Source: Octopus vulgaris | Lineage: Eukaryota | DNA length: 64,000 bases | Reading direction: 5' to 3' | NCBI GenBank assembly: GCA_951406725.2 | Contig: OX597823.1 | Location: 37,696,001 to 37,760,000, forward strand | Part shown: positions 1 through 64,000 of the stretch, piece after piece | Layout: the number at the start of each line of letters is the position of its first letter | Position numbering within the stretch: position 1 is the stretch's first letter | Position numbers and translations under genes: made by a program | Notes under the pieces: model-generated | Database searches by the model: none | What the model saw: only the letters and a program-made list of their open reading frames with translations | Told to the model about the DNA's origin: nothing

Positions 1-1209
1 AAATCCAGTAGAACAGAATGTAGATTTTTGGAACTTGTCTCCAATAAAGTTTGCCTACTTTCATAGAATATATAAAAGCTAGCAGACTTTCTTGTATCGT
101 ACAAGCACAGCAGTACAATAGCAAACCGTATGAGGCAAGATGAATGTAAAGTGGAAACACTACACAAATTAGATTGGAGATAATACATTTCTGTATAGGG
201 AGGTTGGTTGGTTGAACTGGTAAAATATTGGGCAAAATAGGTTATGGTATTTAGCCAAAATTCCATTCTGAGTTCAAATTCTGTCTGTGTCCAGTTGTAT
301 ACTCCATTTAGAATACGTACACTGAAACCATGTGGTAAGAGGCAATTAAAAGGGTTAGTGTCAGGAAAGGCATCTGCCCGTAAGACACTTCCATCCAACC
401 CATGCTAGCAAGAGAATACAGACATAAAAATTGATGATGATGATATAAAAATCAATGTAAAACATAACCAAAACTATTGAAACTGTTAAGACTAGACTGG
501 TATCCAGTGGCTTTGTACCTCTTAATATCAGCTGTGGTTTAATGTCATTGTTTTTACCAATTCCTGTGTAAGTTTGAGACCTCAAGTCATACATGTGCTA
601 ACTGCTATAAAAAAACAACAAAACAGTCATCAAGAATGAGAGAGTTACAGTAATTAGATGTTTTAGAGGAAGGAGAGAATGAAAATTATTTTAACAAAAG
701 ATCTGGCTACAGACTGGTGGCTTCCTTCCTTATTGTTGTTAAATGTTTTTTTTTATAGCAGTTAGCAATTTTAAAAGAAATTAAAGATAGGCTTTTGTGA
801 TTTATTATCTAACAGAGGATATAACAAGAGTCTTTAGTTCCCATTTCTAATGCTTCTCACCTATCAGCAATTTTCTCAATGCATATTCCAAAAGTAGGTT
901 CAGAGAACATGTAAAAATCAATTAGTAGCAGAGCTATACAATCCACCAATTTGTCAGTCAATCCATCATACCAAATTTACTCCAAAAATAAGTCTGTCAG
1001 AAACAAAAGGAAATAAAATGATTAACAACTCATTAATTAGTCTGCAGAACAAATGGTGAAAGCCCTGATTACTTTCAATGCTGATCTAGTTATTATAATG
1101 TATTATAATATATATATATTATTATAAATACATTCATATCATGTGTGTGCGCACACGTGCGTGAGTATGTATGTGGCTGTGTGGTAAGAAACTTGCTTCC
1201 CAATTACTT

Positions 1210-1640
1210 CGAGAGTGTAATGGGTGCTTTTACATACCACCAGCATGCGTGCCATTTGCATGACACTGGTATCTACCATGATTGCAATTTTGTTTGGCTT
1301 GTTGGGTTTTCTAAAGCATAATATAATGCCAAAGGTCTTGGTCATTGCCTCTGTGAGGCCCAACACTCAAAAAGAACTCAGCTACTTTGCCTTCATGAGG
1401 CCCAATGCTCAAAAGGAACTCAACCACCTTGCCTCCATTAGGTCCAACATTCAAAAGACGTTCTTTATGTGCCACCAGCACAGGTGCACTTGGCTTTACA
1501 GGTCCTCTCAAGCACAGGCACACCACCAAAGATCTTGGTCACCAGTTATTGCCTCACAGGCATCAAACAATCTGCCTTTCACTCTGAGAGGCCCTTTGTT
1601 GCCAGCAGGAGTAGGAGCTCTCTGAACTTTGCCCAGCCTA
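1210..1640 (-). mobile_element. Degenerate RTE LINE 3' fragment (RT C-terminus plus 3' UTR pieces)
   Basis: Minus strand gives LRVKGRLFDAC and LGLTEAMT, matching the intact RTE frame at 29790-30830; contains a 42-bp tandem repeat at 1345-1457. Confidence 0.8.
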
Positions 1641-2244
1641 ATATATATGTTTATAGATCTGAACAATGGAGAGGTAATACTCTGTTTGCTTGCCAAGATC
1701 ATTTTTATTATTCTCTACTTGTTACATACGAGATCTGAGAATTTTTCACCATATTAAAACTCAAGACTGACAACATGTTAAAAGTTTAAAAAAAAAAAAG
1801 ATTGTCCACAAAACAAAAGCTGTCTGAGTAATCAATGCATTTTAATATAGTCATATGATTAATTGGTCAACACAAGCAAAATGATAGAGAAGCTTTGGCA
1901 AGCAACAGTAGAAATAGGAAATGAGTTGAACAGAAGAATATGGACGATGATGGTCATGTGATTACACATTTACAAATATAGTTGTTTGGATAGCATTTAG
2001 TTGAAGTAATCAGATAAATTAGTAATTACGAAACATGAGTCAATACAACAACAGATAGAACTAAAAATGGTGACTCACCATTGTCACAGAATATTTCAAA
2101 GAATCAAATGAGTTTCCTCCTCCTTTCCGTTTGTTTTGGCATCACAAAAATAGTTTCATTACATCATCATTTTGGCCAAAACTCAAATACACTGTATGTC
2201 TTGGACAATTCTTAATACAAAAGATGTTTTGCTTCATTTCAAAG

Positions 2245-2580
2245 TTCACTTGTCCAAGCTTGCATGGATTGGACAGAATTTATTAAAGATTTTCTACAGC
2301 TGGATGCCCTTACTATCACCAGTCCTCATCTGTTTCCAAATAAAGCAACATTTTTTCCTGACCAGACATGTTTTCACAGAAGATTGGAAACAAAGGAGAC
2401 AATAACACACTCACAAACACACACATACAACAGGCTTCTTTCAGTTTTCATTAAACAAATCTTCTCACAAGGCTTTGGTCAGCTCAGGGCTATAATAGAA
2501 GACACCTGCTCAACGTGCCACACAGTTTGATTGAATCCAAAACCATGTGCTTGGAAATGAAACTTCTTAACCATACAGTT
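2245..2580 (-). mobile_element. SINE with tRNA-like head and RTE-derived 3' tail
   Basis: Head remnant (aaacttcttaaccatacag), body ggcttctttcagtttt and tail similar to catgcaagcatggaaaagtggac seen in RTE 3' ends in this window. Confidence 0.65.
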
Positions 2581-2911
2581 GAAAATGGTTATCAAGTTCA
2601 TTACTTGCTAATATTTCACCTTTTATATTTAATGTAATATTCCATGTTACATTAACTTCACTTTAATATTCCAACAAGGCTGTAATCTCAAAAAGGATGG
2701 TTTCTTTAGGGTATCTGAGTTTTATTTCTTTTAAAATGGTCGTTTGTTTAGTTGATTTAATATGTTCAGTCTTTTAGTTCTAATTTCAATCTACTTTAGA
2801 TGTTTAAACCCATTAACATTTAGATTACTCAAATAACTCAAATGTAATGCTTATTCATTCACATTGTTTTGAATTTATCATGAATTATCTTGTAGCTTTG
2901 GGATTTTGATT

Positions 2912-3597
2912 TTTCTTCGATGAAAAAAACTTTGACCAGGATCAAAAGTCTAACAGAAGAAATGATAGGTGATTATGTGCAGATCCTTCTGACGTACCCA
3001 GAGTGATGCACATGAAATTTCCAGCAACTGTGACGGTTTTAGGAAAGGTAAGTAGTGAAGGTCACTTTTTTCCACAGGGTCTTAGAATTAATGCTGTTGG
3101 ATACATTGAGATACTGGAAACTGTTATCAAGCCCTGGATTGATGAAGTATGTAATGGAAGGCCATACGTGTTTCAACAACACTCAGCATCTTCCCACAAA
3201 GCTCTAGTCACCCAAGAATGGTTGTCAATCTTTAAGATTATGTAATGCTCAATATGTGACCTCCAAACTCACTAGATTTGAACCCCATGGACGTGCGGAG
3301 CGCTGTTGAAAGGGAGACTAACTGTCATCCTCATAATACCACAGCTTCACTGAAAGCCGCCATTGTCCAGGTGATGTCCAAAATGAATAAGGACCATATA
3401 GTGTCAGCATGCCAGCAGTTTTGGTCGCGCACTGAAGCAATCATCGAAGCTGAAGGTGGTTTCATAGAATAATTTGCTTAAAAAATCATTATCAAGACTA
3501 ATTGCACAAATGTTTATTCAAACACATATTTATTGATGCTGAAATATAGTTGTTTTATTGTATAACAAAACTGTCTTCAAATACCCCTCGCACCCTG
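2912..3597 (+). mobile_element. IS630-Tc1-mariner relic, maT/DD37D-like transposase C-terminal part with right terminus
   Basis: DEKNF...FQQ(H)SASSH...(W)PPNSLDLNPMD...IIEAEGGFIE with stops and a frameshift; about 36-37 residues between the 2nd and 3rd catalytic positions; ends CACCCTG followed by TA. Confidence 0.85.
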
Positions 3598-3659
<62 letters not shown>

Positions 3660-4806
3660 TATACATACATATATTAAAAATAAAAGTAAATATGACTACA
3701 ACGAATTTAGTGAAATTATCAATAAGCAATTATATATTACACAAAAATTATTTATCATGGGAAAATAGTAAGCCACGCAGTGCATACATAGACCCTTCAC
3801 CCTTGATGTGTGTATGAAAAAGTGGATGTTAAAACTATGATGGTGACTAATATGTCCAAACATATTAAGTAATAAACTGTTCTCAATTCATAAGCTCAAA
3901 TGTCCACAAAATCTATAAACACATGTCAATGTTGCTATTATTATAATTATTACCATCTACATAATTTATTGGGATGTAAAAGATCCTGTTTTCTAATTGA
4001 TTAGCACAGTGATGTAATCTAGACACAAGGTAAAATGGTTTGACTGACTAAATATAAAAACTGAAAGCAACCAAGCACACACACATCAGATAATAAATTA
4101 CTAACTTCATATTATCTGAGTAATTTATTATCTGATGGAAATATCAAAAACCAGGTATTATACAATAAAATCAATGACTGAGAAAACAACCTCCCCCCCA
4201 CCAAAAAAAACACACCAGAATAGAATCCCAAGGTATAACTATTTACATAGACATAAAACCATAGATGTTCTGGGTGTGGAAAGGTGTGATAGTCATGCCT
4301 TTCCCAAAAGGGTTAGCAACATAACTGCCACTCATATGACTATTAACAGAGTGTTTGACTAAATGCATCACATAATCATCCCCAATGTCCTAAGTTCAAA
4401 TTCTTCTAGGGTCAAGTCATTCTCATCTTTCCAAGTTTGCTGATGGTCAAGTCATGCAAAGGGTTACTTGAACCGATTCTCTCACTTCCCTACAAATTTA
4501 CCTCTGTAAGGAACCACTGTTATTTCAAACTGTTTAAATCTTATGCTAAGGGGTGTTTTCAAAAAAATCTAACAATGGTTGAACACACTTGTCAAAAGTT
4601 TGCCACATAATTTATTTACTGCAATTAATGATAATTTCTTGTTAGGAAAAAAGAAATGCTAAGTTGTGCTGTCAGTTTATATTCCATCAGCAGTGTCAAC
4701 ATTCCAAGGATACAGAATCCAGGCATATAAGAACAAAAATAAACAGGTAATATATTGCTCAAATTGGCTGGAAATTCATGCCTAGTCGGGGATTCCATAC
4801 AATGTA

Positions 4807-5390
4807 CGAGGTGGTATCAAAAGGTTCCCAGACTAGTTATGTAAAACAGTGACCTTTGGGCTGCATTTTCATCTCAGAGAAGAGACAGAAGTCTACAGGT
4901 GCTAAATCTGGTGAATAAGGTGAGTGCAGAAGCAATACCATGTTGTTTTTGGCGAGAAACTCATGAGTGAAGAGAGCTTGTTGAAGAATCCATTTTTTAG
5001 TGCTCCACAGATCCGGTCGATTTCACCAAATGTCCTCCTCAGACGCTTCAAAATGTTGCCGTGGAACTCTTGATTGAGAGTCTGGCCCTGGGGGACAAAT
5101 TCTCAATGTACAATACCACATTTCTGGGAGCAATGTTCGTAGCAGGTCTTCCAGATTGCTCATCATCTTCCAAGGACATTCCTCAACTTTTGAAGTGCCT
5201 GTGCCACTCAAAACATTGCATCTGACCCATTTCCTCGGTACTGTAAGCTTGCTGAAGCGTGCTCAATGTCTCTGTAGCAGACTTCTCGAGTTTAATGCAA
5301 ATTTTACATGGGCCCTTTGACAAAATCGCAGACTACAGCATACGTGATCACAAAAAACACAAACTTCACACCTTGTGAAGTACACATGGC
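4807..5390 (-). mobile_element. Internally deleted mariner (DD34D-type) relic
   Basis: Minus strand gives HSPYSPDLAPVDF near 4890-4927 and an N-terminal HTH-like segment (QCFEWHRHFK...SLEDDEQSGRPA) near 5140-5300; terminus TA|CGAGGTGGTATCAAAA at 4805. Confidence 0.85.
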
Positions 5391-5754
5391 AATATCACTT
5401 TGGTTTTTTTTGTCCGTTATTTTTAGTGTTTTGACAGATAAAAAGTCATTCCAAAATTGCTTTTTAACATAAGTGTGCCTAAACAAGTCAAATGCTTACA
5501 CAGAGCAAGTTTTACAGCCACATCCTCCAAACCAACTGGGTGAAACCAGGCTAAGCTGCTAGTATTTATATATATATATATATATAAAAATACAAAATGG
5601 GACAAGAACGCAAAACATCCAGATAGACGATACAAAGTAAACAAGGACGGGTCATTTGAAGTTTTTCCTCAGTCAAATACCAGATTATCTTCGCAATTTC
5701 AGCTGATTATATTTGAGATTGCTCCCATCTGGCCAACCCCAAGGAAAAACTAAT

Positions 5755-6418
5755 GCTCTTAGAGATGACTGCACTGGTTTGGTCATGTGATGCATATGGA
5801 CAAAGACAACTGTGTAAAGAAGTGCCTATCTCTAACTGTGGTAGAGGTATACCCGCAAAGACATGGGACAAGGTAATGAAGCATGATCATCGAACTTTGG
5901 GCCTCACAGAGGCAATGACTAGAGACCAAGACCTTTGGCAATACGTTGTGCTTGAGAAGACCTGTCAAGCCAAGTGAAATTGTAGTCATGGTTGATGCTG
6001 GTGTTGTGTAACTGGCACTGGCACATAAAAAGTACCTTTCGATTGTTGAGCCTCATAGAGACAAGGTGGCCAATGCTGGTGACACATGAAAAGCACATTT
6101 TGAGCGTTGGGCCTCATGGAGGCAATGATGAATGACCTAGACCTTCAGCATTATGCGGTGCTTGAGAAGAAGACCCATCAAGCAAAGTAAAATCACAGTC
6201 ATGGCAGATACTGGTGTCACGCAAATTGTACCCATGCCTGTAGCACGTAAAAACACTCATTACACTATTGGAGTGGTTGATGTTAAGAAGGGCATCCAAC
6301 TATAGAAACCATGCCAAATCAGACTGGAGTCTGGTACAGCCTTCCAGCTTGCCAGCACTGGTCAAACTGTCCAACCCATGCCAGCATGGACAACAGATGT
6401 TAAATGATGATGGTGATA
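5755..6418 (+). mobile_element. RTE LINE 3' end with duplicated UTR segments
   Basis: KTWDKVMKHDHRTLGLTEAMTRDQDLWQYVVLEKT followed by the family 3' UTR and a gatgatg tail. Confidence 0.85.
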
Positions 6419-7399
6419 TATATACAAAAACACAGAGTAATTTCTTACACATATACACACACACACACATATATATGTATAACATGCATATATTGTGCGT
6501 ATGTGTGTATATGCACACTCAATGAAAATTAACAAGAGATACATAAAAATCAATAAAACCACATTAATACAAGTATAGAACTGTACAGAAATTTATCTGT
6601 ATACATATACATATACACTTACAGGCATATTCAAACACACACAGCTGTATAAATACATATGCTCATTCACACAGGTTTTGCTTCCAAGGTTCTGAGATCA
6701 TTCAGGCTTTTAAGAGGCTTTCAAATTACCTTGAGGTTCAAGTAGCTAATACCTCCTTACATCACCACCTCCATATTCAAGAGTTACTCTCGACCTTAAA
6801 TATACAATCAAAGCAGACACGATGGTATGCACTGATGACACAAAGGAAGCTTTTCAGAACTCTTTACCTTAAGGACATCTCTGGGAGTTTTCTCTTGTTA
6901 TAATAGCAATCAGACATTTGGGGGTTGACCATGAATAATTGCTTTATTTCTTACAAGTATGTACAGACATTGGTGAACACACATAAACAGAATGCATAGT
7001 AAAAGACAAATATTACTGGATAGAAGGAGAGGATACAAATGTGTGTCTATGTGTATATATCCATATTTATTAATCAACTGAACACATTTTCACACATTGT
7101 GTGTGTGTGTACATATGCATGCATGTTTATATATATTTATACAGATGCGTGTATATAATCATCACTACCATTAATTCCCACTTGTCCATGTGTAAGCATA
7201 TGCGTGTATATAAATGTGTGTTCGTGAGAGTCTAGAGAGTTCACACACACACAACTGTGTAGGAGATATTTCCACGCCGATTTTAGAAACATAACAAAAA
7301 ATACAAGACGACAGGAGTGAAATAACTTTATTGCAGTGAGTCATGGTTAAATTTAGTGTTCTACTGATCTATATTTTTTTATAGTGCATGTCTTATCTT

Positions 7400-7760
7400 T
7401 TATCTTTTACTTCTTTCAGTCATTGGACTGTAGCCATACTGGAACACCACCTTGAATGGTTTAGTTGAACAGATTAACTCCAGTACTAATTCTTTTAGAA
7501 TAACACTTATTCTATTGGACCCTTTTGCAGAACTGCAAATTAGTGATGTAAACAAACCAACACTGGTTGTCAAGTGGTGGTGGGGACAAACAGACACAAG
7601 CACACACATGTATGGGTTTCCACACAGTTTCTATTTACCAAAAAGGCATTGATCAGCCCATGGCTAATAGTAGAAGACACTTGGCTAAGAGGCATATGCA
7701 CTTGGACTGAAACCAAAAACCATATGATTGTAAAGCAATTTCTTAACCGCATAGCCATGT
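7400..7760 (-). mobile_element. tRNA-derived SINE, family A
   Basis: Reverse complement of the 9815-10236 element, diverged. Confidence 0.8.
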
Positions 7761-8125
7761 TGCTTTCAGTTATTGAACACTGTCCATACTGGAGAACTAC
7801 ATTCAAAGGCTTTTAGTCAATCATATCAACCCTAGTACATATTTTACCATCCTGCATTGAAATCTCTCACTACACACACAATACTATTTTATACATTTAA
7901 CCTATCTAGTATACATTAGTGCATGTAGTACTGGCTTCAAGAAAAATGCATCCAACTGAAAAAGCCCAGGCAAAGATGAGATTGGGTTACCTGATATTTC
8001 TAATATTTCAAAACTCCTCTAAATACATGCTGTGTCCAGCCACAACAATATGACCAACTAACATAAGCAAGGAAAGCAGATGTAAAAATCAATTACACAC
8101 ACACAGTCTTCTGCAATGTTTAAAT

Positions 8126-8421
8126 CAGTGGTTCTCAACAGGGGTCCATGCAAGCAAAATAGTAAATTGAGGATCCACAGTAATATTTTAAGGGAGCATG
8201 AAAAATTTTGCTTTAGATGTATTTATTGCAAGAAACAGCAAGATTTCTTTAATGTTTTACATAGCTTATCCTATTTAAGTTAATGTGTGACAAATCAAGA
8301 TAGGAAATTTGAAATTAGTATCTATAAAACTAGTTTTTAAACATTGAATGGCTATGGGGATTCACCAGAAAGAGAAAGTAATCAAAAGGATCCATAGATA
8401 AATAATAGTTGGGGACCACTG
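8126..8421. mobile_element. hAT (Charlie-like) MITE
   Basis: TIRs CAGTGGTTCTCAAC / GTTGGGGACCACTG; flanking 8-mers GTTTAAAT / TTCTAAAT (6 of 8 match); a second copy lies at 44579-49125. Confidence 0.8.
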
Positions 8422-8609
8422 TTCTAAATGATAGTCTCAAGTTATGATTGAAACCAGCACTAAATTACCACAAGAAGTGATAAGGGATGTAGTGAAAGGA
8501 GTACTCAGTATTCTGTGATAAGTATATATATTAAAGCCAACACAATGGGACAGGGTGTGTATGTGTATGTATGTATGCATGCATGCATATATATATATAT
8601 ATATATATT

Positions 8610-8900
8610 AAAGGAGCACTCTGTTGTTTACGACAACAAGGGCCCCAGCTGATATCATCAATGAAACAGCTTGCCCGTGAAATCAATGTACAAGTGCCTC
8701 AGCACTCCACAGACAAGTATACCCTTAATATAGTTCTCAGGGAGATTCAGCATGACACAAAGTGTGGCAAGTTTGGCCCTTGGAAATACAGGTACTACAA
8801 ATTTTTGCCATCTGAATGGACTGGAGCAACGTGAAATAATGTGTCTTGCTCAAGGACACAACGCGTCACTGGGAATTGAACACATGATCGTGAGCCATGT
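8610..8900 (-). mobile_element. tRNA-derived SINE, family B
   Basis: Matches 12267-12565 and 38505-38781 (ctggagcaacgtgaaataa.gtgtcttgctcaaggacacaacgcg). Confidence 0.8.
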
Positions 8901-8925
8901 GTCTTCATACATATATATATATATA

Positions 8926-10451
8926 CAGTTGCGGCCAAAATGTTCAGAACGGCATTGTTTTCGCCAGAAAAGTAGGTATAAGTTTTTATCAAAGTTGTTT
9001 TATATTCTATAATTTTCACAGACAATAAATACAATATTAATTGTTATTGTCTGAGATTTTGGTGTAATTTGAGAGGATAATACAAAAGTTATGGATGATT
9101 TAGTGATTTACTGCAAAACCCAACTGCAACCTATCAAGTGTTGTGGTCTCAAGAAAAATGGCAAACGGTGCATTTCAGTGATGAATCTAAGTTTATGTTA
9201 TTTGGCTCAGATGGAAAAAGGTACGTTCGTTGAAAAGTAGGTGAAAAATTGTCACCTAAATGTCTTAAGACTAGTGTTAAATTTGGTAGAGGAAGTGTCA
9301 TGGTTTGGGGGATGATATCTGGAGATGGCGTGGGCCCTTTGGTGCGATTACATGGAAAGGTAAATGCAGGAGTTTATATAAACAACTTGTAAAAGATCAT
9401 GTCTTGACTGTGCTGAGAAATTCAACTAAGCGACCACCCATATTCATGCAGGACAATGCCCCATGTCACAAGGCTAAGGTGGTCATGAACTTCCTCAAGG
9501 CTGAAAAGGTTATTATTATGGATTGGCCTGCTCAAAGCCCAGATCTCAATCCTATTGAAAATGTGTAGAATATTCTAGGAAAACGTTCGAAAGCCAGAAA
9601 TCCTAAAACAACCGAGCAATTATGGAATGCCCTTCAGGAAGAATGGAATAAGATCACCTAGCAAGAAATTGAAAGTTTAATTTCCTCATGCAGTCGAAGA
9701 TGTCAAAGTGTGATTGAAGCTAAAGGGCTTCACACTAAATATTAAATAATTCCAGTATTCTCTGTCATTTTTTATTATTTTATTTTTTCAACCGTTCAAG
9801 GCGCATTTTTTCAAGGCGCAGGAGTGGCTGTGTGGTAAGTAGCTTGCTAACCAACCTCATGGTTCCGGGGTTCCGGGTTCAGTCCCACTGCGTGGCATCT
9901 TGGGCAAGTGTCTTCTGCTATAGCCCCGGGCCGACCAATGCCTTGTGAGTGGATTTGGTAGACGGAAACTGAAAGAAGCCTGTCGTATATATGTATATAT
10001 ATGTATGTGTGTGTGTTTATGTGTCTGTGTTTGTTCCCCTAGCATTGCTTGACAACCGATGCTGGTGTGTTTACGTCCCCGTCACTTAGCGGTTCGGCAA
10101 AAAGAGACCGATAGAATAAGTACTGGGCTTACAAAAAGAATAAGTCCCGGGGTCGAGTTGCTCGATTAAAGGCGGTGCTCCAGCATGGCCGCAGTCAAAT
10201 GACTGAAACAAGTAAAAGAGTAAAAGAGAGTAAGAGTTCTCATCATTTTGGCCGCCATGGGTTTTGCAGTAAATCACTAAATCATCCATAACTTTTGTAT
10301 TATCCTCTCAAATTACACCAAAATCTCAGACAATAACAATTAATATTGTATTTATTGTCTGTGAAAATTATAGAATATAAAAGAACTTTGATAAAAACTT
10401 ATACCTCCTTTTCTGGCGAAAACAATGCTGTTCTGAACATTTTGGCCACAA

Positions 10452-10454
<3 letters not shown>
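8926..10454 (+). mobile_element. Tc1 (DD34E) transposon, internally deleted, with about 197-bp TIRs
   Basis: TIRs 8926-9122 and 10258-10454 (CAGTTG...CAACTG) flanked by TA; disrupted transposase at about 9155-9745 with FSDESKF, QDNAPCH and WPAQSPDLNPIE; exactly 34 residues between D and E. Confidence 0.95.
9815..10236 (+). mobile_element. Young full-length tRNA-derived SINE, family A, inserted in the Tc1 element
   Basis: A-box-like GTGGCTGTGTGG, B-box-like GGTTCAGTCCC, CORE-like CTTGGGCAAGTG, internal TA/TG microsatellite, (GTAAAAGA)n tail; CpGs largely retained. Confidence 0.9.
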
Positions 10455-10495
<41 letters not shown>

Positions 10496-10883
10496 GTACA
10501 CACATATATATGTACACACATATATATGTATACACATATATACACACACATACGTATACAAATATATATAATTAATAAAAAAGAACAGAAAAGAGATAAC
10601 AAAAAAACACAAACTAGCATGTGGTACATGTAAAGTATTAATAAGATGCTCAGAGAAGGAGAGTGTTTCTTTTACATTAGAAACAAAGCTCTTCTTCAAA
10701 AACAGCATACACAGGAAAGTAAATAAAAAAAAACACCACCAGTCTGCAAAGAAACATATATATATATATACACGTATACATACACATACATAAAGAGGAT
10801 GAGACTATTATTTCAAATAAGGAGAATATCAAGTGGCCAGCATGGAAGAACCATGCAGGTAATAATTTTTATAGATATATAAT

Positions 10884-11096
10884 ATAATAATTAAGTAGGA
10901 ACCCTTAATTATAATTATATCTAAACATATAACATACATATATACATACATATACATATGTACATATAAGTATATCTGCACACATATACATATACGGGTA
11001 TGCACACATATATATCTATATATACATACATATATATATATGTATATAATATAATTATAATTAAGTAGGAACCCTTAATTATAATAATATCTAAAA
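10884..11096. repeat. About 40-bp direct duplication separated by TA/CA microsatellite
   Basis: tataattaagtaggaacccttaatttataa occurs at about 10884 and 11056. Confidence 0.8.
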
Positions 11097-11167
11097 ATAT
11101 ACATATATGTATACATGTAGATAGATACGTATGCACACATATATATATGTATATATACATACATATA

Positions 11168-11541
11168 TTGTGTGGTAATTAGCTTGCTTACGAACAACAT
11201 AGTTCCGGGTTCAGTCCCACTCCATGGCACCTTGGGCAATTGTCTATAGCCTCAGGTTGATCAAAGCCTTGTGAGTGGATTTGGCAGACGGAAACTGAAA
11301 GAAGCCCGTCATATATATGTATGTGTGTATGTGTATACGTTTGTGTGCCTGTGTTTGTCCCCCACAACATCGCTTGACAACCAATGCTGGTGTGTTTACG
11401 TCCCCGTAACTTAGCAGTTCAGCAAAAGAGACCAATAGAATAAGTACTAGGCTTACAAAGAATAAGTCCTGGGGCCGATTTGCTTGACTAAAGGCGGTGC
11501 TCCAGCATGGCCACAGTCAAATGACTGAAACAAGTAAAAGA
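11168..11541 (+). mobile_element. tRNA-derived SINE, family A
   Basis: High similarity to 9815-10236. Confidence 0.9.
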
Positions 11542-11542
11542 A

Positions 11543-11575
<33 letters not shown>

Positions 11576-11967
11576 CTAGCAGTATCGCCCGGCATTGCTC
11601 AGGTTTGTAAGGGAAATAACTATATAAGCATTTTTAGAGATGTAAAGTATAATAGCCATCTCAATATGGCTAACCACAAAGAGGGGGGGTGTTACTGTAG
11701 TTTTTTACGTTCTGAGATTCAATAAATTTTTAGAGAGTTACTTCCCTTATATATGCCAAAAATGCATTAAAAATGGGAAAAATTTATGGTAAATTTTTTT
11801 TTAAATCGTAGACTCATCGTAGACGCGCGCTAATACCCAGAAGGGCACGATATGAATCACGACTATAAGATACCCAGTTTTGGTTAAACTGCACCGCAAA
11901 ATGTGGGAGTAGTTAGGAATCTAAATCGTAGGAGACAGACAGCACACAACCTCACTTTTATATATAA

Positions 11968-11970
<3 letters not shown>
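11576..11970 (-). mobile_element. Non-autonomous Helitron
   Basis: On the minus strand it starts TC and ends CTAG, sits between A and T in an (AT)n tract, and has a GC-rich subterminal hairpin at about 11587-11604; no TIR or TSD. Confidence 0.75.
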
Positions 11971-11998
<28 letters not shown>

Positions 11999-12266
11999 CT
12001 CTGGGATATCCCAGAATCAGCTGGAAGGCTTTGAATCTTTTCCAATGATGTATAAGACTGGAGATGTTTGCCTCGCCTTAACAGTTGATGTCCTCTTTAA
12101 CAATAATATATCTGCTATATCGGAAATCTGCAATGACGCCATAACTACTGTCTCAGCTATAACATTGGAGCCCTAGTAATTCTTTACAGCACTTACCTAG
12201 CATACCAAGTCATTTAGATCACCTGTGAACTAAAGCCCCATATTTTGTACATATATATGTGTATGT

Positions 12267-12565
12267 GAAGGAGCATGGCTTAGTGGTTAGGGTATTCGGC
12301 CCACAATCGTAAAGTTGTGTGTTCAATTGCCGGTGACGCGTTGTGTCCTTAAGCAAGACACTTTATTTCACGTTGTTCCAGTCCACTCAGCTGGCAAAAA
12401 TGAGCATATTTCAAAGGGTCAGCTTTGTCACACTGAATCTCCCTGAGAACTACGTTAAGGGTACACATGTCTGTGGAGTGCTCAGCCACTTGCATGCTAA
12501 TTTGACAAGCCGTTCCGTTGATCATATCAGCTGGAGCCCTCATCATCATAACTGACAGAGTGCGC
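12267..12565 (+). mobile_element. tRNA-derived SINE, family B
   Basis: A-box TGGCTTAGTGG, B-box-like GTTCAATTGC, body gtgtccttaagcaagacactttatttcac. Confidence 0.85.
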
Positions 12566-12636
12566 CAAAAAAAAAACACATATATATATATATATATACA
12601 AAAATAGAAACACACACACACATATATATATACCTT

Positions 12637-12835
12637 ATCATCATCATTGTCTAACATCTGCTTTCCATGCTGGCATGGGTTGGACAGTTTGACCAAGGAC
12701 TGGCAAGCTTTCTACAGTTGGATGTCCCTCCTAATGTCAACCACTCTGAGAGTATAGTGGGCATTTTATACATGCCACTGGCATCGGCCACGACTACGAT
12801 TTCACTTGACTCAACAGGTTTTCTCAAGCACAGCA
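12637..12835 (-). mobile_element. RTE 3' UTR fragment
   Basis: (CAT)n tail, ccatgctggcatgggttgg and ctacagttggatg shared with 29257-29790. Confidence 0.8.
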
Positions 12836-13659
12836 TGTCTTATACACATACATATATAAATATAGTATTAATGTTTGTTTTTATGTCAAGTTTTAAAAAC
12901 AATTTAATATTAAACTGAAGAACTACTGAATAATGTTTGTAGAGTACATATTTATTATATTTTTACAAGAATAACTTCAAAGTCACTCCTCTTGGAGTAT
13001 AATAATAATATACAGTTTGACACAGCTGCACATGACTTAAATTTTGTATGTGTTTAAGGCACATTCATCTCAAATGCTTGGTAAATTCTGCCCTAGCATC
13101 TGATGATAAAATGGACATGATCTATGTGTCCATGAAATTTAAGTCATGTAGAGCTGAGTTAAACTATTACTAAAAATATGCAACTCCTACTAAATCAGTT
13201 GTGTGCTGCTTTCTTTTGTTTGTTAACTTACTCAGTATGAACTGAAAAGATATATGGTGCACACAAATGTAAGATAAATTTTTTTTTCTTTCACCTTTTT
13301 GGCATAATCTTACTTTTCTAAGATATCTGCAAGAAAACTAGCAAACAACTGCACAAGTTGTCAGCAGGGTTCACTCATGAAACATTTCCTTAAAATAGAT
13401 TTATTGAAATATTCATGGCTGACATAAAGCTGAATATGAGGTATAGTAAACTAATTTGAAATGATGCTGGTTTTAAGCAAAAAATTTTTGGAACAGAAAT
13501 TCTCTATGGTAAAAAGTCTCAACTATTTCAGAAATAAAAGTTAAATCACAGAATTGACACTATATTAATATTCGTCAAAATATATTTCTGAGCAAAGGCT
13601 AACTAAAGTTCTCTTTAGACCTAGCCTAAAGTTTGAGTAATAATACATGTCACACAGAC

Positions 13660-14500
13660 ATACACTCATATAGAAGCATACACTTCAGGAGGCAGCAGGA
13701 AGGGTCTTAAGTCAACAGGAACAGGAAGAGGCTGTGTCCATGGTTGCTGACCTTTGCAAGTCAACACCTGTGGTAAAGGCAGAGGGAGATGTTCTGGGGA
13801 TAGTGGACTGTGTAGGACAAGGGTGTGTTGCACACAGAAAGGTAATGAGAGTACTTGAGACAAGTGGATAAAGAATATCTGATTGATGATGGCATATGAC
13901 CAACCAGTCCCAAGGAGCAAAGGCCAATATAATAACAGTAGAAAAGAGAGGAGACAGCAGACTTGTAGATCATAGACTGTGACTGACTTTATATCAATCA
14001 GTCAGGTGGCTCTTTACTAGATGTGATCTAGAATGTTTGTGTGCAGCAACATCTCAGATGTGGGAGTAATAGTCCAGTGTTGTTTAATCAAGTATCAACA
14101 ACTGTTGGAGGTTGTGAAGAGAAGAACCAATCTTTAAGATACAATCCAATGCTAACAATGTACTTTTCTCAAGCAAGATCATTAGTGATGGCAAGGTTCA
14201 ACATTTAGAATGATTGAAAGAGCATGTTACTCAGGCTTAAGAAGAGTGTGATTATGTTTCCTTGCAGGTGAAAAAGGTAGATCTGGCATATCCTGATGGG
14301 ATGATGCTTTTGAGGTATCTGTTCATGGAATTGGTGCCAGTTTGGCATCTGGTGTTTAGTTTACATATGAATGAAAGGTGAGAGAAGAATGAAGGATAGT
14401 ATCAGCTGTGTAAGAGTGACCACTGTTGGTGGTAATGGGGAGTAGGTCATTGATGTATAGAAAAGCTAGGAAGTCTCTGGAGCACATCACTGTTGATAGA
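13660..14500 (-). mobile_element. Old CR1-group LINE RT C-terminal relic
   Basis: Minus strand SAVSSLFYCYYIGLCS resembles the RRxVxxLxLFYRYYxGxCS motif of CR1/L2-group ORF2; homologous to 60470-61900. Confidence 0.6.
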
Positions 14501-14899
14501 GTAATAAAGAAAAACATGCCATGATAATGTAATCTATTAGGAAGCTACTGACCCAAGAGATAAAAGGTAGAGATGATGAGCAGTTTCAATTGGAGAACTG
14601 CATGCAAAAAAAGCTTTACTCATGTTGAGGGCAACAATATTACTTTCACTAAATCCTTCACATATATGTTGACATAAAACACATGATAAATGCAATGTAC
14701 TGAATAGTTATATTATATTTTGATATGTACACATTAATATATTTTCAGTTCTTTTCATTTATTTGATGAGAGACGAGAGACTGAGAGAAAAACAGATTTC
14801 AACCAGGCAACGATAATAATCTGCACTAAAAGAACTTCAACAATTGAAGTTAGGTCACTTGATGTTAATGTTTCCTTCAATGACCAAATAATACAACCA

Positions 14900-15200
14900 T
14901 GTATATGTGGTTAACAAGTCCATTTCACAACATGGTTTTAAGCTTAGTCCCACTTTGCAGCATCTTGTTACAAGGGATTGCCTGGCCTGGGGATGGCCAA
15001 TGCCTTCTGAGAGAATTTGGTAAACTGAAATTGCACAGGAACACACCCACGTGTATATACACACATGTGTGTGTGTGTAGGAGGGGTTAGTGTCTTATAT
15101 TTGATAACCGGTGTTGGTTTGTTTATATCACAGTAACATTAGTGGTCTGGTGAAAAAGGAGAATGCTAGAATAAGTAGCAGACTTAATAAATATTAAAAA
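14900..15200 (+). mobile_element. Degenerate SINE, family A
   Basis: atgtggttaacaag...ttagtcccactttgcagcatc...ctagaataagtagcagactt. Confidence 0.6.
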
Positions 15201-18047
15201 GGCTTCAAGGTAGTGTCCTTGCATAATCTCATGTGTGTGTGTGCACATCTTCTGCAGCAGCATACTGATTTTGACACACATTTCATTCTCATCACAAATG
15301 CAGTGAAACAAATTAATGTCATCCTCATCAAACACGTTTTCCATGATGGTAGGATCCAATGAACTGGAGAGCTGCATCAAGCACCAATGTCTATGGATGC
15401 TCTCCCAAATGCCAGCTGCTTCAGTGTGTATAGGGTGCATATTTTGTGACACTAGCACTAGTGAGCTTGCCAAGTAACCAGTTGAAAACTTGCAACCAAC
15501 ACTGTATTTCACAAATTGTCACATAAAGACAAGAACAAAATTCTTTTGGTGATGACAATCAGTTGTCATCTTAAAACAATTGGGTTTCTATGTGTAGATT
15601 TGTTAGTTATAACCATGTGTCTCTATGAACATACACAAGATTATTTTTGTCAGTTTTGGCAAAACAAGTTCATTTTACAGCTGGTTATCCCTTCTACTAC
15701 AACCATTATTTGTCAAGTTCAACTATAATAACTATACCAATTACGAAAATACAAGATGATAAACATGGGTTTTATGCTGTTTATGAAGGAATTAAGAGAA
15801 GTCCCCTAACACACACTCCATGTGATTATAAATGAGTGTGGAAATCTGTCTTTGTTTCAGACAATGAATGGGGAAAAACAAGTTAGACAGTATCAGATAA
15901 AAAAGTGAAGTTCTAAAATGAAAAAAAAACATTTTTCAACATATTTAACAAATGAATCTCTTTCAGTAAGACTCCACAATCAATATAATTAAACCCTTGT
16001 CAGTCAACTTCACAGCTATTCTTATCCTATTTTTCCTACTTCATTCAGCTTTGGCAAACACAGGATGAGTTCCATTAATACTTTTGGAAGAAAGGAAAAC
16101 AGACAGAAATAATTGGTTTCTAGACTGACACACTGAGAGTCACAGTTACTAAAATTGGTAAAGTTTTGGAATCCCTGTTCCTCAGAGTCTTACACCTGAT
16201 GAGGAAACAAAAGAACAGTTATCTCTCCTCACCTTTATTAGTATTCCAGTGTTTCACACAAAAGAAATTACGAATTTATAAAAAAAAAAAGCAGGGCAAT
16301 AATTTTTCCAATAATTTCAGTTTTTCACATTTTTGCCTTCTATTCTCCTTTCATACCTTTTGGTGGTATAATGACCTTATGTGTAGTTGCTGGATTATCA
16401 GATATGAACCTGTACAGAGGTATATTTGATACCACATGGGCTACTGTAAGATGGTGCTCTGTCCACAAATATGTGCTCCCGATAACAAGTCTGTAATTTC
16501 TCTATATTTGCGGCCATTTCACATTGTTATATTTTATAGATTTGTTTGTACATGATTAATGTTAAGAGAGCCATAAAACCCTTAAAAATGATGAACTAAT
16601 GAAGCAATCTGTTGAATAAAGTGTCCATATGGAAATAAACGGAGGATGAGTAGATTATAAAATTATTTAACATCACATTTACAAGAGGAAGACTACGCTG
16701 AGTGGACAGTAAACAGAAGAAATGTGGATTTAAACATATTCTTATTCCCTAAAGCCTAAGACAGAGAGAAATCTGACCTTAATAACCATTATTACGAGTT
16801 ATTTGCATTGGTAGAAACTATGACTTGTTTTAGATTCTAGCACTTCCTAAAATTAACTATTTGGTTAACCAACTATTTTAGCAGTGGTATTTCCTATCTT
16901 TCCAGCAGAACACACAACCACCACAACGATTCTTATTGTAATTGCATCTAAGAGCGACTCAGAGATAATTAAATCGGAAATTCCCAACAGAAGTAATAAA
17001 ATAATATTAAAAATATAATGGGATTAATAAGAGAACTAAATATAAACAGTATTTCCACATGGTGAGAATCACGACGACGATGACTACCACCACCACCACC
17101 ACCAGTAATACTAGCACCAACTCAATTATTATTACCTCGTTCACTATTCTTATTTATTGTAATTTTCATTTATTATTAACTCGAGGTCGATAAAAATAAG
17201 CATCATTCAATCAAATATAAAATATCTGTTTAGTGAATAATCAAAAATTTATTTTAATTAATGAGAAACTGTTGTCTTATTCAGTAATGAAGGACAATAA
17301 AAACAGATGGTCAAAACATATGAAATGGTAAAAACAACAATATTGCCAAGATAGATTGCAATTTTCCGACTTTAGATCGAGGGTTTTTTTTTTTTGCCTT
17401 AGCAATAAAATAATAGGAAGACAAGACAGTACAATATAATCAGCTGTACACATTAACTTTTAAGATTAATCAAAATGCATAATTACGTTAATTACTGAAG
17501 AGAAGGACATTAAAAATAACAAAACATCAGGACCTAAGAACAAAACATTAACGTATGGTGTAGGGTTGAGAAAAGAGCATTTCAAAACCCAGTTATTGAT
17601 TAATATAGTATGAACATCACAACTTCTCATTTACTAATGACAGTCCTAAATACATCGTTCCGTTTTACAGAAGACAATCCATTTTTAGTGGCTCCAGTGT
17701 GGAAATGTTTGAATCAACTGTACATATGGTCGTCTTTGATGTCCATCAAATGAGTTTTAAATATGTTTTAGTGTTTAACAACAAAATGAATGAATGACAA
17801 TCCTTGGTCATCCCAGGTCAATAACCACAAACATAAAAACAATATTATAAACTTTATATTTCACTCTCTCATCCATTGCTAATCGATGAAGAAAGCAAAT
17901 CAATTCCACGAGATCGAATTTATCAATCATCACAAAATAAATCGTTTCTCCACATTAAACAGAATCTGAAGGCTCAGTTTCAAGTCCTCATCAAATTTAC
18001 ATCCCTAGATCGCCTTCCTCTACAAAGAAACTATGTTATGTACTTTT

Positions 18048-18175
18048 GAGGTCAAATTTGCCTTTCATCCTTTCGGGGTCTATAAAATAAATACCAGTGA
18101 AAAACTAGGGTCTATATAATCGACTTAAGCCACCCACCTAAATTTACTACCCATCTGCCAGAATTTGATGCCATT
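18048..18175 (+). mobile_element. Old SINE fragment with Nin-like domain
   Basis: GCCTTTCATCCTTTCGGGGTCTATAAAATAAATACCAG; related copies at about 27900-28110, 31560-32290 and 55420-55660. Confidence 0.65.
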
Positions 18176-18631
18176 ATTTTATGTACTCACAATAGAAACC
18201 AAAATATATTTTTACACAGAAACACCTAAAGTCCGCGAGAGGGACTTCTAAGATGCCCATTATTCCCAAGAGTATTAACCCAGGAAATAGTTTCGTTTCA
18301 GAAAGGAACGATTATGGATTTGATTAACAATATATTTTAATACAATACCACACCACAGTAGTAATTATTTTACAGCTGGAATTGGGAATATAGAAAGTTG
18401 TGATGTTCATGCCCCTGATGAATGGGTTCCAACCTACAGTCTACAGCCGTTAACCCTATTATTTTTAATATCATGATTAATTATTAGTTATCATTATAAG
18501 AAAAATTATTATTACAAGAATAGTGAAGTAGCAAAACGGAAGATGCCGAACAAAAGTAGTTTACTGTCTTTAGTTACCTCCCCTTTACATTTGAATTCAT
18601 TTCTCGCCGAGGTCGATTTTATTTTATTTTT

Positions 18632-18707
18632 ATCCAGGAGTGATAGAAAAAGGTATCAGTAATTTACCAATCCAGGAGTGATAGAAAAAAATATCAGTAA
18701 TATACCA
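18632..18707 (+). repeat. 38-bp tandem duplication inside a Nin-like SINE relic
   Basis: atccaggagtgatagaaaaa..tatcagtaat.tacca occurs twice. Confidence 0.85.
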
Positions 18708-20096
18708 ATGTCGTTTCAATCAACAAAAACTAGTCAGTGGCCTTAAGTTTAAAGTCTGGAGGCATTTTTTTTTTTATCAAAGATGTCCATAAAAACATAA
18801 CATGGCTTTGGGCAGCTGGTTGCGTCATTGACAAACTTTACACGAATAACTATTTTTTTAAATATTATTTTAAAGTCAAATAACTATAAAAAAGACTAGC
18901 AAATCACATTATTATCAAAGACACGATTTATTTACGATTAGACAAATCGATGAAAGAGACTGTATAGTGTTACTGGTTTACTTTAAGAACTCCTGATTGA
19001 TGAAAGCAGGGACACAAATTATCGTGTTAACAAACAAACAAAAGTGAAGAAGGATATTTATTGAGCTGTAGCCGCATTAATCGGGACTTCATATCATTCT
19101 ACATCCACCCAGGACAGTTCAAAGATCGATTCCAATCATTTAACCGGGTTTCTGTCTCTGCCTTGCGATTTACACTAGAATCTTGTCTACAGCAGGAAAA
19201 TACAAAATACTATGGAAATACTTTTATATATTATTTCTTTTTCATATTATCGATAAATATAATCCTGAAATTTAGATATTTTCATTTTTTTAAGTTGTAA
19301 AGCAATACTTAATTTTACCTTTAGTTCGGCACATCTTGCTTTAGTGGACACGATACGTAAACTCTTGGTTGAAAAACAAGAAAGTCCATTTAAAATAGTA
19401 AACAAACGAATTAAAAATATTTTTATGATTCATAGGTTTCAATGACGCCTTCAGTCATTGCTTCCACCTTCCGTATTTAATAACAATAATAACCAGGTCG
19501 TAAATTTTATATTTTTATCCATATGAAAACTAATTCAAGATTAACCAACAAGACGCACACGTGTAGAAGGTGCAGAATAAATGGGTATCCATCGATGGCG
19601 ACGAGGATTAAAGAAAGGAGAATGAAAGGACATTGTTTAGAGAAAATACTCTTCGTTTGTTTGGGTGAACTTGACCGAATGAGGAACGAAGCAAAGAAAG
19701 AATATTCTAACTATTGAAGTGTTTATTGAGTCACGTAGTAGAGGAAATACTGACGAAAATCTTCATTTTGAGGCTGAACAATATTCCGAAGGATTGAGAA
19801 GAATAAAGCAAGTTATTACTTGTTGGTGAGGCTTTTGGGTGTCCCACGACTCACGGAACTATACACAGATCGTGTTAAACCAAAAAAAAACCTTCAGTTA
19901 AGCAGATATAAGTAGTATATATATATGGTGGATGGATGGATTGCTTGAACGAGAATATCTAAAGAAAAAGTCTGTTATGGAGAGAGTAGGGCATCACAAG
20001 GTAAATAAAACAGGGCAAAAGTCTGTATATACATTCATACATTAGTGTTCAGGTGTGCAAGGTATATATTATCACATTAACATGTTTAATAACCAC

Positions 20097-20133
<37 letters not shown>

Positions 20134-20719
20134 GACGAAAGCGTGTTGGATTTAGAGAATATATTATAACCTACCGATTACAGTATATCCGGATAGATGT
20201 GTTATTCTCCATCGTTCCTGTTACTCTTGTACTATATATATGATACATATGTAGTATATTTATATACATTCATTTATACCATCTACCATCGATGTGTATA
20301 TAGATGGATGTTTATATTATATATATATATACATGAATATATAGATTATATATATATATACATGAATATATAAATTAAAAGGACCTTTTCAGTTGATGTG
20401 TCGTTTAATCAGCGTGGAGCATAGTGGTTTTCGTTTCGGCCGACAACAATGGTAACATGTTGCAATGGAAACTATAAGGAAGAAGAGGTTGTAGAAGAGA
20501 CAGTGAAAGATGGAACGTTTTCACGTCAATTCGACATGGACGGCTTGGCTTAATTGGCGGTGATGGTCGGGCGACAAGATACCACCATTGGGATTTAACA
20601 CAATTGATAAAAAATATAACTGACAAAGGGATTCAGGAGTAAATTATATCATATGATTCTAGTTGTATGAAGAAACATTTTGTAGTGAATGGTTAACGTG
20701 GTGGTGATGGTGGTGATGT

Positions 20720-21240
20720 GTGACTGAAAGGCGGAGGAAGGGAAGGATGAGGTAGAGGAAGGTAAAGAAAGAGAGAGTAAACCGAAGAAGAGGAAAGGGA
20801 GGAGAGAAGGAAGGAAATATGAGAGAGGGATGAGGTAAAGTGAAAAGTGGATTGCTGGAAAGTAGTGTTTTCTTTTTTCTTTCTCTTTTAACGTGGTAGA
20901 GAGGGGGTATGGAAAGAAGAATGAAACGTGAAAGAAAAATGGTGAGACAAAAACTCAATAAACAATGGAGAGAGAAAATTAAAATACTGAGAAAGTGAGG
21001 GGCAAAGGCAAAATAGTAGACAGTCAGAAAGTATTTAAAGAAATAGAGAAAGAAAAAAGAGAGTAAACAAAAGGAAGAGGAAGAGAATGAGAAAATAAAT
21101 TAAAACCATGAAATAAAGTGTAAAAGAGAAAAAGAGAAAACAAAGGAAACTGTTTAAGGAAAATTTTGAGAGAAAGAAGTGACAGAGGAGGAAGAAAAGA
21201 AAGATAGTAAGATTAGGAGTAAGGAGAGAAGAAATGATAC
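20720..21240 (+). repeat. Purine-rich (GA) low-complexity tract
   Basis: About 500 bp strongly dominated by A and G on the + strand. Confidence 0.8.
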
Positions 21241-21280
21241 TTATAGAGGTGGTAGTGGATCAAAAAGGGGAGGAAAATTT

Positions 21281-21324
21281 GTCACGTGACTAAGTCTTAC
21301 CCTTGTGGTTGGTACATGCGGAAG
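21281..21324. promoter_or_regulatory. Candidate promoter motifs: palindromic E-box GTCACGTGAC and ETS-like GCGGAAG
   Basis: 10-bp palindrome at 21281-21290 equals the USF/MiT-TFE (CLEAR) consensus and lies in the CpG-retaining domain; function not shown. Confidence 0.35.
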
Positions 21325-23589
21325 CATCCGTGTTAGTGTTATGTTGTTGATGGTATTTTGGCACTGAATTTCTTCTTTTTTATAAAATGGTATTTATCGT
21401 CAGCAAATGTAATTTATAACAGTTCTCTTTATGAAAAAACATAGGACATATATATATATATATACACCAGAATATGCATATATTTATATGTATGCGGTAC
21501 ATATACACAGGTTAGCCCAGATAATTCTTTGAGGCTAGTGCAAATAACAAAGTGAATTTGAATTGGTGTAGTAGTTGAACATGAGTAGAGTGAATTTATT
21601 GGATGGAAAGACAAGTTTATAAGAAATGAGATTCAATGTAGTTGATAAGGAAAACGGGCTATGGATACAGCGACAGTATTAATGTGAGAGGAATTACGAA
21701 GTCAGTATTTAAGATAACTTTGTAAGACGGTAGAGTGTATTTGAGGGAATTTAGTTTCTGTTTCTAGCTTATCAAGCAATTCTCGTTGCCTCTAGTTACA
21801 GGTTTTTATATGGTTTAATATATACGTGTGCGTCGTGTAAGACTGCAAGTTACTTCAATTGTACAACAGTTACCTGTGTAAATTAGTATTATTTTCTCGC
21901 ATAAAACATGAATCTTCTCTAATTTATAGGGGCACTGACGATTCAAGAAGAGTAGCTAGATGGGGGACATGAGATCACCGCTTCGGGAGCAAGTGTGAAG
22001 GGCTGCAAATTTTCTTTTGATGGAGCGCAAAAAGTATTTTTGCCCCGAGACTAAAAACTCTTACTACAATAGATTCATGCCTTTCACAGAAGCTTCAATA
22101 GGATTTTTATATATATTTAACGATGGTATATAGCAAATAAACGAGAGGAAGAAAAATATCAATTGAAATGGCCCTTTATTTTCATCATTATAATATATGG
22201 TACAACATCTTCGAGCTACACAATGATTATTTGCTGTTCCATTATCCATTCTGTAGGTAGTTAAATTCACTTTTTGTTGACAGCTAGAAGACTGACAGAA
22301 AAAAGAGAAAGAGTAAGAGTCTACCCCTCTGGGTTGACAAGTAGATTGGTAAAAGTTATATTATCTCGTGATGACAATCCATTAGTGAAGGGAGAGAAAC
22401 AGATGCTGTTTGGTTAGGTACCAAGCGGCCAAAGAGATGGTACCAATTTGGGATTCTGTTTTTTCTAACTAAATTAGTTCAGGCTAAATAAAGGATTTTC
22501 CATCTCTTATCTGCTTATTTAACTTAAAATTGTTAGCTTAAACCATACAATGTATTAAGAGGCATTTGATTCTCATAAGTACAAAAGCTGAGAAAATAGG
22601 AAAATAATTGGTAGACAAATGTAGATTCAGTTTCAAATCCTAGCTTAGAAACTAGGAAGCTGTTTGTTACATTTTATATCATATATATATCTGCTCATTT
22701 CCTTCCTAAAGACATCACGTGCTTATACCTGTCTCCTCTCATAAGCTCGTCCTCCTAGCGTTCATAATAATTTTTCTATCATCTTGACTTAACAACCCTC
22801 GCCATTTGTTTTTACTGTCTTGTTCTCACTGTCCTGTTCTTGTTACCACTTTCACCCTCCACAAAAAATGCCAAATTTTATTTAATTTGCTTTGCGGGAA
22901 GGACTGTTTCAACGAAGTCACGTATTGTCCTTGCCTTTGAAACGCGGAGTAGATGAAACAAGGACAACTGATGAAGGGGAATATACTTTATGTTGCATGT
23001 CTCGTTTCTCTGTTTGTTTTTTTCATTGTTCAAAAAAAAGTACGTTTTCTATGTTTTCGTTTCTCATTGTGTTCAACGTTTTTTTGATGTCCTGTACCCA
23101 TGTATGCATGTATTTATACATATATATGTAGGTATGTACATATATGTATGTATATATGCATATATTTATATATTATTTATATTATTATATATATGACTCT
23201 TTTACTCTTTCTTTTAGTCCCCCTCATGTTTCTTTCTTTTACTCGCTCCCCCTCTCATACATTTCTTGGCCTTTCTTTAACTCCCACTTTTCCTCCTGGT
23301 TTATTTCCTTTGTACCTCTCCCTATGTGCCTTTGATTTCCTCTCTGCAATTACATTGTTCTAAATATTCATGACTGTCTGATAATAAGTTACATGAAACA
23401 CTAACTAGCAATTAATGAAGTCTTTTCAGCTTCAATACAATATTACTTTACTCTACCTTTGGTATTTGAGTACTATTTTTTCCCCACATTGTTTTGCACA
23501 AATGCAGTCTCATGTATGTATGTATACATGCATACATCAATAATCGATCCAAAGTAAGTATTGTTTTCTTTTAAGAATTTTATATATAG

Positions 23590-23902
23590 TGGCACGTAAA
23601 AAGCACCATCCGAATCGTGGCCGAAGCCAGTGCCGCCTCGACTGGCTTCCGTGCAGGTGGCACGTAAAATGCACCAATCCGACCATGGCCGATGCCAGCC
23701 TCGCCTGGTACCAGTACAGGTGGCACGTAAAAAGCACCCACTACACTCACGGAGTGGTTGGTGTTAGGAAGGGCATCCAGCTGTAGAAACATTGCCAGAT
23801 AAGACCGGAGCCTGGTGCAGCCTTCTGGCTTCCCAGATCCCCAGTCGAACCATCCAACCCATGCTAGCATGGAGAACGGACGTTAAATGATGATGATGAT
23901 GA
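23590..23902 (+). mobile_element. Young 5'-truncated RTE 3' UTR insertion
   Basis: Three TGGCACGTAAAA.GCACC modules and an (ATG)n tail; close match to the reverse complement of 29257-29580. Confidence 0.9.
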
Positions 23903-23904
23903 TA

Positions 23905-26365
23905 TACCCAGAACAATTCTCCATTTTTTTAGGAGGTGGGTAGCCACAACAAGACATACACACCAGGCATTCCATTCATTTCCTGGCTCAAAGAGGTGAG
24001 CCTCATTCTATGCTTGAGTTAAGGCATAGAATGCAACCCCCAATATCAGCAGTGGGACCCGACAGCATATTCTGGTTTACCCCCACTGCATCATGCTGGT
24101 TCTGTACCACTTTTAGCAACATCAGATTCACTCGTCTGTCCACAAACACTCTCCAAGCTTTCCTATCATTTATAAATTCTCTTGCTTCTCACTCTAAAAC
24201 CTCTAGCCACCAAAGCTTTCCTCACACCATCCATCTACACAAACTGAGGTTCTGCTGCCTACCACTTCTGCCTTCATCACCCCTTTACCATCCACTCCTC
24301 ATCCATCCTCTCATGTGGCCAAACCACCTCAACCTTCGTCTATGTATTTTGGTTGTTAGTTTTTCTCTCATTCCTGCTCACCTTTGCACCTCCTCATCCT
24401 GTCCATCCGTGTTACACCAACCATAGCCTCAAACATCTCATCTCAAATACATCTAGTCACTTCCTTTCTGCCTCTCTCAGCTCCCACATCTCTGCACCAT
24501 ATAACATTATTGGCACAATCATGCTCTCATACACACCTCTTTACACTTTCATACTTAATCTTTTAACTCTCAGCATACCTTTCACAACTTCAAGTATCTT
24601 ACTCCCCTCCCTCCCCTGTATCCCACTTCCTCAACCACCCACCCCATCTGCCCGTCACATGTGATTCCAGATACTTAAAAACACTCACCTCTTCTAACAT
24701 CTCACCATTTATACTCACATCCATCCTACCAGCCATTCCATCTTTCGAACATCTCATCACCTTACTCTTAGCTACATTCACTTTCAGTTTCCTCCTCTCA
24801 CACACTCTTCCAAACTCTACCACCTGTCTCCTCAGTTCCTCTTCCAAATCTGCCACCAGTGCTGTTTCATCAGCAAACAACAACTGACTCACCTGCGATT
24901 CCTCTCCATTTTCTCCCACCATTTAGGTTCTAGCATTTACCTCTCTCACCACATCATCCATATATAATTTAAACAGCCACAGAGACATCACACAGCCCTG
25001 TCTTAACCCCACCTTCACATTAAACCACTCAATTCACCACCCACCCTAAAGCATGCTCTACTTTCTCTATAAAAACTCTGTACAGCTCTACAATCTACCA
25101 TCTACTCCATACAACTCCATCACCTGCCAGATTGCATCCCTATCCACACAGTCATATGCCTTCTCTAGGTTCATAAAGGCCCAATACACCTTCCTCCCTT
25201 TTGCCAAAAGCTTCTCGTACATCTGCCTTACAACAAATATTTGATCTGCACACCCCCTTTCACTCCTAAAACTGCACTGCTCCTCCCCTAGTACACTCTC
25301 TGTCTGGTCCCTCACCCTTATGATCGGAATTCTCCCATAGTGTTTACTAACCACACACAACAGACTTATACCCCTAAAATTTCCACACTCACATTTATTC
25401 CTACATAGTGGCACTATGTAGGCATTACACCAGTCATATTACAAACATTCGTAAGCCTCACTAACCATTCAATCACTGTCACTCCTCCTTTCTTTAGGCA
25501 TTCTATTGCACACCCATCTATACCTGGCACCTTCCGGTTTGCTATCTTCTGCAAAGTTTCCCTCACCTCCTCCCTTGCAATTGCACCATAGTTTCATTCC
25601 CCAACAACAAGCATTCTCCTCTCTCCTCCTACAGCCACTATACTTGCATCCCTAACATCTTCCACATTTAACAGCTCACTAAAATACTCTGCCCATCTCC
25701 TTTGTACATCCTCACTTCCTTTCAACAACTTTCCATTTACATCCTTCACCTTTTCTTCCCGTTCTCCAACCACCTTTCTTACCCTCTGTACCTCTTTCCA
25801 AAACATTTTTTTTCTTACAAAATGTACACCCAACTTTTTACCCAAAGCTTTCACTTGCCTCCCATTTTGCCACCCTCAACACTTTCTTTACTTTCGTCTT
25901 CACTTCTCTGTAGCGATCATAAGCCTCTCCACCCCTTTTCTGCAACCACTCTTCAAAGCCTCCCACTCCTCCACATCACCTGCTTCCCATTTCTTAACCT
26001 GTTCATATTCACCTCTCAGTTTCTCTACATACTCCTGCTCCTTCTCTCTCTTATCCAGTTCACTCAACCTCTCTCCTCCCTGTCACTAGTCTATCATTCC
26101 ATTTTGAGCATACTTTCAACTTACCCTGTACTGAGAAGTGATCTGACACTCCTCCACCTTCACTTCTCTTTACATGCACATCCACCAACCTTCCTACCAC
26201 TCTCTTATCAATTAATACATAAGCCATCAAGGCCCTATCCACTACTGTTCCTCTCTTCAACCTCCACCATGTGAACTTATTCTTCTCCCACTTTAAAAAA
26301 AAAACTATTCCCCACCACCAACTCCTGCTCAGTACACATTTCCAACAACCTCCTTCCACTCTCAT
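23905..26365 (-). mobile_element. RTE-clade LINE of a second family, partial endonuclease plus RT, disrupted
   Basis: NFRGISLL, EEQCSFRSERGCADQIF, AFMNLEKAYD, LRQGCVMS, LLFADET, KVNVAKSKVM and FKYL motifs; endonuclease end SDHFSV; sense strand strongly G+A rich. Confidence 0.9.
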
Positions 26366-26747
26366 ATATGTTACTCTGTTTAAGGTATTGAGTGATCCTT
26401 CAATTTAGAGTTTGACTGTTTTTATGTATATACTTAGAAGTGTGCACATTTGTGTGTGTGTTTATGTATGACTAAAATCAAATGAGGAAGGGACCTATGC
26501 AGACTCTATAATACTAACATGGTACATTAGTATGCAGGATTAAAATTTTTTCAAGAAAATTGATTATTTTCTTTTAACAATGATTATAGGATTAATGTAA
26601 AATGTTGTAATAAATAATGAATTGGTATATCATAGTTTCATTATGTGTTTCTGCCTTATCAGCAATTTTTGTTTTATGTGAATGGAGAGAAAAGGATTAA
26701 GGATTTTTAGCGAATGACTTGATCTGAGATCGTGTGCTGGAACGAAA

Positions 26748-26989
26748 ACAATTGCAGCATGGAAGGTGTTTATAAGCCATTTAAGAAACACACAAAACCG
26801 TTAGATTCACTTCAACATTTAAATTTAATTTGTCAAAATATTTTCGTCGCTTTGAGACCGCGACCTGTTCACTGACAAAGCTTCATGCGACGAAAATATT
26901 TTGACAAATTAAATTTAAATGTTGAAGTGAATCTAACGGTTTTGTGTGTTTCTTAAATGGCTTATAAACACCTTCCACACTGCAATTGT
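26748..26989. repeat. Long inverted repeat, 103-bp arms with a 36-nt spacer
   Basis: Arms 26748-26850 and 26887-26989, two mismatches counted. Confidence 0.95.
26829..26879 (-). ncRNA. Candidate minimal type I hammerhead ribozyme with G3-C8 core variant
   Basis: Minus strand: TTTGTCA-GTGAACA-G-GTCGC-ggtctcaaa-GCGAC-GAAA-ATAT-TT-TGACAAA (7-bp stem I, 5-bp stem II, palindromic stem III). Confidence 0.55.
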
Positions 26990-27099
26990 GGTCTTAATAT
27001 AGTCAGTTGAATAGGTTTACATTAATGTTTAGCTGTTGCTATTGTTTAGAAAAGTCCAGTGAGATTGATGCTGACAAGGATTGAAATTCTGAATTTGAT

Positions 27100-27355
27100 G
27101 GAATGCATAGCGTCTAGAGAATTACCTCTGTTGGTAACAAAGGTTTCTCCCACAGAGTGAAAGGCAGATTATACAATGCCTGTGTGCAAACGGCCATGCT
27201 ACACAGTAGTGCTACATAGGTTATGACTGCCAAGGACATTCATAGGCTTGAAAGAAATGAAGCTAGTATGCTCCACTGGATATGCAATGTCAGGGTGCAT
27301 GCATGACAGAGTGTAAGCATCTTAAGAGAAAACTTGGGCACAAGAGGCATCAGAA
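27100..27355 (+). mobile_element. RTE RT C-terminal fragment
   Basis: RVKGRLYNACVQTAMLHSS...LERNEASML matches the 29790-30830 frame. Confidence 0.85.
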
Positions 27356-27462
27356 TTTTATTGAGTGGAACATGCAGTATCTATGAGATATACTTCCTAA
27401 AATTTTACATAATTCATTAAAAACCAATAAGGAAAAGAGATTTAATGTTTATTTGTTAGCAA

Positions 27463-27805
27463 GGCACAGGTGTGGTTGTGTGGTTAAGAGACTTGTTTCC
27501 CAAACCCATGGTTTCTAGTTCATTCTCACTCTGTAGCACCTTGGACAAATATCTTCCGTTATAGCCTTGGGCTGACCAAAACCTAGTGAGCAGATTTTAT
27601 TGATGGAAACTGAAAGAAGCCTGTCAGTGTGTGTGTGTGCATACTAGCTGTGTCATTCATTTCCAATCTTCTGTGTACACATGTCTAGTCATGGGGAAAC
27701 AGATGAGGATTGGTGACCAAAAGGACACCTGACCAGAGAATATCTGCCTCAATAAACTCTACCTCATGCAAGCATGGAAAAGGAACATTAAAAACAATGA
27801 TGATT
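27463..27805 (+). mobile_element. SINE with family A-like head and RTE-derived tail
   Basis: gtggttgtgtggttaag head, accttggacaaat CORE-like block, tail catgcaagcatggaaaaggaacattaaaaacaatgatgat. Confidence 0.75.
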
Positions 27806-27899
27806 ATGTCAAAATAAATGTTAAATTAGATAGTGATTTATAGTCTTATCCCTCATTACAGAAACATTGCATTCCTGAAGGTCTTGCATTATCATTATT

Positions 27900-28110
27900 A
27901 AACTGACAGAATCATTGCCACGCTGGGCAAAATGCTTAATGGCATTTCATCCATCTTTATGTTCTGAGTTCAAATTCCACCAAAGTCAATTTTGCCTTTC
28001 ATCTTCTCAGGGCCAATAAAATAAGTGCCAATTAAGTACTAAGGTCGATGTAAACAACTTACTCCCTCCCCAAAATGCTGGCATTGTGTCAAAACTTGAA
28101 ATCATTATTA
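27900..28110 (+). mobile_element. Old SINE with Nin-like domain
   Basis: gttctgagttcaaattccacc...tttgcctttcatc...aataaaataagtgcca. Confidence 0.7.
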
Positions 28111-28478
28111 AACTGGCGCTTAGAACATAAATTAACATGGAATTTTGATGAACGGTTTAAATTTAGGTCACTTTTAAAGAGGAAATTTGTATCATAAATT
28201 CAGGATGGTCTAGGGTAGGCTGGTATCAAAAGGAATAAAGCATTGTTTAAAATGACATTGTTTGCACCTGTGTTTTGGCCCAGCTTTAAAACCATACTTT
28301 AACCTGGTCATCATTGAATCTGTGATCAATCCACACCTTCCCACTTTCAGAGATAGATACATATGAGTAGGTATGTGTATTAAAATACATTGTTTACTCA
28401 TTCTTATATAAACTTAATATACTTATGTTCATGTATTTGTTTTGCAAGATTCCTGATGTGAAACCATGTGTTGAAACA

Positions 28479-28770
28479 GATATTGTTATACTTGAGGAGG
28501 GTCATATTTTGCCAATTAAACACATGCACTATATATTTTGTCTTCACTCCAGCTTTATTATTATTATTTTAGTTTCTTTATCAAAGCTCTTTTATCACAC
28601 ATCCTGTGACCTCTTCAGCAACTCTCTATCCCATATGTCTCTTCTTGTTCTGCTTATTCCATTTTGTCTTTTTCAAGGACTAAAATAGTAATAAAGCTGA
28701 AGTGAAGACCAAATATATATTGTGTGTGTTTAATTGGCAAAATATTATCATCCCCAAGTATTAATACATC
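28479..28770. repeat. Diverged inverted repeat, about 90-bp arms
   Basis: tattttgccaattaaacaca...gtcttcactccagctttatta (28505-28560) is mirrored at 28688-28744. Confidence 0.8.
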
Positions 28771-29000
28771 AATCTTAATATTCTTTTATTTGTTTCAGTA
28801 ATTTAACTGTGGCCATGCTGGAGCACCCACCTTGAAGGGTTTTAGTTGAACAATTGACTTCAGGACTTACTCTTTGTAAGCCTAGTACTTATTCTATCGG
28901 TCTCTTTTGCTGAACTGCTAAGTTACGGAGACGTAAACACACCAGCACCAGTTGTCAAGCAGTGATAGGGAGACAAACACAGATACAAAATAACACACAG

Positions 29001-29039
<39 letters not shown>

Positions 29040-29111
29040 CCGGAGTAAACACATAAATGTGAAACAAGGTGGAAAAAAGAGTACTCAAATACTAGTGGTA
29101 GAGTAATATGT

Positions 29112-29247
29112 TTTATTTAAAGCAGCAGAAAATTCAACAAAACCTGTTACTCTGAGTTTCCCGTTGCCGTTCAAAAACTGTCCGATGAACGGCAACGGGA
29201 AACTCAGAGTAACAGGTTTTGTTGAATTTTCTGCTGCTTTAAATAAA
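29112..29247. repeat. Perfect inverted repeat, 62-bp arms with a 12-nt spacer, in a Penelope-like short repeat
   Basis: Arms 29112-29173 and 29186-29247; flank 29041-29120 is related to 23440-23500. Confidence 0.95.
29178..29215 (+). ncRNA. Candidate minimal type I hammerhead-like motif with variant core
   Basis: CTGT-CCGATGA-A-CG-GCAA-CG-G-GAAA-CTC-A-GAG-TA-ACAG; GUA cleavage triplet, GNRA loop II, U4C deviation. Confidence 0.5.
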
Positions 29248-29256
29248 GTATATATA

Positions 29257-30830
29257 TCATCATCATCATCATCATCATCATCGTTTAACGTCCGTTCTCC
29301 ATGCTAGCATGGGTTGGACGGTTTGACCGGGGATCTGGGAAGCCAGAAGGCTGCACCAGGCTCCAGTCTTATCTGGCAATGTTTCTACAGCTGGATGCCC
29401 TTCCTAACGCCAACCACTCCATGAGTGTAGTGGGTGCTTTTTACGTGCCACCCGCACAGGTGCCAGGCAAGGCTGGCAACGGCCACGGTCGGATTGGTGC
29501 AATTTACATGCCACCGGCACGGAAGCCAGTCGAGGCGGCGCTGGCATCGGCCACGATTCGGATAGTGCTTTTTACGTACCACCAGTCCAGGGGTCCTGGC
29601 ATCTGCCGGGTGCCAGTCATAGGATTGGTTCAATTTCGGTTTCGATTTCGATTTCACTTGCCCCAACATGTCTTCGCAAGCAAAGGGGGTTGGCATGGGT
29701 GCCTGTCGTCGGATGAGGTTCGATATCGACTTTGCTTGCCTCAACAGGTCTTTGTGTCCAAGGGAGGAAAGGCATGCATAAGTCTGGGCTCACTTGTCCT
29801 GCCTGGTCTTCTCACTTACAGCATATTTCCAAAGGTCTCGGTCGCTGGTCATTTCCTCAGTGAGGCCTAAAGTTCGAAGGTCGTGCTTCACCACCTCGTC
29901 CCAGGTTTTTCTGGGTCTACCTCTTCCACGGGTTCCCTCAACTGCTAGGGATTGGCACTTTTTCACACACCTATCTTCATCCATTCTCGCCACATGACCA
30001 TACCAGCACAATCGTCTTTCTTGCACACCACAACTGATGCTTCTTAGGTACAACATTTCTCTCAAGGTACTAACGCTCTGTTGAGTATGTACACTGACAT
30101 TACACATCCATCGGAGCATACTGGCTTCATTCCTCGCGAGCTTACGCATGTCCTCAGCAGTCATGGCCCATGTTTCACTGCCATGTAGCATGGCTGTTCG
30201 TACACATGCATCATACAGTCTGCCTTTTACTCTGAGCGAGAGGCCTTTAGTCACCAGCAGAGGTAAGAGCTCCCTAAACTTTGCCCAGGCTATTCTTATT
30301 CTGGCAGTTACACTTTCAATGCACCCACCCCCACTACTGACTTGGTCACCTAGATAACGGAAGCTATCAACTACTTCTAGTTTTTCCCCCTGGAAAGTGA
30401 CGGAAGTTGTTTTCTGCAGATTTTTGGAGGTTAATGCTCCCGAGCATCTGCCACATACAAAAACTATCTTCCCAGTTAGCCTACCTTTGACATTGCTGCA
30501 CCTCTTATGTGTCCATAGCTTACACTGGGTACATCTTATAGAGTTTCTACCTACACCTTTTCTACAGATCGAGCAGGGCCATCTTCCTGAAGACATTTGT
30601 GGATTGTCTACCTTCCTACTTATTAGTACTTTGGTTTTAGCTAGGTTGACTCTAAGGCCCCTCGATTCTAAACCCTCCTTCCACACCTGGAACTTCTCCT
30701 CCAGTTCTGATAGTGACTCAGCAATTAGAGCAAGGTCGTCAGCATAGAGGAGCTCCCAGGGGCAACCTGTCTTGAATTCCTCCGTAATTGCCTGGAGGAC
30801 TATGATAAATAGGAGGGGGCTGAGTACTGA
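29257..30830 (-). mobile_element. Young 5'-truncated RTE LINE with an open RT C-terminal frame, 3' UTR and (ATG)n tail
   Basis: Uninterrupted frame 29790-30830: SVLSPLLF, LLYADDL, VNLAKTK, FRYLG, HGSETW, RGRGRPRKTW. The ORF-track N-terminus upstream of 30830 is microsatellite. Confidence 0.95.
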
Positions 30831-30866
<36 letters not shown>

Positions 30867-30893
30867 GTGTGCGTGCGTGTGTGCGCGCGCACG

Positions 30894-30931
<38 letters not shown>

Positions 30932-33259
30932 TACATACAAACAAATACAGGTTTCTTTCAGTTTCCGTCTACCAAATTTACTCACAAGGCTTTAGTCGGC
31001 CCGAGGCTATAGTAGAAGACTGCCCAAGGTGCTACACAGAGGGATTGAACTCAGACTCATGTGATTCAGAAGAAGCTTCTTACTACACAACCACGAATGC
31101 AACTATATATTTAGCTTAACATTATATTTTCCTTTTATTTCTAATATTCTTAATTTGCATATTATATTTAAAATCCTTTTATCAATTATCTGAGGTTTGT
31201 TCAAGCCAGTATATTTGTGACTTATAGTACTTGATAGACTATATATAGTCTTTAGAAACAATTTTATTGACTGCCAACTTTCAAAGTATACTTGCCTATC
31301 TGCCTCTATGTAGGTGTGTGAAAAAACTAAGACATCCACACATACACTTTATATTTGTAGTGCTTACTAAAATATTAATTAATTAATAACCTATCATACA
31401 TGGTTTTGCCTTGAATTTCTTTCATCTCTATGTCTGAATTAGTCAATCAGTATTTTTGTTATTAACTCTTCCATTATTACTATTATTCAAGTTTTCTTCC
31501 GTGTTAAACGGTTTGTAACATTAATTATGTAAACAGGATGTTGAAGAACCACCAGACAAAATGCCTTGTTATATTTAGTTATGTTCTTTAATGTTTCAAA
31601 TTGAAATCCTGCTAGTCCTGACTTTGCTGTTCACTCTTCTGGGGTTGATAAATAAGTGCTTCATGAAGTGTTGGATTAATTTGATTGACAACATTTTTCT
31701 TTTACTGAAGTTTGTGGAAGGACTGAAAGGGTATCTATGTCTGCTCATGGAAGAATTTTTCACACACCACAGACTTAGCCCAAATGCTTGCAAGAAAGTG
31801 AACTCTTCCACAGTACCTGTAGTAGTATTAAACCGGGTAGCAGATCACAATTACTATCCGTGTTGGCCATGATGGGATTTGAACTCAGGACGCAAACAGT
31901 CAGAACAAATGCTTCAAGGCATATAGTCTGACCCCCTTATAGTTCTGCCACTCTCGAATGATAGCTTCTTTTTTTTATTTTTAACCCTTGGAAGGATGGA
32001 AAACAGGCCTCAGACCTCAGCAGGATTTGATCTCAGAGCATAGAGAATCAGAACAAAATACCACAAGACATTCTATCAAATGCAGATATAGCACATAGTA
32101 ATTATTGATTAATTGAATCAAAGATATCATAAATTAATGGCAGAATCAGTGGAGCACCATACCAAATGCCTTGTAGTTTTTAGCTAGGTTCGATTTTTGC
32201 CTTCCATTCTTCTTAGTGTGATAAACAAAGTTCCAGACAAGTAGCAGGGGTTATGTAATTGAATGTGTGGCCTGGTGCCAAGCCATTTTGCTGTGTGCTA
32301 TGTTTAATTATTCATTTTTAACCAGGTCTACATCCATTTTTCAATATTGGTCTAGAAGGATGGGTTTTGTAAAGTTCACTCTTAAAATATGAATTATTGG
32401 GATAACAACAACAGCAATTCTTTTTATAATAAAATAATAGAATCCAATAAAATAATGATGTTCCATGACAACACAAGCTAATACCAATTGTAAAATAATG
32501 GAATAAATATCATGATGCGAGGAAAAAAATAATCTAATGTTTCAGACATATCAGGTGGGAGAAGTGAGAATGCAAGGCAAGACATGGAACGTCTTGCGTT
32601 ATGGGGCATATGTTCCCTCATGGATTATATCTTGGCTTTTGAAGTATATCTTGCTTTATGGAGTTTATCATGTCTTATGGACCATATTTTGACTTGCATA
32701 TATACTTCTACCTCATATGACCTAGCCCTTATCACCTCCCTCCCTTTTTTAACAGATCTGGATCCTAGTACAAACTTTACCACCCCTTCCTTACACTGTA
32801 CTCCCTCCCACCTCTTTCTTCTGCCAAATACTTTACTTCCTTATTATTTTCTCATTACCAATTTTGGAACCTCAACAACAAAGAAAGGCAAATATCTAAA
32901 CCATTGGACATTTCTTCCTTATGGCATAAAGTGGATTATTCCCCCTGTCATATTCTGTTTATAGTTGAATCCTCTTGAACCTCCTAACTAATGAACCATG
33001 ATAAACATTTCTGAATTGACATACATCACAAATCACAATGGCTCTTACATTTGTTAATATTTTCAAATATCAAAATCTGGTGTCAAATTTAACCTGACTG
33101 TGCTTCAGCTCTTAATATTAGAAAGTCTAAGGGTAGTGAGCTGACAGATAGGACCCAACACTCAGATAAATACAGGAGTACGTCTTCCATACTGCCATAC
33201 CCACAGTTTATATTTATATACAGGTAGCATAGTTAGTGGGCTGTTATGTTGATGCATAT

Positions 33260-33650
33260 GTGTCTGTATGTACATGCATGTAGGCAAATGGATATGAATG
33301 TAAACAGATAGGTATACATATGGATAGGTACATAGGTAATATGAATAGACAAGCATACATACACACACATATGCAAAAACTGAAGCACATGACCATATAC
33401 ATACACACTTCACTTCACACAAGGACACATATGGAGACACACATCCATACAAACAGACACAGTACAAAAACCCATACACATAGACACACTCAGACATGCA
33501 CACACAAGGAGACAGAGGTATACACATACGCACATGAATATGAAGAATATATACATACAAACATACATATATATGCACACACACACACATACATGCATGC
33601 ACACACTTACATGCATGCATACATACATCTATATACGCACACACACTGAC
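33260..33650. repeat. Long degenerate CA/TA microsatellite
   Basis: Direct inspection. Confidence 0.9.
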
Positions 33651-34974
33651 CCACAAACAAACAAAAAGAACGCAGCTCGGATAACGGACTGAGTCAACAA
33701 CTATTGAAAATGTTGCAAGACACAACGAAAATTTTAGGAAAAATAATTAAGTAAATAAATGGAAACTTTACTGGTGAGTGTTAAATAATAAGGCCCTAAA
33801 AGAGAATGACTGTCCCTAGACACAACAAAATATGCTTCAACACACGAACTCACATTAAGAATCTTGCAAACCAAATCCAAAAACGAAATATATATATATA
33901 ATGTATGTGTGTGTGTGATCATTATCCTTTTAACATCAATACTTTTCATGCTTGCATGGGTCACTTGGAATTCACTGAAGCAGATTATATTAAAGTTTAT
34001 TAAATGATGATAATCTTGTATATACCTTCTTATGGAGATTTTGCTGTTTAGCCCCAGTTCAGTCTTGATCCAGTAGGTCTATTATCAAAGATACTTTTTC
34101 TCAAACGCAGTGTTTCTATGAGGACATTATCCAATGTGTCCTTGTGTTTTCAAAAAGCTAAGGTGTGGTTTGAGGAAGATTTGGCTGTTGTTTCTAGCTA
34201 GTTAGAAGACTAAGTAGCAGCTCCTTTGTTGGCTTGCTCATTAACTAATTACTTAAACAAGAGGACAAATTATAACATCTTTAGCTGCTAGCTATAATTC
34301 AACCCAACTTTTTATTTTTCTCACAATGAGGCACCCCTTCCCCCATCACTGTTTCATAAGAGTTAACATATAAAGACATTTTCCTGATAAATTACAGCAG
34401 GTTTATTTAATGGATTAACAAAGATTAATACTTTGTATATTAATAGTTTTTGTCTTTCTATTCAACATCAATATTGTCTAAATGTTTTGCCAAAGAAAAC
34501 ATTTAGAAACACTTGGCCAGTTAGTAATACATGAGACAAAGAAGTTGAGATGGAATGGAAAATAAATGTAAAGAGAAGTTGGTTGTTAGGACCAGTGATA
34601 GCCAGCCATTAATATAACTAACAACAGATGACTGAAAGCAGTATTGGCTCTCTGGTTGAGAGGTTCAGAGGTCATGTATAAGCATTGGGATATATAGAGG
34701 CAAAGCAAAATATTTCCAACAATTCTTCTGCTTAAAATTAGAAAAGAAAATTCCCAGAATTGTAATTATAATTCCATGATTTAACTGACAGTTTGTTAGT
34801 TTATGGATAAATGTTAAATATTCATACAACAGAAACAAAGTGTGGAATCTGTTGAGAGGGATTCATTTTTCATGTTTCTACTTCAGTAATTAGAATCAAA
34901 ATAATCTTTATCATCAGTTAACCCCAAATTCTATTATTCTTCAAAACATTTGGCAATAAAGTATTTCAAAGTCA

Positions 34975-35330
34975 ACAAATCTGGCCTTCTTCAGGGCATG
35001 TGTAGAGAGCATTCTTCATAGAGCTGAAATGTGAACTACTAGGGGAGAGCTTCAAGACCATCTTCATGGTACATACATCAAGATTCTCATGAAAGCCCAA
35101 AACATCTCATGACATGAGCAAGAGACAAAAGAGAAGATTTATGGACATATTCCAATCATCTCCAGTATTATTGCTCAATGCAGAGTTGGCTTTACTGGCC
35201 ACTGCTATTATGTCATATTTGATGTTTATATCTTAATAGCAGTGAAAGACTAATCAGCTGCAATGATGTTATTAGCAGAGACATAAGACATGAAATTGTA
35301 GACTAAAGAGAGCTAATGCAGTATAGGGGT
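34975..35330 (+). mobile_element. Old RTE/RTEX-like RT C-terminal relic, third family
   Basis: FFRACVESILHRAE...ILMKAQNIS...IYGHIPIISSIIAQCRVGFTGHC read across frameshifts. Confidence 0.6.
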
Positions 35331-35984
35331 TTCTAGTGTGGTGGGTGAAATGCATCTTGGTTGTGAAGAAGAAGAAGAAGAAGAAGAAGAAAGAGAGGTG
35401 GAGGAGGAGGAGATAATGGACAATATAGTTTTAGATACACCAAAAAGACAGGATAGTCTTGGCTAGAGTAACTGATCAAGAATCTACTTGATTAAAAATG
35501 ACCTGTGGCTCAAAGCAGCAGCAGCAACATCAACAGCCTTTGGTCCTTTGAACTTATAATCTCCATATCTATTCCCCACCTCAGACTCATCTGATTAGTC
35601 CATCTCTTTCCCTTTCTTTGCCATCTTTATTGTTCTTATTTCCCAAGCACTTCACTCTATGGTTCATTCATAGAATTGCAACTTTCAGCATTTCCTTCAA
35701 AACATCAAACTGTAAAAGTGCAAACATGCCATCAACCCCATCATTCCCACCAACAAAAGTGTGTGTTATGGGCTTTCCCCCTTCCCTAAGACCTAAGTAA
35801 TAAGAAACAAACCAAATCTCTGTTTCCCCAATGGTGGTAATTAATTAGAAACTCAAGAATTGAACACAAGTCATCAAGTTGACTACATAGAAAGCTGGAG
35901 TAGCTGGGTTAATACTTATAACATATGACAAAGCTAGTTGTGACATATTATGTATATATATATATATATATAACAATAACTCTG

Positions 35985-36335
35985 AGCACCTTTTCAAACT
36001 CCACCCGTGGACATATTTACAAAGTCAGAAAACAGCACAGCTCCCATGACTTTAGGAAACATTTTTTCACGCTGAGAGTTGCTGAAGCATGGAACAAACT
36101 GCATCAGTTGTTAGTTGTCGGAGCACTGCATCCTTCAAAACTTCCATGCTTCCTGAGATTCACCAACACTACACCTGATTTTCTCCCCTCCATACACACA
36201 CAAGCATGTATCTGACTCATACATTGTTCGCTTTCCAGACATTTGTACATTACTGCATATACTCTATACGCACTTTCTGACAAGTTGTGGTGCACCTGAG
36301 CACTGTATACAATAATTTCATCATTATTATTATTA
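35985..36335 (+). mobile_element. CR1-clade LINE 3' end
   Basis: STRGHIYKVRK...RKHFFTLRVAEAWNKL is the typical CR1 ORF2 C-terminus; short UTR and (ATT)n tail. Confidence 0.85.
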
Positions 36336-36339
36336 TATC

Positions 36340-37160
36340 CTTTACCTTTTACTTGTTTCAGTCACTAGACTGCGGTCATGCTGGGGCACTATCTTGAAGG
36401 ATTTTTAGCTCAATGTATTGACCCCTAGTACATATTTTTAAAGTCTGGTACTCATTGGTCTCTTTTGCCAAATTGCTAAGCTACAGGGATGTAAACAAAC
36501 CAGCACCAGTTGTTAAGCAGTGGAGGGACAGACAGAGACACATACACATATGTAGATGTATGTATATATATACAACAGGCTTCTTCAGTTTCTGCCTACT
36601 AGATCCACTCACAAGACTTTGATCAACCCAGGGCTATAGTAGAAGACACTTGCCCATGGTGCCACGCAGAGGAACTGAACTAGGAACCATGTGGCTGAGA
36701 AAGCAGCTTCTTACCACACAGCCATACCTGCACCTATATATATATATATATATATATATCTTTTACTTGACTCAGTCATTAAAATTCAGCCATACTGGGG
36801 TACTGCTTTGACAAATATATTTTATCAAATGAATCTATTCCAATGCTTATGTTTTTTAAAGCCTGGTACTTATTGTATTGGTCACTTTTGCTAAACCACT
36901 AAATTATGAGGATGTAAGCACACCAACACCAGTTGTCAAGTGGTTGTTAGGGACAAACACAGCCACAATGACACACACACACACATGTATGTATGTATGT
37001 ATGTATGTACAATGAGCTTCTTTCAGTTTCTGTCTACCAAGTCCACTCACAAGGATTTGGTTAGCCAGAAGGTATGATAGAAGGCACTTGCCCAAGGTTT
37101 CACACAGTGGAACTGAGCCTAGAACCATGAGGATGGGATGGAAACTTCTTACCACACAGC
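36340..37160 (-). mobile_element. Two tandem family A SINEs (36340-36733 and 36760-37160)
   Basis: Each has a tail (ttttacttg), body and head (cttaccacacagc). Confidence 0.85.
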
Positions 37161-38374
37161 AAAATATAGCTGGTGTTCATTGGTTTTAATGGCACTCATC
37201 CACCAAATAAAGTTTTAGGAACATTAGTTTTGCTCATTTTTCCTTTATTGTTTTTGTAAGAACTTCTAAAAGAAGGTGTTACCATGTTACCATTCCATTG
37301 ATGATGGAATGGAAGCAGGGTTTGTATCCTTGGCTGTTGTGAGTTAGATAAATAAGCAAGACAAAATCATCATTGTAGTTTGGCTCATGATAGCATAGAT
37401 ATTAACAGTAGATATATAACACACACTTGTTTATATGGTATGTAATGTATATGTATGTATGTATGTATATGTACATACATGGAAGAAAGAGGAAGAGAGA
37501 GAAAGAATGTATATTAGTTGGAAACAGCACCCGAGTTTTATTTATTTTTATTTTGATTAGATGTTGTTGCCAAGTTATATCTGATTTATGCAGTTTTTCA
37601 ATTTGGCTGACATTTAGTGATTAAGACATCTCTTTCTCCTGTGAATACAAATGCCAGACTGTTGCAACAGTTTTAGAGCAATCCCTCACTACAAACTAAA
37701 AAACGTATTTTCCAGCCACAAAGTCCTCCTCCTCCTGTTATTGTTGTTTAACTCCAACCAAGTAGCTTCAACTTTGATCATCCCATCTTTTTGTATATAT
37801 ACAGTTCAATGTTCTTTTCTTTACTGAAGATGGTGAGGCACACTTTGAAGAAACTTTAGCTATTATTCCTATCAGGCTGAGTTTCTGCCTAGTGGTTTCC
37901 ACAGTGACTTCCTGTTGCCTCTAGTGACACAGTGTGTTAGGCAATGGTATTGATTGGCTATTATTTTAGACTGGATTGTTAGTGTGTTGATGGATGTATT
38001 TGTTAGGAACACAGTATGACATCAGAGATAAGACAGATCATTGACCATTTTACCTGGCATGCCACTATCACAATGTTGAAATGGTTTCACACAAAACTGC
38101 GTAGCAAAATAGTGGTAAACATTGAATTTGCTGCAAAAATGTTCTGACTTGTCATTGGTGATATTTATGAGTGTGATCACATAATGGTTTTGTTTACATT
38201 TTTGATGCTTGTGAGGAAATATTTGTAGAAAGAAAAACCTCATGACATCAGGTGATCAATTTGTCTTATCAGGAAAAACAAGAACATACCAACAAATTTA
38301 AGTTTTGGAAAGGATTGTATTTATTTCATTTAACACTTGTCAGTCCTATAATTATATATGATTTTAATACTTGG

Positions 38375-39056
38375 GTGTGGCTGTGTAGTTAAGAAGCTTG
38401 CTTTCCAACCACATAGCTTGGGTCCAGTCCCACTGTGTGATGTACTAAACAAGTGCGTTCTATTATGGCCTCAGGCCTGTTATACATACATATATAAATA
38501 TATACACAGAACAGCTTGCTCGTGAAATTAGCGTGCAAATGGCTGAGCATTCCACAGACACGTGTACCCTTAACGTAGTTCTCGGGGATAATCAGCGTGA
38601 CACAGAGAGTGACAAGGCTGACCCTTTGAAATACAAGTACAACTCATTTTTGCCAGCTGAGTGGACTGGAGCAACGTGAAATAAAGTGTCTTGCTCAAGG
38701 ACACAACGCGTCACCGGGAATCAAACTCACAACCTTACGATCATGAGCCGAATGCCCTAACCACTAAGCCACGCGCCCTCACTATACATATATAAATATA
38801 CACACACATACATATGTGTGTATTTGTGTTTACCCTTGCCTAGACATCACATGATGGTTAAAAATGAGCATCACTGTCATAGAAGCAATGCTGCTTCCAG
38901 TCTTCTAAATAAAACATGCCAGACTATGGGAAAATATTATCTTAGAAACAAATGATAGTTAGTAATAGGAAGGACAGCTGGCCATAGAAAATTTGCCTTA
39001 AGTTCCAGCTGGCCCATGAAAGCATGGAAAGTGGACATTAAATGTGGATGATGATT
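38375..39056 (+). mobile_element. RTE-tailed SINE interrupted by a family B SINE
   Basis: Head at 38375-38480; body and tail at 38820-39056 ending catgaaagcatggaaagtggacattaaatgtggatgatg. Confidence 0.7.
38505..38781 (-). mobile_element. Young family B SINE
   Basis: Head GGGCGCGTGGCTTAGTGG with CpGs retained; flanked on both sides by tatacatatataaatata. Confidence 0.9.
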
Positions 39057-39169
39057 ATGAGTTTAATTTTACTGCTCATTAATTTTTAATACTCATTTGA
39101 TTTTAACACTCACTCAGTTGTAATGCTCTTTCAATTTTATTGCTCATTCAGTTTTAATCTTTGTCCTTT

Positions 39170-39552
39170 TTCTTTTTACATGTTTTGGTCATTAGACTGC
39201 AGCCATGCTGGGGCACCACCTTAAAGAACCTTTAGTTGAATGCATCGACCCTGGGACTTTTTTTTTTAAGCCTGGAACTTATTTTATCGCTCTCTTTGCC
39301 AAATCAGTAAGTCACAGGGATGTAAACACACCAACACCAGTTGTCAAGTGGTGGTAGGGTACAAACACTGACAAGCACACATATATTTATGATGGGTTTC
39401 TTTCAGTTTCTGTCTATGAAATCCACTCACAAGGCTTTCGTCAGCTTGAGGTTATAGTAGAAGACACTAGCTCAAGGTGACATGCAGTGGGACTGTACCT
39501 GAAAGCAAGTGGTTGGGAAGCAAGCCTCTTACCACACAGCCACGCCTGTGCC
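39170..39552 (-). mobile_element. Family A SINE
   Basis: Full-length reverse complement of family A. Confidence 0.85.
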
Positions 39553-40566
39553 TAATACTCATTCAATTTAAACTGTTGTACTGCAATCACTGTTTGCTAG
39601 ATAGGATTACAAAGTTCTTTCCAATTTGAAACTCTGACACCACTCACACTATTACAATACAACTTAAATACTCCCCAACGCTAGGCTTGCTCTAACATTA
39701 GAAAAGTTTCCATAAAAGATCTTTTCAAAATTTCAAATATAATTTCACACAAATACGTTGCTGTCCCAAATCCTTCGTTGTTCAATTTGTATCTGACTGA
39801 CATGGTGTGTTATGGCTATTATTAAACTGATCACCAAGGTTATTCATATACAGCATGGCTATTGTGACCATGCTGGTTATTGTTTGGGGAGCAGACCTTG
39901 CATTCTATAAAAATTCAGATGAGTTTTTCTTTTTTTTCAAGGAGTGAAATATTTTGAGAATAATTTATAGACTTATGAATATTTCTCAATGATGAAACAA
40001 TCGAAGTAGGCCTAGTTATTTGGTTAAGAGGTTTGCTCTGTAATTGTGAGGTATTGAGTTCAATTCCATTCACTGGAATCTTAGACAAATGTTTTCTGCT
40101 CTAACTCCTGTTGACTAATGTCTTGTGAATGGAATTTGAGGTAGGCAGAAAAATTGTATGGAAACCCTGTTGTGTGTATGAATATATATATATATATTTA
40201 TCATGGTATCAACCAGATTATTGGATGTTGTTATATATCACTGGTCACAATGCACTTCTCATATAGTTTTCTAATGATGCCAGCCACAGTGAGTAGGTCA
40301 ACATTTCTCTGATCAGAAGGCCATTCCAGTACAGGGTTCTCCATTTACAGTTGAATGAACTGGAGCAACATGAAATGGAATGTTTTGCTCAAGAACATAA
40401 TGCACTACTAGGCCACATACCTTGATTTTACATAAGTATTTTGATACTAATAACCAGTTGTTAGAAGTCAGTATACAAATTCTTTAGAATAAAGCATTAG
40501 GCAAGTACAAAACATAATACTAATTAATAATTGACTAGAGAACGACAGTCACATTATCATGTTCAC

Positions 40567-40609
40567 AAGCTTACAGCTGTTTCTTCTATGAGTAGTGTAC
40601 TCAGAGCTT
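40567..40609 (-). ncRNA. Deleted hammerhead-like motif, same family as 62309-62389
   Basis: Minus strand: AAGCT-CTGA...AGAAA-CAGCTG-TA-AGCTT; stem I, stem III and GUA intact, stem II 5' arm missing. Confidence 0.4.
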
Positions 40610-40789
40610 TATTTTAAACAAATTCTTGAACCCTAAAATTGCTAGGAGACTATCTGACAAGTGTTTTGGTATGATTTTTCCTGACATGGCTTTATTCAGC
40701 CTAGTTCAACAGAAGACATGTCCAAGGTGTTGCCCAGCCAAACTGAAACACACACATGTATCTCTCTCACTCTATATATGTGTGTTACA

Positions 40790-41006
40790 TGTTCAATACC
40801 AGTGACATGTAAATGGTACCTGTGCTGGTAACACATAAAAGGCATCCAGTACACTCTGTGGAGTAGTTGGCTATAGGAAGGGCATCTAGCTATAGAAACC
40901 AAGCCAAAACAGACTGGAGCCTGGTGCAGCTCTCTGGCTTACCAGCTCCTAATCAAACCATCTTACCCATTCTAGCATGGAAAACAGACACTAAATGATG
41001 ATGATG
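40790..41006 (+). mobile_element. RTE 3' UTR fragment
   Basis: aggaagggcatctagctatagaaacc...agcatggaaaacagacactaaatgatgatgatg. Confidence 0.8.
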
Positions 41007-41579
41007 TTATACATAGCCATAAGTTGCATAGGTGTTAAATAAATCAGCAGTTCAAACTTTGTAATCAATTATAAGAAAATAATATTGAATTTCATAACCC
41101 CTATGTAACTTAAGGCCCATCCTGTGAGTATATATGTATGTACATGAGTGTACATGTGTAAAATAGTATATTGAGGCATGTCCATATGCATCAAAGAGTA
41201 AACATATTGATTTAAGAGGGAGATCAATAAAGTACTAAGGTCAATCAGATGAACTTAAATCCATGAAGACAGCCAGTCCAATGACCAGAACCAGTAACAG
41301 ATTACAGAATAATGAATTAAGCTTTTAAATTCTTCCTTTTAGAAATCATCATCATTTAATGTCCGTTGTCCATGCTGGCATGGGTTCAGTAATGGGTTGT
41401 ATAGTTCCTCATTCAAGTAGTGAAAAATGCTAAATTCTCTTTGCTATACTTGAGTAACATGAAATAAACTATCAAAGTTCATCCTATTAAAACTGATTGT
41501 ATATCAGTATATAGATTAGATAAAACATAATTACAGTGTCACAGTTGCTGGAAAAAAATTTAGTTTTCATTGCACATTA

Positions 41580-41935
41580 TATACAGTCGTGGAAGAGGGA
41601 GGCCCTGGAGGACATAGAATGAAGTATTGAAGACTGACCTCAAAATGCTGAGCCTTACAAAGTAGATGACAGAGGACCTAGCTGTGTGGTGCATTACTGC
41701 ACTCAAGAAGCCCTGTCCACCAGAACAGAATCGAGATCCTAAAACCAAGGTGCCACATAAAAGGCACCCAGTACTCTCTGTAAAGTGGTTGGTGTTAGGA
41801 AGGGCATCCAGCCATAGAAACCAAGCTAAAACACACTATGGAACCTGGTATGGGCCCCTGGCCCTTGCCAGTTACTGTCAAGCTATTCAACCCATGCCTG
41901 CAGGGAAAACAGACATTAAATGATGGTGATGATCT
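41580..41935 (+). mobile_element. RTE 3' end fragment
   Basis: RGRGRPWRT coding remnant followed by the family UTR and tail. Confidence 0.75.
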
Positions 41936-43554
41936 CTCTCTCTCTACCTCTACATGTAAATAAAATAATTTTTTGCATATTGAAATTAATACTATATGAG
42001 GAAGATCATGAAATGGCTGTATGGGAAAATAAACATATTTTCTCCTATCACATCTCCTATCCTAACTAGTGCATTGGTGAAGGATGTAAGAATCAAAAAG
42101 AAAATTGGAAAAACTGGTGTTCTTCAAAATTCTCAGTTGATATCTAGTCTGCACCAATTTACAGACTCTCCCTTGTTATTTTCACTGTTGGAAATAGTGA
42201 ACCAATGATTAGCCCAAACTGTCATTTATAAAATATAAAGACAATATAAATAGATGATGGTTGTTGAAAACTTTGTATAAGAAACTGAAGATGACGACAG
42301 GGATAAAATATATTGGTTGTCCCTAAAAATACATTTTTTATTATTTATCCTTAAAATACAAGATGGCATGGTGTGATTTGAGGGACATTTCATTATTTCT
42401 AGCAGGTTAAGCAACCATGTAGAGGCTTGAATTTGTTTAAGAAAATGTCCAATATGATATAGCAGGACAAGTGATAATTCTTCATATCTGGCAATAAGCA
42501 GTTGAGAAAAAAGAACAACCCATAACCTAGCAGTTTGGCATAAGGGACAGATATAAGTACTAGGTTTAAAACAAAAAACAAAACAGAAAGAATAAGTACT
42601 GGGGTCAGTCATTAGGTTGTGGCCTGAGCATGGCTACAATCTAATGACTGAAAAAATAATCATCATCTGGTAATGTCCATTTTCCATGCTGACACGGGTT
42701 GGATGATTTGACTAGAACTGGCAAGCGAGCTGCACCAGGCTCCATTGTCTGAATTTGCTTGGTTTCTATGCTTGGATGTCCTTCCTAACACCAACCATTT
42801 TACAGTGTTTGCTGGGTGCTTTTAATGTGGCACTGGAATAGAGATCTTGCAGGCCAATCCTCTTCATCAGAGGGCATGGCATTAACACCACTGCTGTGGA
42901 GAACAGGTCTTCTTGAGGACAGCAAGACACCAGATATTTCAGTCCTATAAAAGATATTTATGTCTACTACATAGGTTTACATATATTATAGCCAACCTTG
43001 ACACTAGGTGCACTGGGTTACTTTCTGACAGGATTTGGATATAAAATAAAATGTTAAACACAAATGGCATGCAAATTGATGGCTTCAGTTCTCTAGAGCT
43101 TCTACAGTTGACAGGTATATAAATGAATTGGCTACTTGTTTCTCTGTAATTGGTCAAGTGATGTAGACATTGCTGGTGACACCAATAAGGGTCAAAAATT
43201 GATTCAAGTTGTTTGTCTTTTATTAAATCTACAGAGAAATAGGTAAATGTTTGTATGTCTACTATGTAGGTTTATGTATATGGATGAAACAACTTTATAT
43301 TCTTCCAGCCAGTTCTCTGGCCTCCCCAATGCACACATATTTTGTTTTGCTCTGGTATTTTAACCTTTCATGTTTTGTACTACTTTTTTGGACAATTGTT
43401 TATACCTATAATTTCTCTTATTGTTATCTCTCCCCTTCATCTTCCTTCCAATCAGTGGTTGATGCCTGATGCATGTCTCAATAGTATAAGGGCTAACTGC
43501 TTCAATAAACCATATTTCAACCTGTCATCTGATAAGATGGTTGATTATCAATTG

Positions 43555-43925
43555 TCTTAAGATCCACATTTCCATTCTGGTATGGGGTGGATGGAGTTTA
43601 TTGAAGTGGATTTTCCATGGCTGGAAGCCTTTCCTATTGCCAAACCCCTCCAAGCAGGGTAATATTTCTCTATGGCCAGACATGTTCTCAAAAAATATTA
43701 GAAATGAATGACACAGCTTGTATGACAGTGACACTCATTTACAACTATCATGTGATGCCAAGGTAAGAAGGCACAAACACACCACACACACATATATACC
43801 TCAGGCTTCTTTCAGTTTTCATCTGCCAAATCCACTCACAAGGCAGCACAGGGCTATAACAGCAGTCACTTGGTCAAGGTTACATGCAGTGGAATTGAGC
43901 ACAAAACCATGTGGGTGAGAAGCAA
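43555..43925 (-). mobile_element. RTE-tailed SINE
   Basis: Reverse complement of the 27463-27805 type. Confidence 0.7.
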
Positions 43926-44800
43926 ACTCAACTTTGTTTGCATGCTGATATAATATATACTATCAACTACTGAAACAATCATAATGAAATAATTGAAATA
44001 CCAGCAATCTGCTTTCTAATTATTATTTTAAAACTATATGTGACTCTTCCTACTATGTAATAGTCCTCACCTGTACAAATGCTCCACTTCAGAGTATCAT
44101 AACACTGTGGGAGTTTAATGTAGCCTGAATTCTGAACTCAAACCTTGTATGGTAATTTGTTGTACAACTGCTTCAACACACACACATGTATGTGTGTGTA
44201 AAATTTTCTAAAATAAGTCTGCAATTATACTTTGTGGTACCTTATAAAATGGTGTCTGTACACATTTGTTGCCAAATATACAGGAACAGGTGATTAATTT
44301 TAGACATTAGTAATCAAAGTTGGAGTATTTAGTTCTGACCATGCTGAAGCGGAACAAAACCTAATCCAATAAACATTCAGATATTTAGGTTGTCAGAATT
44401 GCAAGTTTCCTGTATTCTAAATCTCATTTAATGAGAGGCAGAGTTAGCTTTAGGACAAAAAACTTTTGTTTTTCCTTTCCAGCTTTGTTACTGCCTTACA
44501 AAAATTCAATGTTAATTATAGTCTTTTAAATTTTAGGGCAATACATGGCTACTTTGGCCCTCTGTATATAGTCTAAACCATATAAGATTTTTGAGGGTCC
44601 ATGCAACACAGTAGTAAATTGGGAATCCGCAATAGTATTTTAAAGGCCCCTGAAAAAATTTTGCTTTAAATGTATATATCGCAAGAAACAACTAGGTTTC
44701 TTTCTCTAATGTTTTGCATAGTTCACCCTACACAAGTAAATATGTAATAAACAAAATAGGAATTTTGAAAGAAGTTTCTCTCAAACTAGTTTATAAACAT

Positions 44801-47800
44801 CCAATCTAATTCTCCCTCTCTTTCACTCTCATTTATTATTGTTATTCATTCATTTATCTAATTTTGTCACAGTTTGACTGTTAGTTTATAGCTCTTGTTA
44901 AGAATGCAAATGTCCAATCTTTCACATCGGCAGCCAGTGTTTGCTACTTCACGGTGTGCCCGTGCAATCCACCCCACCACCTATACTGGAAGTCTTTATC
45001 CTCTGACCTCTGTCAGACATCTTTCCTGTGAACACCTCCAAAGGCTTAATGCTCCCCCATCCCTACTTAGTGTTTATCTCCTATGGAATGTAGTGATTAT
45101 GTAGCGCATAAAATGATGGTGCAGGGTATACAGGTTGAAGGCTATTGTATGTTTGAGTTCTGCCAAATGTGAGCTTTCTTTTCAGATACATGATGCTGTT
45201 GTCCCCTATCCCAGGGTCTGATGGGCCCACACCTTCAGAGTTGGCACATTGAAAGGTAGGTCTCATGAGATTGTTGAGATGTTTGAACAGAGATTTGTGT
45301 TACATCCAAGAAGTAAGGTGGAGAGGAAGTTCTGCTAGGTTCTTCACAGGCAAAGAAAATAGGTTTAAGATTTTCTGAGTAGGGAACATTGATGGGGTTG
45401 GGGGCGTGGGTATACTTCTTGTGGAGAAATGGGTTGATTAGGTAATCGAGGTAGTTAGAGTCTGTAATAGAATGCTTAAGCTTAGATGAGGGCTGCAACA
45501 TGGATTAGCAACCATTATCTTGGCTTATGCTCCTCAGCCAGGGTTACCTGATAAAAAGAAAGACCAAATTTATGACACCCTCTTGCAGACTACCTCATCA
45601 ACGAAGGACAGGAACCTTCTCTTTGTGGCTGGCAACTTCAATGGGCAAGTTGGACAACATGCAGGGAGCTTCCATGGTGGCTATGGATTTGGTTTCCGCA
45701 ATGAGGAGGGAACCAGGCTGCTGGAGTTCTGTGATGCAAATGATCTTATGGTCTGTAATACCAACTTCAGGAAGCCTGCCAACACCTGTTCACCTTTCAG
45801 TCTGGTGGACACACTTGTCACATTAACTATATTCTTGCCAGGAAACAAAAGATGGCTGCTTATGAATGCCAAAACCTTCCTAGGTTAAGAATGCACTCCA
45901 CAACATAGGTTAGTAGTTAGTGACTTTGGGATCAGGGCTAAATGGATGCCCAGAAGATAACCAGCATGAAAAAAAAGGGTCTGGAAGTTTAAGTGAATGG
46001 ACAGAAATTTAGAGATGTATTACTCAAAGCTTTACTCAAAAAAGAGGATATAGTAACATATAATGTGGAAGACAACTGGAGGTTCCTACAGGACAACCTG
46101 TTGAGGGCTACCGACCAGATCTGTAGATGGTGCAAAGTTCCTTCTCGACCTAAGGTAACATGGTGGTGGAACAATGTAGTTGACAAGGCCTTTGGAGAAA
46201 AGAAACAGGCATGGAAGGACTGGAAGAATGGTGGTAGCAGGGAACTATATCAGATCACCAGAAGGGAAGCTAGGAGACAGGTTTACTTAGCCAGTGAGGA
46301 AGCAGATCATCATCATCATCATTTAACGTCTGCTTTCCATGCTGGCATGGGTTGGATGGTTCAACTGGGGTCTGGGAAGCCAGAAGGCTGCACCAGGCCC
46401 AGTCTGATCTGGCAGTGTTTCTACAGCTGGATGCCCTTCCTAATGCCAACCACTCCGTGAGTGTAGTGGGTGCTTTTTATGTGCCACCGGCACAGATGCC
46501 AGACGAGGCTGGCAAACGGCCACGATCGGATGGTGCTTTTTACGTGCCACCGGCACAGGGACCAGACGAAGCTAGCAACATTCACAGTCGGATGGTGCTT
46601 TTTACGTGCCACCGGCACAAAATAAAAGTCCTGTGTTGTGAGGACCAAAGTCATGAAGTGTTTTGTGTTGCGAGACAGTGTGTGAGATAGAATTGCGATG
46701 TCATAGGAAAGAAATATGAAAACATGGATGATGGCTCACTTGAATTTAATGAGGCTACAAAGAGAGAGACTTGGAGACACCACTATGAAAGGTTGCTAAA
46801 TGAAGAGAATGAATGGGAGAAAAAGAATCTACCAAATGTTGACCCAACAGAGGGACCAGTTGAATTGACAGTACCTTGGTAGATAAAGCAATTAAGGGTA
46901 TGAAGACAGGGAAAGCCTCCAGCCCATCAGGAATCACCACAGAGATGCTCAAAATATCTGGCAGTGTAGGCTATAGTCTAGTCACCTGAATAGTCAAACA
47001 GGTGATACATGAAGGAGTCATACCCAATGACTGGTGTAGCAGCACCATACTCAACTGCTACAAAGGTAAAGGTGATGCATTAGATACGAATAATTACAGA
47101 AGTATCAAATTGTTAGATCAGATGATGAAATTCACGGAGTGGGTCATAGCCCAACTAATTAGGGAGAGAATTAGTTTAGACGAAATGCAGTTTGGGTTTG
47201 TGCCATGGAGAAGCACCATTGATGCTATATTTCTGGTAAGACAGCTGCAAAAGAAATACCTAGCCAAAGATAAACCTCTGTACTTGGCTTTTGTTGACAT
47301 GGAGAAAGCCTTTGACAGGGTCCCGATCCCTTATCTGGTGGTCAATGCAGAAACTAGGGAGAGCTGAGTGGTTAGTGAGGGCTGTACAAGCCATGTACAG
47401 GGATGCTGTCTATAAGGTGAAGGTTGGCAATGAGTATAGTGAAGAACACCGGGTAATGGTAGGGGTTCACCAAGGATCAATCCTCAGCCCCCTCTTATTC
47501 ATCATAGTGCTCCAGGTAATAACAGAGGAATTCAAGACAGGATGCACCTAGGAGCTCCTCAATGCTGATGACCTTGCTCTAATAGCTGAGTCACTATCAG
47601 AACTAGAGAAGTTTCAGATGTGGAAGTAAGGTCTAAAATCAAAGGGCCTTAGAGTCAATTTAGTAAAAACCAAAGTCTTAATAAGTAGGAAGACAGACAA
47701 ATCAAAAATCCCTTCAGGTAGATGGCCCTGCTTGACCTGTAGAAAAGGTGTAGGTAGAAACTCCATAAGATGTACCCAGTGTAAGCTATGGACACATAAG

Positions 47801-49048
47801 AGGTGCAGCAATATCAAAGGAAAGCTAACTTGGACAATAGTTTTTGTGTGTGGCAGATGCACTGAAACACTGAAAATGTGCAGAAAACAGCTTCTGTTAC
47901 ATGCCAGAGGGAAAAACTAGAAGTAGCTGATAGCTTCCGTTACCTAGATGAGTAAGTCTGTAGCAGGGGTGATTCCTCTGAGAATGTGGCTGCTAGAATA
48001 GGAATAGCCTGGGCAAAGTTCAGAGTGCTCCTACCTCTGCTGGTGACAAAGGGCTTCCCGCTCAGAGTATAAGGTAGACGACTATGATACATGTGTGCAA
48101 ATAGCCATGCTACACAGCAGTGAAACATGGGCTGTGACTGCTGAGGACTTGCAAGAAATGAAGCTACTATGCTCTGCTGGATGTGTAATGTCAGTGTGCA
48201 TACACAGAGTGTAAGTGTCCTGAGAGAAAAGTTGGACATAAGAAACATCAGATGTGGTGTGCAAGTGAGACGACAGCACTGGTATGGTCACATTATGTAT
48301 GGATGAGGACAGCTGTTTGAAAAAGTGTCACACCCTAATAGTGGAGGGAAGCTGTGGAAGAGGTAGGCCCAGGAAGACCTGGGATGAGGTGATGAAGCAC
48401 GACCTTCAAATGTAGGGCCTCACGGAGGCAATGACAAGTGATCAAGACCTTTGGAGATATGCTGTACTTGAGAAGACCTGGCCCTTCAATCATTGGGCAA
48501 TATGCTGTACCTGAGAAGACCTGTTGAGTCAAGTGAAATCACTGTCGTGGCCAATGCCAGTACCACCTGACTGGCGACACACAAAAAGAACCATTCAAGC
48601 ATGGTTAATGCCAGTCCCACAGGATTGGCTACCGTGCCAGTGGTACATAGAAAGCACCATACAAAGGTGGTCGATGCCAGTACCACCTGACTGGTCCCAT
48701 GCTGGCAGCACATAGAAAACATTTGTGCATGGTCATTGCAAGTGGCACATAAAAAGCACCATTTGAGCGTGGTCGTTACCAGTGTTGTCTGACAGGCTCC
48801 CTTGCTGGTGGCACATAAACAGCACCTTTCAAGTGTGATCCAAGCCAGTGCTGCCTGACAGGCCCCTGTGCCAGTGGAATGTAAAAAGCACCCACAACAC
48901 TCTTGGGGTGGTTGGCTTTAGGAAGGGCATCCAGCTGTAGAAACCTTGCCAGATCAGATTGGAGCCTGGTGTTCAGCCCCCTGGCTTGCCAGTCCTCAGT
49001 GAAACCGTCCAACCTATGCCAGCATAGAAAGTGGACGTTAAATGATGA
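44801..49048 (+). mobile_element. Near full-length degenerate RTE LINE (5' UTR, AP endonuclease, RT, PHD-like finger, 3' UTR)
   Basis: IQEVRWRG, AYAPQPG, AGNFNG, NEEGTRLLEFC, YKGKGD, QFGFVP, AFVDMEKAFD, HQGSILSP and ADDL with many stops and frameshifts; ends aatgatgatg. Confidence 0.95.
46306..46618 (-). mobile_element. Younger RTE 3' UTR fragment inserted antisense in the RTE ORF
   Basis: (CAT)n tail at 46306-46322 and three GGTGCTTTTTA.GTGCCACC modules interrupt the host frame after EEAD. Confidence 0.9.
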
Positions 49049-49799
49049 TGAATGGCTATGGGAGTCCACCAGAATAAAATAGCAATCAAAGGGGTCCAAA
49101 GACAAAAAATGTTTGAGAACCCCTGGTCTAAACTTAGCTTTAAGTTTCCAAAGAATTCTTTTTCGAGATAATCAATGTGTTCAATATTATTGATAAAATT
49201 GAAAATGTTGCTTGTTCTATGAAACATTCTTGTACAAAACTTTATATCATCAACAAAAACAGCAGTTTTATCACAAATGTCCTCATAAGGCTGCTCTTGA
49301 GTCAATAGTAGATGGTGCAGGGTTCAATAACAATACATCATACCTGTTGTGACTTTTAAACATTCCAAACTGCAAAACAAATCACGATTTAAAATTTTTT
49401 ATGTTGTCCAGATAAATTCTCAGAACTTCATCTTAAGGTAAAGATAAATGCAATATAAACCTTCAAGTGGAAATTTTCTAAAAGCAAAACAATGAAAAAT
49501 TTCTTATTGTTTAATGTGCATTTATCTATATTAACATTGTATTTAGTTAGTAAATTTTATTGCTGTATGACCTTTCAAACATGAAACACCTAAGTGTAAA
49601 GTAGAAGTGGTACCTTTCATCAGTTTGACTCAACTAAGATAAACAGTTACATACCTTTCTCAGCAATGACTTTAGTCTAAATACCTATATATATCAATGA
49701 TTCGTTCTACATTACTTTTTCTTCAAGGCCATTGAAATCTTAGTTGGTTCTGACTGTTATTTCTTATCCTTATACATAATTTGAAGACAGGTATAATTT

Positions 49800-50880
49800 G
49801 CCAGGTGTGAAGTAGAAAAAAAGAAGTCTGCCAATTTCCTGTGGCATGAGGTGTTTTGGATTGCAAGACGGTGTGTCAGAGAAAACCATGATGTTGTAGG
49901 AGAGAAGTGCATTTGCAAAGGTGGCTTGGAAGTGTACTATGAAATGTTGCTAATTGTAGAGAATGCATGGGAGAAGGGGAGCCTGCCTAATGTGGACCCA
50001 ACAGAGGGACCAGTTATCTGAATTGACAGTGGCACATAAAAAGCACCCACTACACTCTCGGAGTGGCTGGCATCAGGAAGGGCATCCAGCTGTAGAAACT
50101 TTGCCAAATCAGAGTGGAGCCTGGTGCAAACTCTTGTATAAGTTCTGTGGGTTAGGGGAAATCTTTAATGAACACCCCTTGTACAGAGATGCTGTCAGGA
50201 AGGTGAATGTCAGCAATGAGTATTGCAACAAATTTATTGTACAGGTAGGAGTTCACCAAAGATCAGTTCTTAGCCCTTTCTTGTTTATCATATTCCTCTA
50301 GGCCATAACAGAGGAACTTTAGGATTGACTGTCCTTGGGAGCTCCTCTATGCTAATAATCTTGTTCTAATTGATAAATCACTACCTGAACTAGAGAAGAA
50401 ATTTCAGGTATTGAAGCAAGGTCTGAAATCTTAGTAAGTCAGAAAACAGATAAATCACAAATCTTGTGTAGAAAAAGTGTTGGTGTACCTAGTGTAAGCT
50501 ATGGACACATAAGAGGTGCAGCAGTATCACAAGAAGGTTAATAGAGAAAGTAGTCTTTGTGTGTGGTAAATGCACAGGTACATTAAATATCAGGGATGTA
50601 CAAAAAATAGACTTTTTCAAAAGTTCGGGGGTGAATCCTTATAAGTAGAAGATAGTTTCTGTTACTTAGGTGACCAAGTTAGCAGTGGAGAATGTAGTTT
50701 TGAAAGCATGGTTGCAAGAAAAAGAACAAGCTGGGTAAAGTTCAGAGAGCTGCTATTTTTGTTAGTATTGTTTCCCTCAGAATGAAAGACATTGTATGAT
50801 GCCTGTGTATGAAGAGCTATGCCACATGGCAGTGAGACACGGGCTGTGACTACTGAGAACAAACAAGGGCTTGAATCATA
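49800..50880 (+). mobile_element. Rearranged, deleted RTE copy
   Basis: QVGVHQRSVLSPFLF, KLWTHKRCS and YLGDQVS remnants with a 3' UTR piece at 50030-50130. Confidence 0.85.
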
Positions 50881-51476
50881 CAGCCATACCTAAAGTATAT
50901 ATACATGTGTGTGTGTGTGTATGACTCTAAAAGATGCTGTTGATTCATCAGCAATATACTAATCCTAATTTTACTGGCATTAAAGACACAAAAGACAAGA
51001 GGCAATCAAAGGAAATTCAAACTACAATTTGTGAAGCAATCCCGTAAATAATGTAAAGTGTCTTAGCTCTCTTTCACTAGTATTGTCTTAAATAATTTCT
51101 TATAAAGTCACAGATTGTTAAAATTCTAAGGAAAGGGAAATAGTGAATTGGTGATTCTGATGCCTTTCCTGTCGGCCTAATCAAAAGTAGTGTTGAACTT
51201 ACCATGTGTCATGATATGGGTAACAACTATGATGATGATGGTGATGATAGGTCTGGAGTCCAAAACTTGTAGAGGAATAAAAATATCAGCTGTGGAAATA
51301 GTTCATTTCCCAAATACTATGACAGCAAGACAATGAAAGAAGTTACAAAGATGTTTCTTCTACAAGATAAACAAAAATTATTAATGAGCCAATGGTGCTT
51401 TTATCTCTTTCTCTCAGCTTCTCTAAAAACCACTGAGTATCATGGAAACAATGCCAGTAAAAAAATTTCTTGCTCA

Positions 51477-51858
51477 AGCATAGGAGTGGCTGTGTGGTAA
51501 GTAGCTTGCTTACAAACCACATGGTTCCGGGTTCAGTCCCACTGCCTGACACCTTGGGCAAGTGTCTTCTATTGTAGCCTTGGGCCAACCAAAATCTTGT
51601 TGGATTTGGTAGATGGAAACTGAAAGAAGCCCGTCATATATATATGTGTGTATGTGTGTGTATATGTTTGTTCCCATAACATCGCTTGTCAACTGATGCT
51701 GGTTTGTTTACATCCCCATAACTTAGTGGTTTGGCAAAAGAGACCGATAGAATAAGTACTAGGCTTACAAAGAATAAGTCCTGGGATCGATTTGCTCAAC
51801 TAAATGTGGTGCATGGCCATAGTCAAATGACTGAAACAAGTTAAAGAGTAAAGAGAGA
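51477..51858 (+). mobile_element. Family A SINE, full length
   Basis: High similarity to 9815-10236. Confidence 0.9.
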
Positions 51859-54800
51859 GCATCAATCTTCTAAAACTGGCAATTTTAGTTTAGTGTATCT
51901 TGTTAGGGAGACTTAGTTTAATGTCAAGTTCTCGAACACAGCATTGTGCTAAGGATAAGTAAACTCAGACAAACAATACAAGGGTTTTAGTTCTACAACT
52001 GAAATAGATTGTTGTTGGTTGTGGCAAAAGATGTAACAGACTGTGTTTCTGCCACTGATGTTGTGTTGTGTCCCTGGATAAGTTTCTAAAAACTCAACAG
52101 AACTGCCAACTGCAGCAAGTTTGAGGGGCTCTAAGGAGCAACAACTATTTTAGTAACTTGCAATATTGGGTTCAAATCTTCCAATCAACTTGAAGGCATG
52201 AGGTAATCTCTATGTTGTATTCTCTACAAAACTAATGAAACTGAAATATTTCTTATACAAGATTATAAAAATATAACATTGTACTGCAAAGTGTTTAATA
52301 GTTGAAAGAAGTTTGCAAACTTTTCCTGCATGATATGCTGATACACCTTGTTTGCAAGTGAAATAGCCAAGTGGACATGATTTTGGAAAACTTACCAATT
52401 TCAATCCATTATCGTGTCTCATTACATATTTGATGATTTCTCTTAGCTCTTGGGAAATGAGGTTAAAGCAGCACCTGCAAATGTTACCTATAACAGATCA
52501 GAGTCACCATTCAGAAATATTTCTTTCTCATTCTCTAAACATTATAAAACATGAACTAAGCACCAAGCAAAAATTTATAGAACATTGCACATAACAGCAG
52601 GGAAATAATTTAGTGTCAGTGAACTTTAGAGACTACAACACAGAAAAACATTCTCACAAGAATAAACAACATCAACAATATTTACTGTTGTCAGGGTCAC
52701 ATTTACCATATTAGTTTGGACAATAAGTTGGTTAGAAATAGGAAAAAAAAAAGAAAAAAAAAGAGCAATAACATGAAGAAAATAAGTAACAAAAAGAGTG
52801 AATATCAAATAAATGTTATTTGGTGCTAATTTGTTAACATTAGCTGCATGTTAAAACTCACAGCAGTGACTAGAGGACATTAAAAACGTAATTTTACTAA
52901 TGACTTAATTGAACATGCATGCTTAAAGGAAGTACAAATGTAGAAGTTATTTAGCTGTGTATACATAAACACACACACACACACGTATTAGAAACTATGC
53001 TTAATCTTGTCTTGTGCAAATCATATTACAAAAAGCTGTGGTAACCAAAAAAATAAATAAATAAATACATAAAATAAAAAGTTCAATTAAATGCAATTTA
53101 CAAGTAAACAGTCAACAATAAGTTTAGAAATTTGGTGGATGGAAGAGCCCAGGTTTGTCTTGTTTAATTACTTTGGTTTTAGAAGCACAAACAATGATTA
53201 AAAACTCATGGAACTGTGGCAGTGAGAGAACAGATGAATTGACAGAAGCAAACATGGTTGGCAGCATTTCCATGTAAGAGAGCAGTCAACAACAATGTTA
53301 GGTTGAAGGGGGAGGGGGAAAACAAATGGTTATGGATTCACTGATCTGTAGCAAAAGTGGACAACAGCTGGAGATATGGATCATTAAATTAAGGAAATGC
53401 TCAACAGAAGTGACTGTCCTGCAATTATTTTTTTTAAAGTAACGTATTTTGGTTGAAGCATAATTGGTAAGAACTTTTCACTTTTTAAAATAAATTTGAA
53501 CCAGGAAAGGATAGAACATAGCATCCTAAGCTTAAAGAACCATTTTCTTTTCCATTTCTTCTTTATTTTTTGTTCATTTGGAAGGTTCTAGAAATGTCAT
53601 ATTTTTAGCAAAAGTTTCTGAAGATTCACAATGCATATGGAGTGATACCAACCATTTAATCATCAAATGCTGTGAGAAGTCTTGTATAAGAGACAGAACA
53701 CCATAGATTTTAATAGAATTTGAACTTTGAATAATGAGCATTACAGTACAGGAGTTTCTGACTATTACAGAGAAGATGAAGGGAAGGAAAGGGAAAGAAT
53801 ACCAAAAGATAAAATGATTCTACTCCTGCCATAAATGATATGGAAAAAAATCCAGAATAAAGATTCCAGAATAGAACAAGGATTTCATAATTAAGCATAG
53901 AGATGCATTCACAAAGAATTATTCAAACTGGAGAATTCTTTCAGATAATAACAGGCATTCACACATGGCAATGTGGCATTTTAATAAATAATTGTAAGTG
54001 ATTTTACTTCGAGCTATGAGATGACAAGTGCTTCAGTAAAGTCACAAACAGTTAATAGATGGGGGATGTGTACAACTTTAGTCATTGTTGTAGATGTAAC
54101 AAACAGAGGTGAAACTTTACAAATAAAACTAATTTTGATTGTATCGATACATATGATGTACATGAATGCTATGTATGAAAGTGTGTATATGACAATATAT
54201 ATATATATACAAACATACATACAAATATGATTAAATCATTCTGGTGTTGGCCTACAGATTGAAGAGATGGCACTTTGTATCCCATAACAGTACTGTGTCC
54301 ATGGTAAAAATACTTAACTCTAAGTGGGTCAGTCCATATAGTTGTAAATAGAACTTCACAAGCACAATAAAATAATTAAAAAAAATTACTTGCAATAAAT
54401 ATACATTGAAGGGATGAAGATCACGAAACTGACTTCTTTCAACTGGCAACACCCACATAAAAAATTTTCCTCAGTGCCCCAGTGACCAAATGAAGTCTAG
54501 GGTTCATCACCATATATAATAACCCAGGGAGGGATCAATCAAAATAGGTCACTGAAAACTGAAGATATGTTTTATGTTATGATGATGTGCAATTTCATTA
54601 CAAGCTGAGGTCACAAGGAAGTTGTGTGTGTGTGTGTATTTATGCATGTATGCATGCATACTTATTTCATTTTGATAAAATTTTCAGATCCTGAAGTTTC
54701 ATGCAGATAGAAATAGCAATATTTCAGGATGTATTAAAATTACAAATGATATTAGTAACATTCTCTGCTATTTGTAAGACTCTCATCATCTTATAATAAT

Positions 54801-55419
54801 AGTGTCACTGGAAAATTACTGATTCCTTCAGCATGAACCTATGTTCTAGAGATTCAACATGAACTCAAAAGAATTGTTTATTCACCTTCTTGGGGTCGAG
54901 CACTCATTCATCTAGTTCATTACTAACATACACAATTTATTAATCCCCTCCAGTAAGATGTTAATTATCTAATCTTTCAAAATCAGATATTGATATACAA
55001 GTGACTGGCCATATTCACTTTAGAGGTTGGGAAAAATGTGAGTTTCCAAACATCAACAATTTCGGCAAGAATATTTTCTCTTCATTAGAATCAATGGCTA
55101 ACTTTGTATCTTGTATTTGGTACTTTCTTTTATGAGATCAAGAAGTTGACACATTTGTGACTGAACCTGGCATGATTTGAACTCAGAATAGCAAAAGCAT
55201 CCAACAAAAATTACTAACAGACAAATAAACCAAAATTCTGTCACAAACTTAGTTTGCCAAGAATTTAACCTTTACGCCATGCTATGAAAATAATGGTTTC
55301 TCACAGAGGCTTGGAACATAAATTATCAAAGAAAGGAAACTGGGATGTTTTTAGGAGCAATAAGCAATATATATGAATTGAAATGATTTCAACTGAGATG
55401 AGAAAACAAGTCAGAAATG

Positions 55420-55660
55420 ATAATAATAATTGTCTTAAATTTTGGTACAAGGCCAGCAATTTTTTTAGAGAGAAAGGATAACCAAACATTGTCATACATC
55501 AACCCTAGTACTTGACTCATACTTAATTCTATCAATCCTAGAAGGATGAAAGGCAAATTTGACCTCTGCAGTTTTTGAACTCAGAGCATAAAGAGTTAGA
55601 ATAAATGTTACTGACAATTTCACTGGGTGCTAATGATTCTGCCAGCCTGCCACCTTAGTA
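55420..55660 (-). mobile_element. Old SINE with Nin-like domain
   Basis: gaaggatgaaaggcaaatttgacctc...tttgaactcagagc. Confidence 0.7.
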
Positions 55661-56699
55661 ATAAGTTCTCACTGAGACAGATGGCAAATTACTAAAGGAA
55701 GAGGGGGAGTCAATCAAATAAACTTCAGCATATCATGAGTACAGTAGAGAAGGTGATACTGGTGGGATTTGAACTCAGAAGCTAAAAAGCATGATGCATT
55801 TAGTACAGCACCACTACCACAATAATGAGCGGTGTATATCTCCTGCCATTGTTATTAATAAGGGTGCATTCTTTGAGGGTATGGGGGAAGTGGCTTTCAA
55901 AGAAATGTGCAAATAAAAAAGGGAGGGACACAATGCAGATTTAGTAATAATAATAATAATAAATTCAAATTTGAATGTGAAGAGATTTTAGACTCAAACT
56001 TAAATATATATCTTTTGCCACATCTTCCATAGATAATACATAAATGCAAGGTTATGTGTAGATGAATGCCTAAGTTTCTTTTTTAAGAGTGCATCTACTG
56101 GCTGTGTTTATAGCATGTAAATGTATACATGTTTGATACAAACAAATACTTATTTTAAAATAGTATTAACCCCTGAATTCTTTCAAGGAACAAAGAAAAT
56201 ATTTTAAAAATGACTGTATTCTTGAAAAAAAAATGCCCCTAAATCAGGCAGAATGACTAAATAGTAGAAAAAGAAATGTAATGTTGAAGAAAAATGGGAT
56301 TCACCATACCACATAGAGGTGGGGGAAGAAAACCAAACTGTTGATGAGTTTCCTTATAAAGTATGTAAATTTTAGCGACAAGTTACTATTCCAGAGAAAT
56401 GCCACCTAGTTATTTCCCCTGAAATGTTAGTCATTCAATTCATTATCTCCCTTCCACCTTCTGCTCGCCCTTTTCTTTCTATAACAGCAATGCTGTAGTC
56501 AATAGGGATTAAAGGTTCTTCTGGTTTATAGTTCACCTCTTGGTGTGGCTTTGTGACATGAAATTTGGTTGAGTTTGGATGGTATGGGTTTGATGTGCTC
56601 AACTTCACAACCCTGATGTGGATGGCTTTTAATGGCGTATGCTCAGGCCACTAGATGTGGAAAGACACAAATTTGATGGCTGTTGCTGCTGCACTCAGG

Positions 56700-56747
56700 A
56701 GCATACAACAGGGACTTGTACCTGCAAAAAATTAGAAAAAGAAAATG
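56700..56747 (-). other. Probable splice acceptor of the 3' UTR exon of the zinc-finger gene (exon starts at 56721, end unknown)
   Basis: Minus strand cattttctttttCTAATtttttgcAG|G: pyrimidine tract, branch-point-like CTAAT, CAG|G; the region downstream (about 52-56.7 kb) is repeat-poor. Confidence 0.55.
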
Positions 56748-58359
56748 ATTTTTTATTAGTTTGTAACTATGATGATGATGAAGGTGGTTTTCCTAGAGAG
56801 CCCTTTTAATTTTACGGTAACTATTTGGTACAATGACTAGTTTATTCAACTGTAATTAATTGCTCATCAATATTTTGCTACAACTTGCATTAATGGTGAA
56901 CATGAAGAACTACCACTACTCATCTCAATCCATTATCAGCAGCACAATTCTCCATAAAAGGTCTTGGAAGGGCACCCATAGTTTACCATGCCATGAGTTG
57001 GTTCCCAGATGATCTACTGGCAGGTACAATTTATACATCACTAATTGTAGTCTGTATTTCAGGAGCCAAAGATAGTGGTTCTTCGTGGACAGCTGTAGTT
57101 ATAGCAACTAAAGCCTAGTGCACAAAGAATATTAATAGGATGTCAGTAGTAAGACCAGGGTGGACAAAGCTCCAAGATGCAGACTGGATATGACAGTTGT
57201 TGATTAATTACAAGCTTCCTACTGCCTTCTTGGTGGAGGTGGGAAATAAATGACCCGGTCCATTGATTATTAATGATGAAAATCTGCCCAATTAAGTCCT
57301 AAATATACTTGTTGTTTAACCATAACTAAATCCTGCAGTCTTGTAAAAAGAGGAAGATAAAAAGATTCTGGCACCCAATTTCAAAGTATTTTTCCTCTTA
57401 GAGAGCCATAGGAAGGTGCAGGTGTGGCTGAGAAGCCTCATTTCTAACTATGTGATCTTGGGTTTAGACCTACTGTATGGCATCTTAGGCAAGTGTCTTC
57501 CACCAAATCAGTCCAGAGTTACAGTAGGAGACACTTGCTTAAAGTGCTATGCAATGGGATTGAATCGAAAACCACATGGTTGCTAAGCAAGCTTGTTAAT
57601 CACACAGCCATACTTGTGTCTGTGTATGTATAAAATTTAGAATACTGTTTTCTAAAAGATGACAGAATGCTGACTGTTCTAAAAGTGGCCCAGTATAACA
57701 GTAATTCTGCTCCTGCTTACCTGTTTGGGCATACCTCATTCAACTGTCAGGAGCAGTCCATGCAGGTGGATGTAGAAAAAGAAGACAGTAGACCAGCAAT
57801 CCTAGTATCCCTGAGCCTTAGCAATCAATGGAGTTACTAGGGTTGGGGTGTAAAAACCCATATAGTTTGTGTACCTGTGCAATTTATGCAGGTGATTTTC
57901 AGGATAAAATTTGTTAAAAAAAGCTACTACTCATGTAAAATTTGCACCCAATAGTTCAGAATTGCCGATATAGCCAGGGAAAAAAAGGTTTTCAATTCAG
58001 TTGTATTCATAATTTCACTTACTTAGGATTAGATTTTATTAAATAAAAATAATTTCTGTTTAGCAGGTATCACATTGAAAGCTATTAAATTACAAAATGT
58101 TTATGTTGTTCATAATAAACTTTATTTTACATTTCTTGTCCACAAGAAATTATGTCCGATCTTTAGCATACTGCTGTATGTCTTCTCAAATCAAGGACAT
58201 GATAGATTTATATATTTCATTTGCACTTATATTTAGTGGTGTACAGGACTGTATTTCAGAAGTTCCAATCTCCAACACTTCTGACAATGGTTGAGTAATT
58301 TCTTAATGAAGCAATTTTGAATTTTGCTTTTGTCTTTTTATTGCTTTAATTCACATGTG

Positions 58360-58500
58360 AAGGCAGGTGGTTTCACATACAACTGTTAGAGCACTGGACC
58401 CATGACTGCAAGGTTTGATTCCTGGATTGGGCAGTATATTGCGTCTTTGGGTAAAGCACTTCATTCTGCATTGTTCCAGTCTACTCAGCAGTAAATGCAG
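58360..58500 (+). mobile_element. Degenerate family B-like SINE head
   Basis: ggtttgattcctgg...gtctttgggtaaagcacttcattctgcattgttccagtctactcagc. Confidence 0.6.
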
Positions 58501-59066
58501 TTGACTATTAATGCATCTCTCTCTCTCTCTCAATATCTCATCCTCAATGTTTCATTGGATCAGGAGGTGGGGAGTCTGAAACTATATAGGCAACCTAAAA
58601 ATTTTAGCAAAAGCACAGTTCAAGTGATCAAGCCATATTCACATGTGATGGCTAAGCTTTAGTTATATTTTTTACTCTTCACAGACTGGTTGGAAGTTAA
58701 ATCTTGATGAAGAATTCAATAAAGATTGTGAAGAGTGAAACCAAATTGAAACATTGCCCATATTACATGGATTAGTTTACTGATGAATAGGTGAAATAAA
58801 TAATACTGAATCAGTAATGTAGGGATGGTACTTGCAAGTCTAGCAAACTAAGACAAACAGGGTAATGTGCCTAGCTAAGGAGCATGGCATAATGACAGCA
58901 GTTCTGTTTGAACTAACAAGCATGGAAACAATTAATGCAAGACCTTAATGGTTGTTTAATAAAAGATAATATACATAATAAATAAATAAAAGCAAAATTA
59001 TTTCAAAGCACTCACCTGTAATAATGTTTACACAGGCTAACATTCCCTGATTGATAATGGGACAGG

Positions 59067-60185
59067 TCACACCTTGAGTTTATGAACCCATCGCCTGTGA
59101 TTATGTAGCTGTATGAGATTGCCTAAGCCTCGTCCACATTCTCGACAATGAACAGGTGTGCAATTTCTCTTTCGGTGCTGATCAAAGTAGTATTTGCATA
59201 TAAAACAATATTTACACTTGTCACAGAAAAACAGGCCTTCACCATTATGCTTCTTTTTAATGTGCAGCTTTAGAGAATATAACCGAAAGAAGGTTTTTTT
59301 ACACTTGCTGCATTGGTGCTTGGCTTCTTCATGCACACCAATCATATGCCGCTGGCAGGCAGATCGATTGGGAAACTTCATGCCACATATTGCACATGTG
59401 TCAGAGGTCACAGCATATTTTTTGGGTACTGTTGAAACAATTTTTACAACCTCTTTCTCATCAGAACTGCACACTTCCTCAGTGACTGTATACTCTTCCC
59501 CTATAGTTTGTACCCCAACATCGAGGTATGTATTCCCATAGCCATCAGCTGAGACAACTTCTAGAGGAATGCAACTTTCTTCAGTTTCAATGTCCTTCTG
59601 AATAAGAATAATGTTAGATTCAGCTGGATTAAGCATTTCATGCACCCTCATAGAATTATCAACAGCTTCAACAAGGCATTCTTTATCTGCAGGTTCACCA
59701 GAAGCAGTTACTGTTTCTTCATTTTCTACTTTTACCTCAGAATCAGAAACCAAACTAATCAGTTGAATTTGCATATGCCATTCATCTCCCAACTCACCAA
59801 CTGTTTGTATATTTTCTGTTTTCACATCAGTGACAAGACCTGTGGTATCTATATCACCATTGGCAACCATCTGCATATGCCAGGCAGTATCCAATTCTGT
59901 GTAGCCAGATTCAATTACAGTCTGTTGTGACACAACAGAATCATCGTCTGATGGCTGATTGAATGATAAACAGCCCTCAAGTATTACTGTGTTTTCATCA
60001 GTGACACCATCTGATGAAATAATAGTTTCTGTTTCTTCATCAGGGCTCTGGTTAGCAATTAGCATTTCAGAATTGTTTCCTTTTTCTAAATTAAGAGTGC
60101 AGTCAAGATCTGAGGACTCTAAGTTGCTGTCACGGATATTTGAGATAATCAAGCCACACTCATGGCTTGCCGAGTCAACTTCCAT
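59067..60185 (-). CDS. C2H2 zinc-finger protein, 372 aa, acidic N-terminus and four C-terminal fingers
   Basis: Fingers CAIC..H.IGVH, CSKC..H.KKKH, CDKC..H.KRNC (C2HC) and CREC..H.RWVH; acceptor tttttatAG before 60226; in-frame stop upstream of the ATG; donor CAG|GTGAGT after 59016. Confidence 0.9.
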   Translation of the reverse strand: MEVDSASHECGLIISNIRDSNLESSDLDCTLNLEKGNNSEMLIANQSPDEETETIISSDGVTDENTVILEGCLSFNQPSDDDSVVSQQTVIESGYTELDTAWHMQMVANGDIDTTGLVTDVKTENIQTVGELGDEWHMQIQLISLVSDSEVKVENEETVTASGEPADKECLVEAVDNSMRVHEMLNPAESNIILIQKDIETEESCIPLEVVSADGYGNTYLDVGVQTIGEEYTVTEEVCSSDEKEVVKIVSTVPKKYAVTSDTCAICGMKFPNRSACQRHMIGVHEEAKHQCSKCKKTFFRLYSLKLHIKKKHNGEGLFFCDKCKYCFICKYYFDQHRKRNCTPVHCRECGRGLGNLIQLHNHRRWVHKLKV

Positions 60186-60469
60186 AATGATGTTTCATAC
60201 CGCAAGAAATAAATATATGTTTGCACCTATAAAAAGATGAAATAAAAAACAATATCATTACATTTGAAAATCACAATACCTGCAACATCATTATCAATAT
60301 AGCGAAGGATGCCATCATGCATTGCACAATCTGCAGTCCCTACCCTTCCTACTGTAATTGATTCTTTTAGTCCATTTTCTACAGAATCTCTACAAAATCC
60401 ACTTTTCTTCACTTCTTGGCCAAAACGATTTTGTGAACAGTATTCCTGCCAAGACAACCTCTACATTTC

Positions 60470-61900
60470 CTCTCCACCTCACACACTAAAACTCCTCTAT
60501 TTCTATCCCATTCTACTCCATCAGGTGTGAAAATACATTCACATGCTTGAAACTAACATGGCCACCAGCCTGATATTATCTCTTCCATAACTTTGAAATA
60601 GAGCTACCCTCTATCCTCGCCAAATTATCAATCTCTTTCTCACTTAACAGATTACTCAATCTTTGGAAACATGTTACAATGTGACCCAATTTCCAAGAAC
60701 TGCAACCCCTCTATTCTTGCCAACTAAGAATCTTCTTGCACTCACTTCTAATAACTTAAAAGTGATGAAGACAGTCACTAACAACTAACTTCTTGAATCT
60801 CTTCTCTTTCTCTCTCTTCTTAAAGTTTGTCCCTGATACCAGCAATTCCCTGGTGTGTACCACATCTGCTCTTAAAACCAGCTAACTGTGGTCTCTGCCT
60901 GTCTTTCATCTCTTCAATCAAATTACCAACACAGTATGAACAGATGAAACTCTCTCTCTCTCTATTGTTGTAATCCAACATTCAGGTCCCACCCCACTTC
61001 TTTGTCCAATATCTTAATAATCTATTTGTTATCACCATCAACAATGCCCACTCCTACACAGATTACACCACCCTTTAGTCATCCCCAATCTTCTACATAC
61101 AAGCATCATTCTCATATATCTAAACTCTTTAAGCCATATTGACCAGATGAGCAGAGACCTTGAAAACATCCAGCAATGGAGTCAATCCAGTTTTGTTTGC
61201 CTCAACAATAGAAAAAACATAAACAAACAATCACTGCACATCTCAAGAAAAGCATTATGATACTCCCCACAAAATGAACAGACTGCAACTAGAACCCACA
61301 CAACCCTTTCAAATAGGTTCCACCATCAATAAAGATCACTCCTGGTGGACACACACAGTGTTGCTATAAAAAAGGCTATATCTCAAAGACTGATTTTCTT
61401 CTTCAGAACCAGAAAATATCACAGCTCCCAATAAGTATTAACCATCAATAAAACTTAGGTGGTGGATGAGGTGGGTACAATGGAGTTCTCATCCTTCCCC
61501 ATCTGGAATGGTGCTGCTGTTATGTACATAGTCATCCTGGATCATATCCAAAGAAAGGCAACTTATCTGATTGGTATAAAGTCATTCACCAACATCCTCC
61601 AACCTCCAGCCTACAGATAAAGTGTCTCCTCCTCCTGTCTTTTTTATTACTACTATAGTGGTCTCTGCTCTTGGTTTCCTGTTCCCACCATTCAGGCTAC
61701 ACCACTTTTTCTGTCCTCTACAGACCCACACTAAACATTACACCTAAATCCTTCTTGCCCTAGATGTTGGATTCCCATGTTTTTCCTGAAACCATCAAAC
61801 TGGAACAGCTATAGCAGTACACAGCATCAATCCCACCAGTCTGGAGTACTTGTGAAGGACATGGACCCAACCTCTCCTTCCAGATCAAATCACTAACAAT
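60470..61900 (+). mobile_element. Old CR1-group LINE RT relic, antisense within the probable upstream intron of the zinc-finger gene
   Basis: HSYTDYTTL (YADD-like), IWNGAA..IVILDHIQRKA and LQP...VSSSCLFYYYYSGLCS remnants; homologous to 13660-14500. Confidence 0.65.
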
Positions 61901-62034
61901 AAAAAAAATGTTAACTGAATCCAAATCTAGTGAAAACTGAAGGCAGAAATGTGCAACAGTGACTATTCCCCATTTTACAGCACATCAAATTAGGAAAAAC
62001 ATGAGTGAAATATATTTTATTGACATGAGTATGT

Positions 62035-62835
62035 GCAAGCATGGCTGTGTGGTTAAGGAGCTGGCTTCCCAATTACATGGTTTTGGGTGGCACCTTGGGC
62101 AAGTGTCTTCTACTATAGCTCCAGGCAGAATAAAGGGTATTTGAGTGGATGTGATAAAAAGATACTGAAAGGAACCAGTGTGTGACAGTATATATATATT
62201 CTAATGTTCACAGAGCCATACCTGTACCAATTATATACATATCTACCGAACTATATATATATGCATAAATGTAATTGTTTTCCCAAATAAACAGCACTTC
62301 ATGTCTGAGGCTCTGATGAAGCTATAAGGTGTTACTCAGGCACTCAAGTATAAGCCCACTGCATCTTATAGCAGAAACAGCTGAAAGCTATTGAAGTTCA
62401 TAAGATAATTGTTTATTCCTTTGTTATTTCATTTTCTTAATATTCCTCAGTAGTTGACTAATGCTCCTTTCTGAAGTACATGTATTCTGAGTTCTATACT
62501 AAGTTATTAGTTTCACAATGCCTAAGCAATACACACATACACAATCAAATTCATGATCATCATCCAATGTCCATGCTCCATGCTGATATAATCTCAATGA
62601 TCTCACACACATACATCATATGTGTGTATGTATGTCTCCTTGCCTTGACATAGTGTGTTAGTTGTAAATGAGTGCCACTTGTTTCTAAACTTTTGAGAAA
62701 ACATATCTGACCATGGTGAATTACCTTGATTGGAAATAGGTAAAGGTTAGGAACAAGAAGGGCAGCTGGTCCTAATAAATCAACCTTAAATTTCATCTGG
62801 CTCACACAAGCATGGAAAACAACAATGACAGTAAT
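62035..62835 (+). mobile_element. RTE-tailed SINE interrupted by a Penelope-like short repeat
   Basis: Head at 62035-62185; body and tail at about 62620-62835 (cacacaagcatggaaaac). Confidence 0.65.
62309..62389 (+). ncRNA. Candidate type I hammerhead-like motif with long stem II and mutated cleavage site
   Basis: GGCT-CTGATGA-A-GCTATAAGGTG...CATCTTATAGC-A-GAAA-CAGCTG-AA-AGCT. Confidence 0.55.
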
Positions 62836-63214
62836 GATAGAAGGCTGAAAGTTAACAACAGTATGATTTGAACTCATCAACTAAGTGGGTAGAAATAGAC
62901 ACTAAGCAGTATTTATAAAAATAATTGTTGCTAAAATAGGCACAGGGAATGACATTTTAAGGAAGGAGCTAGCTGGTACCATCAACCCCAGTACTGGACT
63001 GGTGGCAGAATTTAAATATAATAATATATTGTAAAGTGATTGGCATTAGGAAGGACATCTAGCCATAGAAACCATGCCAAAACAGACAATAGAGTTTGGC
63101 ACAGCACTCCAGGTTGCCAACATAGAGAATGGATGATAAACAATGATGAATAATGATGTTTTACACTTATACTACTACTGCTACTAATAATAAAAATAAT
63201 GATTTCTTATTAAT

Positions 63215-63545
63215 ATCATCATCATCGTCATTTGACGTCTGTTTTCCATGCTGGTTTGAGAAGATCTGGTGTACCACAGAGTTGCATTGTGCTCCATAAA
63301 GATTAAGCTTCGCCGGTGGCACGTAAAAAGCACCATCCGATCGTGGCCGTTTGACAGCCTCGTCTGGCACCTGTGCCGGTGGCACGTAAAAAGCACCCAC
63401 TACACTCATGGAGTGGTTGGCGTTAGGATGGGTATCCAGCCGTAGAAACATTGCCAGATCAGACTGGGCCAGGTGCAGCCTTCTGGCTTCCCAGACCCCA
63501 TGTTAGCATGGAAAACGGACGCTAAACGATGATGATGATGATGAA
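63215..63545. mobile_element. RTE 3' UTR fragments: short minus-strand tail at 63215-63255 and young plus-strand copy at 63312-63545
   Basis: (CAT)n at left, (ATG)n at right, two GGTGGCACGTAAAAAGCACC modules. Confidence 0.85.
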
Positions 63546-64000
63546 GCAAAGGTAAGACAAATGATAATAAAGCTAGATTAACACCTAACTACACAATTTA
63601 CTACAGCTTTGTGTTAAGCACTAGAGAGAAAAAATTCTTCAAATTATTCCCCAATCGCGCAGAAAATTAACATTGCTATAATAGATTTGAAAATAAAGTT
63701 AACCGCTCAATTTCCCCATTATTAACTAGTTTCCATTGTATCAAAGAAAAGAAAAAAAGTGAACGAACGAGTTTCCAACAAATCAAAAGAACCTATCGAT
63801 TAGAAATCTCAGAACCATATATACAAACCAATTCTGAGAGGGTACAATTCTAGTGACTATACTTAACTGCACAATATATTGAGAAATTTTCGATATAATT
63901 ATAATTCCTCGATATGGGCGTTTACAGAATTTCGTTTCATGCAACCTCTGTAAACTGTTAACATTAAAAAAAAATATTCACCTATTATTTGATAAAATGT

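Follow-up and report, generated by a model that had tools for sequence, protein, structure and literature searches.

The two palindromes described here, in a 64-kb stretch of Octopus vulgaris DNA (the window), are unremarkable, dead-end insertions from two abundant Penelope-type families. We propose, with a probability of roughly 0.65, that each is a single insertion of a Penelope-like element (PLE) in which two short pLTR copies, set head to head, were produced by twin priming on the RNA leader, with both cDNAs running toward the cap.

Two palindromes and their coding families

Palindrome A has 103-nt arms (26748-26850 and 26887-26989) with two mismatches and a 36-nt spacer, and palindrome B has 62-nt arms (29112-29173 and 29186-29247) with no mismatches and a 12-nt spacer. 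As the original prediction held, both sets of arms are present and the palindromes are mutually unrelated, with no similarity beyond the chance level (best blastn hit, E = 1.0). The prediction that one arm plus spacer carries a whole hammerhead motif while the other arm is cut off inside it also stood at both loci, with the correction that the motif of A lies on the minus strand; that of B is on the plus strand. The opposite arm begins at helix II (3' strand) in A and within the core in B. A plus-strand fold of palindrome A has poor helices and was discarded as a hammerhead; the minus strand fits the descriptor used to search for type I motifs. This descriptor, composed after the motifs were known and permitting G3-C8 and U4C cores, matched exactly twice in the 64-kb window, once in each palindrome, compared to a mean of 0.05 matches in 100 dinucleotide shuffles. 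An Rfam scan of the palindromes returned no hammerhead match at E ≤ 1, only microRNA look-alikes, and motif A folds with a z-score of only -1.2. The arm coordinates given earlier were correct, but the full elements are longer, each continuing through one tailed arm, to 26708 in A and 29040 in B.

The long arm of A (26708..26888, minus strand), delimited by alignment to the ORF-bearing copy L371, is pLTR sequence that begins 7 nt within the family boundary, takes in the complete hammerhead motif, passes the short end (26748), and stops 40 nt into the ~59-nt tail, so that the last 19 nt are missing. The predicted type I hammerhead (26829..26879, minus strand; from sequence, fold, descriptor, and column counts) would consist of a 7-bp helix I, a core of G3-U4-G5-A6-A7-C8-A9 with one extra G before helix II, a 5-bp helix II, GAAA, and a palindromic helix III, with a predicted cut at 26836/26835. 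The short, tail-less arm (26887..26989, plus strand) has its first base at the helix II 3' strand, and the two arms overlap by 2 nt (GC). In B, the long arm (29040..29173, minus strand) begins in the hammerhead core, passes the short end, includes all 70 nt of the tail, and reaches (TA)n; it is 95% identical to the 5' pLTR and tail of the full-length copy L373. The tail-less arm of B (29172..29248, plus strand) extends from the helix I start to a (TA)n end, again with a 2-nt overlap (CA). The predicted type I hammerhead of B (29172..29221, plus strand; from descriptor and column counts) has helix I, a core of C3-C4-G5-A6-U7-G8-A9 (U4C), a 2- to 3-bp helix II with a GNRA loop, GAAAC, and a palindromic helix III, with a predicted cut at 29211/29212. 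A (TA)n target microsatellite lies to the left of B (29001..29039), with a shorter TA run on the other side (29249-29257).

Elsewhere in the window are an isolated 47-nt piece of the family B tail (23448-23494, 87%), a fragment of a LINE reverse transcriptase, with a PHD-like stretch, that is unrelated to either family (29793-30968, minus strand), a 375-codon open frame with C2H2 zinc fingers that is probably a host gene exon (59070-60194, minus strand), and a pair of 216-nt arms that are 98% complementary and separated by 1,135 nt (8907-9122 and 10258-10473).

Exact 25-mer matches number 5,916 for family A and 5,462 for family B in the genome. The arms in the window are 92 to 95% identical to pLTRs of ORF-bearing copies, which identifies the palindromes as stubs of two coding Penelope-like families. 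The 64-kb window itself contains no PLE ORF; the adjoining GIY-YIG/RT Penelope ORFs that the original prediction said should be looked for were found in other genomic copies. In family A, an ORF encoding an RT and a GIY-YIG domain (PF01541, E = 1.8e-5) lies upstream of the pLTR. These ORFs span 733 to 1,025 codons with RT motifs, a CX3CxxC linker, and the GIY-YIG domain, the RT motifs being recognized by eye with no Pfam RT match. The linker fits the CX2-5CxxC pattern and the C-terminal endonuclease has CCHH, as in Neptune and Nematis, so family A is Neptune/Nematis-like and could belong to either of the two clades. Fetched family A copies had a downstream pLTR and inverted copies only, with no pLTR-tail-ORF continuity.

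Seven of eight fetched family B copies are organized as pLTR-tail-67 nt-ATG-711-aa ORF-3' UTR-pLTR, and the eighth lacks both the upstream pLTR and the ATG. Because of this order, the B tail is part of the mRNA leader. The B protein matched nothing in Pfam or the PDB, and its Atlas look-alikes belong to HTH_animal/GIY-YIG families. It has RWK, DKT, a CxCX5C linker, no CCHH, and CxxC and CxH around E and N, and the family targets (TA)n, all of which are Hydra clade features. On these motifs and its resemblance to the Hydra alignment by eye, family B is probably a member of the Hydra clade. An intact 727-codon frame persists in many copies (L373-L380 and others), which marks this Hydra-type family as young and possibly still active. 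Most B stubs have the U4C core, and the fetched full-length B copies have U4.

The features expected of EN+ PLEs were all found: one ORF with RT and GIY-YIG linked to the repeat, pLTRs from a partial tandem arrangement (on both sides of the ORF in B, 7/8), an inverted 5'-truncated copy with an optional 3' tail, and, at the motif level, a hammerhead in the pLTR. The suggestion of a Penelope origin is therefore supported, by RT/GIY-YIG ORFs linked to family A and a Hydra-motif 711-aa ORF linked to family B. The further suggestion of distinct non-autonomous or retrozyme-like elements is not, as the palindromes are 5'-end stubs of families with coding copies in the same genome.

Arm pairing and breakpoints across copies

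Sites were sampled in chromosome order from pattern lists, giving 68 A sites and 65 B sites from 100 matches listed for each family. One site (L215), where the inversion takes in the flanks, was left out; five long-spaced pairs of the same lists were included, and a long-plus-long site (L182) was counted despite its inverted flanks. Statistics were computed on these position-ordered lists, and a similarity query starting at the window junction was biased toward that junction. Each family has two fixed 3' ends, ~59 nt (A) and 70 nt (B) apart, mostly in (TA)n. Head-to-head pairs were present at 41 A sites and 43 B sites, and single arms at 27/68 and 22/65 sites, respectively, including long-armed insertions that the pairing script missed.

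Where both ends could be classed, a tail-less arm was joined to a tailed arm in 32 of 34 A pairs (P = 3e-8 versus free choice) and 39 of 40 B pairs (P = 4e-11). With similarity-picked loci added, the counts were 57/59 and 101/102. Both copies in the window obey this rule, as do the ORF-bearing insertions L370-L372. The tail-less arm reached further 5' in 20 of 29 (A) and 21 of 34 (B) untied pairs, and the spacer is held by either arm, the tail-less one more often. The arms overlapped by a few bases at 17 of 32 A junctions and 31 of 39 B junctions. Junctions vary between sites: the exact B junction of the window has eight matches versus 5,462 for the family, and that junction occurs in both arm layouts (7 versus 4). 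This low count and the two layouts show that the palindromes do not spread as units.

The two arms of one site resemble each other. They differed at 10.5% of subfamily sites in A, compared to 41.7% after shuffling, and at 6.7% compared to 43.9% in B. Rare variants were common to both arms 12 times versus 0.5 (A) and 8 times versus 0.2 (B). No clear cross-subfamily pair, as from two RNA templates of different subfamilies, was seen. Gene conversion, or periods in which only one subfamily was active, could account for the shared alleles in place of a common RNA molecule. At one site (L013), a diverged family B-like palindrome directly adjoins a family A copy in a single TA run, which suggests a target preference common to both families. 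At another (L132), the junction filler between the arms reads like telomere-type repeat units.

The original prediction placed the fold-back at the ribozyme. Arm ends do fall nonrandomly relative to the motif in the sampled copies, yet they do not track the cut site. Ends within -3 to +7 of a boundary that lies upstream of helix I, by 16 nt in A and 7 nt in B, numbered 43/109 (A) and 43/108 (B), while ends no more than 3 nt from the predicted cut site numbered only 1/109 and 3/108. A further 21/109 and 28/108 lie inside the motif. These calls are accurate to a few bases, and the 11 A ends placed at position 42 are due in part to alignments dropping off in a variable stretch. The whole motif is kept in ~60% of arms, and the layout seen in the window, with one motif whole and the other cut inside, is a minority (7/41 in A and 10/43 in B). 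Fold-back at the ribozyme is thus not supported; the ends pile up just upstream of it, which suggests that the ribozyme has no role in setting them. Their closeness to the predicted ribozyme is likely positional, the motif filling the first 50 to 60 nt of the RNA.

In family A the templated base immediately preceding the boundary is C. Among the first 100 of 646 non-C matches listed, 79 have a G at this position, versus 13 of 48 non-C cases elsewhere (P = 2e-9). This G is also found in 11 of 13 single-arm A copies abutting host DNA, and in an independent A sample it was present in 8/16 versus 13/63 (P = 0.03). In family B the corresponding counts, 6/13 versus 23/78, did not differ significantly (P = 0.33), and single B cases carry the boundary G, one of them on both arms. 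L352/L353 have an extra G on both arms. Reverse transcriptases can copy the cap as an extra G. The untemplated G at the A boundary therefore suggests a cap signature, and the boundary is likely the capped start of the RNA.

Proposed two-site priming and its alternatives

We propose that a single RNA leader would offer two fixed internal sites at which the two nicked target strands prime reverse transcription, a dimeric RT-endonuclease presumably priming once per site. The cDNAs would extend to the capped 5' end, the boundary corresponding to the capped transcription start in the pLTR, and their ends would then be joined by 1- to 12-nt overlaps or filler, mostly by short overlaps. The template would be uncleaved RNA, so the hammerhead would be only a passenger in the first 50 to 60 nt that does not set breakpoints. 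With the tail in the leader and an RNA starting in the pLTR, internal priming would copy only the first 85 to 155 nt (B) or 150 to 205 nt (A), and stub lengths would equal the portion of the leader that can be copied from the internal sites. The stubs would be dead ends, generated anew at each site. The nonsignificant boundary G in family B, the many single-arm sites, and the equal use of start sites on both strands in vitro (PMC11167929) weigh against this scheme. That this is the general record of PLE integration, with one dimeric RT-endonuclease using two fixed sites of a single capped leader, one per strand, and cDNAs extended to the cap and end joined, we hold at about even odds.

The main rival, itself unlikely, is snap-back followed by deletion, which resembles the self-priming scheme of PMC3846280. 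A cDNA or antisense template would fold back near the 5' end and be copied into a hairpin, which the endonuclease would resolve at the short site, the center being moved by later deletions. Such a hairpin would account for the alleles common to both arms and for the one-tail rule, and its steps are in print as self-priming on an antisense template (PMC3846280) and as tail resolution by the endonuclease (PMC8557442). The few-base overlaps at most junctions fit it as well. However, a tail-less arm that reaches further 5' cannot come from simple snap-back of a tailed cDNA, and the more frequent placement of the spacer on the tail-less arm counts against the idea, although a hairpin trimmed by an off-center deletion might also end up with its spacer on either arm. 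The occurrence of the window's B junction in both layouts is likewise difficult to reconcile with folding, as is the extra G on both arms of L352/L353; the G sits at the sense 5' end, as expected of a sense, capped template.

It is less probable still that the boundary reflects RNA processing or pausing, with a 3' splice site lying immediately before helix I or RT stalling at the ribozyme helices. Both boundaries do resemble 3' splice sites: A combines a CTAAC that resembles a branch point with a pyrimidine run and a CAG ahead of the ATG, and B has a pyrimidine run and a TAG at helix I. A Drosophila virilis intron is described as ending at helix I (PMC4209133), and the ends inside the motif could mark pausing. 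Against splicing, 30 fetched A copies have no common upstream exon before the boundary, and the ends peak before the putative exon start, by 2 nt in A and 7 nt in B. Neither process is expected to add an untemplated G, and a TATA-like run lies ~24 to 30 nt upstream in A.

The reading of the palindromes as separate non-autonomous retrozyme-like elements, inverted by ribozyme cleavage or circularization and spreading as palindromic units, is largely refuted and has very little probability left. It would fit the arm cut inside the motif in both window copies, and pLTR-derived retrozymes exist (bioRxiv 10.64898/2026.07.22.740005). The animal non-LTR retrozymes described there are, like the stubs, non-coding, pLTR related, and endowed with a type I hammerhead, but they are tandem units with a ribozyme in each. 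We found single head-to-head stubs of coding families and no tandem monomer array or tandem hammerhead units at the window sites or among the copies listed. Arm ends avoid the cut site, the arms match pLTRs of ORF-bearing copies, and the junctions vary by site.

An assembly artifact or a TIR DNA transposon (MITE), either of which would have undone the original prediction and might be evoked by inverted repeats so long and near-perfect, has a negligible chance of being correct, since the elements have unequal arms, two fixed ends, variable centers, and linked RT ORFs in place of equal terminal repeats around a fixed center, and since contigs from two independent runs and two organisms connect both unique flanks of A to the element ends at single-copy depth, while one contig crosses a B-type junction. 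No contig bridged the B locus through its repeat flanks. The A insertion (26708-26989) is common to the contigs of the second organism, and either it predates the split or the two are very close. Family sequence is also present as contigs in runs guessed to be RNA, with no tie to the window locus.

Relation to known Penelope-like elements

The layout agrees with published EN+ PLEs (PMC8557442, PMC3846280, PMC2377424) in its hammerhead-bearing pLTR, inverted 5'-truncated copy, one-end tail, (TA)n targets, and promoter in the pLTR, the last located by PMC2377424; PMC8557442 already describes inverted, truncated pLTRs, tails on one side, and TA targeting. The tails are longer here (~59 and 70 nt versus 30 to 40 nt), and those accounts present the layout without counts of short-plus-long pairing or ends mapped against a cap signature. 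The Hydra clade of PMC8557442, which includes Hydra-1_Obim of Octopus bimaculoides, shares with family B the RWK, DKT, CxCX5C, and CxxC/CxH motifs, the lack of CCHH, the YRDDG RT motif, and TA targeting. By eye, family B is a different family from Hydra-1_Obim, with different protein letters and a different hammerhead, and unlike it has clear pLTRs and U4C in most copies. Motif B is very similar to a hammerhead in the Hydra supplement of that paper, in the record just before Hydra-1_Obim.

The closest experimental parallel is with Poseidon_Ac of the green anole, from a clade different from families A and B. In vitro, the Poseidon protein nicks and extends both strands on uncleaved RNA, and its RT starts internally on the RNA, at two sites flanking the tail (PMC11167929). 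Two tail-bounding start sites in the leader, extension of both strands, AT-rich targets, and an uncleaved template are the points of likeness to what we propose. The start-site analysis in PMC11167929 describes no strand difference in site use, does not report paired use, and does not model inverted products.

The G3-C8 core is present in nearly all family A arms (G in 68/72 and C in 67/72; window 26866-26872, minus strand), and the subfamilies differ in loop II and at positions beyond the helices. Judged from the sequences, family A would carry a natural, high-copy form of a swap usually made as a rescue mutant, and which gives partial rescue of activity in a mutant (PMC11167929). U4C, as in motif B, reduces hammerhead activity (PMC3088659). 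The minimal PLE hammerheads of PMC4209133 are similarly type I, with an extra base between 9 and 10.1 and a palindromic helix III, which implies dimers, and opposite-strand pairs 100 to 700 bp apart are already described there. The natural swap given in that account is U3-A8, in contrast to the fixed G3-C8 pair of family A. A search of the available literature returned no account of twin priming, strict pairing, cap G, or natural G3-C8 in PLEs; G3-C8 may already be covered in the study of hammerhead variants of PLEs by Lunse et al. (2017).

The family statistics bear on the open question of how PLEs make inverted ends and tails. The near-strict pairing rule and a start site at base level are a modest addition, testable in the existing in vitro system. 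If correct, twin priming would account for why the pLTR is inverted, why only one side has a tail, and why a tandem read-through RNA is needed, and family A would also provide a natural, high-copy G3-C8 hammerhead. Thousands of such hairpins, when transcribed, could feed RNA editing.
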